A stretch of 63,401 nucleotides of DNA, counting the filler, from Reticulomyxa filosa (lineage: Eukaryota > Protista > Foraminifera): assembly GCA_000512085.1 (NCBI GenBank). It is 24 parts of 24 records of this genome, joined end to end, with 100 filler letters (N's around TTAATTAATTAA, not from the genome) between each part and the next. Parts side by side here need not be neighbours in the genome. Positions count along the whole stretch, not along the records: positions 1 to 4,771 come from ASPP01029188.1; 23 more parts are not named here. One strand, given 5' to 3'. Shown here piece by piece: positions 1 through 63,401 of this stretch (the stretch's first letter is position 1; each line of letters begins with the position of its first letter). The notes under the pieces are model-generated. The model was not told the origin of the DNA. It searched no databases and worked only from the letters and a program-made list of their open reading frames with translations. A program made the position numbers and the translations under genes.

Positions 1-77
1 GAAAAGAAAGAAAAGAAAGAAAAGAAAAAAAGAAAGGAAAAAAAAAGGAAAAGAATAAAATCAAGAAACATCAACGA

Positions 78-2154
78 GTGAATGTTGAAGAAGAAGAAGA
101 AGAAGAAGATGATGATGACAACGATGACAGTTATGATGCTGTTGACATGGAATTGTTAGCATCTCTTCTATTGGTATTCAATCCTCGTATTCACATTTCT
201 TGTAGTGAGAATATTGATCCAGTCATTTTGAAAGAATTGACCGATTGTTGCAATGAACAGTCGACGAAATGGGGTTTTTTAACAACTCCACAAAAATGGG
301 ATTATGATGTTATTCCACAAATAAAGGTGCAATCCCAACCAACTTATGGTGACAATATATATGATACAGCTTGTGAAGCAGCACGATCGGGTCATTTAGT
401 ACGACTCAAAACTATATTAAAGCATCGTCGTGTAAATATCAATGATATATTTGATGAACATGGACACACCCCATTGCACTTAGCGATACATCATAAACAC
501 TGGAATATTGTCCGTTATTGTATTGACCGAGGTGCATGGATTGATATTAGAGGGGGTGCTGTGGATGCATCTATTTTGCAAACTCCTTTGGAATCTCTCA
601 TTGAAAAAATGGAGAGCAAGGAAGATAGCAAAGAGGTTACTGACATATGCAAACAAATATTGCAAGAAAGAACTGTGTATTCAAGAAAACAAATTGAATA
701 TGCTATTGATTATGTAAAAGATAAATTAATAGATGGAGGTGGTATTAGCAAAGCTATTGATACCAAGAGTTATGAGTCATTCTTGCAAGAGGGTGCAACA
801 TTCTTGTTGGGAGTGAATCAAACAGATTTGCATAAGATATTGATTGACAATAATTTGTTTTATTGGACAGTTGGTCGAAATATTGTTTCAATTCAAACTG
901 AAAAGTGGAAAAGAAAAAAGATTTGATGGGGGATGGTTTGCTACAGCATTTTTGATGTATCGAATATTTTTATTGTTTGAAATTTGTGTGCAATTGAAAC
1001 GAGAAGGAAAACAATGCATTGGTTTACCAACGAATACAACAGCTTCACAAGTGTATGAAAAGGGGATAAAAGAGTTACAAGTGCAATTAACAACTTATTG
1101 GGATCACATTACAGTTACAAAGCTATCCAAATATCCAGATTTGATAGAGGATTGGAGTTGCAATGTGGTAAAACGTTTGATGTCTTTTAAACCAAAGTCA
1201 TCAAATAATGAATGTTGTGAATTAAGTTTGGTAGTTGGTCATAAAGGTCATTGTATTTATTTAAGTTTGTGTAAAACACCCAATCTAATTTTGGTGAGGA
1301 TTGATAATCGATGGTTGGATACTGTTCCAAATGGTATATCTCATACAAGGAAGATTGACAATAATCATGAATTGATTCAACCTTATTTAGCTGCATACTT
1401 CCCATATGATGATTCAAGCATCAATCAAAATAAAGAGTGGCTAAAAAAATATATTGCAAAAGTAACAAAACTGAGAAATGATAAAAAGAAAGATAGTATG
1501 GAATATTTATATTGTGATAAAACTTGTCCTCGTGAGGGAATTTCACCATTGATTGTCAAAGAATGGCCATATCGTCCAATTCAAACTGATGCAAATAATT
1601 GCTATTTGCGAAGTCATAATTTTGGATATCGAATTCGTTTGGGTGACACTTTTTATCAATGGTTTCGTGATCAAGAATGCAAGAGTTTTGTATTCAATCG
1701 GAGCCATTACAACACAGCTCTTGATAGACAAAAGAGCGATCACGGAAGCACGGTGAAAGGAGATAAAAACAAATCAAAGGGTGTAAATATGTCAAACACT
1801 TCATCTTTGGTACCTGATCATAAAGGATTGATGAAATTGCTTTCCGAACAATTGAAGGTTCAATATAGAGACGTGCGTGCTGGAATAGCAGTGGAACAAT
1901 CACTTGTTGCAATGGCAGCTATTCAAACAATTCAAAAAGGAGCACGTTTTCGTCGCGAAGATACTTGCACATATTTTGATCTGCGTCTCGATTCAAAAGA
2001 AAGAAGTGATTTTTTTCAATGTTATAATTCCCAATTTCCCAATCTAATTCGAAAAGTAAAAGAAATCAGTCCATATTGGGTTCGTTTTTATTTTGATACC
2101 TTTGTATTTGTTTCTGAAGTCGTTCCTTCATTACCTCCATATTCTCGCTTTTGA
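78..2154 (+). CDS. Ankyrin-repeat protein with C-terminal putative cysteine-protease-like domain; one frameshift near 900 (ORFs 78-926 + 844-2154); true start uncertain
   Basis: Ankyrin motifs AARSGHL and GHTPLHLAIHHKHWNIVRYCIDRGAWID. Removing one A from gaaaagt (~901) joins the two ORFs (TESGKEKRFDGGWF). The paralog at 43646-43966 reads through the same junction in one frame. Confidence 0.7.
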
Positions 2155-2585
2155 CTCCTTGTTTTTCATGTTATCTTTTTAGCTGTACTGAAATTTCAAC
2201 ACTTTTTTGAAAAATAAAACACAATTCGAAATTATTTTTGAATGTGAAAAAGAAAAGAAAATTCCACTTGTTTTTTTGACTGATCAGTAATGAACGAATG
2301 GAGCAATCAGCATATTTTTTGTAATAAATTATTCTGGAGCAACAACTTCTAAACAAGACATGTACCAAAGAGAAACAACTTCAAAGTTTAGCAATGATTT
2401 GGGCAATTCCTCAATAACAACTTTGAAAAATGTAGAAAGAAAGAAGGAAGAAAAGAGCAGAGACAACAACGAGTATGACAATCACTTAACGAGCCTGCAA
2501 ACAAAAAAAAATGCGAATGAGAATATCTGTTTTTGTTCAAACAGCAACAAGGGGGTGCATCAACAAATCAAGCGATTACTTTGTT

Positions 2586-2594
2586 AAAAAAAAA
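2586..2594 (-). terminator. Putative Pol III oligo-T terminator (T9) of the tRNA-like element
   Basis: A9 on the + strand, about 10 nt downstream of the discriminator base at 2605. A-runs are common in this genome. Confidence 0.45.
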
Positions 2595-2604
2595 TTACTT
2601 CAAT

Positions 2605-2911
2605 TAACAGCGGTGGGAGTCGGACCCACGTCTCCGCTTAAAATAAGAAGTGCTGCACAAAAACCGCACATGAAAGATATTTCTATCTCCCATGTGCAAT
2701 TAATGTGTGCTCACATTGAGGGCAAGTGCATACAAGTCCCTGCGACTTAAACTTGTACACACATGACGCACCCCCACAACATGCGCCAACCTATCAGCTC
2801 TTTTGAAGCTGAGCCACTCCCCCGAGACAACAGGTAACCCCGAAGCCCTGAGAGTGGATGGTCCTAGCACTCATTACTTTTTTGCGGGCTCTACCGTTGA
2901 GCTACGCCGCC
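2605..2911 (-). ncRNA. tRNA-like element: acceptor, D and T arms enclosing a ~246-nt structured insert in place of the anticodon loop
   Basis: 5' GGCGGCG-TA-GCTC AACGGTA GAGC-CCGC ... GCGG-AGAC-GTGGG TCCGACT CCCAC-CGCTGTT-A 3'. The 7-bp acceptor stem, 4-bp D stem and 5-bp T stem all pair. A box and a near-consensus B box are present. Confidence 0.7.
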
Positions 2912-4771
2912 TCATAAATTTAAAGTGTTAATTCTAAGATTTTTTGTGTGTGTTTGTCACAATACAGCGGCCTTGTCGGAAAAAAAAAATTTTTACGTTT
3001 TCTTCGGAGCTAAAAACGAAATCCGACAAATAGTATGTTGTCTGTTTTATTTTTGTATTTTACATATAATTTTTTTTCATTTCTTTTTTTTTTTTTTTGG
3101 TAGGAACATATTTAACTTTACCTTATGTATGAACTTGAGAAAAGCAATACAGACATTTTTTGCTGTTTCTACCAAGTCCGAATTAACAGATGCTCAAAGA
3201 TAATGGTCTCAAGAAGAACACACAAAATCATTTTATTTGAAAAAGAAATTGTAATAATGAGCAGCGAACCAAAACAAATGAAAAGCTGACAAAACAAAAA
3301 AAAAGGGTGCTAAGAACTTTTTTTGACGCCAAAGTAGTAATATTTTTGTTTTTTTTTCACTTTTGAAATTTTTTTATTGACGAATTTCTGTATTGCTGAT
3401 CTCTTGGAAAAAAATTAAATTAATGAGTAAAACGTGCTGCTCAGAAATTCTTAGATAAAATTCAGGTTAAATTTGCATGACTATCAACAAAAAAAAACAA
3501 ATCAAAAGTATAATGACAATAATATTTCATCTATTTAGTGTTATGTAGTTGTGCTTGTATATATATTTACATCTGATTTTATCACATTTTGCACTTAATA
3601 ATACTTTTCTTTTTGTCTTACTGTTTCTAAATTACTTAAAAAATACATAACTGACTAACTTCTTGCTAAAAGACGCTCGTACAAAATTTGAAGCCAAAAA
3701 GCGATGATCAACAATAACAAAATTAAAACTTATATAAACTATAGATAAAAAGAAGGTCAGAAATTGTCCAAAAGCAGCAATGTTATTTGAGTGTTTGATA
3801 AAGAAAAACAATAACAAGCTATTGTATGGAATAATTCATAATGAAGCAGATGCCAATTTAAAGTTATTTCAAACTTTGAAGAGATAACTTGAGAGTACAA
3901 TATAAAATAAATAACTATGATCAAATATAATGCGTTCAAGGCTAAAAATGTAGTCAAATATTACACTTTTATCACAAAAGCAGAAGTGTATTTATTTTAG
4001 TTTGATAAATGACAAAAATGGTAAATCTTTATTTATCAGATGAATTAAAAATAATATTCTTCACATAGTATTCTCCTTTCTGTGCAAGTGATAGCACTAC
4101 TTCATGAGAAAAATCTTCCTTGTTTGAGTTTGGTGAATTGTTATGTATTACCTAATTTTTGATATTTTTGCAATTTTGTTACTGGTCTTGCTTTTAACAA
4201 ACATTCCTATTTTTAGATTGCGTCTGATTTCTTTTTATCACGTAGTTTATGGAACATGAAATTGGATGTCACTTATAATATATTGAAAGACTTTTGTTTT
4301 ACGAAAGAATATCAATTAAAATAACAATCTATTTGCTAGTATAGTGAATTGATTTGTATTCAATATTGATATTTAAATTTTGTTTGTAACTGTTTCAATT
4401 GAAAAATTAAAATGACAGTGAAATCATTCATTTTGTACTGTATTTAACAAATAATATACAAATATTTCAGAGAGTTTTTTTGTTGCTTTTTGTAGTGTAA
4501 TGTGTTACTATTTGTCTTCAAGAAAAATTCTTCATACATTGAATGTTCCATGAAATATGCTTATTCATTTGCAATCTAATGATTTTAACCAATAAGCAAG
4601 CCATTTTAAAATATTGTATGTATCAATGCAAAACATACCAAGCAAAGTAGTATATGAACTGTTGCTTCCTTCTAACAATAAGAAAAAAAAAAAATAGCAA
4701 AGTAGAAATTTTTAGATTTGTTTCTGTCAATTTATGCAAGCAATATCTTCCTCTGTCGGTTGGTTTTTGTG

Positions 4772-4871
4772 NNNNNNNNNNNNNNNNNNNNNNNNNNNNN
4801 NNNNNNNNNNNNNNNTTAATTAATTAANNNNNNNNNNNNNNNNNNNNNNNNNNNNNNNNNNNNNNNNNNNN
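4772..4871. other. Artificial contig linker N44-TTAATTAATTAA-N44 (first of 23). Others start at 5973, 7173, 9641, 12087, 14225, 15957, 19817, 22090, 23813, 25209, 26371, 28957, 30544, 32084, 33519, 37882, 43130, 48934, 50838, 59579, 60762, 62167.
   Basis: Identical 100-bp spacer with stop codons in all six frames. Composition and gene content change abruptly across each one. Confidence 0.99.
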
Positions 4872-5047
4872 CCGTCAACGTCAGCGTTGGTAAGTTTCAA
4901 TTTCTCTATCGCCGTTGCTAACGCCTCTTCCTCGATGTCGCATAGCATGACCTTTACCCCCGCCTGCGACAGCGCCGTGGCGATCCCTAATCCGATGCCC
5001 GATGCTGCTCCGGTGACGAAGGCTGTCCGTCCGGTAAGGTCTTGCAT
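4872..5047 (-). CDS. Bacterial short-chain dehydrogenase/reductase (SDR), N-terminal part, truncated by contig end
   Basis: MQDLTGRTAFVTGAASGIGLGIA contains the classical SDR TGxxxGIG cofactor-binding motif. Confidence 0.9.
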
Positions 5048-5235
5048 GTGCGTGTTTCCGCTGCTTTTGCAATTGGCCTTGGTCGATACCACGGGTGCGG
5101 TGAGTTTATGGGCTTCAGTTCAAAGGCGTCCACTTGCCTTGACCGTTGACCGGGATCGATCTGGATGCGCGCGCCATGTCCGGTTGGGGTCAAAAGCGGA
5201 AATTCCTGGTCCTCGCTGGCGCGACCGCCAACGCG

Positions 5236-5685
5236 TCAATCCGCGTCGGTTTTCTCCAGCCAGTCATGCTCCAGCAATCTCAGCCGGCTGGTGACGGACA
5301 GCAGGAAGGCCGTCGACCAGCCGAACAGGATCAGCCCGTTGCCCGCTTCGATGGCGCCAAACAGCCGCCAGTTGCCCTCGAGCACGACGTCCCCGTAGCC
5401 CAGGGTCGTGAAGGTCACGGTCGAAAAATAGAGGGCCGTTTCGAAGTCTCCCACGGCACCGATCGCCCAGAAGGCGGCCCCGTACAGCCAGATCTCGACC
5501 GAATGGATGGCCACCAGCCCCAGGACCACGAACAGGATGACGCCGAGCGGGACGAGGCGGCTTTCGCGGGCCCGGATGCGATGCGCCCTGTCGCGCAGCA
5601 CCCACAAGAGGCCGAGCAGGCCGCCGAGATGGATGGCGACGGTGAGGCTGACCATCAAGGTCGCGAGCGCGAGGTTGGCAAACAT
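5236..5685 (-). CDS. Bacterial potassium-channel family (Ion_trans_2) membrane protein, 149 aa
   Basis: Pore helix and filter ALYFSTVTFTTLGYGD, flanked by hydrophobic helices. Likely ATG at 5685. Confidence 0.9.
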   Translation of the reverse strand: MFANLALATLMVSLTVAIHLGGLLGLLWVLRDRAHRIRARESRLVPLGVILFVVLGLVAIHSVEIWLYGAAFWAIGAVGDFETALYFSTVTFTTLGYGDVVLEGNWRLFGAIEAGNGLILFGWSTAFLLSVTSRLRLLEHDWLEKTDAD

Positions 5686-6072
5686 GCGTTGTCCGTCAGT
5701 TCCCGGATGAGCCCTTGGAAGAGCGATGGTCGACAGTCGGTTAGGGTAACGTCGCCCGACGGGTTCAGCCATGCACTTGCAGCGATCAACCCACCGAAGT
5801 GTCGCGCCGTCCGTCTCGCGCGTGCGGTCATCGGGCTGGTTCCTGCCCTCGCCCGTGGCCTGGCCGGCGCCGTGGGCGGCCCGATTGCGGTGTGTAAACG
5901 AAATAATCGAATCAAAAGAAACAGTCGAAACGAAGAGGGCCGCCCGCGCCGGGACCTGTTGTGCGCATAGAGNNNNNNNNNNNNNNNNNNNNNNNNNNNN
6001 NNNNNNNNNNNNNNNNTTAATTAATTAANNNNNNNNNNNNNNNNNNNNNNNNNNNNNNNNNNNNNNNNNNNN

Positions 6073-7172
6073 ACTTTTCATATTCTCCTTTTTCAAAGTA
6101 TGCATTCCCGAAATTACTTAATGATAATGCAACATTTTCGTGATTTGATCCTAATTTATCCAATCTAATTTTCAATGCTTTTTTATGATATTCAATTGCT
6201 TTATCATATTCTCCTTTCTTTTCGTAAATAACTCCTAAATTATTGTATGAATTAGTAACATCAATGTGATCCGATCCTAATTTATCCAAGTAAATCTTCA
6301 ATGATTTTTCATAATATTCGATTGTCTTGTTATATTCTCCTTTTGAAAAATACACATTTCCCAAATTGATGTACGACAAAGCAACATCAATGTGATCTGA
6401 TCCTACTTTATCCAATCTGATTTTCAACGACTTTTCATAATATTCAATTGCCCTGTCATATTCTCCTATTCTCCAATAAACACTTCCCATATTGCCATAT
6501 GAAATAGCAACATCAATGTGATCTGATCCTAATTTATCCAATCTAATTTTCAATGCTTTTTTATTATATTCAATTGCTTTGTCATATTCTCCATTGTTTT
6601 GGTAAATATTTCCCAAATTATTGTATGAAGTAGCAACATTAATGTGATCTGATCCTAATTTATCCAAGAAGATTTTCAATGACTTTTCATGATATTCAAT
6701 TGCCCTGTCATATTCTCCTATTCTACTATAAATAATTCCCATATTTTTATATGAACTGGCAACATCAATGTGATCTGATCCTAATTTATCCAATCTGATT
6801 TTCAATGACTTTTCATAATATTCAATTGCTTTATCATATTCTCCTTTCTTTTCGTACACAGTTCCCAAATTGTTATACGAATAAGCGACATGAATGTGAT
6901 TTGATTCTAATTTGTCCAATCTAATTTTCAATGCTTTTTCATGACATTTTAATGCTTTGTCTTGGTCTCCTTTTATATCGTATGAACAACCTAACCGTTC
7001 ACAAGAATCTGCAACATCAATATGAGAATCACCTAATGTTTGTAATGTGATACAAAGTGCAAAACGAAATAATGTTATTGATTCATCATAGTTTGATTTA
7101 TTAAATGAATCAATTCCCAATTGTCCAAAGTTATTTGCATGAATAGGTCCAGGACCAATGGGAATAAGAGAA
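6073..7172 (-). CDS. Tetratricopeptide-repeat protein (42-aa kinesin-light-chain-type TPRs), partial at both ends
   Basis: About 8 tandem repeats of SYNNLGxVYxxKGEYDKAIEYYEKSLKIRLDKLGSDHIDVA. The frame is open across the whole contig. Confidence 0.92.
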
Positions 7173-7272
7173 NNNNNNNNNNNNNNNNNNNNNNNNNNNN
7201 NNNNNNNNNNNNNNNNTTAATTAATTAANNNNNNNNNNNNNNNNNNNNNNNNNNNNNNNNNNNNNNNNNNNN

Positions 7273-8144
7273 ACCTCCGTTCATTTAACCCCCCTTTCCA
7301 AAAAAAAAAAAAAAAAAAAAAAAAGGTACCTTTGACGGTGGTGGTCTTGCGAATAAGTTCGTGTGTGGAACCGATCGTAGACCAAAAGACATGCAGGTCT
7401 TCCAGTTGCAAGGCGACGATTTCTTGCCACGTGGCAACGGTGTAGTTGTCAGAGGAGAGGACGGAAGGGGGAGGGACTGTGGAGTTGATCGGGTGAGTAA
7501 GCGCGTCAATGGCGAAGTGCGATTGCTTTACAAGCTGCCGCTCATAGGGCGGCAACAACAACAGTGTATTAAATGACATATTCAAAAATGAGGTTTTGTA
7601 GCCTTTTATTGCCACCCATTCACTCACTGACTCATTGTACTCGAATGAGTCTTCGTTTGTATATGTTCGATTTATTAACTCATAAGCATTGTCTGAAATA
7701 TCATATTGAATTCCTTCATTTTTTTTTTTTTTTTTTTTTGGAAAAAAAGGGGTCCAATTCTTCCTTCTTCAAAAAAAAAAAAAAATCTTTTTTAAGAATG
7801 GACACAACATTATGAGACATACGTAAGATTGTAAAATCCAAGGTATCCAGGTATAAAAATAAAAAGTAAGGCATGTTGACCGATTCGAACGATTGGAAAG
7901 TCGTTGTTGTGGTGCTGTTTTTGTCGTGGTCAAAATAAAAACTTAGGTCGATTGCTGCCACAACCACAAAACTTGCGACCACCAATATGTACAAAGTGCG
8001 CATGATCCAGTCCGCGCGTGTAGCGTCTGCCTGCGAAAGCTGTTCCTTCATCAAATAGTTCTTCTCACTTATCGACCGATCTCTTTGATAGGAATCTTGG
8101 TCGGCTGTCACTTCCGCGGTTGTTAACTCGGTCTCTCCCGACAT
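7273..8144 (-). CDS. Hypothetical membrane protein with an N-terminal TM helix, spliced, 3'-partial
   Basis: ATG at 8144, hydrophobic segment TLYILVVASFVVVAAIDLSFYF, and downstream coding-like segments separated by A/T-tract introns. Confidence 0.4.
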
Positions 8145-8530
8145 ATCGCTATTCTTTTTTTTGTACCCCCAAAAAAAAAAGGTGTGAAGGAACACAGCTT
8201 TTTTTTTAAGTTGTGCAACGAGCGAAGGCTTGCCAAAAGGGAATTTGACCTTTCACAAGTAAATGCAAAATAACGCAAGATACAAAAGAAAGACAAGGAT
8301 AAAGCTTGTCAAAACATAAGCTGAACCGTTGTGATCCAAGTAATTGAAGCCACAAATTTAGTGAATGACTTCTATTTGTGTGCTAAAATTATATGGATAG
8401 GACAAGTTATTTCAACTATTTTTGACAGAAATACTCCAATTTCAAAGTTTATGGACTGTATATTCATTATTGTAGTCCACAAGAGAGTGTGTTGTTTGAC
8501 GGGAAGACAGTGTTAGAAGAAAAAATAATA

Positions 8531-9597
8531 ATGTCAGAGAATATGGATGAAAAAAAAGAGTTAAATTATGACGAATTAATCCCCACATTACCTCGTGACA
8601 AGGATGGTTTTATAGTTGGGTTTGACATTTACACAGGCGACGACGAGGCCAAGCAACAAGAAAACAAGAAAGAAATCCACGAGTTTTTTGAGCGATACGG
8701 TGTGGTTGTGATAACCAATTTGCTAACAGACGAGGAATTAACCAAGTCGCAAGTGGAAGTGTACGACTTTGTGGAAGACAACTATGAGCGTTTCAAGAGA
8801 AACAATACGTCTACCTGGGAGAATATTTTCGGACTTTCCGCCAAATTGGGTACATTTGCCCTACGTATCCTTTGAATAAAAAAAAAAGAGGAGGAGAAAA
8901 AGTAACTGAAAGGTTCCACATCACTCTCCCCCCCTTTTTTTTTTAAAAAAAAAAAAAAAGGGATGATAACGGATTGGCCATGCATGAAATTGCAATATTG
9001 TAAAAATCGTTGCAATCCAAACATCTACCGTGCATTTAGCTATATACTGGACGACAACGATATCTACTGCAACATTGGCAGGGTGGGCTACTTTCGACCC
9101 ACGAAAAACATTCCGTTCGTGGCCACCAAAAAAAAAGAAGAGGATGACAAAATACAAGAACAAGTGACGACAAAGAAAGATGACCAAATCAAAGATGAAG
9201 ACAAAGACAGAGACAAAAAGAAAGAAGATGAAGAAGTAACGACAGTGTATGAAGATCGACCCGAATGGAAAACATTGGATGGCTTGGAATGGCTGCACAT
9301 TGATTACAACCCTGCTTTGAACCACTCGACAACGTACGCGTTCATGCCAACCAAGTACACTGAGACGTACAAAGACAAGTACGACCCTTACCAAAAGTCG
9401 CGTGTTCAAGGCATTGTCGCCTTGGTCGATTGCGATGACTCCACCGGCGGATTCCAATGCGTCCCCGGCTTTCACAACATCTTGGATCGCTGGTTCCATC
9501 TTTTTAGACAGTCCATTGAACCCAAAATCTTCATGGAAAGATACCAATTTAAAAATGATGATCCCATTCTCAAATACGTACAACGCATTCAATTGAG
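8531..9597 (+). CDS. PhyH-like 2OG-Fe(II) dioxygenase; exons 8531-8849 and 8961-9597; 3'-partial
   Basis: Motifs FFERYGVVVI, HxD (WLHIDYNP) and RVQGIVALVDCDDSTGGFQCVPGFH. The GT-AG intron 8850-8960 restores the frame. Confidence 0.8.
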
Positions 9598-9740
9598 GTT
9601 ACCCTTTTTTTTTTTCCCCTCTTTTTTTTTTTTTTTTTTTNNNNNNNNNNNNNNNNNNNNNNNNNNNNNNNNNNNNNNNNNNNNTTAATTAATTAANNNN
9701 NNNNNNNNNNNNNNNNNNNNNNNNNNNNNNNNNNNNNNNN

Positions 9741-12086
9741 TCAATTAATCATATCCTTCAAGGTTATTCCCAACAAAAATATTCTGATTTCATTCAAGAT
9801 TTACTCATCACAATCAAACTTGTGGAAAGAATTGAGAAGAATACAGATAAACGTAATGTATATATTTCAATTTTGCCAAAGTTATATTCCAAAATTGGAA
9901 ATAAACTCATTCCCAAAATGCAAATTTTGAAAGAAATGGTATCACATGGATATTTGAATAATGAACTTGCTTTGTATTCGGATGAGGCAACACGATTGAA
10001 TCGTTATTTGGAATTAATGCTTTTGAAGAAAAAAGTAAATGAGAATAGCGAAGATTGGAAGAAGTTATGTGATAAAAATAATATCTCTGGTCTTGGCTGT
10101 GTTGTGAAAATTTCAAAAGTGAAAGTGGATGTCACCAAACTTATTTTTGCCATGATTGATGGAGATATTGATCTGACACAACTCGAGGGAAACGAGTGTG
10201 TATTTAATTCACTGGAAAAAATGAGTAAATTATTGTTGGATTTCAGTAGTCTTTATAAACAGTATGAACGTGCTTTGTACGTGTGGTTTTTGAAACAACT
10301 TTATGTGTGGAAAGGGGTTCATTGGATTGAGATTATATTCACGTCATTGGATGTTGGTATGAAATTTCCTTTTTTTGGGGAAATTAAAGAGAAGCAATGT
10401 ATTCAGTTTGTTGCGTCCAAGGACACTTCACAATAATTCTCTCAATCCGTTCATTGGAGTATATGGAAATAACGCCCATATGAAAAACATAAAGCAAATC
10501 ATGAACAATGAATTTATAATTGTACTTACTAATAAGTCTTTGAATATGCCTATTCCTTCTAGAATGATGGCAGAATCATTGTCATTGATTAATTTCTATG
10601 ATAAATATACCAAAAACCAAGTGCAAAGTTAATTATTTTGCTTTTTATTTTCTATTTTCTCTACAATTTTTGCCATTGTTTGAAACAAATAATCCATGAT
10701 AGATCTATTGGCGTACATTCAAAATGATCCAATGAGACTCCAAGAACAAAAAATATTTTGGCAAATCTTCACTCATTGGACCACTTCCGAAAATAATCAA
10801 TTTTCAGCCAGAGATACAATTGATGTCATTGTGGCAAGATTAGGTTTCCATTTTGTATCTATTCTTCCATTTATGAACCAGAATCCATTTCAATTGCTAT
10901 TAGTAAATTCCGAATCATTTTTGCCTGTATCAACTGAATGTGAAACAGTATCAAATGAGTCTTTGAAAGTGCACTATTGTTCAAACAATCATGCATTGTT
11001 GATCGATGGATCAGAGGACCTTTTGAACCAAGTGATATGCCAAATAAATGGTTGCGGAGGCACAATTATCAAAACAATTTCCAAAAAGTCAAATCAACAG
11101 AAGGATACAATAGACAAGAAAGATGATTGGTTTGTATTGAAGAGATATTATTCATCCCCCAAAAAAACAGAGCCAAGTACATTGAAACTTTTTACATCCA
11201 TATTGATACGACTGTTGTATCATTTGTTATTATTTTTACGAAATGAAAGTATTCCACAAGATACTGAGAAAATTCAACATTTGCTAAAAATAAAAATTAA
11301 AAATGAAGTATCCAACTTTTTATGGAATAAAATTAAACGTAAATTCAAAAGATTGCAAATGATAACAAATTTGAATGAAGAATTGTTATGTGTTGCTCTT
11401 CATTTGTGGATTAAAGATTTCCATGAAAAATTTGAAAAATGGTATCCTAGAAGATTGTCTAACAACACTTTAGAAGTGATTTATGAATTTGAAGAGAGGT
11501 TGGACAAAGAATACTCGACATTCTTTAGTGATAAAACTGAGCTTATTAAGCTTCGAAACAAAAGTGAAATTGGATCAAATCAGAACAACATGGAGTTATC
11601 AAAATTGATGAGTGAAATTGAAGAAACCCAAAAATTGGATGAAGAGCATCTTTCACAATTATTTTTAGAAGTTCGACCACTGTTATGGAAAGATTTGTCT
11701 TCTGTGTTTAATGCAAATCCATCTATGGTCAATGATTATCCATTGATTGCTCAATTATTAAATTGGGATGAGAGTATCTGGTATCTGCAATATCTTCCAG
11801 TAATTGCAAATTTGATCAAATATGTTCACAGTAAATACTCTCGACAGTTGTTGCCAGATGAATTACATCAAGTCCAAATAATTGACATATTGAGACAAAA
11901 ATATCAATGTAGGATTTGGTGGGAACATTTCGTACTTTGTTGGAATTACTTTGTATTGGATTATGAACAATTGAGATATGTTGTCAAGATATTCCAATTG
12001 AACAATTTTGTATCATCGATTCCGATGCAAATAACTCACGGTTTAATATCTATCAAATAATTCGACTTTTGGAACAGCAACAAAAT
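9741..12086 (+). pseudogene. Fragment of a giant RNF213-like E3 ligase C-terminal region, with frame disruptions
   Basis: Degenerate RZ-finger-like HYCSNNHALLIDG...ICQINGCGGTI, followed by ILIRLLYHLLL and YLQYLPVIANL segments in the order seen in RNF213-type proteins. Frame breaks near 10430 and 12000. Assigned by eye. Confidence 0.45.
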
Positions 12087-12868
12087 NNNNNNNNNNNNNN
12101 NNNNNNNNNNNNNNNNNNNNNNNNNNNNNNTTAATTAATTAANNNNNNNNNNNNNNNNNNNNNNNNNNNNNNNNNNNNNNNNNNNNGTTGCAGTTCGTTT
12201 TTTTTTTTTTTTTTTACAATACAAAATAACTTTCTGTTTTGCGGTTCGATCCTGTTCTGTAATACTGTCAGATGCGAGTTGCCCGTCGGCGATTGACTTG
12301 GATTCAACGTATGGTCTAGTGCATTAGTTGGTGATTGAGTGCTTTTTGCTGCTTGGATTACATGAGAGGTCGGCGGTGGCTCAATTGTGGAATCTTCCTG
12401 CATTTTGTTTGTTCAGAGGAGAAAACATACCAAAGGCGGTTTCCTCTGCATTTTCTTTTCCAACTGCCACACCACCGAACAAAAAGACAAAACAAAGACA
12501 AACAAAAACCAAAACTTAACAGGTGGAGTCACAGGTGACATTATGTATCCAAAAAGCTCGGCAAAGGGATGTTGCTGATTTGCTTTTTTTTTGCTGTGGG
12601 GACCCTTTTTTTTTGACGTTGCCCACACTGTTTGCTTTATCATAATTGTGCAAAGCTTGTAAGGTGTCGCAATTGAATACAGTTTTTTTGTTCTTAATGC
12701 TATTCATGTTTTAACTAGGAAAAATTTACCCACTGTTTTTAGCAGAGACGTATTTTAGTTAATCATTCTAATATTTAAGTTGATAGTATTTTAAAATTAA
12801 GCCAAATTAAAGGATTTAGATGTACCTCAAACATGTTCAACCACAATAATAACAACAAACAAAATGGT

Positions 12869-14178
12869 TTAAGGAGAGCCCTTTTTTTGAAGACTTGTCA
12901 TATTGGTCAATTCCTCATGAGCGAATTTGGGCCCGCCTGGATGTACTTGTTCGTCCACCAAATAACATAAAAAGATGGTGTCAACAGCAACTTCGTAAAC
13001 CAGCATGAATAAGCTGCCAATCATATACGACACAATAAATACAGCCTACAATTTCAAACAAGGAAAAAAAGACGGTTTGAAGAAGAACAAAAAAAAAAAG
13101 AAACATCTCAACTAATCCAGGCAAGAGGATGGAAGACAAATTATGACTATAGTAAGTAGCCTCGCTGAAGGCAATCATGCAAATTCCAGTGGTAAGGGCA
13201 GAAATAGTTAAACGTCCAAATAATTCCATATAGTGGCTGATTCCCTCCACAAAAGTAGCTCGCATTGCGTTGCTGAAAACAAGTTTGACAGCAATGATGC
13301 TCGAGTAGCAAAAATTTGTTCCGTAAATGGTCGTGAAAATGAACCCCTCTTTGTTGATTTTGTCAATGATGCATTCCAAGCATTTTAAGCAACAATCCGC
13401 ACAACCCAATAGACATTTGGCCAAAATATTTTGCGCGTTTTCTGTTTTGTGTTGAACGTACAGCAATGCCCAACGAAGTAATCGGACTGGCGTAATTAAC
13501 AACGCACCAAACGCCAAAGAGCCCAAGTGAAACCGCAACACTCTTTTTGTTGTTGTTATTGTTAACATGCGTTCTTTTTTCTTTCGTTAGGTCAAAAGCA
13601 ATGAAAACAAAGTCTTTCAAACTACCTGCTGAAGGATTCAAGAACGGGTGCGTTCGACAATTCTGCCATTCCGTAACCCCGAACCTTTTGGGTTTGCGTT
13701 GAGTCCCAAATGGAGAAATACCAATCTGCAAAAGCCCCGGCCAACACCATAAATCCAAAATAGATTATTACTTGTACCATATACATCAAACACAGGAAAT
13801 GATAAACCAACGCATTCTATTTTTTTTTTTTTTTTTGATAAGATAATTTTTTGATTGGGTGAGAAAAGCAATCGTATTACACTTTATACATCTGTGGTGT
13901 ACACCAAAAAAAAAAAAAACACACACACATTACAAAAGAGAGAACCTTCATATCCACATTAAAACTTGTTTCGACATAATTTGCGCCAAAGTATTCGACC
14001 AAGTCGTCCGGCGTCGTTTTCGTATCTTTTTGTTTGCACGAGTAGATGTACAAAGCGATGGCTAACCAAAATGCCATGTATCCAATTCCAACCAATGAGT
14101 ACAGCACCGGAAATAATACAGTACTTGGCATATCACGAACTGCCCGAGAAGCTTCATTTAACATATTCAACGCTAGTT
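12869..14178 (-). CDS. Choline transporter-like (CTL/SLC44) protein, multi-exon, 5'-partial
   Basis: RFHLGSLAFGALLI, IYGTNFCYS, EVAVDTIFLCYLVD and LAGAFADWYF are CTL-family hallmark segments. Stop at 12869-12871. Confidence 0.88.
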
Positions 14179-14188
14179 CTATTCGCTT

Positions 14189-14224
<36 letters not shown>

Positions 14225-14324
14225 NNNNNNNNNNNNNNNNNNNNNNNNNNNNNNNNNNNNNNNNNNNNTTAATTAATTAANNNNNNNNNNNNNNNNNNNN
14301 NNNNNNNNNNNNNNNNNNNNNNNN

Positions 14325-14361
<37 letters not shown>

Positions 14362-15105
14362 CCTTCATTTCTTTATTGTCTTCATTATTCGCATTCTTTG
14401 CGTGATTGACATCCTCTAGAGTGTCATCCACATTTCGCAGATAATTAGCAAATCCATTTTTACATCGCATGACTTGGAAGCTGGCTTTGCTTTGTTTCAG
14501 AAACGCCTTGAACTTGTCAAGTCCGTTGTAATAGTTTTCCAACGAATCAAAAGTGACAAAGGCGGAGATGATATCGACGAGATGGGCACTCGTCGGAAAG
14601 GACTGTTTGTAATACACAGATTGGGCCTTTTGTTTCAATTTGTCGTGTGACTTGATGCAACTATCGTTGTAGTCTGCACCTTTGCACTCCAATTCGAAAA
14701 ACTTTTTCATGGCCGTGTGGAACGCGTCGTCCATTAAATAGGCACGATTGAGAAGTTGGTTTAAATAAATGTCAAAATCGAACAGATTTTGAGGGAAGTA
14801 GTGTAAGTCGCTGCTGCTGGCGATCATATGTTCCAGCAACGTTTTGTCCATAGTCGACTGCAGTCCATTGTGCACTTTGTCTTGTCTCCAATTTTTTCGT
14901 TTCTTTGCCAAGGTATTGTTTATCGATCATGTCACTCGCGTCGAACGAGCACAGCTTTCGCAACAGAGTCTCGGACTTGGCGCTCTCGATCTCAAACTGC
15001 TCTTGCATTCTCAAGCTCTCCTTCCTGCCCTCCTTCGCGCAGTATTGTTGAATGCACTCCCATTTGGACGCCTTCAATTGCATGTCGTGGTTATCGTTAT
15101 TGTTA

Positions 15106-15143
<38 letters not shown>

Positions 15144-15845
15144 GTTATTATTATTATTATTATTGTTGTCTTTAGCGGACTCGTTCTTTGTTACCTTTTT
15201 GTGTTCTTCGTTGTTGTCTTCCAATAAACACCACAGGCGTCTATTGCAACAAGCCATTTTTTTTTTTTTTTTTTTTAACGTTAAAAAAAAAAAATTAAAT
15301 ATTAATAAATAATAAATCTCCCCCTTTGATAAACTTGCATTGGTCGCTCTCTATTGACAAGTATTGACACAACCATTCCCAATCCACTGGCCTATCTTGC
15401 AACGTATCCACCGTCAACAACTCCGTACACTTTTCAAAGAAACACTTCCACATTCGATGAGGGTCGAACATGTAACACAGATTAAACATCTCCACGCTCA
15501 TCACTTTCCTCTGTCCGATCATTGCCACCAACACATCACACAGACTTTTCATCGTCGACACGTACTGTTCTTCGTGCAACACTTGTCTCATCGTCTTCAG
15601 CATTATCTCGCTTTTGCTCTTCTCTTTTGTGCACTGCACCGCATATTCGCGCGCTTGGCGTGTGTTGTCTTCCAAATACTTGTGGCTTATCAATAGCTTT
15701 ATGCACTCCGCCCGCTGATACGCGATCGCCAGATTCAGGCGTCGTCCCATTGCTTCAAAGGAATCTGTTGTCGAATTCTGGATTGCAACACGTAACGCAA
15801 GCACTTTACAAAGTTGCCGCTTACCAAGTGTCCAAGCAACGTCTC
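14325..15845 (-). CDS. Protein with a C-terminal RelA/SpoT-like nucleotidyltransferase domain; spliced, partial, apparent frameshift near 14900
   Basis: IKSHDKLKQKAQSVY...AHLVDIISAFVTFDS...FQVMRCKNGF follows the K-x6-K...D...R-x-KN-x-F pattern of RelA/SpoT-like domains. Contains poly-Asn tracts. Confidence 0.55.
15094..15168. repeat. (TTA/TTG)n trinucleotide microsatellite encoding poly-Asn on the minus strand
   Basis: Direct reading. Confidence 0.9.
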
Positions 15846-15914
15846 CTTTTTTTTTTTTTTTTTTTTGTTTCCATTTCAAATCGAGTTACATGATATGTGG
15901 AATATGCATATGCA

Positions 15915-15954
<40 letters not shown>

Positions 15955-17210
15955 TGNNNNNNNNNNNNNNNNNNNNNNNNNNNNNNNNNNNNNNNNNNNN
16001 TTAATTAATTAANNNNNNNNNNNNNNNNNNNNNNNNNNNNNNNNNNNNNNNNNNNNTCAAAAATAGAATTTTGCAATATCTTATGTTAAGAACAATAAAT
16101 TATCTTTTTTTACTTATTCAGAATATCTAATAATATAATCTTATGGTTAAAATGAAAATGCAAATATTTTTTATATGATCCAATGAACTAATTACTATCA
16201 ACGAAACAAAAAAAAAATATTTGCATATTAATTGTAAATAACAAATACATGATGAGATTAAACAATTGAAATCAGAAAAAGAATTTAATGAAAAAAAACC
16301 AAATGAAGAAATTTTAAAAATAAATAATGAAAATCTAATCTTAAGACAGTTTCTTTTGTGTTTCTTAACTTGCTTGCTTTTTTTTTTTAAAAACCAATAA
16401 GTAATTCAACATTTAAGTGTAATATAAACAATGAATCCATAGAGACTCATTTGTGTAAGAACACGAATTGTCTATTCCTGCTCTTAATCAAACAATACCC
16501 CTTTGCATTTTTTTTTTTTTGAAAAAAAAAGACAAAAAAAAATTTGGTCAGGCAGCTGAGGTGATGCCAATTAAAAATTTTTTTTTTTGCGTTTCCCTTT
16601 TTTTTTAAAAAAAATTTATTTTGTATTTTAATTTGGATGACATTATTTAAGCTAATTGGTTTTGATGATTTGTTTTTTTCTTTGAATTTTTTTTAGTGCT
16701 GTTGACTGCAAGATTAATGTTTTAAAGCTTCGTTTGACCAGATTGACTTTTGTTTGTCAGTGCACGAATTATTGTTGTCTAATTTTTATGTTCATTAGCA
16801 AAACTAAGTCTCTTTACTATATGTTCTTTAGAAGTTTTGTCTTTGTCTTTTTTGCAATTGTATAAAAATCATTTGATTTTAAAGTTTTTATTATTGTCGA
16901 ATAAGAAACTTTAATTTATTTTGGCATTCAAAAAATTGCATCACAGTAACGCCACAATTTACTACTGTTCTTATTGGTGTAGTAATGTCGTAGAAAACTG
17001 GAATTTGTTCTAAAATAATCTACGCTTTTCACACTAAAAGAATATGTTTGTTTCGTTCTTGTATAAAAAATACATATTTTGAAATACACTAAGAGATATG
17101 ACGCATCGCTATCATTTTGGCAAAGTCGTCCATACGCAGAAACAACTTTTATTCGATACAGTTGATATTTCAAAAGATAAACCAAAAACACAATTTTCTA
17201 GAATTCAGCG

Positions 17211-17339
17211 AATAAAAAAAAAGAAAAAAATGAAAAAAAAAGTAAAGAAAATAAAACTAATTAGTCAGGTGGCACGAAGTGCCGCCTGACCAATAGTTTT
17301 GCTTTCTTTACTTTTTTTCATTTTTCCTTTTTTTTTATT
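17211..17339. repeat. ~130-bp imperfect palindrome with a GC-rich hairpin core
   Basis: GTCAGGTGGCAC-GAA-GTGCCGCCTGAC core, with complementary ~50-nt A-rich and T-rich arms. Confidence 0.85.
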
Positions 17340-19480
17340 TATGGCCACTGTTTACTTTATATATTTCATTTTAAATGCAAATTTAACCAAGCATTTAACG
17401 TTTTTTGAACAATAATTTACTAACAATTAGTTTACAGAAGTTCTATGAAAACGCGTACTTCAAAATATGATTGTAATTTTAGTCTCGAAGTAACTGATGT
17501 AAAAATATTTTTTGTCAATCAAAGTGCTGATATATGAACATTGGACAGCAATGCAATTTTTAAAGATGGATAGCTCTCGATTGGAGTAATCACGGCGCTT
17601 GCATGGACAGTGGAGGAAAAGATAGAGTCCCTCGCATTTGGAGGCCTTAACTAATCACTAAGAGAGCAAAAAATTCTTCACTATCGTCATGTTTTCCAAA
17701 ATCAGATTTGTGATCATCAAGAAGAATAGGAAAATTTGTATCATCAATTCTTTGAGAAAAGAAACAAATCTTATTTGACAAAAAACTTGCTTTTAAAAAA
17801 CGTTCATGGTCAAAAAAAGAAATGATACACTACCAGCAAATTAAGTTGTACACATGTTCGCCAGTCTTTTGTTCTGGTCAAAAATTCATTTCGATTAGAT
17901 ATAACCGAAGCACTCGTAGCTCGATTGGAAACAGTTAAATAGATCTGTGTTTGCTTTGGTGTCGTTCACCAAAGCTAATAATATTAACACGTTTGCAAAA
18001 GAAGCCGCCGAACCAAGATTCAACAAAAAAACCTAGGCTGTGACAAGACTTGAAAACCCTACCCGTAATCAGGCGGTGGAGGAGACGGTAAGGCAAGTGG
18101 TCCACCTTCTTATGTGTCCGAATACACGAAATCTGTGCAAACGAATGTTGCAGCAGCAAAAGCTTGCGATGATTTAGGGTTCCTGACATGGGTGCGCTTA
18201 GACAACGTTTTGGAACTTGTTCAAAAACTCCCCAACACAAAAAAACCAGAGCAAGTTCAATCTTTATTTATATATTTATTTTTTTAAAAATGATTATTTG
18301 AAGAAAGAGGAGTGAGTGTAGAACATAAAAATTTGTAAAGTGTTCAAATTACGTACACAAAATACAAACGAAATAACAAAAAATAGAACGATCTCGTTGC
18401 ACTTTTAAGTCGCGCAAGTGAGATAACGCCTGCTATTGTGGTAAGGACTTCAAAAAAGTTAAATTTTCACAACATTTCCAATTTAATAAGCAAATCAATG
18501 TTTGTTTTAATTTTTTTTTTAAAAAAATAAAAACAAATAAAAAAAAGTGGGGGGTGGCCATTATAAAGCGTGCTACGAAGTGTTCACCTTAACACAGTGG
18601 ATGAGCACCCCTCCAAGCGGGCCTCCTTTGGGTCATTACGACCAGCAAACGCATGCATGCGACTTCAACTTGAGCCGCATTGTTTCGACTAAGAAGGCAT
18701 TTGATGCGCTCCTACATTTACACTTCAAACATATCTGCAATGAACGTTGAATTCCCTGGTGTCGATGACAAGGCGGACAATGTTGAAATTTCAATCCCCG
18801 AACAATTCCTCACTAAGATTAATCTTCAATCGAGTGCTGTAGAAACCACCCACGTCAAACATGGTTAGATGGATTTTTTTTATAAGGGTCAACAAAGTCA
18901 ATTGGTTGCTTTGGCTGTCACATTGATTGTTTACGGATAAGTTGCTGACTGTAAACTAATCAAATTTTGATCTTTTTGGTTTTATTAATTTTTTACGTAT
19001 CAATTAAGTGCAAATTTATTTTCCTCAAACAAATTTGCCATGTCAGTTTCAATTCTAAGATTTAGCACTGCCTGTTTTTTCACAAAAAAAAAAAGGTTCT
19101 CCAATAATCTGGATTTTCTTTGCAGAATGAAATTGATTACGAAATTTTTCTTTTTATCTTGATAATGGAAAAATAAAAACGACAAATTGATGATATTTTT
19201 GATAAAAAAAAATGTATGATCTGTCGAAGTGAGGCGTTCCCAACTGGTGCCCCCACCCTGGTCCTCCCGGGCCCCTAGCACTAGAAAAGACGATCGCCAA
19301 TAAGACCACCTAATAATTTATTCAAAATATGTTTCACAACTTGCCATCATGCCTTCGTCTTAGTATGTTAATGATTATACTGCAAATGTTGCTGAATCAG
19401 CTTTTTCTCAAATACAACGTCTTCCACTCACAGTACATTCAATCCATCATCATGCTGTCCTCCCCCCCCCCCCCAACAAC

Positions 19481-19650
19481 TTGCAACAAAAAGCAGTCAC
19501 AGAAGAGACATCGGCGAGTGTGTTGTATTGGGAGTGGTTGGATGGCCGTACGATTGCCTTTGTGGCAGGCACCGCAGCTTATCACTGGAGTGTGAAGGGT
19601 GACGCGACACCAGAAAAGAAATTTGAAATAGATGCCGAAACTCGTCATGA
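19481..19650 (+). pseudogene. Clathrin heavy chain N-terminal propeller fragment (isolated exon or remnant)
   Basis: VLYWEWLDGRTIAFVAGTAAYHWSVKGDATPEKKFE matches the clathrin consensus V.FWKW....LALVT..AVYHWS..G...P.K.F. Confidence 0.65.
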
Positions 19651-19936
19651 GTGGACATCCACCTTGTTCTGTTTCACTAGATCTGATGGAGTTGAGTTTT
19701 TTGTTTTGTTTTTGTTTGAGAGGTGGGGAGAAATAAAAAAGGGGGTGGTGATGGGGGGGGGGGTGGTGAGGAAGAAGGTTTTGGGTTAGTGTGTAAAATC
19801 TTGTTCTTTTTTTTTTNNNNNNNNNNNNNNNNNNNNNNNNNNNNNNNNNNNNNNNNNNNNTTAATTAATTAANNNNNNNNNNNNNNNNNNNNNNNNNNNN
19901 NNNNNNNNNNNNNNNNAAAAAAAAAAAAAAAAAAAG

Positions 19937-22070
19937 TTGGTTTGGATAATGGAACTGTGCAAACATGGAATGTGAGCAGAATATTGGAAAAACAAAATGG
20001 ATTAAAGAAAGAGTGGAGCTGTCACGAAGGTGGCGTATTGGGAGTGGAATGGAATGGGAAACAAGCGACGCTATTGTCGACAAGTGGGAAAAGCGATGGA
20101 CGAGTATGTGTGTGGAGTATTGATGATGACAATGACAATGACAATGACAACGATAATGATAATGATGACAACAAAGGTAAAGCAAAGGAGATGGCAACAA
20201 TTCAATTGGGTGGAAAGAAACGAGTGGTGAGTACAGCTTGGCATGTGTCAGAGGCGTCCATTTTGGCCGTCGCAGATGACAGTGGAATGATTGGGGTATA
20301 TCACGTTCAGGATACAAGTAAGCCTATGTTCAAAGTCAAAAATCCAATTGGAGGAGGAGGAGGAGGAGGAGGAGGAGAAGAAGGAGGAGGAGGAGAGTCA
20401 TGGATTCAGTCAATATCTTGGCATCCAATTCAATCCCGAGTCCTCGCAGTCTTGCATCGAAATGGGCTGATCAAAATGTGGGACTTAAAACAGACCGCCA
20501 AAGAAATGAGACAATTTCAACACCCTTGTCCAACGTCCGACCCAATGTCGAATGCAAATGTGGCTTGGTGTTGGTGTAAACATGGATTAAATGCATTGAT
20601 GACATGTGGAGGAGGAGGAGGAGGAGGGGGCTCTTTCAAATGCGTTGTGTGGCACACTGAACAACGACAAGCCGCATATGAACTGGACTTGAAACAGCAC
20701 GGCGGAGGCCCCGGCTTGTTGGGTGTGTTCAACGTGACTTGCAATCCTTTGCGTTGTGGCTACTTTGCACTGTGCACAGACGAAGGCCAGGTGTCCGTCT
20801 ATGAAATGCATTACTTTGGCCCTTCCCTTTGTCCTCCTTGGCTGGCCAGACCTTGCGGAGCGTGTTTCAGTTTTGGCAGAAAAGTCTTTCGCTTTGGCCG
20901 AGAGCTTGTACCTCAGTCTACACTGTCGTCATCGGGACACAACAGTGAGGTAGAAGGAGAACAGCACGCCAATGCCAAAGGAAAGGCCAAAACAAAGAAC
21001 AAACATCCTCCTGCGGACAAAGTCTTGGTCATCCCTCCTCGTGTCTATGTCGATGTGTTGCCAGTATCCTCGCCTTTGCTCGCTCGCGCTCAGTCCTTCC
21101 AACGCATGCTGGCTCAGCTCAAATCTAGTCACGATTTCCAGACTTTGGCCCAGCAAAAACTCGCGCAAAATCATTACTCTGCTTTTCTCTGGGAAATGCT
21201 GCAGTGCTTTTATCATAGTGATTCTCAACGCAAAATCATTGCCTACTTGGGCTTCTCTCTTCCTTCTTCTCAACAGGTGACACACACACACACACAAATT
21301 AATCTATTTAGTATACTTTGAGAAAAGTGTTCATTGTTATACTGTTTTTATTTTCCATGTGTCATATACTTGTATATTCCCCACATACAAAGGAAAGTCA
21401 TCATCATCATCATCATCATCACCGTAGTGGTGATGGTGCACCCGTCGATGAAGTTGTGGGCAATGACGGCGATGACAACAAAAGAAAAGATAATAGTGAA
21501 GACGAAGACAAAGATGAAGATGAGGATCCTGATTTTTGGATGCAACAGTTGAAAGGCAACAACTTGCAAAACAAAAAGCAACCGGAAACTGTCAATGATA
21601 GTGGAGATGATGATGATGATGATGATGATGACGATGATATCTTCAATCCCAACAAACCAACGCAAGGCAATGGCGATGACACACATGACGCGCATTCTCA
21701 CAAAGACAAAGACAAAGATGAAGATAAAGATAAAGATAAAAATAAAGATAATAAAGATAAAAAACATGAACATGATGAAATTGAAACTGAAACACAAACC
21801 GAAGAACCACAAAACGAACTTGAAGTTCAACTTTGCAACGCGGTCATCACCAACAACTACTCGCTTGCTGTCGAGTTGGCACTAAAGGCAGGCCATGTTG
21901 CAGACGCTCTGCTGCTTGCTCATGATGCTGGCGACAAGGAGCTGTTCCAAAGTGCAAAGAAAGCCTACTTGCAACAGCATCGATCCCCATTTTTTAAACG
22001 CGTTTATTCGCATATGTCCAATGCCAATTTCCGTCAATTGGTTCTTTCTTCAGTTTTGATTATGACCTCG
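19937..22070 (+). CDS. SEC31: COPII coat protein Sec31 (WD40 plus alpha-solenoid), partial, intron from ~21277
   Basis: WD40 repeats, then PPWLARPCGACFSFGRK (Sec31 PKW..RP.GA.F.FGG motif), then NAVITNNYSLAVELALKAGHVADALLLA. Confidence 0.82.
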
Positions 22071-22189
22071 AGACACACACACACACACANNNNNNNNNNN
22101 NNNNNNNNNNNNNNNNNNNNNNNNNNNNNNNNNTTAATTAATTAANNNNNNNNNNNNNNNNNNNNNNNNNNNNNNNNNNNNNNNNNNNN

Positions 22190-22314
22190 GTTCATCGTTG
22201 TAATAAGCCTGTCTTGCCTTATCATTTCGTAGTTTCATTCTCCTTTGATACGAATGCATTCGTGCTCTCCTTTCTCTTTCCAAAAAGTTGGTTTTCACTT
22301 CGTTTTCATTTGGC

Positions 22315-22345
<31 letters not shown>

Positions 22346-23812
22346 CTTTTCTAGAGTTCCACAAGGATTGAAAGAACTCGGCAATGCGCTTGCTCGTGGA
22401 GCCACTACTTCTACGTGACGACGAAGAAGTAGCAGTAGCAGCAGTAGCAGCAGCAGCAGCAGAAGAAGAAGAAGAAGAAGTTCTTGAAGTCACACGAAAG
22501 TTGCGATCCGAGTCATTTGCGTATTTATATGCGCCACTCTGTTTGTCGTGAGCTTTTTTAAGTTTTTGCTTGAGCCATTCCTTGCGATTGTGCACGACCA
22601 TGCTGTCTTCGACGTACAAGTCTTTCATGAGCTTTTCGGACTTGAATTCGATGACTTGGTCAAACACTTCGATCGCTTCTTTGAGTCGGAAGCTCCAAAA
22701 CAAGTGAAATCCATATTCACTATACACCCGAATGGTGTCTTCCGACAATGGCTTTTTGACGGCCAATCGCCAATAATGATTGGCGAGATCCGTGTTCATC
22801 ATGCACGAGTATACATAGCCAATGTCCCCATACACGCTACTCGGATACTTCTTTTCATAATGAATGGCCTTTTGGTAACTGTCCAACCCACTCTGATATT
22901 CAAACACATCTCTGTACATATCGCCTCTGGCCGCCTGATAGCTATGCACTTGCTCGCAAAACGAGTTGATGTTGGCCATCACTTGCAGCCCGCTTTGGAA
23001 CTCCTTTACTTTGTGATAGATCAAAGACTTGCGGAAATGAACCAAATGCACATTCAGCAATTTGCTTCGATTCGGATTCGTCGCAATCGGATTCGACCCA
23101 TTTTGGCGATCTTCCTGTTCGTATCTGTACAAATACTCGATGCACTCGTCACAGCAGTACAACGCAATCAAGTACTGCGACCTGGACACGTAATACATTG
23201 ACAAAAACCAGTAAAAGTCGGCCGGGTTCTGTTCAAAGATGTCTTGATACAACGTGAAATGAATGTACTGGTATACTGACCTTTGTTCATTTTATATATA
23301 TATATATACATATATGTGTATATACATACATATATATGTATGTATGTGTATATGTATATAACATTGACCGATAAAAAAAAAAAAAAAAACAACTTAAACT
23401 CATATTGCTTGCAACTAATCATCAATTGAATGTAACACAAAACCAAACCCATTGCATTTTCGCTGTTGAAATTCGCGTGGTTGTGATTGTGATTGTGATT
23501 GTGATTGTGCCCGTGCTGCTTTTTCAAGAAGGACAGCCCCTCTTCGTACACTTCCAGAGCCTTGCTGTGGTAGCTGATTTTCTCTAAAAAGTCGGCGTAG
23601 CGGTAGTAGTCCTCGATCGATATCTGCTGCTTCAGCACGGGGTCGGCGAATATTTCCTGGTAAATTTGCAGTATTTGAAGGGATAGTTTTGCTTGAAGTC
23701 ATTGAGATATTTGGCGTACTGTGTGCGATAGTTTAAGGATTTTTTGGCGCTACTGTTGAGGATATTGTAATTGTTATTATTATTATTATTATTATTATTG
23801 TGATTGTGATGG
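22190..23812 (-). CDS. TPR-like helical-repeat protein, spliced, partial, with poly-Q/S/A and HN runs
   Basis: Helical repeats such as SSVYGDIGYVYSCMMNTDLANHYWRLAV and YYRYADFLEKISYHSKALEVYEEGL. TA-rich intron at ~23282-23394. Confidence 0.6.
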
Positions 23813-24775
23813 NNNNNNNNNNNNNNNNNNNNNNNNNNNNNNNNNNNNNNNNNNNNTTAATTAATTAANNNNNNNNNNNNNNNNNNNNNNNNNNNNNNNN
23901 NNNNNNNNNNNNGCTCGTCTTTCCTCTTTACTTGGATTTATTGTCACCAAGCACGAGTTCCCGTGCATTTTTTTCTCTTCTTTTCTTTTTTTTCTTCAGT
24001 CTTTACCAAAACTCTTTGAAAGAGTCTACTCAATGCAATGCGCAAAGTAGTCAACAATTGTATATAAATAATGCTAATGTTTCTTATAAGCCAGCTTCAA
24101 AAAAAAAAAAAAAAAAAAGGTGTTCTCCCAGGAGTAACAATAGTGAGGATAAGGATATTCTCATATTATAACAAATGCAAAAGTTTCACCTGATGTACAA
24201 ACTCGCAAAAAAAAAATCATTAAATAAGATAAATTTGCAAAAGAAATTCTCAAGCAAATTGCATAATTTTGTTTTTGAACAAGTAAAGTAAAGTCTAATA
24301 TACTTTTTTTTTACTTCATTAAAATGGATATAATTGATATGACATTTCAAATGGAAATAGAAAAATTAGAAAGCACATTTTGTGATAAATATCTAAACTA
24401 TTAGGAAGTCTTAGGACATTGCGGTCTAGCAAGGATTAAAAGTTTTATGTGTATGTGCAGTCTTATGTAAAAAGTATTGTAATGAATATGCTAAAATTCA
24501 ATATAACATATAACAAGCACACAAAGCATTTAGATAAACAAAAAACATTGCAGATTAGTTTGAATTTTAGAGCAGCAAAATAATGGAAAAGTCATTGAGA
24601 ACATGTAAAATTTGACAAAAGGTACAATTGAAATATATAATAAGTAAGTACGACATTTTATCGAGAGTGTTTTCAAAAAAAAAAAGTGACTTGTTCAAAT
24701 TTTTAAGAGGGGCAACTTGAATAAAAACTCATTTATAAATAATACTAAACGCTTACAAATGAGAAGAAACGATAG

Positions 24776-25208
24776 GTGATGGAGCAGCGGGTAAAACATG
24801 TTTTTTGATAGCATACACAACAAGAGTCTTTCCAAGTGAATATATTCCCACCATATTTGACAGTTGCTCTGTCAATATAACATGGCAAGACACGCTGTTT
24901 CAAATTCAATTGTGGGACATCTCGGTAAGTTCATACAATTTTTTTTACTCAACGCATTGCAACACAATCCATAATGTCTTATGCGCAAATAATGCGACCT
25001 ACAACAGGACACAGACGGTAACGTGGGGCAACACATATGTGCATTTGGATTGTCTTTTGACACACTCCAAACAATAAGTGTTGTTTTTTTGTTACCATTC
25101 AATCAACTCAAAAAAAAAAGATTTCAATCGTTTGCGACAGCCGCTTTTTTCCAACAGCAGATGTGTTTTTAATATGCTTTGATATCACTCAAAGATTGTC
25201 TTTTCAAA
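24776..25208 (+). CDS. Rho/Rac-family small GTPase, partial and possibly degenerate
   Basis: GDGAAGKTCFLIAYTTRVFPSEYIPTIFD (G1/switch I), LWDIS, and downstream exon DFNRLR...ADVFLICFDI. Confidence 0.8.
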
Positions 25209-25308
25209 NNNNNNNNNNNNNNNNNNNNNNNNNNNNNNNNNNNNNNNNNNNNTTAATTAATTAANNNNNNNNNNNNNNNNNNNNNNNNNNNNNNNNNNNN
25301 NNNNNNNN

Positions 25309-26116
25309 TTTACGGTAAACCTGCTGAAAACCGGCGATAACCAAAGCAATAGCAAGTTATGGCTCAGCAATGGTTTAAACCCTTCCACCCTGGAGTCATT
25401 TGAGTTTGGCAACAGTGGCATGCAAGGCAATAGTAATAAGCTCAGAGACGATGCGACCTACCGCGATATCATGCTGTTGGACAGCAATACTTATCTGCTG
25501 GTCGTCAGAGATAGCCATCAAATTCTCAGTTTTAACCCAGCCACTCCAAACCAAACCCGCGTTTGGGCTAGCGGCGCAGGCTTAAATAAACCGGAACATT
25601 TGGCTTTAGCCAGCGATGGCAGCGTATTAGTGACCAATGCCGGTAGCCGCGCAGTCAGCCGCTTTAGTGCAAGCGGGCAGTATCTGGGCGAGCTGATCAG
25701 TGCAGGCAGTGGTGGTCTTGGTGTGCCGGCTTGTATTGGCGTTGATAACGGTGGCTTTATTTACCTGTGCAGCAGTGATAATCATTTGTTATTAAAGTAC
25801 AGCGCAAACGGCGCGCCGCTGGCCGTGCTTGCATCAGGACCAACCGCCGGGGATTAACCAGCCGGTGTCGCTGCAATTGGTTGGGGCGCCCCTCGATACT
25901 GCACCGCTGGATCCTAGTAATGACAGTGACGGTGATGGCGTTGCCAACAACAAAGATAAATACCCGCTGGATGCCAGCCGCTCCGCCGATGCAGTGATCC
26001 CACCGGTACAACCGGATACACCAGCGGCGAAAAGCGGCGGCGCCGCTGGACTGGTCAGTGTGTTGCTGGGATTGCTGATTTGCTGGCGGCGGCGCCGATT
26101 TACCGCGCGCCGTTGA
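25309..26116 (+). CDS. Bacterial NHL/beta-propeller surface protein with a TSP3-like repeat and GlyGly-CTERM tail; 5'-partial; extra G at ~25850
   Basis: GLNKPEHLALASDGSVLVTN repeats, DSDGDGVANNKDKYPLD, and C-terminal KSGGAAGLVSVLLGLLICWRRRR. Removing one G from ggggattaa joins the ORFs. Confidence 0.8.
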
Positions 26117-26125
26117 ATATCGGTG

Positions 26126-26370
26126 ATGAATTACATTTTTTATTATTCAGCACTTTTTGTTATTCAGCACAATGACCGTAGCATACGCCGAAGCCAGGCT
26201 CAGTGAGCCTGGCGGTTGGCAGCCTGGCTGTTGGTTACCAGCGGCCTTGCCCACCAAGCGGCGGGCTACAGCTAACCATCGCATCATTGATAAGTCAGGC
26301 AAAACACCGCAGGCAAAACAACGGAGTTATTACCGCAGAGGAGTGTTCAGCGCATGCATCCGGCCAAAGT
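26126..26370 (+). CDS. Bacterial exported protein, N-terminus only, frame errors
   Basis: ATG 10 nt after the previous stop; signal-peptide-like MNYIFYYSAL/LFSTMTVAYA. Confidence 0.35.
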
Positions 26371-26470
26371 NNNNNNNNNNNNNNNNNNNNNNNNNNNNNN
26401 NNNNNNNNNNNNNNTTAATTAATTAANNNNNNNNNNNNNNNNNNNNNNNNNNNNNNNNNNNNNNNNNNNN

Positions 26471-26509
<39 letters not shown>

Positions 26510-26580
26510 GCAAGAGGGAATATATAAAATTGAAATAAAACTTATATGTATTATAATATATTATATACATAAATACATAT

Positions 26581-28915
26581 TTATATAACTTTAAAAAAAG
26601 ATTGTGCTTCTTCCAAGAAAAACGCAAGTAATTTAAGAGCGTGAATCCTTCGTTTGATGGCTTCAGATTTGGGGGTTAATCTGGTTGGCAACGTTTGGGA
26701 CGACACTTTGGCAAGCAACGTTGCTCCGGCGACAATGAATCGATCAAAGTGGTTTTCGAACAACGAGTCGATAAATTTGGACATCCATTCGTGAAAGTCT
26801 TGGTCAATGACTTTGCAGTTCAAGAAGCGGATCACTTGCTGCTCTGTTGACTGCACAATCGACACATGTCTCGCAACATCGATGACCACATTGCGCATGT
26901 CTTCTTCAATCGTTGTGGTTGGAACTTTTTCCTTTTCTTTGTCTTTTTCCTTTTCCTTTTCTTTTGCGTTTTCGTTTTCCTTATCTTTTTCCTTTTCTTG
27001 TATTTCTCCGAGTTCGTGTTCATGGTGGTCGTGGTCGTGGTCGTGGTCGTGGTGATCGTCATCGTGGTCGTGGTGGTGGTCGTGGTGGTCGTCGTCATCG
27101 TATTCCCGTTCATGATCATGTTCATTTTGTTCATGTTCATGTTCATGTTCGTGTTCGTGATCATGCTCGTGTTCATGTTCGAGCTCGCCTTTTTTGTATT
27201 TCTTATTCTTTTCCTGCTCAATGTCTTTTGTCTTGTCATTGTCATTTTCGTGATCCTTTTCTCTGCCATCTTCGTCGTGGTTGTGATCGTTGGCTGTGTC
27301 GTTCGTGTCGTTATCAAATGTCATTGGGACAATGGCACCGGTCGTCGCTGTTATCTGACTATCCACTAGCGCTGTGGGGTTGCCTGCGATGAGACTGGCG
27401 CGCTTTTGGTTTGCCTTTCGTGCACTCTTCGACTGCTTCAGCACCGCCGTCAATATCGATTTCGCCACGTTTTCACGGGCGTCTTCGTGTCGCAAAAACA
27501 TTGACAAGTGGATCATCGACATGAATGCCATTGTATCCAATTCTTGCGCACGTGTAGTGTATACATGGTTCAACCACTTTTCAAAAGTAAATCAATACAA
27601 AACACAAGTTGTTTGTTTGTTTATTTGCTTGTTTATTTTTTCAATTCATCTTCTCTTAAAAAAAAAAAAAAAAAAGAGATAAAACTAAACTTTCAATACT
27701 TTGACATAAACTTCGTTCTTGAAAAACGAAACATAAGCAGTTAATGCATCTCTTACCAAAGTGACAAAGTCAGCCAACATGCCTTTAGGAAAACTTTTAA
27801 TGCTATTTAATGTCTGTCAACGATCATTAAAAAAAAAAAAATTATTATGATAATTCTTTCTCATTTCATATTATACTATATATACACATATGCATATATA
27901 TATATATATATACATATATAGTATAAACTGTAAAGGCTTCCAAAGCATATAAGAAACCATGCCTGTCATACGAATAAATTCCTCCGACCAAACAGGCGAA
28001 ACACCCAGCCAACAATTTATCTTCTTCACGACCAGTTTCTCCAAATTTGGCAAATCGACGAATTACACTTTTGTAGTCGCGCTTGTAAACAATAACCGTT
28101 TGTCCCATGTCGATTTCGGGCGTGCGTCCAATGGGCGTGCGAGAGATTTCGTGATATCCGATCGGGACCTTTTCCTTCTTCACCTGAACGACGCCCATCT
28201 TCACGATCGGCGGGCCTTCTCCACGGTGAATGCACAAAAACAACGCCGGTGATTTTGTACGTGCGCACAAATTGGCGTCTTTTGCGCCTGGAGTTCGACG
28301 AACCATTTCAAACCCCAACGGTGGCTTTTTATTTATTTATTTGTTTGTTTGTTTGATTGTTTAATTTGTATTTTTGGATAGGAGAGGAGAAATAGGGAGG
28401 AGGGGGGGGGAGTAGACATACTCCAATCGAAAAGCACAAAGTATAAAAAGTCACCTCTTCTCCAAGATCAGGACTAATCAATGTCACGGCAGTGATAGGT
28501 TTCTCTTCCCGTGATCGACGAAGATACATGTAAGGACTTTTGGTCCCATGACTTTGTAAATCGCCCGATCTGTCCCATTATATATATATACATATATGTA
28601 TATGTATATATATATGTATATATTCCAAAGGAAGTGCAAAATAACAATATATAATATACACATATGTACATATAAATATTATGTGTTGTATAAAAGGCCC
28701 GTGCTAAGATGGGCTAGAAAACACAGAAAAGGGGACACATCAGTTTGGGTCGATTGTGCATACCCTCCGCCCACGGATTGCTTGAGTAATTCATAGTGCG
28801 GTGGTATAGTCTCTGGTGTTTTCCCTTGAAATGTGATCCCCAGGTCTGTTATTGGCGGAAGTTCTCTTTCTTCTTTATCGGGTTCTACCAATTCAAATAC
28901 GTCCGAGGATTTTTT
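26581..28915 (-). CDS. MABP (MVB12-associated beta-prism) domain protein with a following helical region, possibly an Arf-GEF (BIG/GBF) N-terminus; multi-exon, partial
   Basis: Repeated MABP-type units PPITDLGITF...PPHYELL, KPITAVTLI...PLGFEMVRRTPGAKDANL and PPIVKMGVV...PIGYHEISRTP. Long His/Asp/Glu low-complexity insert. Confidence 0.65.
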
Positions 28916-29056
28916 TTCTATTTTTTTTTTTTTTTTTTTTTTTGTTTTGTTGTTTANNNNNNNNNNNNNNNNNNNNNNNNNNNNNNNNNNNNNNNNNNNN
29001 TTAATTAATTAANNNNNNNNNNNNNNNNNNNNNNNNNNNNNNNNNNNNNNNNNNNN

Positions 29057-30543
29057 AATAACGACAATGAGAATATGAATGGCAACAAAGATGCAAATGA
29101 CGATGACGATGACGACACCACGATGTTGAATGGACCATTGTTCGCAGACGACATGGACATGGATGTGAGCGACTCGGACGTGGAAATGAACGAGGACAAA
29201 CCGGACGCGAGTGACGCGCAAGCGCGCAAAGACACAGGACGTGAGTATCGCGAGGCAATGTCAATCGCGTCGTCCTCCGTCCCCAAAGGTGTGATCATCG
29301 CCAACGACATCTCCTTAGTGCCGCGTCTGCACGAGAGCGAAGAAGACTTGGACCTGCGCATGAAGCTAGAACAAATCCTGTCCGACTCGCGCACCGACAC
29401 CATGAAAAATCAAAAGTGTCCTGTCTGTGGCGAGTTTTATCCCATTACGCAATTATCCGATCACGTCAAGTTTATACATATATTTATATATATGTATATG
29501 TATATATGTATATGTATGTTAATCAATTAATGAATCTTTTTAAATGAAAACAATTAAATAGAATCGAATTACTCGACCCCAAGTGGAAAGAACAAAAGGA
29601 CGCATTGCGTGTGAAAGTATCTCAATCTTCGCTCGCTGGCAACGTTCAAATTGCCGAAAGCTTGGTATATTAATTTTAAAAAAAAAAAAAAATATATATA
29701 TATATACATATATATATACATATATGTGTATATATAGTTGGAGTTTTCAAAACAACATGCCCGATTGTACGATGTTCCGGACGAGAACAGCGAGAAAGGA
29801 GAACAGCTGACGTCGATCGTGCAATGGGATGGCCACAAAGACACACTTGCGGCGAACAAGGCGTTGGCGAAAGTGCAAGACCAAATCGAAAAAGTGAAGG
29901 AAAAGCAGAAGAAGCTGGAGGAGAAAGAGCGAGAGCGGAAAGAGCGTGGAGACGAGCCACAACCAATTGCAGGACCACAGGCATTGCAGCCCGCCTTGCA
30001 TCAAGCCAAAGATCGTCCATCCATTGACGATCTGTCCGACAGCTATCGCACTACCATTGTCATGGACGCCGAGAGACAAAAGATGATTGAAAAAGATAAT
30101 CCTAATATTCATAATAATAATATTCATAATAATAATATTCATAATAATAATATTCATAACATTCATAACATTCATAATATTCATAATATTCATAATATTG
30201 GAAATGAAAGCAATAAAAACATAATGAATAAAGACACAATGGAAAGAGATGCAAACAAAATGCTAGGCAACGCGACGCAGAAAACAATGCCGAATACGCT
30301 GTCCACAAATACGGCGTTGCAAAATATCGCAGCGGCACAGCTCGCTGCTCGCGCCGCGGCGTTTGGAGTGATGCCGCAAGGTATGCCCCCCTTTGGCTGG
30401 TACAATCCATCAATGTTCCCTGGAATGATGGGCGGGCCTGGAGCGGGTATGCCCATGGGAATGGGAATGCATCCCTCCGCCACGTCCTCAATGCAAATGC
30501 CCATGGGCTTGGGTATGAACATGAATATGAATATGAATATGAA
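29057..30543 (+). CDS. SF3A1: Splicing factor 3A subunit 1 (Prp21), internal part, spliced
   Basis: KCPVCGEFYPITQLSDHV, then RIELLDPKWKEQK, then IVQWDGH match conserved SF3A1 motifs. Pro/Met/Gly-rich tail. Confidence 0.8.
30102..30199 (+). repeat. Tandem (AAT)ATTCAT minisatellite encoding NIH/NNNIH repeats within SF3A1
   Basis: Direct reading: 15-nt units shortening to 9-nt units. Confidence 0.85.
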
Positions 30544-30654
30544 NNNNNNNNNNNNNNNNNNNNNNNNNNNNNNNNNNNNNNNNNNNNTTAATTAATTAAN
30601 NNNNNNNNNNNNNNNNNNNNNNNNNNNNNNNNNNNNNNNNNNNTAGTGCAGATG

Positions 30655-31135
30655 AGGGTTGGTAATCGATCAAGATATGAAATTAACATTGCAAATATCA
30701 ATATGCAAGCAGATCTATAATCAATTGATTTTATTCCAAACTTGCATCAAAAGCAGCACCACATCTGTTTATTGCAAGAAGGATTCAGATCAAGAAGGAC
30801 ATCGATTATAACTCCAGTATCTTTATGTTCATCACTGGAGTGAGACAGGAAGATCTGGAGTGTTATGTCGAAGATATTTACATTCATCATACGGTTATTC
30901 AATTTATTTGGTGAAAATCTCGTGTCCTGATCAAAAGAGACCGTTATTGTTCTGCATTCGAGCAAGAATGACAATCTGCTATGAAAATCGCTGAATATAT
31001 TGTCATTGGAGGAGATTGTAATGTGGTTAGATCATAATATCGACGATGCAGGTGAGAATATTCTTGATTTCATTGTATCCAATGGATTACACATTATCAA
31101 GCATTGATATCACATTATGTTCATCGTCTGTCCTT
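30655..31135 (+). mobile_element. Degenerate non-LTR retrotransposon ORF2 AP-endonuclease remnant
   Basis: Broken-frame motifs HICLLQE, YIVIGGDCN, WLDHNIDDAGENILDFIVSNGLHII and IDITLCS, in APE domain order. Confidence 0.75.
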
Positions 31136-32183
31136 CCATTACACAATTCAAGACATTGAACACCAATAAGATGTATTATTCCAAGAGAAAAATTCAGCGA
31201 GACATTTGTCGTCGTACAAGAAAGCCCAGCAATTGCAGTACTAAATAATACAATACGTTACAAAAAGTAATTAACAAACAACATTCAAGCTTCAACATTG
31301 AGGCAATAATTTTATTTTAAAATTTGTTTAGGTGAAGATAGAGATTGCATCCTTTTATAACATTTCAAAATGATATCAATTTAACCCCCAAAACTTTATG
31401 TGCTCATCACATTTAATAGCCTTGCCTCACCAGCTCAGAGGGGATCCAAGGATCCCTTTGGGCCACGCTCAGAATCAAATTAAGATGGATAAAATGTAAC
31501 ACTCTTACAAATTTAAACAAAACTATTGCACTCAAAAATAAACATAAAATTTGCTGAAGCATTTTTTTCTTTGGTTTTCGGGTGCATTTTCTTTAGTTTC
31601 CAGGCCTTTGGAGCCTTCAGTGATCTTGCCTTCTGTGGCCTTTTCTTGCTCGTGCCTGCGGTTCCTCGCACGCTGCTAGAGCAAGTGCTTTCCGCGCATC
31701 TAAATGAGATGTTGGTCGCGATGAGGAGATGCTGTTACCCCTGTTGGCTTTTTTTTTTTGAAAAGGTTTTATTGTATTCATTGACATTTAGTGAACACAA
31801 GATTATTTGTCAGTTGATTTATTGAATGAGAAATAATTCATTGTTGGTGATCGACGGTTGAAACCAGATGTCAGTATTAAAGTTGTAAAAGTAGCAGCCA
31901 ATTTCGTAGTCGATACCAAGAGAAGGATTTGAATAATTGTCAAGCTTCTTCAAGAAAATCTCAATTTAAATTGAAATAACTTTATTGTTTTTCATTTGAC
32001 TATTTTTGCATGGATCTTTTTGGTCTTTCTTTTGTTTTGTGTTTCTTTGAGTACTGTGTTCTATTTCTTAAAATGATGTGCTCNNNNNNNNNNNNNNNNN
32101 NNNNNNNNNNNNNNNNNNNNNNNNNNNTTAATTAATTAANNNNNNNNNNNNNNNNNNNNNNNNNNNNNNNNNNNNNNNNNNNN

Positions 32184-33518
32184 TTTGTCTCCTTTTTGCA
32201 ATGCACTTGCCAAAGTGTCCATCATTCATTTATCGTATTAACATGCACAAAAACCAGCACTATCTGCATTCAAATGAACCCATCCAGCGTTCTTTGGTAG
32301 ATTAACGACTTGTTTTTTGTGTTCAAATAACACAGTAATTGTTTCATGTCCAATACGTAATTTCATTGGAATTGACCATACACTTTTTCCTATGTTTAAA
32401 AAAATATTTTATCTTTTTTGTTGCAAAAAAAAAATAAATTAAAAAATATCACAAGATAAATTAAAATCAAACCTGCTCTGAAGTCAATTTTCCTGAAGAT
32501 AAATGACGAATTTGTGTTAATGTCAATTTATCACCTTTGCAATAAGATATTGCATCAAATACTTCATCAGCTTCAGCAGGTGTTTGTGCATCAACTTCAA
32601 TTTGATGACTTGTTGCCATTCCATCTAATTCAAATGCTCGCGAATATTCACTCGTAATAAATATATTCTACATCTTTATTATAATAATAGAAAAAATATT
32701 TTATATTATAAGTCATTTTATTAAAAATAAAATAAAAAAATAAAACAAAACTCGCGTAACTAAATTACCAAACCATTGATGTGCTAATTCATGACAAACT
32801 ACTATTGCTACATATCGCAATTGTCATACCGAAGTCTTTTCTTTGTCGGCCAACAATGCAATTTCTCGATATGTGATTAAACCCCAATTTTCCATCGCTC
32901 CTGCTGCAAAATCTGGTACTGCAATCATATCACATTTTGGTAACGGATATTCAATTTGAAAATATCTATAATATTGATTATAATACAATACAATAAACAT
33001 TATATAATAAATAAATAAGAAGATCATATTTATATATATGTACATATATGTATATAATGTAAAATTATAACTGTTCATAAAAATCTAAACACTTGCACGC
33101 TGTTTCGCAAGCAAAAATTGCATAATTTTTTTTTCCAATTTGAGTCCATACACGGACCATAATATTCCGACTTGTTTTGGATTCAACGCATTCAAATTCA
33201 CCAACAAACCATGCTAATAAATACGTTGACATTATTGGCGATTTGTCAAAAACAACAGTTTTGACATAACCAAACGTCTTTATTTCAACCACTATACAAA
33301 AAAAAGATCACATTACACACACAATCAAAGCAAACAAACACATTAAAATAAATAAATATTTAAAGAAAATCATTCCAGGCATATTTGACAGGCACACTAA
33401 ATCACTTGGTGCAGTTAGTTCTAAAGTAAATGTTGATTTAGTACTGGGTTCATCCCAACAAGTCAATGCCTTACGAGCATCTGTTGCTTCAAATTGTGTT
33501 ATGCCACAATACGCAGGA
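32184..33518 (-). pseudogene. M1 family (puromycin-sensitive-like) aminopeptidase, intron-containing but internally deleted
   Basis: [31 protein letters not shown] and FDAISYCKG are present. The LWLNEGFA segment is absent and there is an apparent in-frame TAG at 32668-32670. Confidence 0.8.
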
Positions 33519-33618
33519 NNNNNNNNNNNNNNNNNNNNNNNNNNNNNNNNNNNNNNNNNNNNTTAATTAATTAANNNNNNNNNNNNNNNNNNNNNNNNNN
33601 NNNNNNNNNNNNNNNNNN

Positions 33619-36300
33619 GATCGAGTGGTGAAGCGCACCATTAGTGGCAAGGAAATGAAGCACGGAGTATTGCCCAGTTACGTGTTGATAGCAAGGGAGT
33701 TTTTATATCATGTAATTTTTTTTGTAACATGTTTTTTTTTTTTTTTTTAATAAATAAAAAATATAGCATTGTTGTCGATGCTGCCTCAGCTTGAAAAGGA
33801 TTTAATGACTCATGGAGCACGCAAACACATTTTAATAAAAATATTGAAAGGCATTGTAGAGTTGTCCAGAAATGCAGAAGGAATACAACAGTTGATGAAT
33901 CATCGTGTCATTGCCAGCGTCTGTCCATTTTTGAATTCCGAGGATCCCGATATTCAAACATGTATCGTCATGGTATTGTTTTATATGACCTTGGTGCTTC
34001 AACAACAAGAGGGTCGAGAAGTGCATGTGAAGAAGTTGCTGTCAATGGCGCTATTCAATGTTGAAAGCATTTATTCGAGAAAATCACAAAGTAATGTATT
34101 TATTGGTTTTGATAATTTGCAAATTCACCGAAAATGCAAATGACTATACGATATTCGAGTTTAAGAAACATGACATGGCCAAGTCCAAAAATGTATTAAC
34201 TCAAATGAGTGGATTGACTAGTTTGAGTGAATGGATGCATTATAGTTCAAATGTTTCGCATTTGCTTTTTTGAAGAATGTAAGAAGGTACATAAGTATAA
34301 TATGTTTGTTGTTGACAGGTACAATTGTTGGAGTTTGTGTTGTGTCGACCAGATAATATAACTAAATTAATTAGTATATTTGGATTGCATGTGGAACATT
34401 GAATGAGATAAAAACATAAAGTCGGTTCGATTGTTGACACTGCTGAAATATTGTTGGATCTGAAAAATGTGAATAGATTCAAACATGAATAGACAAGGAA
34501 ACAAAGATGATAAAGAGTAAAACTATTCAAACAAATCAATATGATCAATACATTCAATTTTTGTTACCACATTAAATAAAATAACACAAATTACCAAAAA
34601 AATTGATGAACTGCTAGGTGGAAGCAATTTATTTTTGGCAACTTTGGATGAATGGCTACGAGCAAATACTTATTCATCATTGGATATGTATCAAACAAAA
34701 CAATTATTGGTGTTGTGTAAAAGGCAATGATTTGTTTAAAGATGATAAAGATTTGTATTATTTGATCGACACTGTTGCTGGAATTGATTTAGATAATGTT
34801 CGAATTGCAATCTATCGACACAAATATATTTATATACATGTTCATGTGCGTATGTTATACGTGAACGAAATATTCAAACGGATGTTGAAATAGCACGAGC
34901 ATTTATAGAAATGTGTCAAGAATTGCCAAAGAACGACTTGTACATGAGACAGCTGTTGAAAGATATTAGCAGCAAGTGATTGGAAGCACATGAAGTAAGT
35001 TTCGCGTTTTGTTTGATCAAGCAAACGAATAGCAATCGTAACAAGTCCGAACGCAGCTACCATGAGTATAGTTTTAAGAGAAAAAAATATATGTATATGC
35101 ATATACGTACATAAGAAAAAAAAAGATGGAATCTATCTTTTTTTGAACGTGACAAATCAAAAAAAAAAAAACTTTTCAATATTTGCTAAACAAAGAAGAA
35201 AGAAAGGACACAGTGAATGACAGATACAAGTACAAACAAAATGAAAGGATGGGGAAGCAAATGGACAAATCAAATGGGATGTCGAAACAAACTAACGAAG
35301 GCATGCAAGAAATGGGGAGGACGACGGAAAAGATATCGGATGAGAAACTGGAACAACAATGACAAAGAGCGAGTTTGGGACAATGGAGGAGCTCATCGCC
35401 ATTCGCAAAAAAATTAATATAATTTTGAAGACATCATTCAAACAAGCCAATCTCAATAATAGCAATGACTTGACATTGAAGAGTTTGGGACTTTGTTGTC
35501 CAACTTGGGCATATGTGTTAGTGGTAAAGGAGCTGTGCTATTATTAGTAGAAATTTTGGACCGAAATAACAAACATATTTTGGTTTTTATGAGTTCAAAC
35601 AAGCTGCCAATGTCAATGCTTCGATTATTTTACGAAAGTATGTCAAAGAATGCTAAGAAGATCATTTCATTTGATCTAAAAAGAAAAATTTTAGAAAGTA
35701 GCAAAAAATCGTCGTCGCAAACGGAACAAAACTCTGGAAAAAGCATGTAACTTATTTGCATCGAAAGTGGAGACTTTAAACAAAAGTCAGTTTAAAGAAT
35801 TGGTTCAATTGCTAGGAGTGAAACTGACATGTGATTAGATCAGCTTTGTGTTCGACCAGATGAACAAGTCCAAGTTGGACATGTTGACGATGAAGGACTT
35901 TAAGAACGACTTTAAAGACGACATCACAATGCATTTGGCGAGCGTAGTGGACATTAGCGACATCATGATTCGCATGTTTCAAAGACATATTGAAGCGTTC
36001 CAATGCAAGACAGGTCGATCATATGCTTTACCACCGATCAAAATTAGCATGATGATGCTAAAGAAATGTTGCAAATACATAATGATGATATCAATAATGT
36101 GATCAATGAATAGCAGAATTTGGACGATCTTGAAGACAAGCAACAGTGAAGAAACATCAACTCAATATAAGTCTAATGTCAAGACAAATCATATCAGGAC
36201 GACTGGACTAACAACACAAAGAAAAGTAACAAATCTAACTGCCGAAACACAACAAGATGAATAAAACTATTCTGTGATTTGGATGCATATTAATGACAAG
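33619..36300 (+). pseudogene. Degenerate helical (ARM-like) protein remnant
   Basis: A series of short same-strand coding-like ORFs (e.g. LMNHRVIASVCPFLNSEDPDIQTCIVMVLFYM) broken by stops. Confidence 0.3.
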
Positions 36301-38630
36301 ACTTCATTCAAACAAAGCCAAAAGAGTCTAAAATGTTTTCACTTTGAGCGGAACATCAAAAAAAAAGGAAAAGAAAAATTATTACTTAAAAAAAAGTGAA
36401 AGATCTAAGATTTATCTTGGAAACTTATCTTATTACAAATCTTCATTTAAGTGAACTTTTTATTGTCTACATATCAACCTTTCTCAAACAATGTGCCAAA
36501 GGTGTGATGGCGACAGTCAAAAAAAAGATATAGCATAGTATGATGGAAAAAGTTAGAACTTGTTATGATGTATATATGATATTATAGTGTTAAAAACATG
36601 TACATTTAAGGTGGACGCAAACTGAAAGACGAACAAGTGATTTGTGCATTGATAAATAGCAATAATATACATTTATTGTTGCTATGTTTTAGCCAAAAAT
36701 CAGAATATGTCTTTGATTTTTTGTTTTGTTACACATGTTCGATGATGTTAGACGACAAAGAAACGAAGAAAAAATCACAACAATACTTCAAAGCTAATGC
36801 ACACATGCAATGTGTAAAATATAGATTTGGCTAACATGTTTTAATTGAACGTTGGAGGAAGTGATAAGTGGCCAGAATTAGAGTGTTGTTGACTTTGTGG
36901 TTTGCTATTTATAAAATATTATATACATATAAATGTGTATATAATATTTATGTGTATATATATAATGTATGATATACTTATATAAAATTTTTCAATTGTG
37001 TTATAATGAACATTGTCATCCAATAGATAATATAATGAGATGTGTTGTAGAAAGTGATGAAGTATTGATATGGAAGGAAAAACGCAAAGACAATTAATGT
37101 GTGTTTGAAATTGGATTTTAAATTTTAGATAAAAATGACATACAATAAATTGCTATAACAATTACAATAGCAATAACAGTGATAATAGCAATGATAACGC
37201 ACAAACGACTATTGACGAGCACGCAAATAGCAAAGACTCTAAAGTATGATATACATAAATGTATATTTATATTTATATAGAAAATAGACAAAAAATAGAT
37301 ACATTTTGTTTCGCTGTTCAAGTAACGAAAGTGTGGAAACGACAAAACACAAAAAACTAAAACAAAATGAACAATATGACAATATGGCAAACAACTACAG
37401 TTTGAATATATTATTTCTGACAATATGGTGACAACAACAAACACTGACAAAGCAAAAAAAGACTAAAAACAGAATATTGAGCAGAAAATATACAAAAAAC
37501 AAAGATTACATTACAAAAAGACTAACGAAAAGCAAAAGCGAATTCAAATGTATTGCCAACATTCTATCTGATTTATTGCAGTATTAGATCATTATTATAA
37601 TCAAAGTACCTTTTCTTATTCGTCATCATCAACGACTGACACAATACCACAACTAAATTATAATCTTCGTCAAACAAAATCGACGTCTTCATCAATGTCA
37701 ACATCGTTTTTTAACAATATTGGCACAAACAAAACTGTAGGCTAACTCAACAAATACTTTGCATATGTTGCAAAAATACTCAAACTTGCTTCAATGTGAA
37801 ATAATGACAAAATCAATAATGATTAAACCAAAAAAAACAACAATAACAATGACAATAAAAATAATAATAACAACAACAACANNNNNNNNNNNNNNNNNNN
37901 NNNNNNNNNNNNNNNNNNNNNNNNNTTAATTAATTAANNNNNNNNNNNNNNNNNNNNNNNNNNNNNNNNNNNNNNNNNNNNGTTTTTCTTTTTACGGTTC
38001 CATTACACTTATATGACGACAGCAAAAAACGAAGCTATACTTATATTAAATTTCTTTGCTACAGATCGAATGCTAGCTCCATCAACCAACATACTAACAG
38101 TAACTCTTTCCTTAAGCAATCAAATGTTTCAATATTTTAAATATCAAAATTTTGAAATGTCAATTAAAAATATCAACAATGAAGAAAATTAGCAAAAAAA
38201 AATATTTAAAAACTACAAGATCAGTAGATATTTTTTAAAAAATTAGGTTTAAATCTTTATTTTTCATGGAGAAAATCGCTTCTCTTCATATAGTTCCATT
38301 TAGGTATGGCAGTTTTTTTTGCAATATACTGTATTAAATAAAATTGATTTTGTTTTATTTTTTTTAAAGATCTAAACATATTTGAATAATTATTTTTTTG
38401 CAATTGAATTTTATGACAAAAAACAAAGATCTTTGACATAAAAAAAAGATATATTGATTTATTTAATGAAACTTATTTATTCATACAAAAAAATTGTTGT
38501 TAACATTAAATACGAATATCACCATTAGACAAACAATAACATATTAATAATATCAATGTTCTATTCTTTTATTCTTGACTTGATTATTTAGGCATAATAT
38601 TTTTATATCTTTTTTATCTCATTCGATAAT

Positions 38631-38870
38631 ATGCAATTCCTTTTTACCAGATGGAATATCCCACAAACGAACAAACTCAAGTTTAATGGACATACAAATG
38701 TGGTCAATGCTCTTGATTACTCACCCTTTGTCGTGAATAATATTAAAATTGGTCATAGCTCAAATGTGATATGTTCTAGATCAAGCGACAGTTCAATTTG
38801 TTTTTGGTATATTCGATCAAACGAGCACTTTTATATACAGGTCCAGATAATGTTGTACAGTAGGTTGTAA
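38631..38870 (+). pseudogene. WD40-family gene remnant
   Basis: FNGHTNVVNALDYSPF...VICSRSSDSSICFWYIR. Confidence 0.7.
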
Positions 38871-39879
38871 AAAAAACTGGCATACCTAAACGGCACATAT
38901 ATGAAGAGAATAGATTTTCTCAATGAAAAATAAACATTAACCATAATTTTATTTTAAAGATATCTACAAATCTTGTAGTTTTTAAATATAAATTTTTTTT
39001 TTTGTGCGTTTGATTCTTTTTTGATTAATTTTTGGTTGTTATTTTAAAGTTTGGCGCTTTGAAATTATTCTATTACAACAACAAATAAAAAATCTGAAGT
39101 TAAAAGATAGTTATATCAATGTGAGTTTTGAATTTAAAATAGATGCAAAGATTAGATTTTAAATTATTGTAAGAAATGATATTTTTTTGATGAAGCAAAG
39201 ATAAAATTGTGTGGAAGCGATTGAAACAAAGAACTTTAAAAATTATCAAACCAAGCATTAAAAGTTAATTTCAAAATCAAAAAATTAAGTTTTGGCAAAG
39301 ATAGCATTATAATTTGGCTTGCTTTGACTCAAAAATTTAAATAAGTTTGCAAGATAAACAATAAAGTCAATTATAAAATCATTAAAAAATCAAAAAATGA
39401 ATACTGAGAAGAATCTAATTGTTTAGATTATGGAAATAACAGTTGAATTTGACATATTAATTTGTCAAAAACTCAAACAAAATAAAAAATTTTAAGAACT
39501 TACATCAATGAAATTGCAACGCAAGATTTAGTTTCACAATAAATAAAAAAAAAGTCAAATTTTACTTGTCGAATTTTTTAAAACCCTTTTTAAAAGTATA
39601 TACGTGACTTGAAGATTCCTAAAAAAAAACAAAAAGATCTAAAAACTTCATCTTGGTAATACAAGTTTGATTTATATGCATTACTGAGAAATTTTCAAAA
39701 ATCATATGAAAAAATATTGGCTTTATAATAATTTTTTTCTAGATTGGTTAAAATCAATTTTATATTAAAAACTACAAGATTTGCAGATTTTTTTTAAAAT
39801 TAGGTTTGATTCTCTTCATATATGTACTATTTCTGTGTGCAGTTTTTTTTGCAATATAATGTATTTGGTACATATTTTA

Positions 39880-40085
39880 CACTAATTGCATGATTTCCAT
39901 GTCCTTCAGATACAATTAATTATTTGGTAGTTTCAATAATCCATGCACGAATGGGGTTATCACATGTATATCCAATCACAATCACACCAATATAATTACT
40001 GCTGCTACTTTGTAATGGTGAAATATCTGCACGGTTGATATAATCATTATGTCCATTAAAAAAATGCAATGATACACAACAAATA
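39880..40085 (-). pseudogene. WD40-family gene remnant
   Basis: LHFFNGHNDYINRADISPLQS...DNPIRAWIIETTK, then EGH after a stop. Confidence 0.65.
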
Positions 40086-42015
40086 TAACTAGGATACTTA
40101 TAATTTCTATAGCAGAGCATAGTGCCAAAGATTGATTAATGAATCCAATCAGTCTGAATTGTTCAGGAGACCAGATAAATCACTATAACTGAATTTCTAT
40201 CGATTGAAATATTGTGATGCAAACAAACGAGCAAGTAAATAAGAAAAATAAAAACAGAAATAATCATTCGGATGAAATAAGAAAATGAAGCATTAGAAGC
40301 AAAAGTACAGCAATTATCGTCAAGGATTATTAAATTGGAAGGAAAAAGAGATTTGCTTGATAAATCTTTTGAAAATTCAAATACTTAAAATTTTGGTAAC
40401 ATTTTATTTCAAAGTAAAGCTAAATTGGCTGTTGGTTTTATATTTGTACTTTTTTCGTTCTGTATTATTAGCGCTATGCATTCCAATCTCCAATGATTAC
40501 AATAAATTTAGGTATTCTTTGATCATCTTGTCTTGATTGTATTTTGTTGCAGTTTTTGACTGTTTCTATAGAAACTACAGAACATGATCGATTTCTTTTC
40601 ACCTAGAATGCCAAAACCTGATTTTTGAAAATTGTCTTTGTCAGTTACAAACATCTTTTTTTGAATGGAGATCTTGTCGACACAGAATACATGTTCTGCC
40701 TGTTTCAATCCAAAATACGTTTCATATCTTGATATGTTTCCAACTCACATTAAATCATTGATCTGAATGATTGCACGAATATTGTTACCTCTTTAAATGC
40801 TGCTTTCATTTATTCAATTGCACATTTCAATAATGAGATTTCGTCAGCTTTTTTTCGACGATTGTTTTATTGTCTTTGAACTGATTGATGTTCTGTCACT
40901 TTGTCGTTATTCTTGATTGTTGAGATTATGACTTTGCTTATACTGACTATAGGAATACTGATTATCTTGGAATCAATTCAAATCAAAAAGAAATCTGATA
41001 ACAAGTTTTTCTCTTATATTTTGGATCACTTCAGAATCAATTAGATGATTTTTCTTGCATAGATGTTGACTTGGATCATTATTGTATTGATACTTCGATG
41101 CTTCGCAATTCTCTAAACCATAATACTTCAAGTCTTTCTTTTGTTTGGGCATTTTTTCGCAATGTGGTTCAATTTGAAGTAATTTCGACATTGCATAAAA
41201 TGAGACTTGGGTCTTGATTTGTTCTTGTCGAATAATACTGATCGTGTTATTGTATATCCAATCTGAATATCATAAAAAAAATCAAAGCAACAATCATATC
41301 ATTAAGATCAAACTTAAACAAAGTACTAAAATAATTCTTTATTTGCCACAAACTTTTTCAAATTGATGTAGCTTTGATATAGCTGAACTAAGGATACAGT
41401 AGTTTGCAAAAAAAACCATACATCCAAAAAAAAAGGGGTTTTTCGCTTATGATGATTTTTTCCTTTTGCTTTTTGTTTTTATTAGAGCACTGTGTTTCTC
41501 TTAAGACAAGACTCTTTTACATACAAGATTTTTACAAAATATTCAACTACAAAAAAAAACTGCCACATCATAAGCAAACATCCGCAATCTAAATGGTTTT
41601 GAAAGAAATTTTGCGAGATCAAAAAAAGTCAAGAAAGGCTCAAAAAAACCTTTTTACACTTGAAACATTTTTTTTTAAAGTGCTATAAAGTTTTTATAGT
41701 AGTTGGATTTTGTAATATTGTAAGTGAAGTGTGACTTCTTCACAAACAAAAATATTCTGTGCAGAAAGGTATTAATTAGCACATACATTTTCTGAAAATT
41801 TCAGGATATTATTTGTTCATTTTGCAGTTGATGTTAATAAGCTAATTCAACTGATCACAACTTCAATGATGCCAATAATAGACAAATAGAGCAAAAAGAA
41901 AATAAAGATGAAAATTGCAAGGCAGCCAAGATATGATGATATTTATCGCAAGATATTCGCTGCGGAACAAAAGAAAAAACGAGAAGAAGCAGTAATCAAT
42001 CTGAAATAAATTAGC

Positions 42016-42316
42016 ATGTTAAATGAAATAAAAGAAACATTGGTTCAAGAGGTGAAACGACTCCATAAGATGCCAATTGTTAAAGTCGTTAAGATATTGA
42101 AAGACAATGACATTCAAGTTGGATATTCAATGGTGAAAGTGGAACCGTTCGATAAAAACAAATCACGTATAAAGTCGCATTTCAAGCAATACAGGAAATG
42201 CTACAGATTGAACCATATCGCTCGTGTGTGCGCAAAGAAACGTAAAGTATTGCGGATTGGCAAATCACGAGGCAGGTCGGGAATCGATCAAGAGATGAAA
42301 TTAACATTGCGAATAC
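42016..42316 (+). mobile_element. Degenerate LINE ORF1 (gag-like zinc knuckle) and ORF1/ORF2 junction
   Basis: KQYRKCYRLNHIARVC is a CX2CX4HX4C knuckle with the first C mutated to Y. The 3' end shares 34/37 nt with the start of the APE remnant at 30661-30697. Confidence 0.65.
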
Positions 42317-42421
42317 CAGATTTATGACCATGGAAGTGTTGAGATATCTCGACACCTTTTAAGTTTTGAAAATTTACTCAAGTCGTTTTGTCCAAGAAAG
42401 TTCATCAAGATTTTTCGGACC

Positions 42422-43129
42422 AAGAAATCTTTTAACTAGTAAAATTTTTTTTTTATAGTGATATAAAATTTTTCATAGTTGAAATTTCTAACATTGTGGC
42501 TGTAGTGTGACTTCTTCCCTTTTGTTATTGTTTTTGGTAAAGTTTTTTGTTGCAATTCATTTTTGGGGGGTTGTCGTCGGTTCAGCAACTGTGTGGTGTG
42601 GAAGAGGCAAATACATGGTTTTTGTGATTGGCAGAACTCCGAGGGTAACTTGTACTGAATATCGGGCAAAATCAAAATCCACTCGCTGATAACAAGGCTT
42701 GTGAATGCGATCCGATGGCCGAGACGATGTATTTTTACTCTAATCGGCTATACTGTAGGCCATGTTGGGACAAAATACACCACTTGGAATTGGATCGAGA
42801 ATCCAATCTAATGATAAGACAGACATGTCAACTGCACTTCCGAACATCAACGGTTGCGAAAACAAATTTTGCTATTCCCTGTGGAATGATCAGTGGGAAT
42901 TACAGGAGCCTTGTTTTCGAAGGTTGAAGTCTGAAATATTGAACTTTTGTTCGACATTCTTTCTTGTTAATATTATTTTGTTTCGACTGTTCATTTGGGT
43001 GTTTCGTTTGTTATCTTGTATATATCTGATCTCGCACAAAATCGCAATATCAGATATCTGAAAGTTTTCAGCTAGTAAAAAAAATTTTTTATCACGATAA
43101 AAAATTACTAGTTAAAAAAAAATTTCTTT
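42422..43129. mobile_element. ~700-bp element with ~70-bp imperfect terminal inverted repeats (MITE-like / non-autonomous DNA transposon)
   Basis: Left AAGAAATCTTTTAACTAGTAAAATTTT..TATAGTGATATAAAATTTTTCATAGTTGAAA approximates the reverse complement of 43060-43129. Confidence 0.65.
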
Positions 43130-43599
43130 NNNNNNNNNNNNNNNNNNNNNNNNNNNNNNNNNNNNNNNNNNNNTTAATTAATTAANNNNNNNNNNNNNNN
43201 NNNNNNNNNNNNNNNNNNNNNNNNNNNNNTAACATATGATCGATCATCAATTATGAATCAATATAAAAATATTTTAAATGATGATTCTTTGATGACAGAT
43301 GGAAATTTAGAGCTTTTTCCTGATTATGCTTTGCGACAAAATATTCAAAATTTTTTGAAAAACTCAAAATGATGTTTGTCACTTGTGTGTTTGTGTGCAA
43401 TTTTTGCTTTTTTTAAAAGGATGCACATTTGTAAAAAATCATTTCAAGTTTTATCTTGGATTGAATAAGTAAACACAGTCACGTTTTCATTGATATTCTA
43501 TACAAATATGAATGTAAATTTTTATTTCTAATATGGAATAGAATATTGTCGTTATAAAAAAAGAAGATAAAAACAACAGCCAACAAATTGTGTATATTA

Positions 43600-44150
43600 G
43601 GAAAAAAAAGAATAATTGCACAAAATTGTAATCAAAACTCATTGAGTGAGTCAGAATGATTTGAAAGAGACAGTAATCAAAAATAATTTATTGGATTGGG
43701 CAGCAAGTAGAAATGTAATGATTATAATAGCTGAAAATATAAACAAAAAAAGATTTGGTGAAGTATGGTATTCATTACCATTTCTAATCACTCGAATATT
43801 TTTATTATTTGAAATATGTATCCGATTGAAACGAAAAGAAAGAAATTTCATTGGATTGTCAAGAGATACAACATTTAAACAAGTATATGAAAAAGGAATG
43901 AAAGAATTACAACTTATTGGGATTATGTTATCACTCAAGAATTTAAACATAAAAATCCAGATTTGACTGAAGATTGGAGTTACAGTGTGGTGGATCGTTT
44001 GATGAATATGAAAACAATTTCATTACGTAAATGAGTTTGGTGGTTGGTTATAAAGATCATTGCATTTGCTTAAATTTGGATAATCAATGGATGAAAACAG
44101 TTTCATTGAATACACACCATCCAAGGAATGAAAGTGATTGGATGCAATCA
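43600..44150 (+). pseudogene. Decayed paralog of the 78-2154 gene
   Basis: RIFLLFEICIRLKRK...QVYEKGMKELQ and SLVVGYKDHCICL...DNQW match 844-2154, with internal deletions and frameshifts. Confidence 0.8.
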
Positions 44151-44154
44151 TGCT

Positions 44155-44960
44155 TTTTTAATTGTGAAAGCTTAATACAAATTATTCCATTATCTTCATC
44201 GCCTTTGATCACATACAATTGATTTTTATTTGATCGAATATCCCAAAAACAAATTGTATTACCTCTTGATCCAGAACATATTAATGTTGAAATATCAACA
44301 CACCAAACACCATTTGCATGTCCATTGAAAACATGCAATGATTTTGATACTTCAACATCCCATAAACGAATATTTTTGTCTAATGATCCAGAACACAAAT
44401 ATTTACCACCATTAAATGGTGAAAATTCAATTCCATTAACACTGGCAGTGTGCATATTAAAAATTTGTAATTGCTTGTTATGTTTGAAATCCCAAAAACG
44501 AATGGTTTTGTCATATGATGAAGAACAAATGACATTTTGACAATGATTATGATTATGATATAATGAAAATTTTACACAGAATCTGAATGTCCATTGAATG
44601 ATTGAATTTGTTTGTTGTTATCAGCATCCCACACACACGAACTGTTTTATCAGCTGATCCAGAACAAATCAATTTGACAATCAGAATATATTGAATATCA
44701 ATACTCCAAACCCAACCAGTATGTCCAGTGAGCGTATTGATTAATTTGGATGATGGACAAAATGAAGATAGTAGACATCTATGATAAATAAACATTTGAA
44801 TATTTTGACTAGTGTTTTAAAAAAAGAAAGAACAAATGAACTAACATAATTGACAACAAGTTTGTCAAATTCATTAATCCATCCTAATTTTTTTTTCAAT
44901 CTTCGAATCCAATGTTGTACAATTACTTGAATCTTTTCTTCTTCAGACTGTTGAATCACA
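44155..44960 (-). pseudogene. WD40-repeat gene, frameshifted
   Basis: LINTLTGHTGWVWSID, LCSGSLDKNIRLWDV, FNGHANGVWCVDIS. Confidence 0.8.
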
Positions 44961-47900
44961 AATTACATACGATAAATAAGATAGTAAAAAAGGCAACAGA
45001 CTTTCTGAAAGCTTGTAATACAGCTTACCAACGCTAGAGTTATCATTTTGTTTTTTTCTTAAAATCGTTTTTGATGATGTAAAATGGAAGATATTTAGCT
45101 TTTCCTCTTGAGAGTAATGAAAGGGGTTTCAAAAATCTTTTTTTGGTAACGTGAAAAGTGGATTTCAACAATATATGATTTTTTTTGTCAATGAAGATAA
45201 TAAACTTGTTTAAAAAGAACATGTCCAAAACTAAGTATGCACATATATCACAATTTTTTTTTCAAAAGGTTTTAAACAAAAACTTTGAAAACAGTCGTTT
45301 GACTTTTTTTGTAGTTTCAAGAATGTTTAGCAACAAAAAAGGAACTTCGTGTTGAAATAAAAAATATAATTTAATACAGCTTTTATAAACTTTAAATATG
45401 TTTTTTGAAGCAATTATGAAGATATAATAAAAAAACCAAAATAATATTTAAACACAATTTGTAGATATTTTTTAAAAAATATTGAGTCTGAATGTTGTTT
45501 TTTTATGAAGGAAATCAATCATCTGTGTTAATTTTCTTTTGCATTCTACTGTATTTGAAAGACTTAAAAGAAAAAAAAGGAAAGTTTACTGTATTATTCT
45601 AAAACAAAATTATGGAAATTCGTTTAAAAGATTTAATAATCTATGTATTTATTTTATCTGTAGTCCAATAATGAATTAATTTATAACATGTTACAAATAA
45701 ATATGAAATTTTGAATATATCAACAACATTGATTTTGTTTTATGCACGCTAATCTCTTTTTTAGAACATTTTGGATAATATTAGACAAAATAGATTGTCT
45801 CAATTACTAATCAATAATGGTATTCTTTGAAAACAGACAACTGTGATGTCTCTAAATTTGCCATTAGATTCAAATTTTTGTGATTTATTGCAAATTAAAG
45901 AATAGTAACATGTTATTGTAAAAAGTTCAAAAAAAGTCTTTTCATAAACAAAATTTCTTATAACAAAACTTCATTTTCTTTGATGAAAATAAATAAACAA
46001 GTAATCATTTACGGTAAACCTCTTGATGTCACGAGAAGAGCAATTTGGATCTTGTTTCGTAATAAATTTAATTAAATCGTTTTCATATATTTAAAATCGT
46101 CGCTTTGTCCACTTGAGTACCAAAATCTTCAAATAACAAGAGCAAATAATGGTTTAATAAATTTAAAGATAACCAAATCAAAGTTTACAATTGTGAAAAT
46201 CTTTGCGTTTATGCCACGGCGAGTATTGTTTGTCCATGTTTTTCGTTGTAATACGGAAGTTGCCAAATATTTCTGTCCATTGGTACCACAATATTTCTTC
46301 AAAAAGTTCAGTTTGTTGAGACTCTATTTCTATTGTAACCTCTGCAGAAGCTTCCAGTATTTGAGCCAATGTTTCAATATCTATGTTTTTAAAAATCTTT
46401 TGTTTTCCATTTTGATCGTGTTTCTTTGAATTAGATTGCTCAGACGATGCAGTGGTATTTGCTTTAACATTTTGTGCAGTTCTTTATCTTCACTTGTGGC
46501 TCCATTACCATTATTCTCACTGCTTGTGGCTTTATTCAAGTTCTTGTAATTTTAGATATAAAAACAACAAAACAAACTAATTTCAATTGCTTAAGAAAAA
46601 AAAAAAGACAACAACAGTAAATATTTAACTTCAATGACTTTGAGAAATTTTGTTCTTGATCGATTTCGATAACACATATATAGTCTTGGTAAAAAGCGTG
46701 ACTGCGTGACTCACCTCCAAGAGATTATTGTGTTGATCCATATTGTCTCTATGGACGGGCATGCCTTGCTTCTCACGATATGTCCATATTTCTTTGACTG
46801 ATAGGTCGTCATCATTATTTTCATTATACGGTCCATTGCCGCTTGCCACTATTTATTGACATTTTTGTCTTTTCTCTTTCATTTTCTTTTTTTTTTTTTC
46901 CTTTTATACTTTCTTTAATTTTATCTTCCTCTTTCTCTCTATCCAAACCTAAAAGAAATCACCATGTTCACACTGCCTTGGTTGATACATATTACAACCA
47001 CTGACAAAATGATACAAAGAACGTATAAATCCACATCGACAGTGAAATACAACACTTTGGTTCATCAAATGGAGTTTTTATCCTTCGCGATACCAATTTC
47101 ACACGTTTTTTTCTGAAATTGAAGTTTTCTGCGGCATAGTGTCAACTTGGCTATCTCCGCAATTCTCTGCTACCGTTTTCCAATGGTAAAATCACATTTA
47201 ACATTCACACAATCACTATAAAGATTTTCTTGTTCCTTTCTTTAATTGTATGTATTGCATGTATTGATTTGTAGACTTATCCACTTTTTGAGATACAAAT
47301 TCAACAGCTGGACGATTGTTTGTTTTGCAATAAAATTGTGTAAATATATTCAGAAGATACAACAATTGAGATCCCGAATTGCAAATATCGATGGATGTAT
47401 TATTTTGATTGAGCGGTGACTTTTTCGTAACACGTGCTCGAACTTGCTGTTAAACTTTGACATTGGATTCTTGATTGCACGAGTCGGGTTGGTGTTTGAG
47501 AATAGATAAGGCCAAATCTTTTGCACATTTTTGTATAATTGGCAATCAAATTGAAAGTGAGTCCGAAAATATGATCAACCAATATCCATATGCTCTCGAC
47601 ACGTTTATACGCAATAGAGCCATAATTTCCACCAACTTTGGTGTCGATAAAAAAAGTGGAGCGACAATGGAGCAGCAGTAGAATTAAATGCATACGGTGA
47701 AAATGATGGCATTGCAAACTGCACTACAAGCAGTAAATTCTGTGCAATGCACACTCCTTTTTTCAATACTCCAAATCGCATATATATATATATATATCCA
47801 TGTTTTACAAGAAGATGAGACATAAGGTGACTCCAAATTGAAATAAGAGATTGTTGTGATTCATCACAAGACTTCCCTTAACTGTTTGGTTTCCAGCCAT

Positions 47901-49213
47901 TGCATCGTTCCATGTTCACAACTAAAATAATTGGCTGAAGATATATTCGCATCATTCACCCGAGTACAATCACACTAATAACATTTCCACATCCTTCGTC
48001 GTATTCACAGGCCAAATTCGCTCCTATGCGCACTACAATTATTGTTGCACAACTGCGTACCGTGAGTTTGCAATGGCCCATCTTTGTCGCTTGTTAATGT
48101 TTCAGTTGTTGATGAACCACAACTGCTATAATACATTGATAACCTTCAATACGCGTCGTGTTCACAACTGTAGTACAAAGGCGTGGCAAGACATTTTATG
48201 ATGTGTTGTTGAGAATACCAAGAGAGTTACCGTTTGCTCTTGGATTGAAGGGTAAGTGGTTGATATGATTGCTGGGGGGGGGGGCGTGGTCGAACCAATT
48301 TGTGCCAGCATAGGAGGTACTGCCGCAGCGAGTCCAGAAAAAATCTCCGATAGTTTCACGTTGCACCAAAGCCTATACATTGGACTGACAGAGCCAGCGC
48401 AAGGGCAATAATAACTGCAAACCAAAAATCCAAATCCAAAAATTTTTTGCTGTTTCTCGTGGCATGAACGTACATATCTTGTGTGATGGTACGATAAAGC
48501 GCAACAAATACTGAAGATTATATCCGATAACACATTTTCCACGATATTTGTGAGAAAATTCGGTCACGATGTAGTTGGCTTTGACCAACGCAGACAGGGA
48601 GACAACGCAGGCACATTTTATAAAAACTGTATTCGAATATATAACTCGATCAACAGTCGACTTCACAGCAGGATAGGAGGTGTGAGAAAAAGTTGGGGCT
48701 GAGGTCGGATGGACAACACGGAGATCGATGTGAAGGAGGAGTCCCAGTAGGTGATTGCGCATGACAGCGATTGGACAGTGTGGATTGTAACTAGGACTTT
48801 GCACTGGCATTTGCGATTGACTCCTTCGCATAGAGTGTTGGTTTGTAATAATGTATAGAACTTCCACTGACAACGACACATGAATTACTTCCCCAGCTTT
48901 GATAACAGACAATATTTTCTTCCAAAATTTTTTNNNNNNNNNNNNNNNNNNNNNNNNNNNNNNNNNNNNNNNNNNNNTTAATTAATTAANNNNNNNNNNN
49001 NNNNNNNNNNNNNNNNNNNNNNNNNNNNNNNNNAATTCTTTTGTATTGCCCGGGTGCTCAACGCCTGCTCCTTCGCCGGTGGCCATGCAAAGAGTTTAGC
49101 AAAGCGCGTGCTGCGATGCCCCAGTTCTTTTAGTTTTACTAACAAGTGGTAACGCGCTGGTGCACCGGGCGCAGCTTGGTTATGCTTGGCCGTTTTTTTG
49201 ACGGGAGTCTGGC

Positions 49214-49996
49214 ATGGAAGCCGATCTGGATCGCCGCTTTGGCGGTATCGCCCGCCTGTACGGCGACGCCGCGCTGCAAACCTTTGCTGCGGCCAACGTA
49301 TGTGTGGTGGGCGTGGGCGGGGTAGGCTCCTGGGTGGTGGAGGCGCTGGCGCGCAGCGGCGTGGGCCGGCTGACGCTGATCGACCTCGACAATATTGCCG
49401 AATCCAATACCAACCGCCAGTTGCCGGCGCTAGACCCGCTGTACGGCATGGCCAAGGTAACAGCGCTGGCCGAACGCGTGCGCGCGATCAACCCGGCTTG
49501 CGTGGTGACCGAGGTGGAAGCTTCGTTACCGAAGACAACCTGGACGCCATGCTGGGCCAGGGCTTCGACTACATCGTCGATTGCATCGACAGCCTGCGCG
49601 TGAAGACGGCGATGGCGGCGTGGTGCGTTGCGCCAGCGCCAGCCGTTTATCGTGTCTGGCGGTGCCGGTGGCCAGATGGACCCCACCCGTATTGCCATTG
49701 CCGACCTGGGCGCCGTCACCGAAGACCCGCTGCTGTCCAAGCTGCGTTACCAGTTGCGCCGCCACCACGGTTTCAGCCGCGAGCCGGGCCGCAAGCTGGG
49801 GGTGACCTGCGTGTACTCTACCGAGCCGCTGGTGTACCCGCAGGCGCAGGCCTGCGACACGGCCGAGGCGCGCGGGCCGCAGGGTTTGTCGTGCGCCGGT
49901 TTTGGCGCCAGCGTGGTGGTGACCGCCAGCTTTGGCCTGTTTGCCGCCTCGCGCGTGTTGTCTGACCTGGCCGCCGGCAAGCGCCGCAAGCGTTGA
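49214..49996 (+). CDS. tcdA: Bacterial tRNA threonylcarbamoyladenosine dehydratase (ThiF/E1-like), with two compensating indels (~49520, ~49628)
   Basis: RRFGGIARLYG, VGVGGVGSWVVEALARSG, ESNTNRQ, DPLLSKLRYQLR, CVYSTE, GFGASVVVTASFG. Confidence 0.9.
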
Positions 49997-50006
49997 GCGC
50001 CGGTTT

Positions 50007-50048
50007 ATAAGCGAAAAAGCCACCTTGTGAGGTGGCTTTTTTGCTTAT
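50007..50048. terminator. Bidirectional rho-independent terminator between convergent genes
   Basis: ATAAGCGAAAAAGCCACCT-TGTG-AGGTGGCTTTTTTGCTTAT hairpin with A and T tracts. Confidence 0.9.
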
Positions 50049-50785
50049 GGCGTGGCCGGCAGCCGGTAGCGCTGGCGGTAGTACTGGCTGATGCGCTCGT
50101 ATTCGCCACTGGCTTTCAGCTTCAGCAGTGCGGCGTCGAACTGCTGGCGCAGCGTCTGGCTGGCAAAGCCGACGTGGCGCGGCGAGTTGTTGAACAGTGC
50201 GTAGCTGACGATATTGAAGCGCTGGCCGTTCAGGTCGGTCTGGGTGGGGTTGGCGCGGAAGATGTATTCGTCGCCGACGATGACGTCGACGCGACGGTTC
50301 AGCAGCAGCCGGTTCAGCGTGTCCTGATCGGCATGTTCGCTGTAGCCGGGTGACCGGGCGACTGCGGCGGCAAACTCGTTACCGAACAGCAGCCGGGCGT
50401 TCTGGAAGCTGGCAACCGTATAGCGCGACAGGTCGCTCACCTGCATCAGCACGATGCCGCTGTTGTGCAGGGCGATAGCGCGGTTGCGGTAATAGATCAG
50501 CGGTTGCGAGTAGTACAGCCCTTCGCTGGCAGCCGGCGTCAGCGTCAGCATCGCGTCCACCAGGTCTTCTTTCAGCATGGCCAGGCCGCGTGCCTGCGGC
50601 ACCTGCACCACCTTGGTCTGGTAGCCGGCTTGCGCCAGCACGGCGATGGCCAGGGCGGCTTCCAGCCCGGTCTCGCCACCGTTTTCCACATACGGCGGCT
50701 TGGCCAGACCGACAGCCAGCCGGATTTCTGCCGCGCCGGCGGGCAGCAGCATCAGGCACAACAGAAAGGCAAACAGTCTGCTCAT
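50045..50785 (-). CDS. Bacterial periplasmic substrate-binding protein (family 3-like)
   Basis: Signal peptide, KPPYV, PQARGLAML, LLLNRRVDVIVGD and FDAALLKLKASGEYERI. Confidence 0.88.
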   Translation of the reverse strand: MSRLFAFLLCLMLLPAGAAEIRLAVGLAKPPYVENGGETGLEAALAIAVLAQAGYQTKVVQVPQARGLAMLKEDLVDAMLTLTPAASEGLYYSQPLIYYRNRAIALHNSGIVLMQVSDLSRYTVASFQNARLLFGNEFAAAVARSPGYSEHADQDTLNRLLLNRRVDVIVGDEYIFRANPTQTDLNGQRFNIVSYALFNNSPRHVGFASQTLRQQFDAALLKLKASGEYERISQYYRQRYRLPATP

Positions 50786-51053
50786 CGGGCGCTATCGAAA
50801 AGGTGCTGCAAGCACTATATAACGGTTGGCCGCAGGCNNNNNNNNNNNNNNNNNNNNNNNNNNNNNNNNNNNNNNNNNNNNTTAATTAATTAANNNNNNN
50901 NNNNNNNNNNNNNNNNNNNNNNNNNNNNNNNNNNNNNTTTTTTTTTTTTTTTTTTTTTTTGCATATGCATATACAGCACGTTTGTCATATGCGTGTATAT
51001 ACATCTCCTTTTTTTTTTATAAAAAAATATATATATATATACGAACAAAAACC

Positions 51054-51349
51054 TGTCGCACACGGGCTCTTCTCCACTCTCGACGACGACACTTGTGAGC
51101 CGACTTCGGCTGTTGCTTCCATTGGTTGCTCTTGTCATTCCATTTTTTGGCGTATTCCCAGTCTCCTGGGCTCCAATCTGCCACCCAATTCCATTCGCTT
51201 GGGCAGCTGAGTTTGTAAGGGATTGCTTGTGGTCGAAAGTCTGCATAGGAAAAAGGTGGAGGATCTGCCTTTGCTGAGCATTGCTCCCATTTCTTTTGCG
51301 ACGCTTGCCAAACTTGATTTTCATACACTAACTCCCACACAAGCTCCAT
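51054..51349 (-). CDS. Dysferlin (DysF/Pex24p-like) domain exon, 3'-partial
   Basis: VYENQ..W..CPSEWNWVADW..DWEYAKKW..W..RRREWRRAR is the DysF Trp/Arg pattern. Confidence 0.7.
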
Positions 51350-51955
51350 GTCTATTAATTTCAGATATGCTCTTCTTCGAAAAAAACCTCGATTTTACCT
51401 TCACTTTTTTTTATCTCGAAAAAATTTAATTTTTTGAATGAATTGACAACCTACTCACAGGTGGGCATTTAGCTTTCGTTTTTTTGTTATCTCTTGTTAG
51501 TCCGTGTTGCAAAGTCGACATAAATTATATCACACTCAGTGGCTGAAAAAAGACGTTCGTTGTATTCTTATTCACGTTTTCCAGTGTGTTGCGTTTAAAA
51601 CACTGTTAAACACCTTTCATGTTTAAATAAACAGCAATGGCACCTATGTATCTACCAAATAATTAAAAAGGAAATAAATAGGACACGTCATCAAAAAACG
51701 ATTTGTTTCGAAAGCGCGTCCATAAAACTAGCGTTGTTAATTTGTATTTCAATCACTTTGTATGATACTACGTGTCACAAAATGCGTGCAAGCGTAAAAA
51801 ATATTTCAATGCATTGAATTTGTATTTATAATTGAGAAGAGTGGCTCATTTATCCAACTTAACACATTAACAAAATGAACCAAAACAAAAATCGAAAAGT
51901 GCAACCTCAAACCAAATTTTTTTACCAAAAAAAAAAAAAAAAAATGAACCACAAA

Positions 51956-53489
51956 TTAACAGGATTTTATGTTCAGCATATCTTTGACAAAATCAGGCAA
52001 AGCCTCGAAAGAAAACTTCAAGCCATGCAAAAGCCGTTGTTGGGCATATTTTTTGAAATCAAAATCGATTTTGGAGAATTTTGCTTGTACAATGGACCAC
52101 AGCCCCCAAAACAAGTGATTAGCGCAAGCAAATACCAAAATGATATCAACGCAGCTTTCAATAAACTGGTCCCATTTTTTTCCATTTTCAATAGACTGGG
52201 ACCTGTTGAAATACAATTGACGCAGGGTAAAAGGCAGGTAGTATTGTTGTTGTTGATCTTTTGGAACGGGTACAGAGTTGACGTATTCTTTAATATAACA
52301 AGCCAAAAAGTCTCTCATATGTCGTCGATTGGGAAACCACTGCTTCCAATTGCAATCAAAGCCGCAATATTCACAAAAATGATTTGCAAATTCGAATGCT
52401 CGATAATTGTAGTGTCCATACTCAAAATCAACAAATTTGATACATTGTTCGTTTTGTAAATACAGTATATTTCCTCCCAATAAATCATTGTGGCAAAATA
52501 CGCATTCAAACATAAATTGATATGCCATTTGTACTTGTGTTTGCGTTTGCGTTTGTATTTGTTTCGTTCCACTGTCATGGGCCCCATTTAACATCTGAAT
52601 TGGCTCCAATTGATGCATTTGCTGGACCTTTTCACAAATGTACTTGAGTTGCGAAATCGTATCTTTTATACCTTTCCAATTGATCTTATCGTCACCCTTG
52701 TTATCTTCGTTCTTGTCAAGCTCGTTGTTATTGTTGTGCTCCAACTTTTCTTTTAGATTCACTTGACAAGACAACTCATACCAACGATCGATTAGTGCCC
52801 ACATAATTGGTGTGCTACGCTCTTTCGCGCTATACATTAACATTGAAGGATGAATTGCGTGCATTCGTTGCATTGTTGTCGCGATTAATGGACAATACTT
52901 TCTTTCGTGCAATAATGTTGAATGACAGTTTGTGTAATACTCTTCAATTCGGCCATTGCCAAATACACCTTTTTTTTAAAAAAAAAAAAATTATTTATTA
53001 TTTTTTTTTTTGATTACTAAGCAAAATGCTTTCTTAATACGTACCCAAAAGCATTGGCCCAAAATAATTGTGCTTTTCGGTTCCCAGTTCGTAAAATAAC
53101 CAACTTTCTTTGGCTCGATCAATGAAATATTCTGTATTTTCGCCGTAGATTCGTAAAAGTATCGGATAGGATACGTAGCGCTCTTCATGGTCAATTATTA
53201 AATACAATATGTTGGTAATTCCTCCTTGAATTTGTTTTATTGTGTACTTATTTTGCTCTTCCACGTCATCCACTGATTTAATTTGGCACTGAATTTCTGA
53301 CAAACTATTGTTCCGACTGGCTCTTTTCAACGACAAAGGATCATTAACTGCCAATTGAGCAAACAAGTCGTCACAAACACTCACAATATCTTTTGTTATT
53401 TGACCCATATTCTTCAAATCAATGATTAAATTACTCTTTGGGACAGGGAGTTGTTGCAATCTTGCACTCTCACACGAGTTGAGAGACAT
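51956..53489 (-). CDS. Choline/ethanolamine kinase; exons 53489-53045 and 52968-51956
   Basis: GGITN, LLRIYG, spliced LLGVFGNGRIEEY, Brenner motif CHNDLLGGNIL, FVDFEYG..NYRAFEFANHFCEY, HLFWGLWS. Confidence 0.95.
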
Positions 53490-55139
53490 ATTAAAACAAT
53501 ACAAAACGTTTTCTTTCCGTTCAGTTTTAAAATGAACGTTTTACAGGCGGAAGCGTGCACAGACAGGAAAAAAGTGTTAGTATTTCAGTCCTTTCATTCA
53601 ATCCAAAATTTTTTAAATATTTTATTTTTTTGGAAAAGAGTGCATGAAAACTTGTTGATTTTGAAGAATATTATAAATTGCAATATTTGGGAACTTTTTA
53701 ATAACGATAATGAAGAAGAAAACAAAATAAATAACGTCAAAACTCACAAAAAAGTCAATTTTGATCTGACTCAAGCAAAAAAAACAGAAAATGAGTTGAC
53801 ATTTGCATATTTTCGATTTATCTCAAAATATTGTAAAAATTGAAGTCATATTTATGATGATCTGTACAATTTAAAAGTTTTTCTAGTTATGCAATATGTA
53901 CGCATGTCAGATTAAACGATTTTATCTCAGTTCAACGATTTCTGGTGCAGAGACATATGTCCCTTGCTCTTTAGAGCATGAGAACTTGATTCTTTAGCTA
54001 GTACAAAAGAATAAAATGCAGGAAATAGTTTGTTTTTATTTTCTTCAAAAGCAACAAATCACTCATAATTTTTAAAAATTGATGACAAGATAAAATTAAT
54101 AATATCTTTGTAATTTGAGGCAATAAAATGATTGTCATTATATGTATTATCGACTTGATGCAAACATAAATGCATGCCAAAACATAGACTATTTTTTGAT
54201 TTTCCAATAAAATAATGTATATTATAATCATTTCGAAATAACTAATTATTTACAGCATATGTAACTAGTCTTCGAAGACAAATTGAATGACAACAGTTTA
54301 ATTGTTCATGTTTGATTTACCTTCTTTCAATCGAAATTAAACAGACAATCAAGCAGTAGTATTTTTATTTTTTATAATTATGTTGTATATAACAATTTTT
54401 TATGTTATAATTATACTATTTTTTTGGATAAAGAAAAAATAATTATATGTAGCGTAGATTTAAGACTTTTCACTGATTAAAATCACAATAATATCTTAAG
54501 AGAACAGATCATAATTTACAAGTCACTCTTTTTACTAGTAGTGATAAGTCTGTCTCAAGTGAATAAAATACCCGGACCGAATACTGAAAAACTGAGCAAC
54601 TAAAAATACGATATTTCCACCGAAAATAATCCGACTTTGTTTTTTCTTTTGTATTTTTAGCCTGCATCTGACAACAAAACAAAGCAGAGAATTAGATTCT
54701 TAGATGGAAGGCATATTATGGAGAGATCAAAAGCACGGTCAGTTTGCAAAACTATTTTCTTCACGATTAAATATTAAAGGCTCAAAAGCGTTCTTCTCTC
54801 TATTTCTATTAGTGATATTTATTCCAAGAAATTTGTACTTCCTACTTTTTTCTCAAAAAATAACTTCGTCAGGCAAAGGAAATGTTTACTAAAGTCAAAA
54901 TCTGTTGTACTTTCAGACTATGTCTCACACATACTCCAAAGTTTTTGAAATGAAGACACAAACCCAAATGTAATGTAAAATTTAATGTGATTTTTAAAGA
55001 AAAAAGAGTATTACATTTTGTTGATTAAAGGCTGAGCAAAAAAAATTACAACTGTAGTGAAAGAGTTGCTTCGACAAAGAGGGGGATTTTGCGGATCATA
55101 CTCTCTGATCCGTCAATTTATTGAAACAAACAACAATCG

Positions 55140-56397
55140 ATGTCGTTGCCGTTTATCGCACAGCCAAGCAATTCAGCGCTGCAGGATTTGCTCTGCTCCC
55201 TTCAAAACACAGTCGATCATCTTACCACAAACTACTTGCACAGCGTCCAGAGAGAAACACAGCTGTTCCAGCAAACCCTAAAAAAAAGTATGGCAGTTGT
55301 AGCAGTCGAATTTGCACATAAGATGATTTCGAATACGAGCAACATGACGAGTGGTGTCCAGTGTATATTACCATCACAAGGTGTGTCACATAGTTCGTCA
55401 ATGGCCAGCTTTTTCCCTCGTCCAAATGAAATTTCAATGAATGGATCAGCAACGACATTGGTACCGTCCTTCATGGTGACCGGGATGCAAACGAGTGGTT
55501 GCAAAAGCAACGCCATTGACGATCTGCCTGCCCTGACAGCCGAAAGTGATAACGAGTCTATTCCTGAGCTGCTCAACATTTCACAGAATGTCCACGAAGA
55601 CACAAGCATAGAGTCGCGCACCAACGTCCAGGAGCCGACCACATCGACACAAGACGAAAACAATCCAAGTTTGATGAATGTGTTGGCGACTGTGGCCATC
55701 GAAGAATTGACAAAAGTAAAACGAGAGAGTTAACTTGAAATTTTTTGGGTGCAAATTTTGCTGATTGGTTGTCACATTCATATTACACTTTGTATTTTTT
55801 TTTGTTTCTGTTTTTGAGATGACATTTGTTTTTTTTTGTTTTGTTTTACAAAAAAAAAAAAAAAAAGGCAATTGCGACGAACAAGTACCATCACAACAAA
55901 AAACGCAAAGCAGTGATAACAGCCAAAAAGACACAACGCAAGACATGCGCTGCAATACATGTAACAAAACGTTCACTGCCCAGGACGATCTCACACGACA
56001 TCAGTGTTTGGAACATGACAAAAAGTGGCCTCACATGTGCAAAAAGATTGGTTGCAAACAAGGTTTCATGCATCAATCAGATTTGAAACAACACGTTCAG
56101 TCTGCACACAAGTGCAAGGAAAGTTTTTACTGTCTTCGTTGTGATAAACGATTTAAAGAAAGATTACAATTAGTTTCCCATGAACGCCTTCATATGTCAG
56201 AGAAAGTTTACCGCTGCGACTATTGCGATCAGGCTTTTTCGCAAAGCAGTTCTTTGCAATATCATAAAAAATCCCACATTTCGGAAAAAGAGTTTGTATG
56301 TCTGAATTGTAACAAATATTTTTCTGAAAAGCACTCTTTCCAAAGACACACCAAGGCCAAAATTTGTTTTGCTAAAAACAACCACAACACTCAATAA
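55140..56397 (+). CDS. C2H2 zinc-finger transcription factor; exons 55140-55728 and 55868-56397
   Basis: Five C2H2-type fingers (e.g. YRCDYCDQAFSQSSSLQYHKKSH). The GT-AG intron 55729-55867 keeps the frame. Confidence 0.88.
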
Positions 56398-57410
56398 AAC
56401 AAACAACAATACATGGTTCCCAAAAAATGCATTTTTCCTGACTTTGTTGCTAATGGTATGGTGTTGTCTCTGTCTTTAGTTTTTGTCTAGTGCATTATCT
56501 AGTGTCTTGCTGTTTTTTCATTTAATACTTTGGTATTAGTCGACAAGCGCTGGGTCCAAAATTGATCTTCGATGGCCTTTGCATTTTACCCTAAGCGTTT
56601 TGTCAAACAAAATACCAAAATATTTAATTCCCTTTTTTTAAATTGGATTTGGGATAGACTGCACGATTTTGTACTGGTAGGGGAGGACAACTGTAAAAAA
56701 AACACGATCTCTTAAAACTTGCTTTTCAAAAAATAAAGGATATTCAGAATAGAGAATTCATTTTGACTCACAAAACTTGTGATGTTGCACGGAAATTGAC
56801 AAGCATGGAACATTATTGAATGCTTTTCAACTGACAGCCCAACACTTTTTTTGGAGGCAGATAATTTTATAGTTTCATTTTGTTTTCAATCCACACAATA
56901 TCGTTTCTTAATGCCCATTTCGAGTAAAAAAGAGAAGAAAAACGCTGTGTATTACGTTTATCACAACAAATTACACAAACAAACATAAATTTATGTAACG
57001 TCCATATTGCAACAATTTGAATAGTGAGATTTTTAAAAAAGAGCGAATTAGCATCCGTTTTGTTTTTCTTTGGAAAAGACACTGATTTTGTAAAAGCTTT
57101 TAATGAATAAAGAGAGCCCAAAATCAATACAAATAAGATAAACCGAAAGTAAAGAGAAATTTTTTTTGTTAAGGATAAATGTCACTGACATTACTACTCA
57201 TAACAATTAGAGATTAAATGTGAACAGAAAAGCTGAGCAGTATTGCTTCAAAGGTTCATTTTTAATAAAGAGTCAAGAAGCAGTGAGTGTAAATAATCAT
57301 AGTTTGAACTGTTGTTCTTTTTTTTTCCTCCCACATTTCCTTTCCCTCTCTTATTTCGCTTTAAATATTATTGTTCACATATCCCCTTTTGCACAGCAAT
57401 TGTTTGTCTA

Positions 57411-58545
57411 TTAGTTTGGAATAGAACAAGATAGAAAAATATCAGATAGCAAAATGGAGTCCGAATTGATGACAAAAGCCATAACACACCATCCAGCAAT
57501 GACGGCCACTGAGGGAGCAATAAAGTGTTCATTTATTGCTATTTTATATAAGCCATAGGATGAAATACTGAAGATGAAGAAACAAAAAAAGGACAAACAA
57601 TTGACAATGGTCAGGAAACTGACTTAATAAAATCAATATGTATACACATATATATTTTTTGAAAGCAATGCATAGAGCGAAATATAAAGAACAAAGTGGT
57701 ACCATAGAGAGCAGCAAAATTGGAAGTGACCACCAAAAGGATGAGTATTGCAACAAAAGAAGGATGATAAGACCATATCCAAAATATGAAGATCATAAAC
57801 CAAGGGAAATTGCTGATTTCGATTGCAAGTAATGTTTTGTACCACAAATGTGGCGTTTTGTTACGACCATTCGAAATGGCTGTCATTGCATAGCTTAGTA
57901 TTGCTATGATCGCATTACGGATTATATGGCACGATACTGCCACTATTACTCGCATTGGCATTTCCCACAGTTTACTAGTCGTTTGTAAGGCTATTCGATA
58001 TCGCATCTCACTAAACATTGCCATTGTCATACCTTCCAATAATGACACCACTAAACATACCATACACAGTAACAACTTGTTAGTATGTTACCGAAGCATT
58101 GACAAACAATACACACAAATCATTATATTATTCTTTTTTACTTTGTCTTACCCTTTTTTTGTTTTCTTAATGTACGACTATTTTTTTTTTTTTTTTGCAT
58201 ACATTAGGGTTTGAATACAATGACAACCGGTTATATAACAGATGACGGTAACATGCTGTTCGGTGCAATAACAAATCTACAATTATTAATAGATACTCCC
58301 ATTCCACGTACTTGTCCTTGATTTCACGACAGTCCTTGTTTTCACAGTGCAGCAGTGCTACACTTTCTCCTGGAAACTCTTTGTACAGTATCGTCGTTGG
58401 GGTGCCACAATGTACACATACGAGATACTGGCCGTCTGTTCACATACACATCCCCGGTTCTCATTTAACATTCGTCCTCGACCATCCCTAATTCTCTCAT
58501 CCAACTTCAACTTTTTTCTCACCTGGATGATTCTTGGCGTCAAAT
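57411..58545 (-). pseudogene. Multi-pass membrane protein, frame-disrupted
   Basis: Successive hydrophobic ORFs (57611-58075, 57411-57596). Family not recognised. Confidence 0.3.
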
Positions 58546-59920
58546 GGATTGAATAATTTGCACATTAAAAAAAAGGTGTTTTGTAAAAGAGTTTAAACTT
58601 TTCGTTTTGCTTGACCTTAACGCGTTATAGTAGCTGTAGGTCGAATGCAATAATCACAAAACAGACAGTTTAAACAAATTGAAATTATACATAATAATAT
58701 GTTCATTCTTTTAACTATATTGATGTCTAGTTTCAGAAAAAATGGTCTTGAACTTTCACCTTTTTTTTGACTTTTACTCACCTCTCAAAGAAGTTTTTTC
58801 TCGTTTCAGAATCCTTTTTAATTCAATCTATTCCAATTGTTTTATTCTTGACCGTGTCGCCTCACACAGTGTGTCTTGTTTTTATTACAAAGCTCGTAGC
58901 TACGTTCTTCAATAGAAAACAGTTTTGTGTACGTAGTTGACAACATATTGGTTTCTGGAGATAATTTTAACTGAGTCCCTTAAGGTAAACAACCCATGTT
59001 GGGTTTTTTCGACATTTTAAAAATCACGCGCCAACGGTTTAACATTAACCTTGGAACACAGAGGATAAAAAAGATTGACACTCGTTTTTGTAAGGTTTAA
59101 CAATTATTTGTTGAAAAAAATCATTGCTTAACCAGAAAGCAAGGTTCTAAAATACATATTGCCCACTTTTTACTGGTCCAATGACAGTACTGTATCATTG
59201 ATAAAACACAAGGAGATCAATGTAAAAATGACCGTTTTTACGGAATGAAAGAGAGCTAAAAGTGGTTACAACTTAAAGCCAACACGAACGAGGTCGGTTT
59301 CACACATTAAGATTATGGCACACACACGCAAAGACAAAAAAAAGCAATAAAAATAGAAATAATCCTTGTTAAAGGAGCTGAAAAAACACAAATTCAAGCA
59401 CCCACAAACCCGTTACATTTGTTGGACGCTTTTTTTTAAAACACCCACGTAACAAATAAACCCTTTTTTTTAAAAAAAATAATCCCCTTCTTTGTGGATA
59501 TTCACTAATAACAAACAAATAACATTAAAATAAAGTGTCTTTGCCAACTTAAACATTACTAGAGGAGAGAAAAAAAAANNNNNNNNNNNNNNNNNNNNNN
59601 NNNNNNNNNNNNNNNNNNNNNNTTAATTAATTAANNNNNNNNNNNNNNNNNNNNNNNNNNNNNNNNNNNNNNNNNNNNTTAAAATCAATTTCCTCTATTA
59701 TTTGTGAAATAATAATCATCATTATAGAAAAGCAAAATTGAGGATACATAAGGTTAAATTTAAAAAAAAAGAAATTGAAAATAAACAATATGAAAAAAAA
59801 AGTCAAATTCTTTTTAGTTTTGCAAAGTAATCTTATAGAATATTATCAAAAAATATTTAATGACTTTAATATATTTAAATATCTAGTGCAACTGACTTAT
59901 GAACAAACAAAATTGAGTCA

Positions 59921-60345
59921 TCAGACGTGGTAGAAGATTTCGATGCTTTGTTTAACATTCACGCACAGTTGGTTTGGCCCAAGTGTCTTTGAGATCGTTT
60001 CCGAATGCCTTTGAAGGAGGATGGAAACTGCTGATCGACGGAATAATGATCCTACAGCGATTGGCCTCAGTGTGTTATCCAGTTTGTGGATGTCTATTAA
60101 CCTGGCCCCGTATGCAATGGCCTGTGCATCTGGACACACTATTCATTCGATTATTAATTGAGCAACTTTCGACTAATTGGATATAGTGTTTGATTGATCT
60201 GGAGCCATACTAAGCTGAATCGAATGTTGTGCCGTAAATATGTCTATTCCTCCTGACAATGACCTACTTAATTTGTTAATATGTTTGGTCAATTCATCAA
60301 TGGTAATGTGCTTGTGTGTTGGTATGTGTGGCATGTTGGGCGATA
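59921..60345 (-). mobile_element. CRE/R2-like non-LTR retrotransposon reverse-transcriptase fragment (domains 0-2)
   Basis: ITIDELTKHINKLSRSLSGGIDIFTAQH, then GARLIDIHKLDNTLRPIAVGSLFRR...LGPNQLCV. Confidence 0.75.
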
Positions 60346-60698
60346 ATAGTTGTACTTCTCAACGAGAATAAAAATGCCTTGGGGTCGCACGTGCTTGAAC
60401 TACCGCCGTTACGACTCCACCACTCTATCTCGATACAGCCACCAAAAACATGGTTGCATGTTGAGTGTATAAGTGTCATAGTTTGCCCCTTTCTGTCGCA
60501 TTTTCTATGAAATGCATTTCCGGTACATCCATCTCTACTTCCACGATATAATAATTCCACCTTTGTGTCTTGGCCTTTTGGCAGTAACTCCAGCAACGGG
60601 CCTATTTCTTCATTTTTGATTATACATGATTCCACAAATCGTTTAGTGACGTATAACGTCAAGGTCTTTGAAAAGGGTGTAAATACGTATTTTCCCAT
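60346..60698 (-). pseudogene. TLDc-domain gene fragment, truncated at the retroelement
   Basis: LLYRGSRDG...FHRKCDRKGQTMTLIHST.NHVFGG...W...DPKAFLFSL. Confidence 0.8.
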
Positions 60699-60861
60699 TC
60701 GAAAATATTGTCTTTCTCTTCACTATCAAAAGCAAAGAATCCATTCGTTCTCTCTGGTCCTNNNNNNNNNNNNNNNNNNNNNNNNNNNNNNNNNNNNNNN
60801 NNNNNTTAATTAATTAANNNNNNNNNNNNNNNNNNNNNNNNNNNNNNNNNNNNNNNNNNNN

Positions 60862-62166
60862 AACGAGAAGACGCTCTAGTATCTTTTTTTTGAGGCAGTA
60901 TCGACTGTTCTTCAGGTACTTTTTCTCCGTTGTCGACACCTGTGTCATTTGTTGTTGTTGTTGTTGTTGTTGTTGTTGCTGTTGTGGTTGAACATTGTCT
61001 TTAGACGTTTCATCCTTATTTGCATTGACATCATGGACACTTTGCTTTTGAAGGGAAGACGAATCGGTGCCAGAAGAGAGCAACGGCTCGAGCCGCAGAC
61101 GATTGACATTAGTAGTGTCTTGTGTAGTGGACCGCTGACGCAACGACTGCGTCGGAGAAATGATCCGCAAGGACAGCTTCTTCCATTTGCTTTTGGACTC
61201 GTCGATGTCAAACAAGGCAAACTCCTCGTCGGTGAACTCCTCTTGAGTGGTCAGTCTATGTGTGGACTTTTTGTCGGCGAGTGGCACGGACGACCTTCGA
61301 GGCAAAGATCCCGCGCCGCTTCTGGTTTTTTTCCTACTGTCGCCACCGCTGTTGTGCGGGGACGACGTGCCCATCGAAACGGCCCGTTCCACTGCTGTGC
61401 TTTGTTTGGGCGAACTCTCGCTTCGTCCAAGAGACATTGTCGTGTCATGTGCACTCGCAGCGCGTCGATATCATCTTCCTCCTTTGCCTTCTTTTTCGCT
61501 TTCGAGAAGCCGAGCGCGTTGTTTCCATTGGCAGACGGCGATAGCGATGATGATCTCACTACACCAGCCGTCGATTCGGATGTGTATTGTTGCAATATCG
61601 TTTTTTTATCCACTGTCGTAATTACATTTGCATTTGCATTCGTATTAATATTAGTATTGGTATTAATATTAGTATTGGTATTGGTATTGGTATTTGCATT
61701 TGCATTTGCATTTGCATTTGCATTTGCATCAGACTCTTTTTCCTTTGTCTCATTGTCCAAACCTTGCTCCAAAACATCCATAATGTCCTCCTCATTAAAG
61801 TCCTCCGTGATCCAATCCATGTCAACGTGTTCAGGATCACTCATCTGAGCCGTGTTGTTGATATTCATTGTGTTGTTGCTGCTGCTGCGGTGATGTGCAT
61901 TGGCACTCAGGTTTTCTTTCGAAAGACTTCTGTGATTGGACAAGTTGGTCCTCAGTTGTCGCAAACTGATCGTGCGCTCGGGCTGATTGTGCAGATACGC
62001 AAATTGGATCAGTGGCGGCTCAAACACCTGTCTCTCAATCTCTTTCGTCGGATAGCACAGCATGAATGTCACAATTTGTGTGTCAACAAATCGTTCTTCT
62101 TGTGGCGCCTCGTACAGTGATGACACGTGGAATCCGAAACTTTCTTTCGTTGTTGTTTCGATTAAT
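60862..62166 (-). CDS. Hypothetical low-complexity protein (AN/TN repeats, poly-Q), partial, frame shift near 61440
   Basis: Two long overlapping minus-strand ORFs with coding-like composition. No recognisable domain. Confidence 0.4.
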
Positions 62167-62311
62167 NNNNNNNNNNNNNNNNNNNNNNNNNNNNNNNNNN
62201 NNNNNNNNNNTTAATTAATTAANNNNNNNNNNNNNNNNNNNNNNNNNNNNNNNNNNNNNNNNNNNNAAAAAAAAAAAAAAAAAACAAAAAAAAAAAAAAA
62301 AAAAAAAACAG

Positions 62312-63193
62312 GCTAAATATTTTGCACAAATAAAATCCGTTGGAAAGCATTTGGATTATGTGAGAAGCGTAAAATTTTCACCAGATGCAACAAAGATTGT
62401 GTCATCATCATGTGATCGAACAGTTGTGTTATGGGATGTGCAATCAGGAAAGGAGATTCATGTAATGAATGAGCATTCAAACATTGTGAATTGTGCGCAA
62501 TTTTCACCCGATGGAAATACAATTGTGTCATGTTCAGATGATAAAACAATTCGATTGTGGGATGTGCATTCTGGACAAAAAATAAGGAATTTGGAAGGAC
62601 ATTCACGTGCTGTGACGAGTGTTCGATTTTCATCGGATGGAAATACTATTGTGTCCAGTTCATATGATCGAACATTACGACTGTGGAATGCGCAATCTGG
62701 AAAATATATCAGACGATTTAAGGGACATACGGATTGGATAAACGATGTTCAATTCTCTCCTAATGATCAAATGCTTGTGTCCGCTTCCAATGATCTAAGT
62801 ATTATTGTATGGGGCAGTCGATCCGGACAAAAATGCAAATTTGTTGGACATTCAAACTATGTTACAAGAGCTCAGTTTTCACCAGATGGAAAATTTGTTG
62901 TATCGAGCTCATGGGATAGCACTGTTAGGATTTGGGATTTGCAAACTTCACAAGGGTTAAAAATATTGCACGGACATTTAAGCGGGGTGTTTGATGCAAA
63001 GTTTTTACCATGTGGACAAACTATTGTGTCATGCTCAAGAGATAACACTATTCGACTATGGAATGTGAAAACGGGACAGGAAACTGATAAATTGGAAGGG
63101 CACACAGACCGTGTTTCAGGACTGGACATTTCCTTTGATGGCCGCATGATTGTGTCCGGCTCTTATGATAACACTATTCTACTATGGGGGTGA
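62312..63193 (+). CDS. WD40-repeat protein, terminal exon (7 repeats)
   Basis: Regular GH...FSPDG..IVSSS.D.TIRLWD repeats. Acceptor CAG at 62309-62311 is in frame. Confidence 0.93.
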   Translation, partial: AKYFAQIKSVGKHLDYVRSVKFSPDATKIVSSSCDRTVVLWDVQSGKEIHVMNEHSNIVNCAQFSPDGNTIVSCSDDKTIRLWDVHSGQKIRNLEGHSRAVTSVRFSSDGNTIVSSSYDRTLRLWNAQSGKYIRRFKGHTDWINDVQFSPNDQMLVSASNDLSIIVWGSRSGQKCKFVGHSNYVTRAQFSPDGKFVVSSSWDSTVRIWDLQTSQGLKILHGHLSGVFDAKFLPCGQTIVSCSRDNTIRLWNVKTGQETDKLEGHTDRVSGLDISFDGRMIVSGSYDNTILLWG

Positions 63194-63401
63194 TAAAACA
63201 TTGTTTTTGTTCGTGTTCAAATTCATTTGGTTTGTTTCTGCTTTCTTATCGCAATTTAATTCATTTTGTAAAACAAATCGATTTTGAAAAAAAAAAAAAA
63301 GAATTTAAAATTCAAAAGACTTTGCAAAAGTATCATTTTTAAAAGAAGGAAAAAAAAAAAAAAAGAAGAGACAAAGAAGATAATTGAGTCTTTTATTATT
63401 C

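Follow-up and report, generated by a model that had tools for sequence, protein, structure and literature searches.

The question raised by this locus is what kind of RNA would be made from a gene that has the two ends of a tRNA and, where the anticodon loop should be, a large folded domain. The gene is located at positions 2605–2911 on the minus strand of the window, i.e., the whole stretch of 63,401 nucleotides of joined Reticulomyxa filosa sequence that was analysed. As the contig that carries it (C29188) is AT-rich and has an ankyrin-repeat frame at 78–926 of the window, the element can be assigned to host DNA and not to one of the bacterial contigs that the assembly also contains. The reading that we prefer, with modest confidence, is that the element belongs to a multigene family of non-coding RNAs in which the tRNA body is an expression and stability cassette for a conserved folded domain of 250 nt.

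Architecture and fold of the element

The window copy is a 307-nt tRNA body in which a 246-nt folded domain stands in for the anticodon loop. An earlier note, made from the sequence, had described this layout of tRNA ends, and the acceptor stem, the D arm, the T arm, a variable loop of 4 nt and a T9 run were all located on the minus strand. The features are the following:

2605–2911, minus: whole element, a tRNA-framed RNA gene of subfamily A, lineage A1
2912–2947, minus: AT-rich upstream stretch, with TTTAAA near −13
2905–2911, minus: acceptor stem, 5' strand, pairing with 2606–2612
2888–2904, minus: U8-A9 and D arm (D arm 2888–2902), with G18-G19 present and the A box at 2894–2904
2884–2887, minus: anticodon-stem stub of 4 bp (partner 2634–2637), leading to a small symmetric internal loop, with no anticodon loop
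2866–2879, minus: P1, long closing helix, 5' strand, pairing with 2641–2654
2788–2863, minus: three-way junction of P2 (2860–2863/2788–2791), the long hairpin P3 (2814–2857) and the short hairpin P4 (2794–2812)
2716–2779, minus: conserved core, with P5 (2773–2779/2716–2722), a UGCG bulge (2767–2770) and the hairpin P6 (2723–2765)
2704–2715, minus: P7, small 4-bp hairpin, among the stretches with the highest sequence conservation between subfamilies A and B
2662–2701, minus: P8, 18-bp hairpin with a GNRA tetraloop (GAAA or GCAA in A copies)
2654–2663, minus: U5 run and UGCA motif, directly before the 3' strand of P1
2613–2629, minus: T arm, with the B box at 2616–2626
2605–2612, minus: acceptor stem, 3' strand, and discriminator (A at 2605); no CCA in the gene
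2586–2594, minus: T9 run, likely Pol III terminator, 10 nt past the discriminator

In the window copy the acceptor stem has 7 bp, including three G-U pairs, the D stem 4 bp and the T stem 5 bp. The T loop keeps C56 and A58, and position T55 is C, as had been read from the B box before. This C is common to lineages A1 and A2, while the position is canonical in lineage A3, in subfamily B and in a third subfamily; the change counts against the preferred reading, although A1 and A2 both stayed under structural selection. The AT-rich upstream stretch is also found at copy L003, whose more distant flank is unrelated, and it is possible that this stretch with its TTTAAA is a TATA-like Pol III element. 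Internal T runs are present on the minus strand at 2659–2663 (T5) and 2640–2643 (T4).

The minus strand folds with −133.1 kcal/mol (z −6.7), which none of 100 shuffles equalled, and the plus strand with −94.6 kcal/mol (z −4.2). Four of the five insert helices proposed in the earlier note, 2666–2697, 2726–2762, 2794–2812 and 2814–2857, are kept across copies. The fifth, a 7-bp helix at 2765–2787, had to be given up, being private to the window copy with a different 5' strand in the others; the fold shared in this region is P5 together with a likely 4-bp pseudoknot, modelled between the UGCG bulge and a CGCA (2741–2744) in the loop of P6. The potential for this pseudoknot exists in subfamilies A and B, without covariation. 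An extension of the P8 hairpin to 2655–2710 had also been suggested; P8 is shared, but the extension competes with P7, which can form in both subfamilies. It was on the other hand correct that the anticodon-stem stub leads into a long helix closing the insert, P1; 7 of its 13 pairs are compensatory, and its sequence turns over among copies while the pairing stays. The U5 run is invariant in subfamily A and missing from B, and the UGCA motif is common to A, B and the third subfamily.

The element is not a normal intron-containing tRNA gene, which agrees with the earlier view. Removal of an intron at 37/38 leaves no U33 and gives triplets that differ among copies (AAG in the window copy), the triplets read from the 3' side of the loop differ likewise, and no conserved anticodon was found in any splice register across copies. 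An intron-containing tRNA requires an anticodon stem of 5 bp and a 7-nt loop, whereas the stem has only 3–4 bp in most copies and positions 30–32 and 38–40 form a symmetric internal loop of 2–3 nt that runs into P1. The splice-site bulge motif of tRNA introns has been described (PMC4090602; PMC4536317), and the 3-nt splice bulge, the bulge-helix-bulge and a conserved anticodon-intron pair at 37/38 are absent from every copy examined. Canonical eukaryotic tRNA introns are 6–133 nt long (PMC4090602), and the insert is thus about twice the length of the longest. ARAGORN gave no match on the element when run without introns; the intron-tRNA calls obtained with long introns and a lowered threshold were rejected as forced, with inconsistent anticodons.

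Copies in the genome and selection on RNA structure

A DNA search of the assembly (101,867,045 bases in 50,809 contigs) found 10 close loci with 69–100% identity, here called subfamily A, which fall into the lineages A1 (L001–L003), A2 (L004, L005, L007, L009, and L010), and A3 (L006 and L008). L010 has lost the middle of the insert and kept the cloverleaf and the closing helix, and L005 has lost the 3' half of the tRNA. With a D-arm pattern a second subfamily, B (L041, L043), was found, which has 24 matches in the genome, the same tRNA frame and an insert colinear with that of A, helix for helix; the B insert by itself is homologous to the A insert (insert-only nhmmer E 4e-4). The genome was also searched with two models, one of the core with 11 pairs and one of the 5' part with sequence only, which overlap by about 30 nt. 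The core model matched 53 places, 31 of them new with respect to subfamilies A and B. Among the 31, C28178 is a decayed A2 duplicate; the 5' model matches in register at 20; and at 10 the UGCA leads in register to an anticodon stub, a variable loop and a canonical T arm, where 0.0004 would be expected by chance. These in-register matches define a third subfamily and bring the family to about 60 loci (10 close A copies, 24 B matches, and about 30 others), the third subfamily and most B copies being known from coordinates and short pattern matches. No homologue outside the Reticulomyxa genome was found when viral, metagenome and prokaryotic contigs were scanned with the exact 18-nt most-conserved motif, a scan that is insensitive to diverged relatives and covers collections with little foraminiferan DNA. 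Its 1 viral, 78 metagenome and 49 prokaryotic matches are chance only, as none extends past the seed or has a tRNA frame.

Selection was assessed with a hand-set structure of 95 pairs aligned over eight A copies. The window copy forms 93 of these pairs and is counted among the structurally intact copies (L001, L002, L004, and L006). Over the eight copies 93.4% of cells are paired, a level that 0/500 shuffles reach and that compares with 40–49% in slid controls. Both sides have changed in 25 of the 95 pairs, in the tRNA arms as well as in the insert: 3/7 in the acceptor stem, 2/4 in the D stem, 1 in the anticodon stub, 2/5 in the T stem, the seven of P1, and in the inner helices 3/7 in P4, 1 in P5, 4 in P6, and 2 in P8. 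P2, P3, P7 and the pseudoknot are conserved with zero compensatory pairs and are therefore less secure. G-U cells outnumber A-C cells by 98 to 12 when read on the minus strand, and the RNA strand is therefore the minus strand. Selection on RNA structure in this orientation had been suspected in the earlier note from mismatches of the G-U type, and both the mismatches and the selection are upheld; homologues devoid of compensatory change, which the note had named as speaking against it, were not encountered. Changed pairs are still paired between lineage consensuses in 25/27, 23/27, and 27/32 cases, with 38% expected for random single changes; this covariation draws on three lineages, the A2 consensus leaning on L004 and that of A3 on L006. 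In the decayed copies L003, L005, L007, and L008 pairing is broken by 43–77% of private changes. Intact copies from the three lineages fold with z −6.7, −6.1, and −10.8. The folds of the four full B copies analysed, all decayed, are not more stable than those of shuffles (z −0.6 to −1.4), and the subfamily B consensus (z −1.7) refolds into the same layout as A. As the 3' strands of the D stem and of the acceptor stem fall outside the promoter boxes, the compensation points to a constraint on RNA and not on DNA.

Recent copies share long flanks, which reach the kilobase scale (L001 with L002; L004 with L007, L009, L010, and C28178; L006 with L008; L041 with L043), and they lose the element through ragged deletions. 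No precise empty site was found among the paralogous flank pairs of this one genome, from a single isolate, nor was an intact or empty tRNA allele, which the earlier note had considered a further point against its reading. In three of the four pairs the element is more similar than its two flanks (96 vs. 90 and 77%; 92 vs. 83 and 90%; 90 vs. 76 and 75%), and in the L006/L008 pair it is not better conserved than the flanks. Between lineages homology ends at or close to the element boundaries, and 25–50 nt of upstream sequence are shared even by copies with otherwise unrelated flanks. Of 12 copies, none has an encoded CCA or a target-site duplication that exceeds chance. The shared upstream DNA and terminators and the lack of retroposition marks argue against retroposition and for a gene that was duplicated as DNA, promoter and terminator included. 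The best reading is a family with birth-and-death evolution that spread within segmental duplications and in which many copies are decaying.

Two observations concern the surroundings of the window copy. Directly after the terminator L002 has about 525 nt (L002:731–1257) that are missing in the window (2580–2587), and since L003 shares 30 nt of this stretch it is probable that DNA immediately downstream of the window copy was deleted. On the plus strand a 436-aa frame at 844–2154, with no Pfam match, overlaps the ankyrin frame; the two are probably one spliced gene, and the 3' part of the 436-aa frame has about 20 diverged relatives in the genome.

Proposed expression and rival explanations

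We infer that the element would be transcribed by Pol III and trimmed at its ends. Most of 12 copies have a T run 4–13 nt past the discriminator, and the host tRNA-Arg, tRNA-Sec, and MRP genes end in T runs likewise. The A3 copies (L006:1502–1808 and L008:988–1278) have an A run and no near terminator after the acceptor stem, and within the closing helix P1 another A run pairs with a T15 or T11 run; L006 is nevertheless the best-folding copy and has a canonical B box. It is conceivable that Pol III may stop at these internal T runs, ahead of the T arm. The B box of yeast U6 lies downstream of the transcript, and an early stop in A3 would give the same arrangement.

In the mechanism that we propose for the preferred reading, TFIIIC would bind the A and B boxes, Pol III would transcribe about 320 nt and stop in the T run, and PRORP and RNase Z would trim the ends at the tRNA elbow and the acceptor stem, with CCA addition to follow. 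PRORP was found in the genome and a nuclear RNase P RNA was not found in the genome search, hence the trimming enzyme would be a protein-only RNase P. The product would be an unspliced RNA of about 310 nt, unable to decode mRNA. Its working part would be the P5/P6 pseudoknot, P7 and the UGCA core, and the weakest step of the proposal is that this part may be a protein-binding platform in a ribonucleoprotein, suggested because the core sequence is kept across subfamilies while the outer hairpins change freely. The family would evolve through DNA duplication and decay, with few intact genes per lineage. The genome has nine copies of U6 and, besides one intact true tRNA-Arg gene, several decayed ones, so that such copy numbers are usual for Pol III genes here.

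Some features of the host genome were noted alongside. The RNase MRP RNA gene (L059; C20817:2572–2860, 62 bits) has a TATA-like upstream sequence and a T10 terminator, and Reticulomyxa seems to pair MRP RNA with a protein-only RNase P. The canonical tRNA matches inspected are nearly all bacterial, with encoded CCA and Ile-Ala pairs (L011–L040, L061–L079); clean host tRNAs among them are limited to Arg-CCG (L063) and Sec (L094), the assembly gave no match to an initiator tRNA-Met pattern, and most host tRNA genes seem to be missing from, or unassembled in, the accessible assembly.

Three options had been offered in the earlier note, a processed tRNA mimic, which fits best, the precursor of a circular intron, which is weakened by the lack of a 3-nt bulge and of an anticodon-intron pair, and a tRNA-derived repeat, which is half right in that there is a family of about 60 loci but without retroposition marks. 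The repeat can be put as a SINE-like, non-autonomous mobile element, in which the tRNA halves are the promoter, the insert is recognised by the reverse transcriptase of a host retroelement and structure is selected only in source copies. We regard this as unlikely, although it would account for dispersed loci in three subfamilies, most of them decayed, and for homology between lineages that stops at or near the element ends; internal A and B boxes derived from a tRNA are present, reverse transcriptases are abundant in the genome (at least 151 matches), and a selfish element, too, needs its RNA fold during spread. An A run at the 3' end, as might be left of a retroposed tail, occurs among the 12 copies only in A3. 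Copies without target-site duplication or CCA that travel with genomic T-run terminators and 25–50 nt of untranscribed upstream DNA are however not what such an element would leave behind, nor are kilobase flanks shared by recent copies and ragged deletions in place of a precise empty site, and the B box lies at the 3' end and not in a 5' head. More doubtful still is the circular intron, where the tRNA splicing endonuclease would cut the insert out and RtcB would join its ends, so that the true product would be a circle of about 230 nt and the tRNA halves would be discarded. The genome encodes RtcB and a domain of the splicing endonuclease, the insert occupies the region where canonical introns lie, and P1 holds its ends together as in the structured Drosophila intron giving tric31905 (PMC4536317); against this, the symmetric internal loop replaces a 3-nt bulge or bulge-helix-bulge, the short anticodon stem comes without a conserved anticodon-intron pair, and the insert exceeds canonical introns in length as described above.

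The remaining explanations have little probability. That the element is a strongly diverged housekeeping RNA otherwise unaccounted for in the genome, most plausibly telomerase RNA, is very improbable: TERT is encoded, its RNA was not identified in the genome, and the element is closed by a helix and may contain a pseudoknot, but no single-stranded stretch resembling a telomerase template, with 1.5 repeat copies, is common to the subfamilies, CCCUCAA, which is conserved, lies in a helix and covaries in A3, and sixty diverged copies are ill-suited to a telomere template. No telomere repeat emerged from the genome for comparison with the insert. As to other housekeeping roles, an MRP RNA and SRP candidates (C1831 and C9208, below cut-off) are located elsewhere, no TROVE protein was found, and PRORP makes an RNase P RNA unnecessary. 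We give equally little weight to a feature of the DNA itself, namely a TFIIIC site whose inverted repeats are kept alike by template switching, and no RNA. The promoter boxes are indeed conserved and the A and T runs in P1 of A3 match each other, but the G-U excess on one strand and compensation in pairs 250–300 nt apart, within a multi-branched fold, speak for RNA. Least credible of all is that these are the working tRNA genes of the host and that their giant introns are spliced out at non-canonical positions. The accessible assembly does contain few canonical host tRNA genes (47 of the 49 tRNA-match contigs inspected are bacterial-looking or without a call) and the initiator tRNA was not found; yet no splice register yields a conserved anticodon, the window copy giving AAG without U33, and the scarcity can be explained by assembly loss, ordinary tRNA genes being clustered in another foraminiferan (PMC3079666).

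Known RNA classes and other tRNA-ended genes

No Rfam family matched at E ≤ 10 in overlap with the element, nor any A or B copy (E up to 10 and 5), and the confident hit to a known family that the earlier note had allowed for did not appear. Its statement that motifs of group I introns (P/Q/R/S), SRP and RNase P/MRP are lacking was confirmed by inspection and Rfam. tmRNA was rejected for want of the G3-U70 mark, the D loop without a stem, a tag reading frame and a tmRNA match in Rfam or ARAGORN; RNase P/MRP RNA, as the CR-I and CR-V motifs (P4 pseudoknot) are absent and MRP RNA is a separate gene at C20817 without tRNA ends; SRP RNA, as the symmetric loop of helix 8 and the helix 6/8 tetraloops are absent; and a group I intron, as the set of P3/P7 core with P, Q, R, and S elements, U-G splice site and terminal G was not recovered and no terminal G is conserved. 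UGCG and CGCA resemble group I P4 strands, but covariation places them in the bulge and the loop of another fold. Inspection also led to the rejection of hammerhead, HDV-like, twister, pistol, and hatchet cores, of C/D and H/ACA boxes, of a conserved reading frame, of an Sm-site snRNA (B copies lack the U5 run) and of a UUCG tetraloop in P3 (located in a stem in A2 and A3). Y RNA and vault RNA identities are not supported, with no TROVE (Ro60, TEP1) match in this incomplete assembly and no vault protein match in a search of it that had no positive control.

One of the closest known systems is tmRNA (RF00023), which within 300–400 nt has tRNA-like ends, a long helix where the anticodon arm would be and a large inner domain with pseudoknots. 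The element differs from it in its full D stem, in C3-G70 in A instead of the G3-U70 alanine mark, in having no encoded CCA and no conserved reading frame, and in being nuclear and multicopy. In the engineered tRNA scaffold of Ponchon and Dardel a cargo RNA is reportedly placed on a shortened anticodon stem and trimmed and protected by tRNA enzymes; the element is alike in build, but occurs naturally in a genome, where it is under selection. tRNA genes whose anticodon region holds a structured insert with covariation are also known, namely in tricRNA genes (Drosophila CR31905; PMC4536317) and in the archaeal tRNA-Trp intron with its C/D RNA (PMC4090602), both of which keep a working anticodon and a splice motif, whereas the element keeps neither and has its 246-nt insert. 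tRNA-derived SINEs share a tRNA-derived Pol III promoter and many dispersed, decayed copies in subfamilies, but here the body lies between two tRNA halves and not behind a tRNA head, tail and target-site duplication are lacking, and copies carry upstream DNA and terminators. In vault RNA the A box lies near the 5' end and the B box near the 3' end, with paired ends and a variable middle. This layout is shared, although vault RNA is without a cloverleaf and far shorter, and no TROVE (TEP1) or major vault protein match was found in the host assembly. The ends of the bacterial Y RNA YrlA are located in its Ro-binding stem. YrlA and the mascRNA/MEN-beta mimics keep the tRNA elbow without decoding and are substrates of tRNA-processing enzymes (PMC10424219), as would be expected of the element, but YrlA works with Ro60, a TROVE protein of which no counterpart was found in the host assembly, and mascRNA is short and is released from a long Pol II transcript.

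Neither Rfam nor the literature searched, which did not include the genome paper, contained a class of nuclear RNAs in which a complete tRNA body carries a large conserved domain in place of the anticodon loop, and the family, as judged from one genome, fits none of the known classes tested. Until now such a design has been described chiefly in laboratory constructs and in bacterial tmRNA. If expressed, the family would be its natural counterpart and a new structured RNA class in a lineage, the foraminifera, whose non-coding RNAs are almost unstudied; even a selfish element would be a Pol III element of undescribed build. It provides a defined target, a 310-nt RNA with predicted ends and a predicted pseudoknot core, for which intact and dead copies are built-in controls. 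It is tempting to speculate, as a tentative and rather doubtful possibility, that in foraminifera the tRNA body serves generally as a cassette in which non-coding RNAs are encoded, that the family of about 60 loci is a new class of expressed ribonucleoprotein or catalytic RNA and that other tRNA-ended genes are further classes.

When the genome was searched for host T arms with a T run behind them, few ordinary tRNA genes were returned, but several families with tRNA ends around unrelated inserts of 50–350 nt, which suggests from sequence that the design of a tRNA with an insert recurs in this genome. Perfect or near-perfect acceptor stems are found in tRNA bodies with a 186-nt insert (L051:1269–1524, minus) and with an insert of about 48 nt (L109:588–710, plus). 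The former has a mutated T loop and a 3-nt variable loop, and with a 37/38 intron it would give Gly-ACC, a rare isoacceptor, with an unusually long intron. Another family, unrelated to family A, has a perfect 7-bp acceptor stem and a T arm around an AT-rich insert of about 105 nt with C-box- and D-box-like words (L114:131–309, plus, and two inverted copies in L095). At loci of the type of L081 and L102 (minus), of which there are at least four (C3587, C19035, C27569, and C46469), the acceptor stem and T arm surround about 150 nt with no evident D arm. Further tRNA-ended families (L120, L121, L110; L111, L113; L093; L080; L108, L116, L122) include one whose long insert is made up of imperfect tandem units, one that is AT-rich and several short odd cloverleaves.
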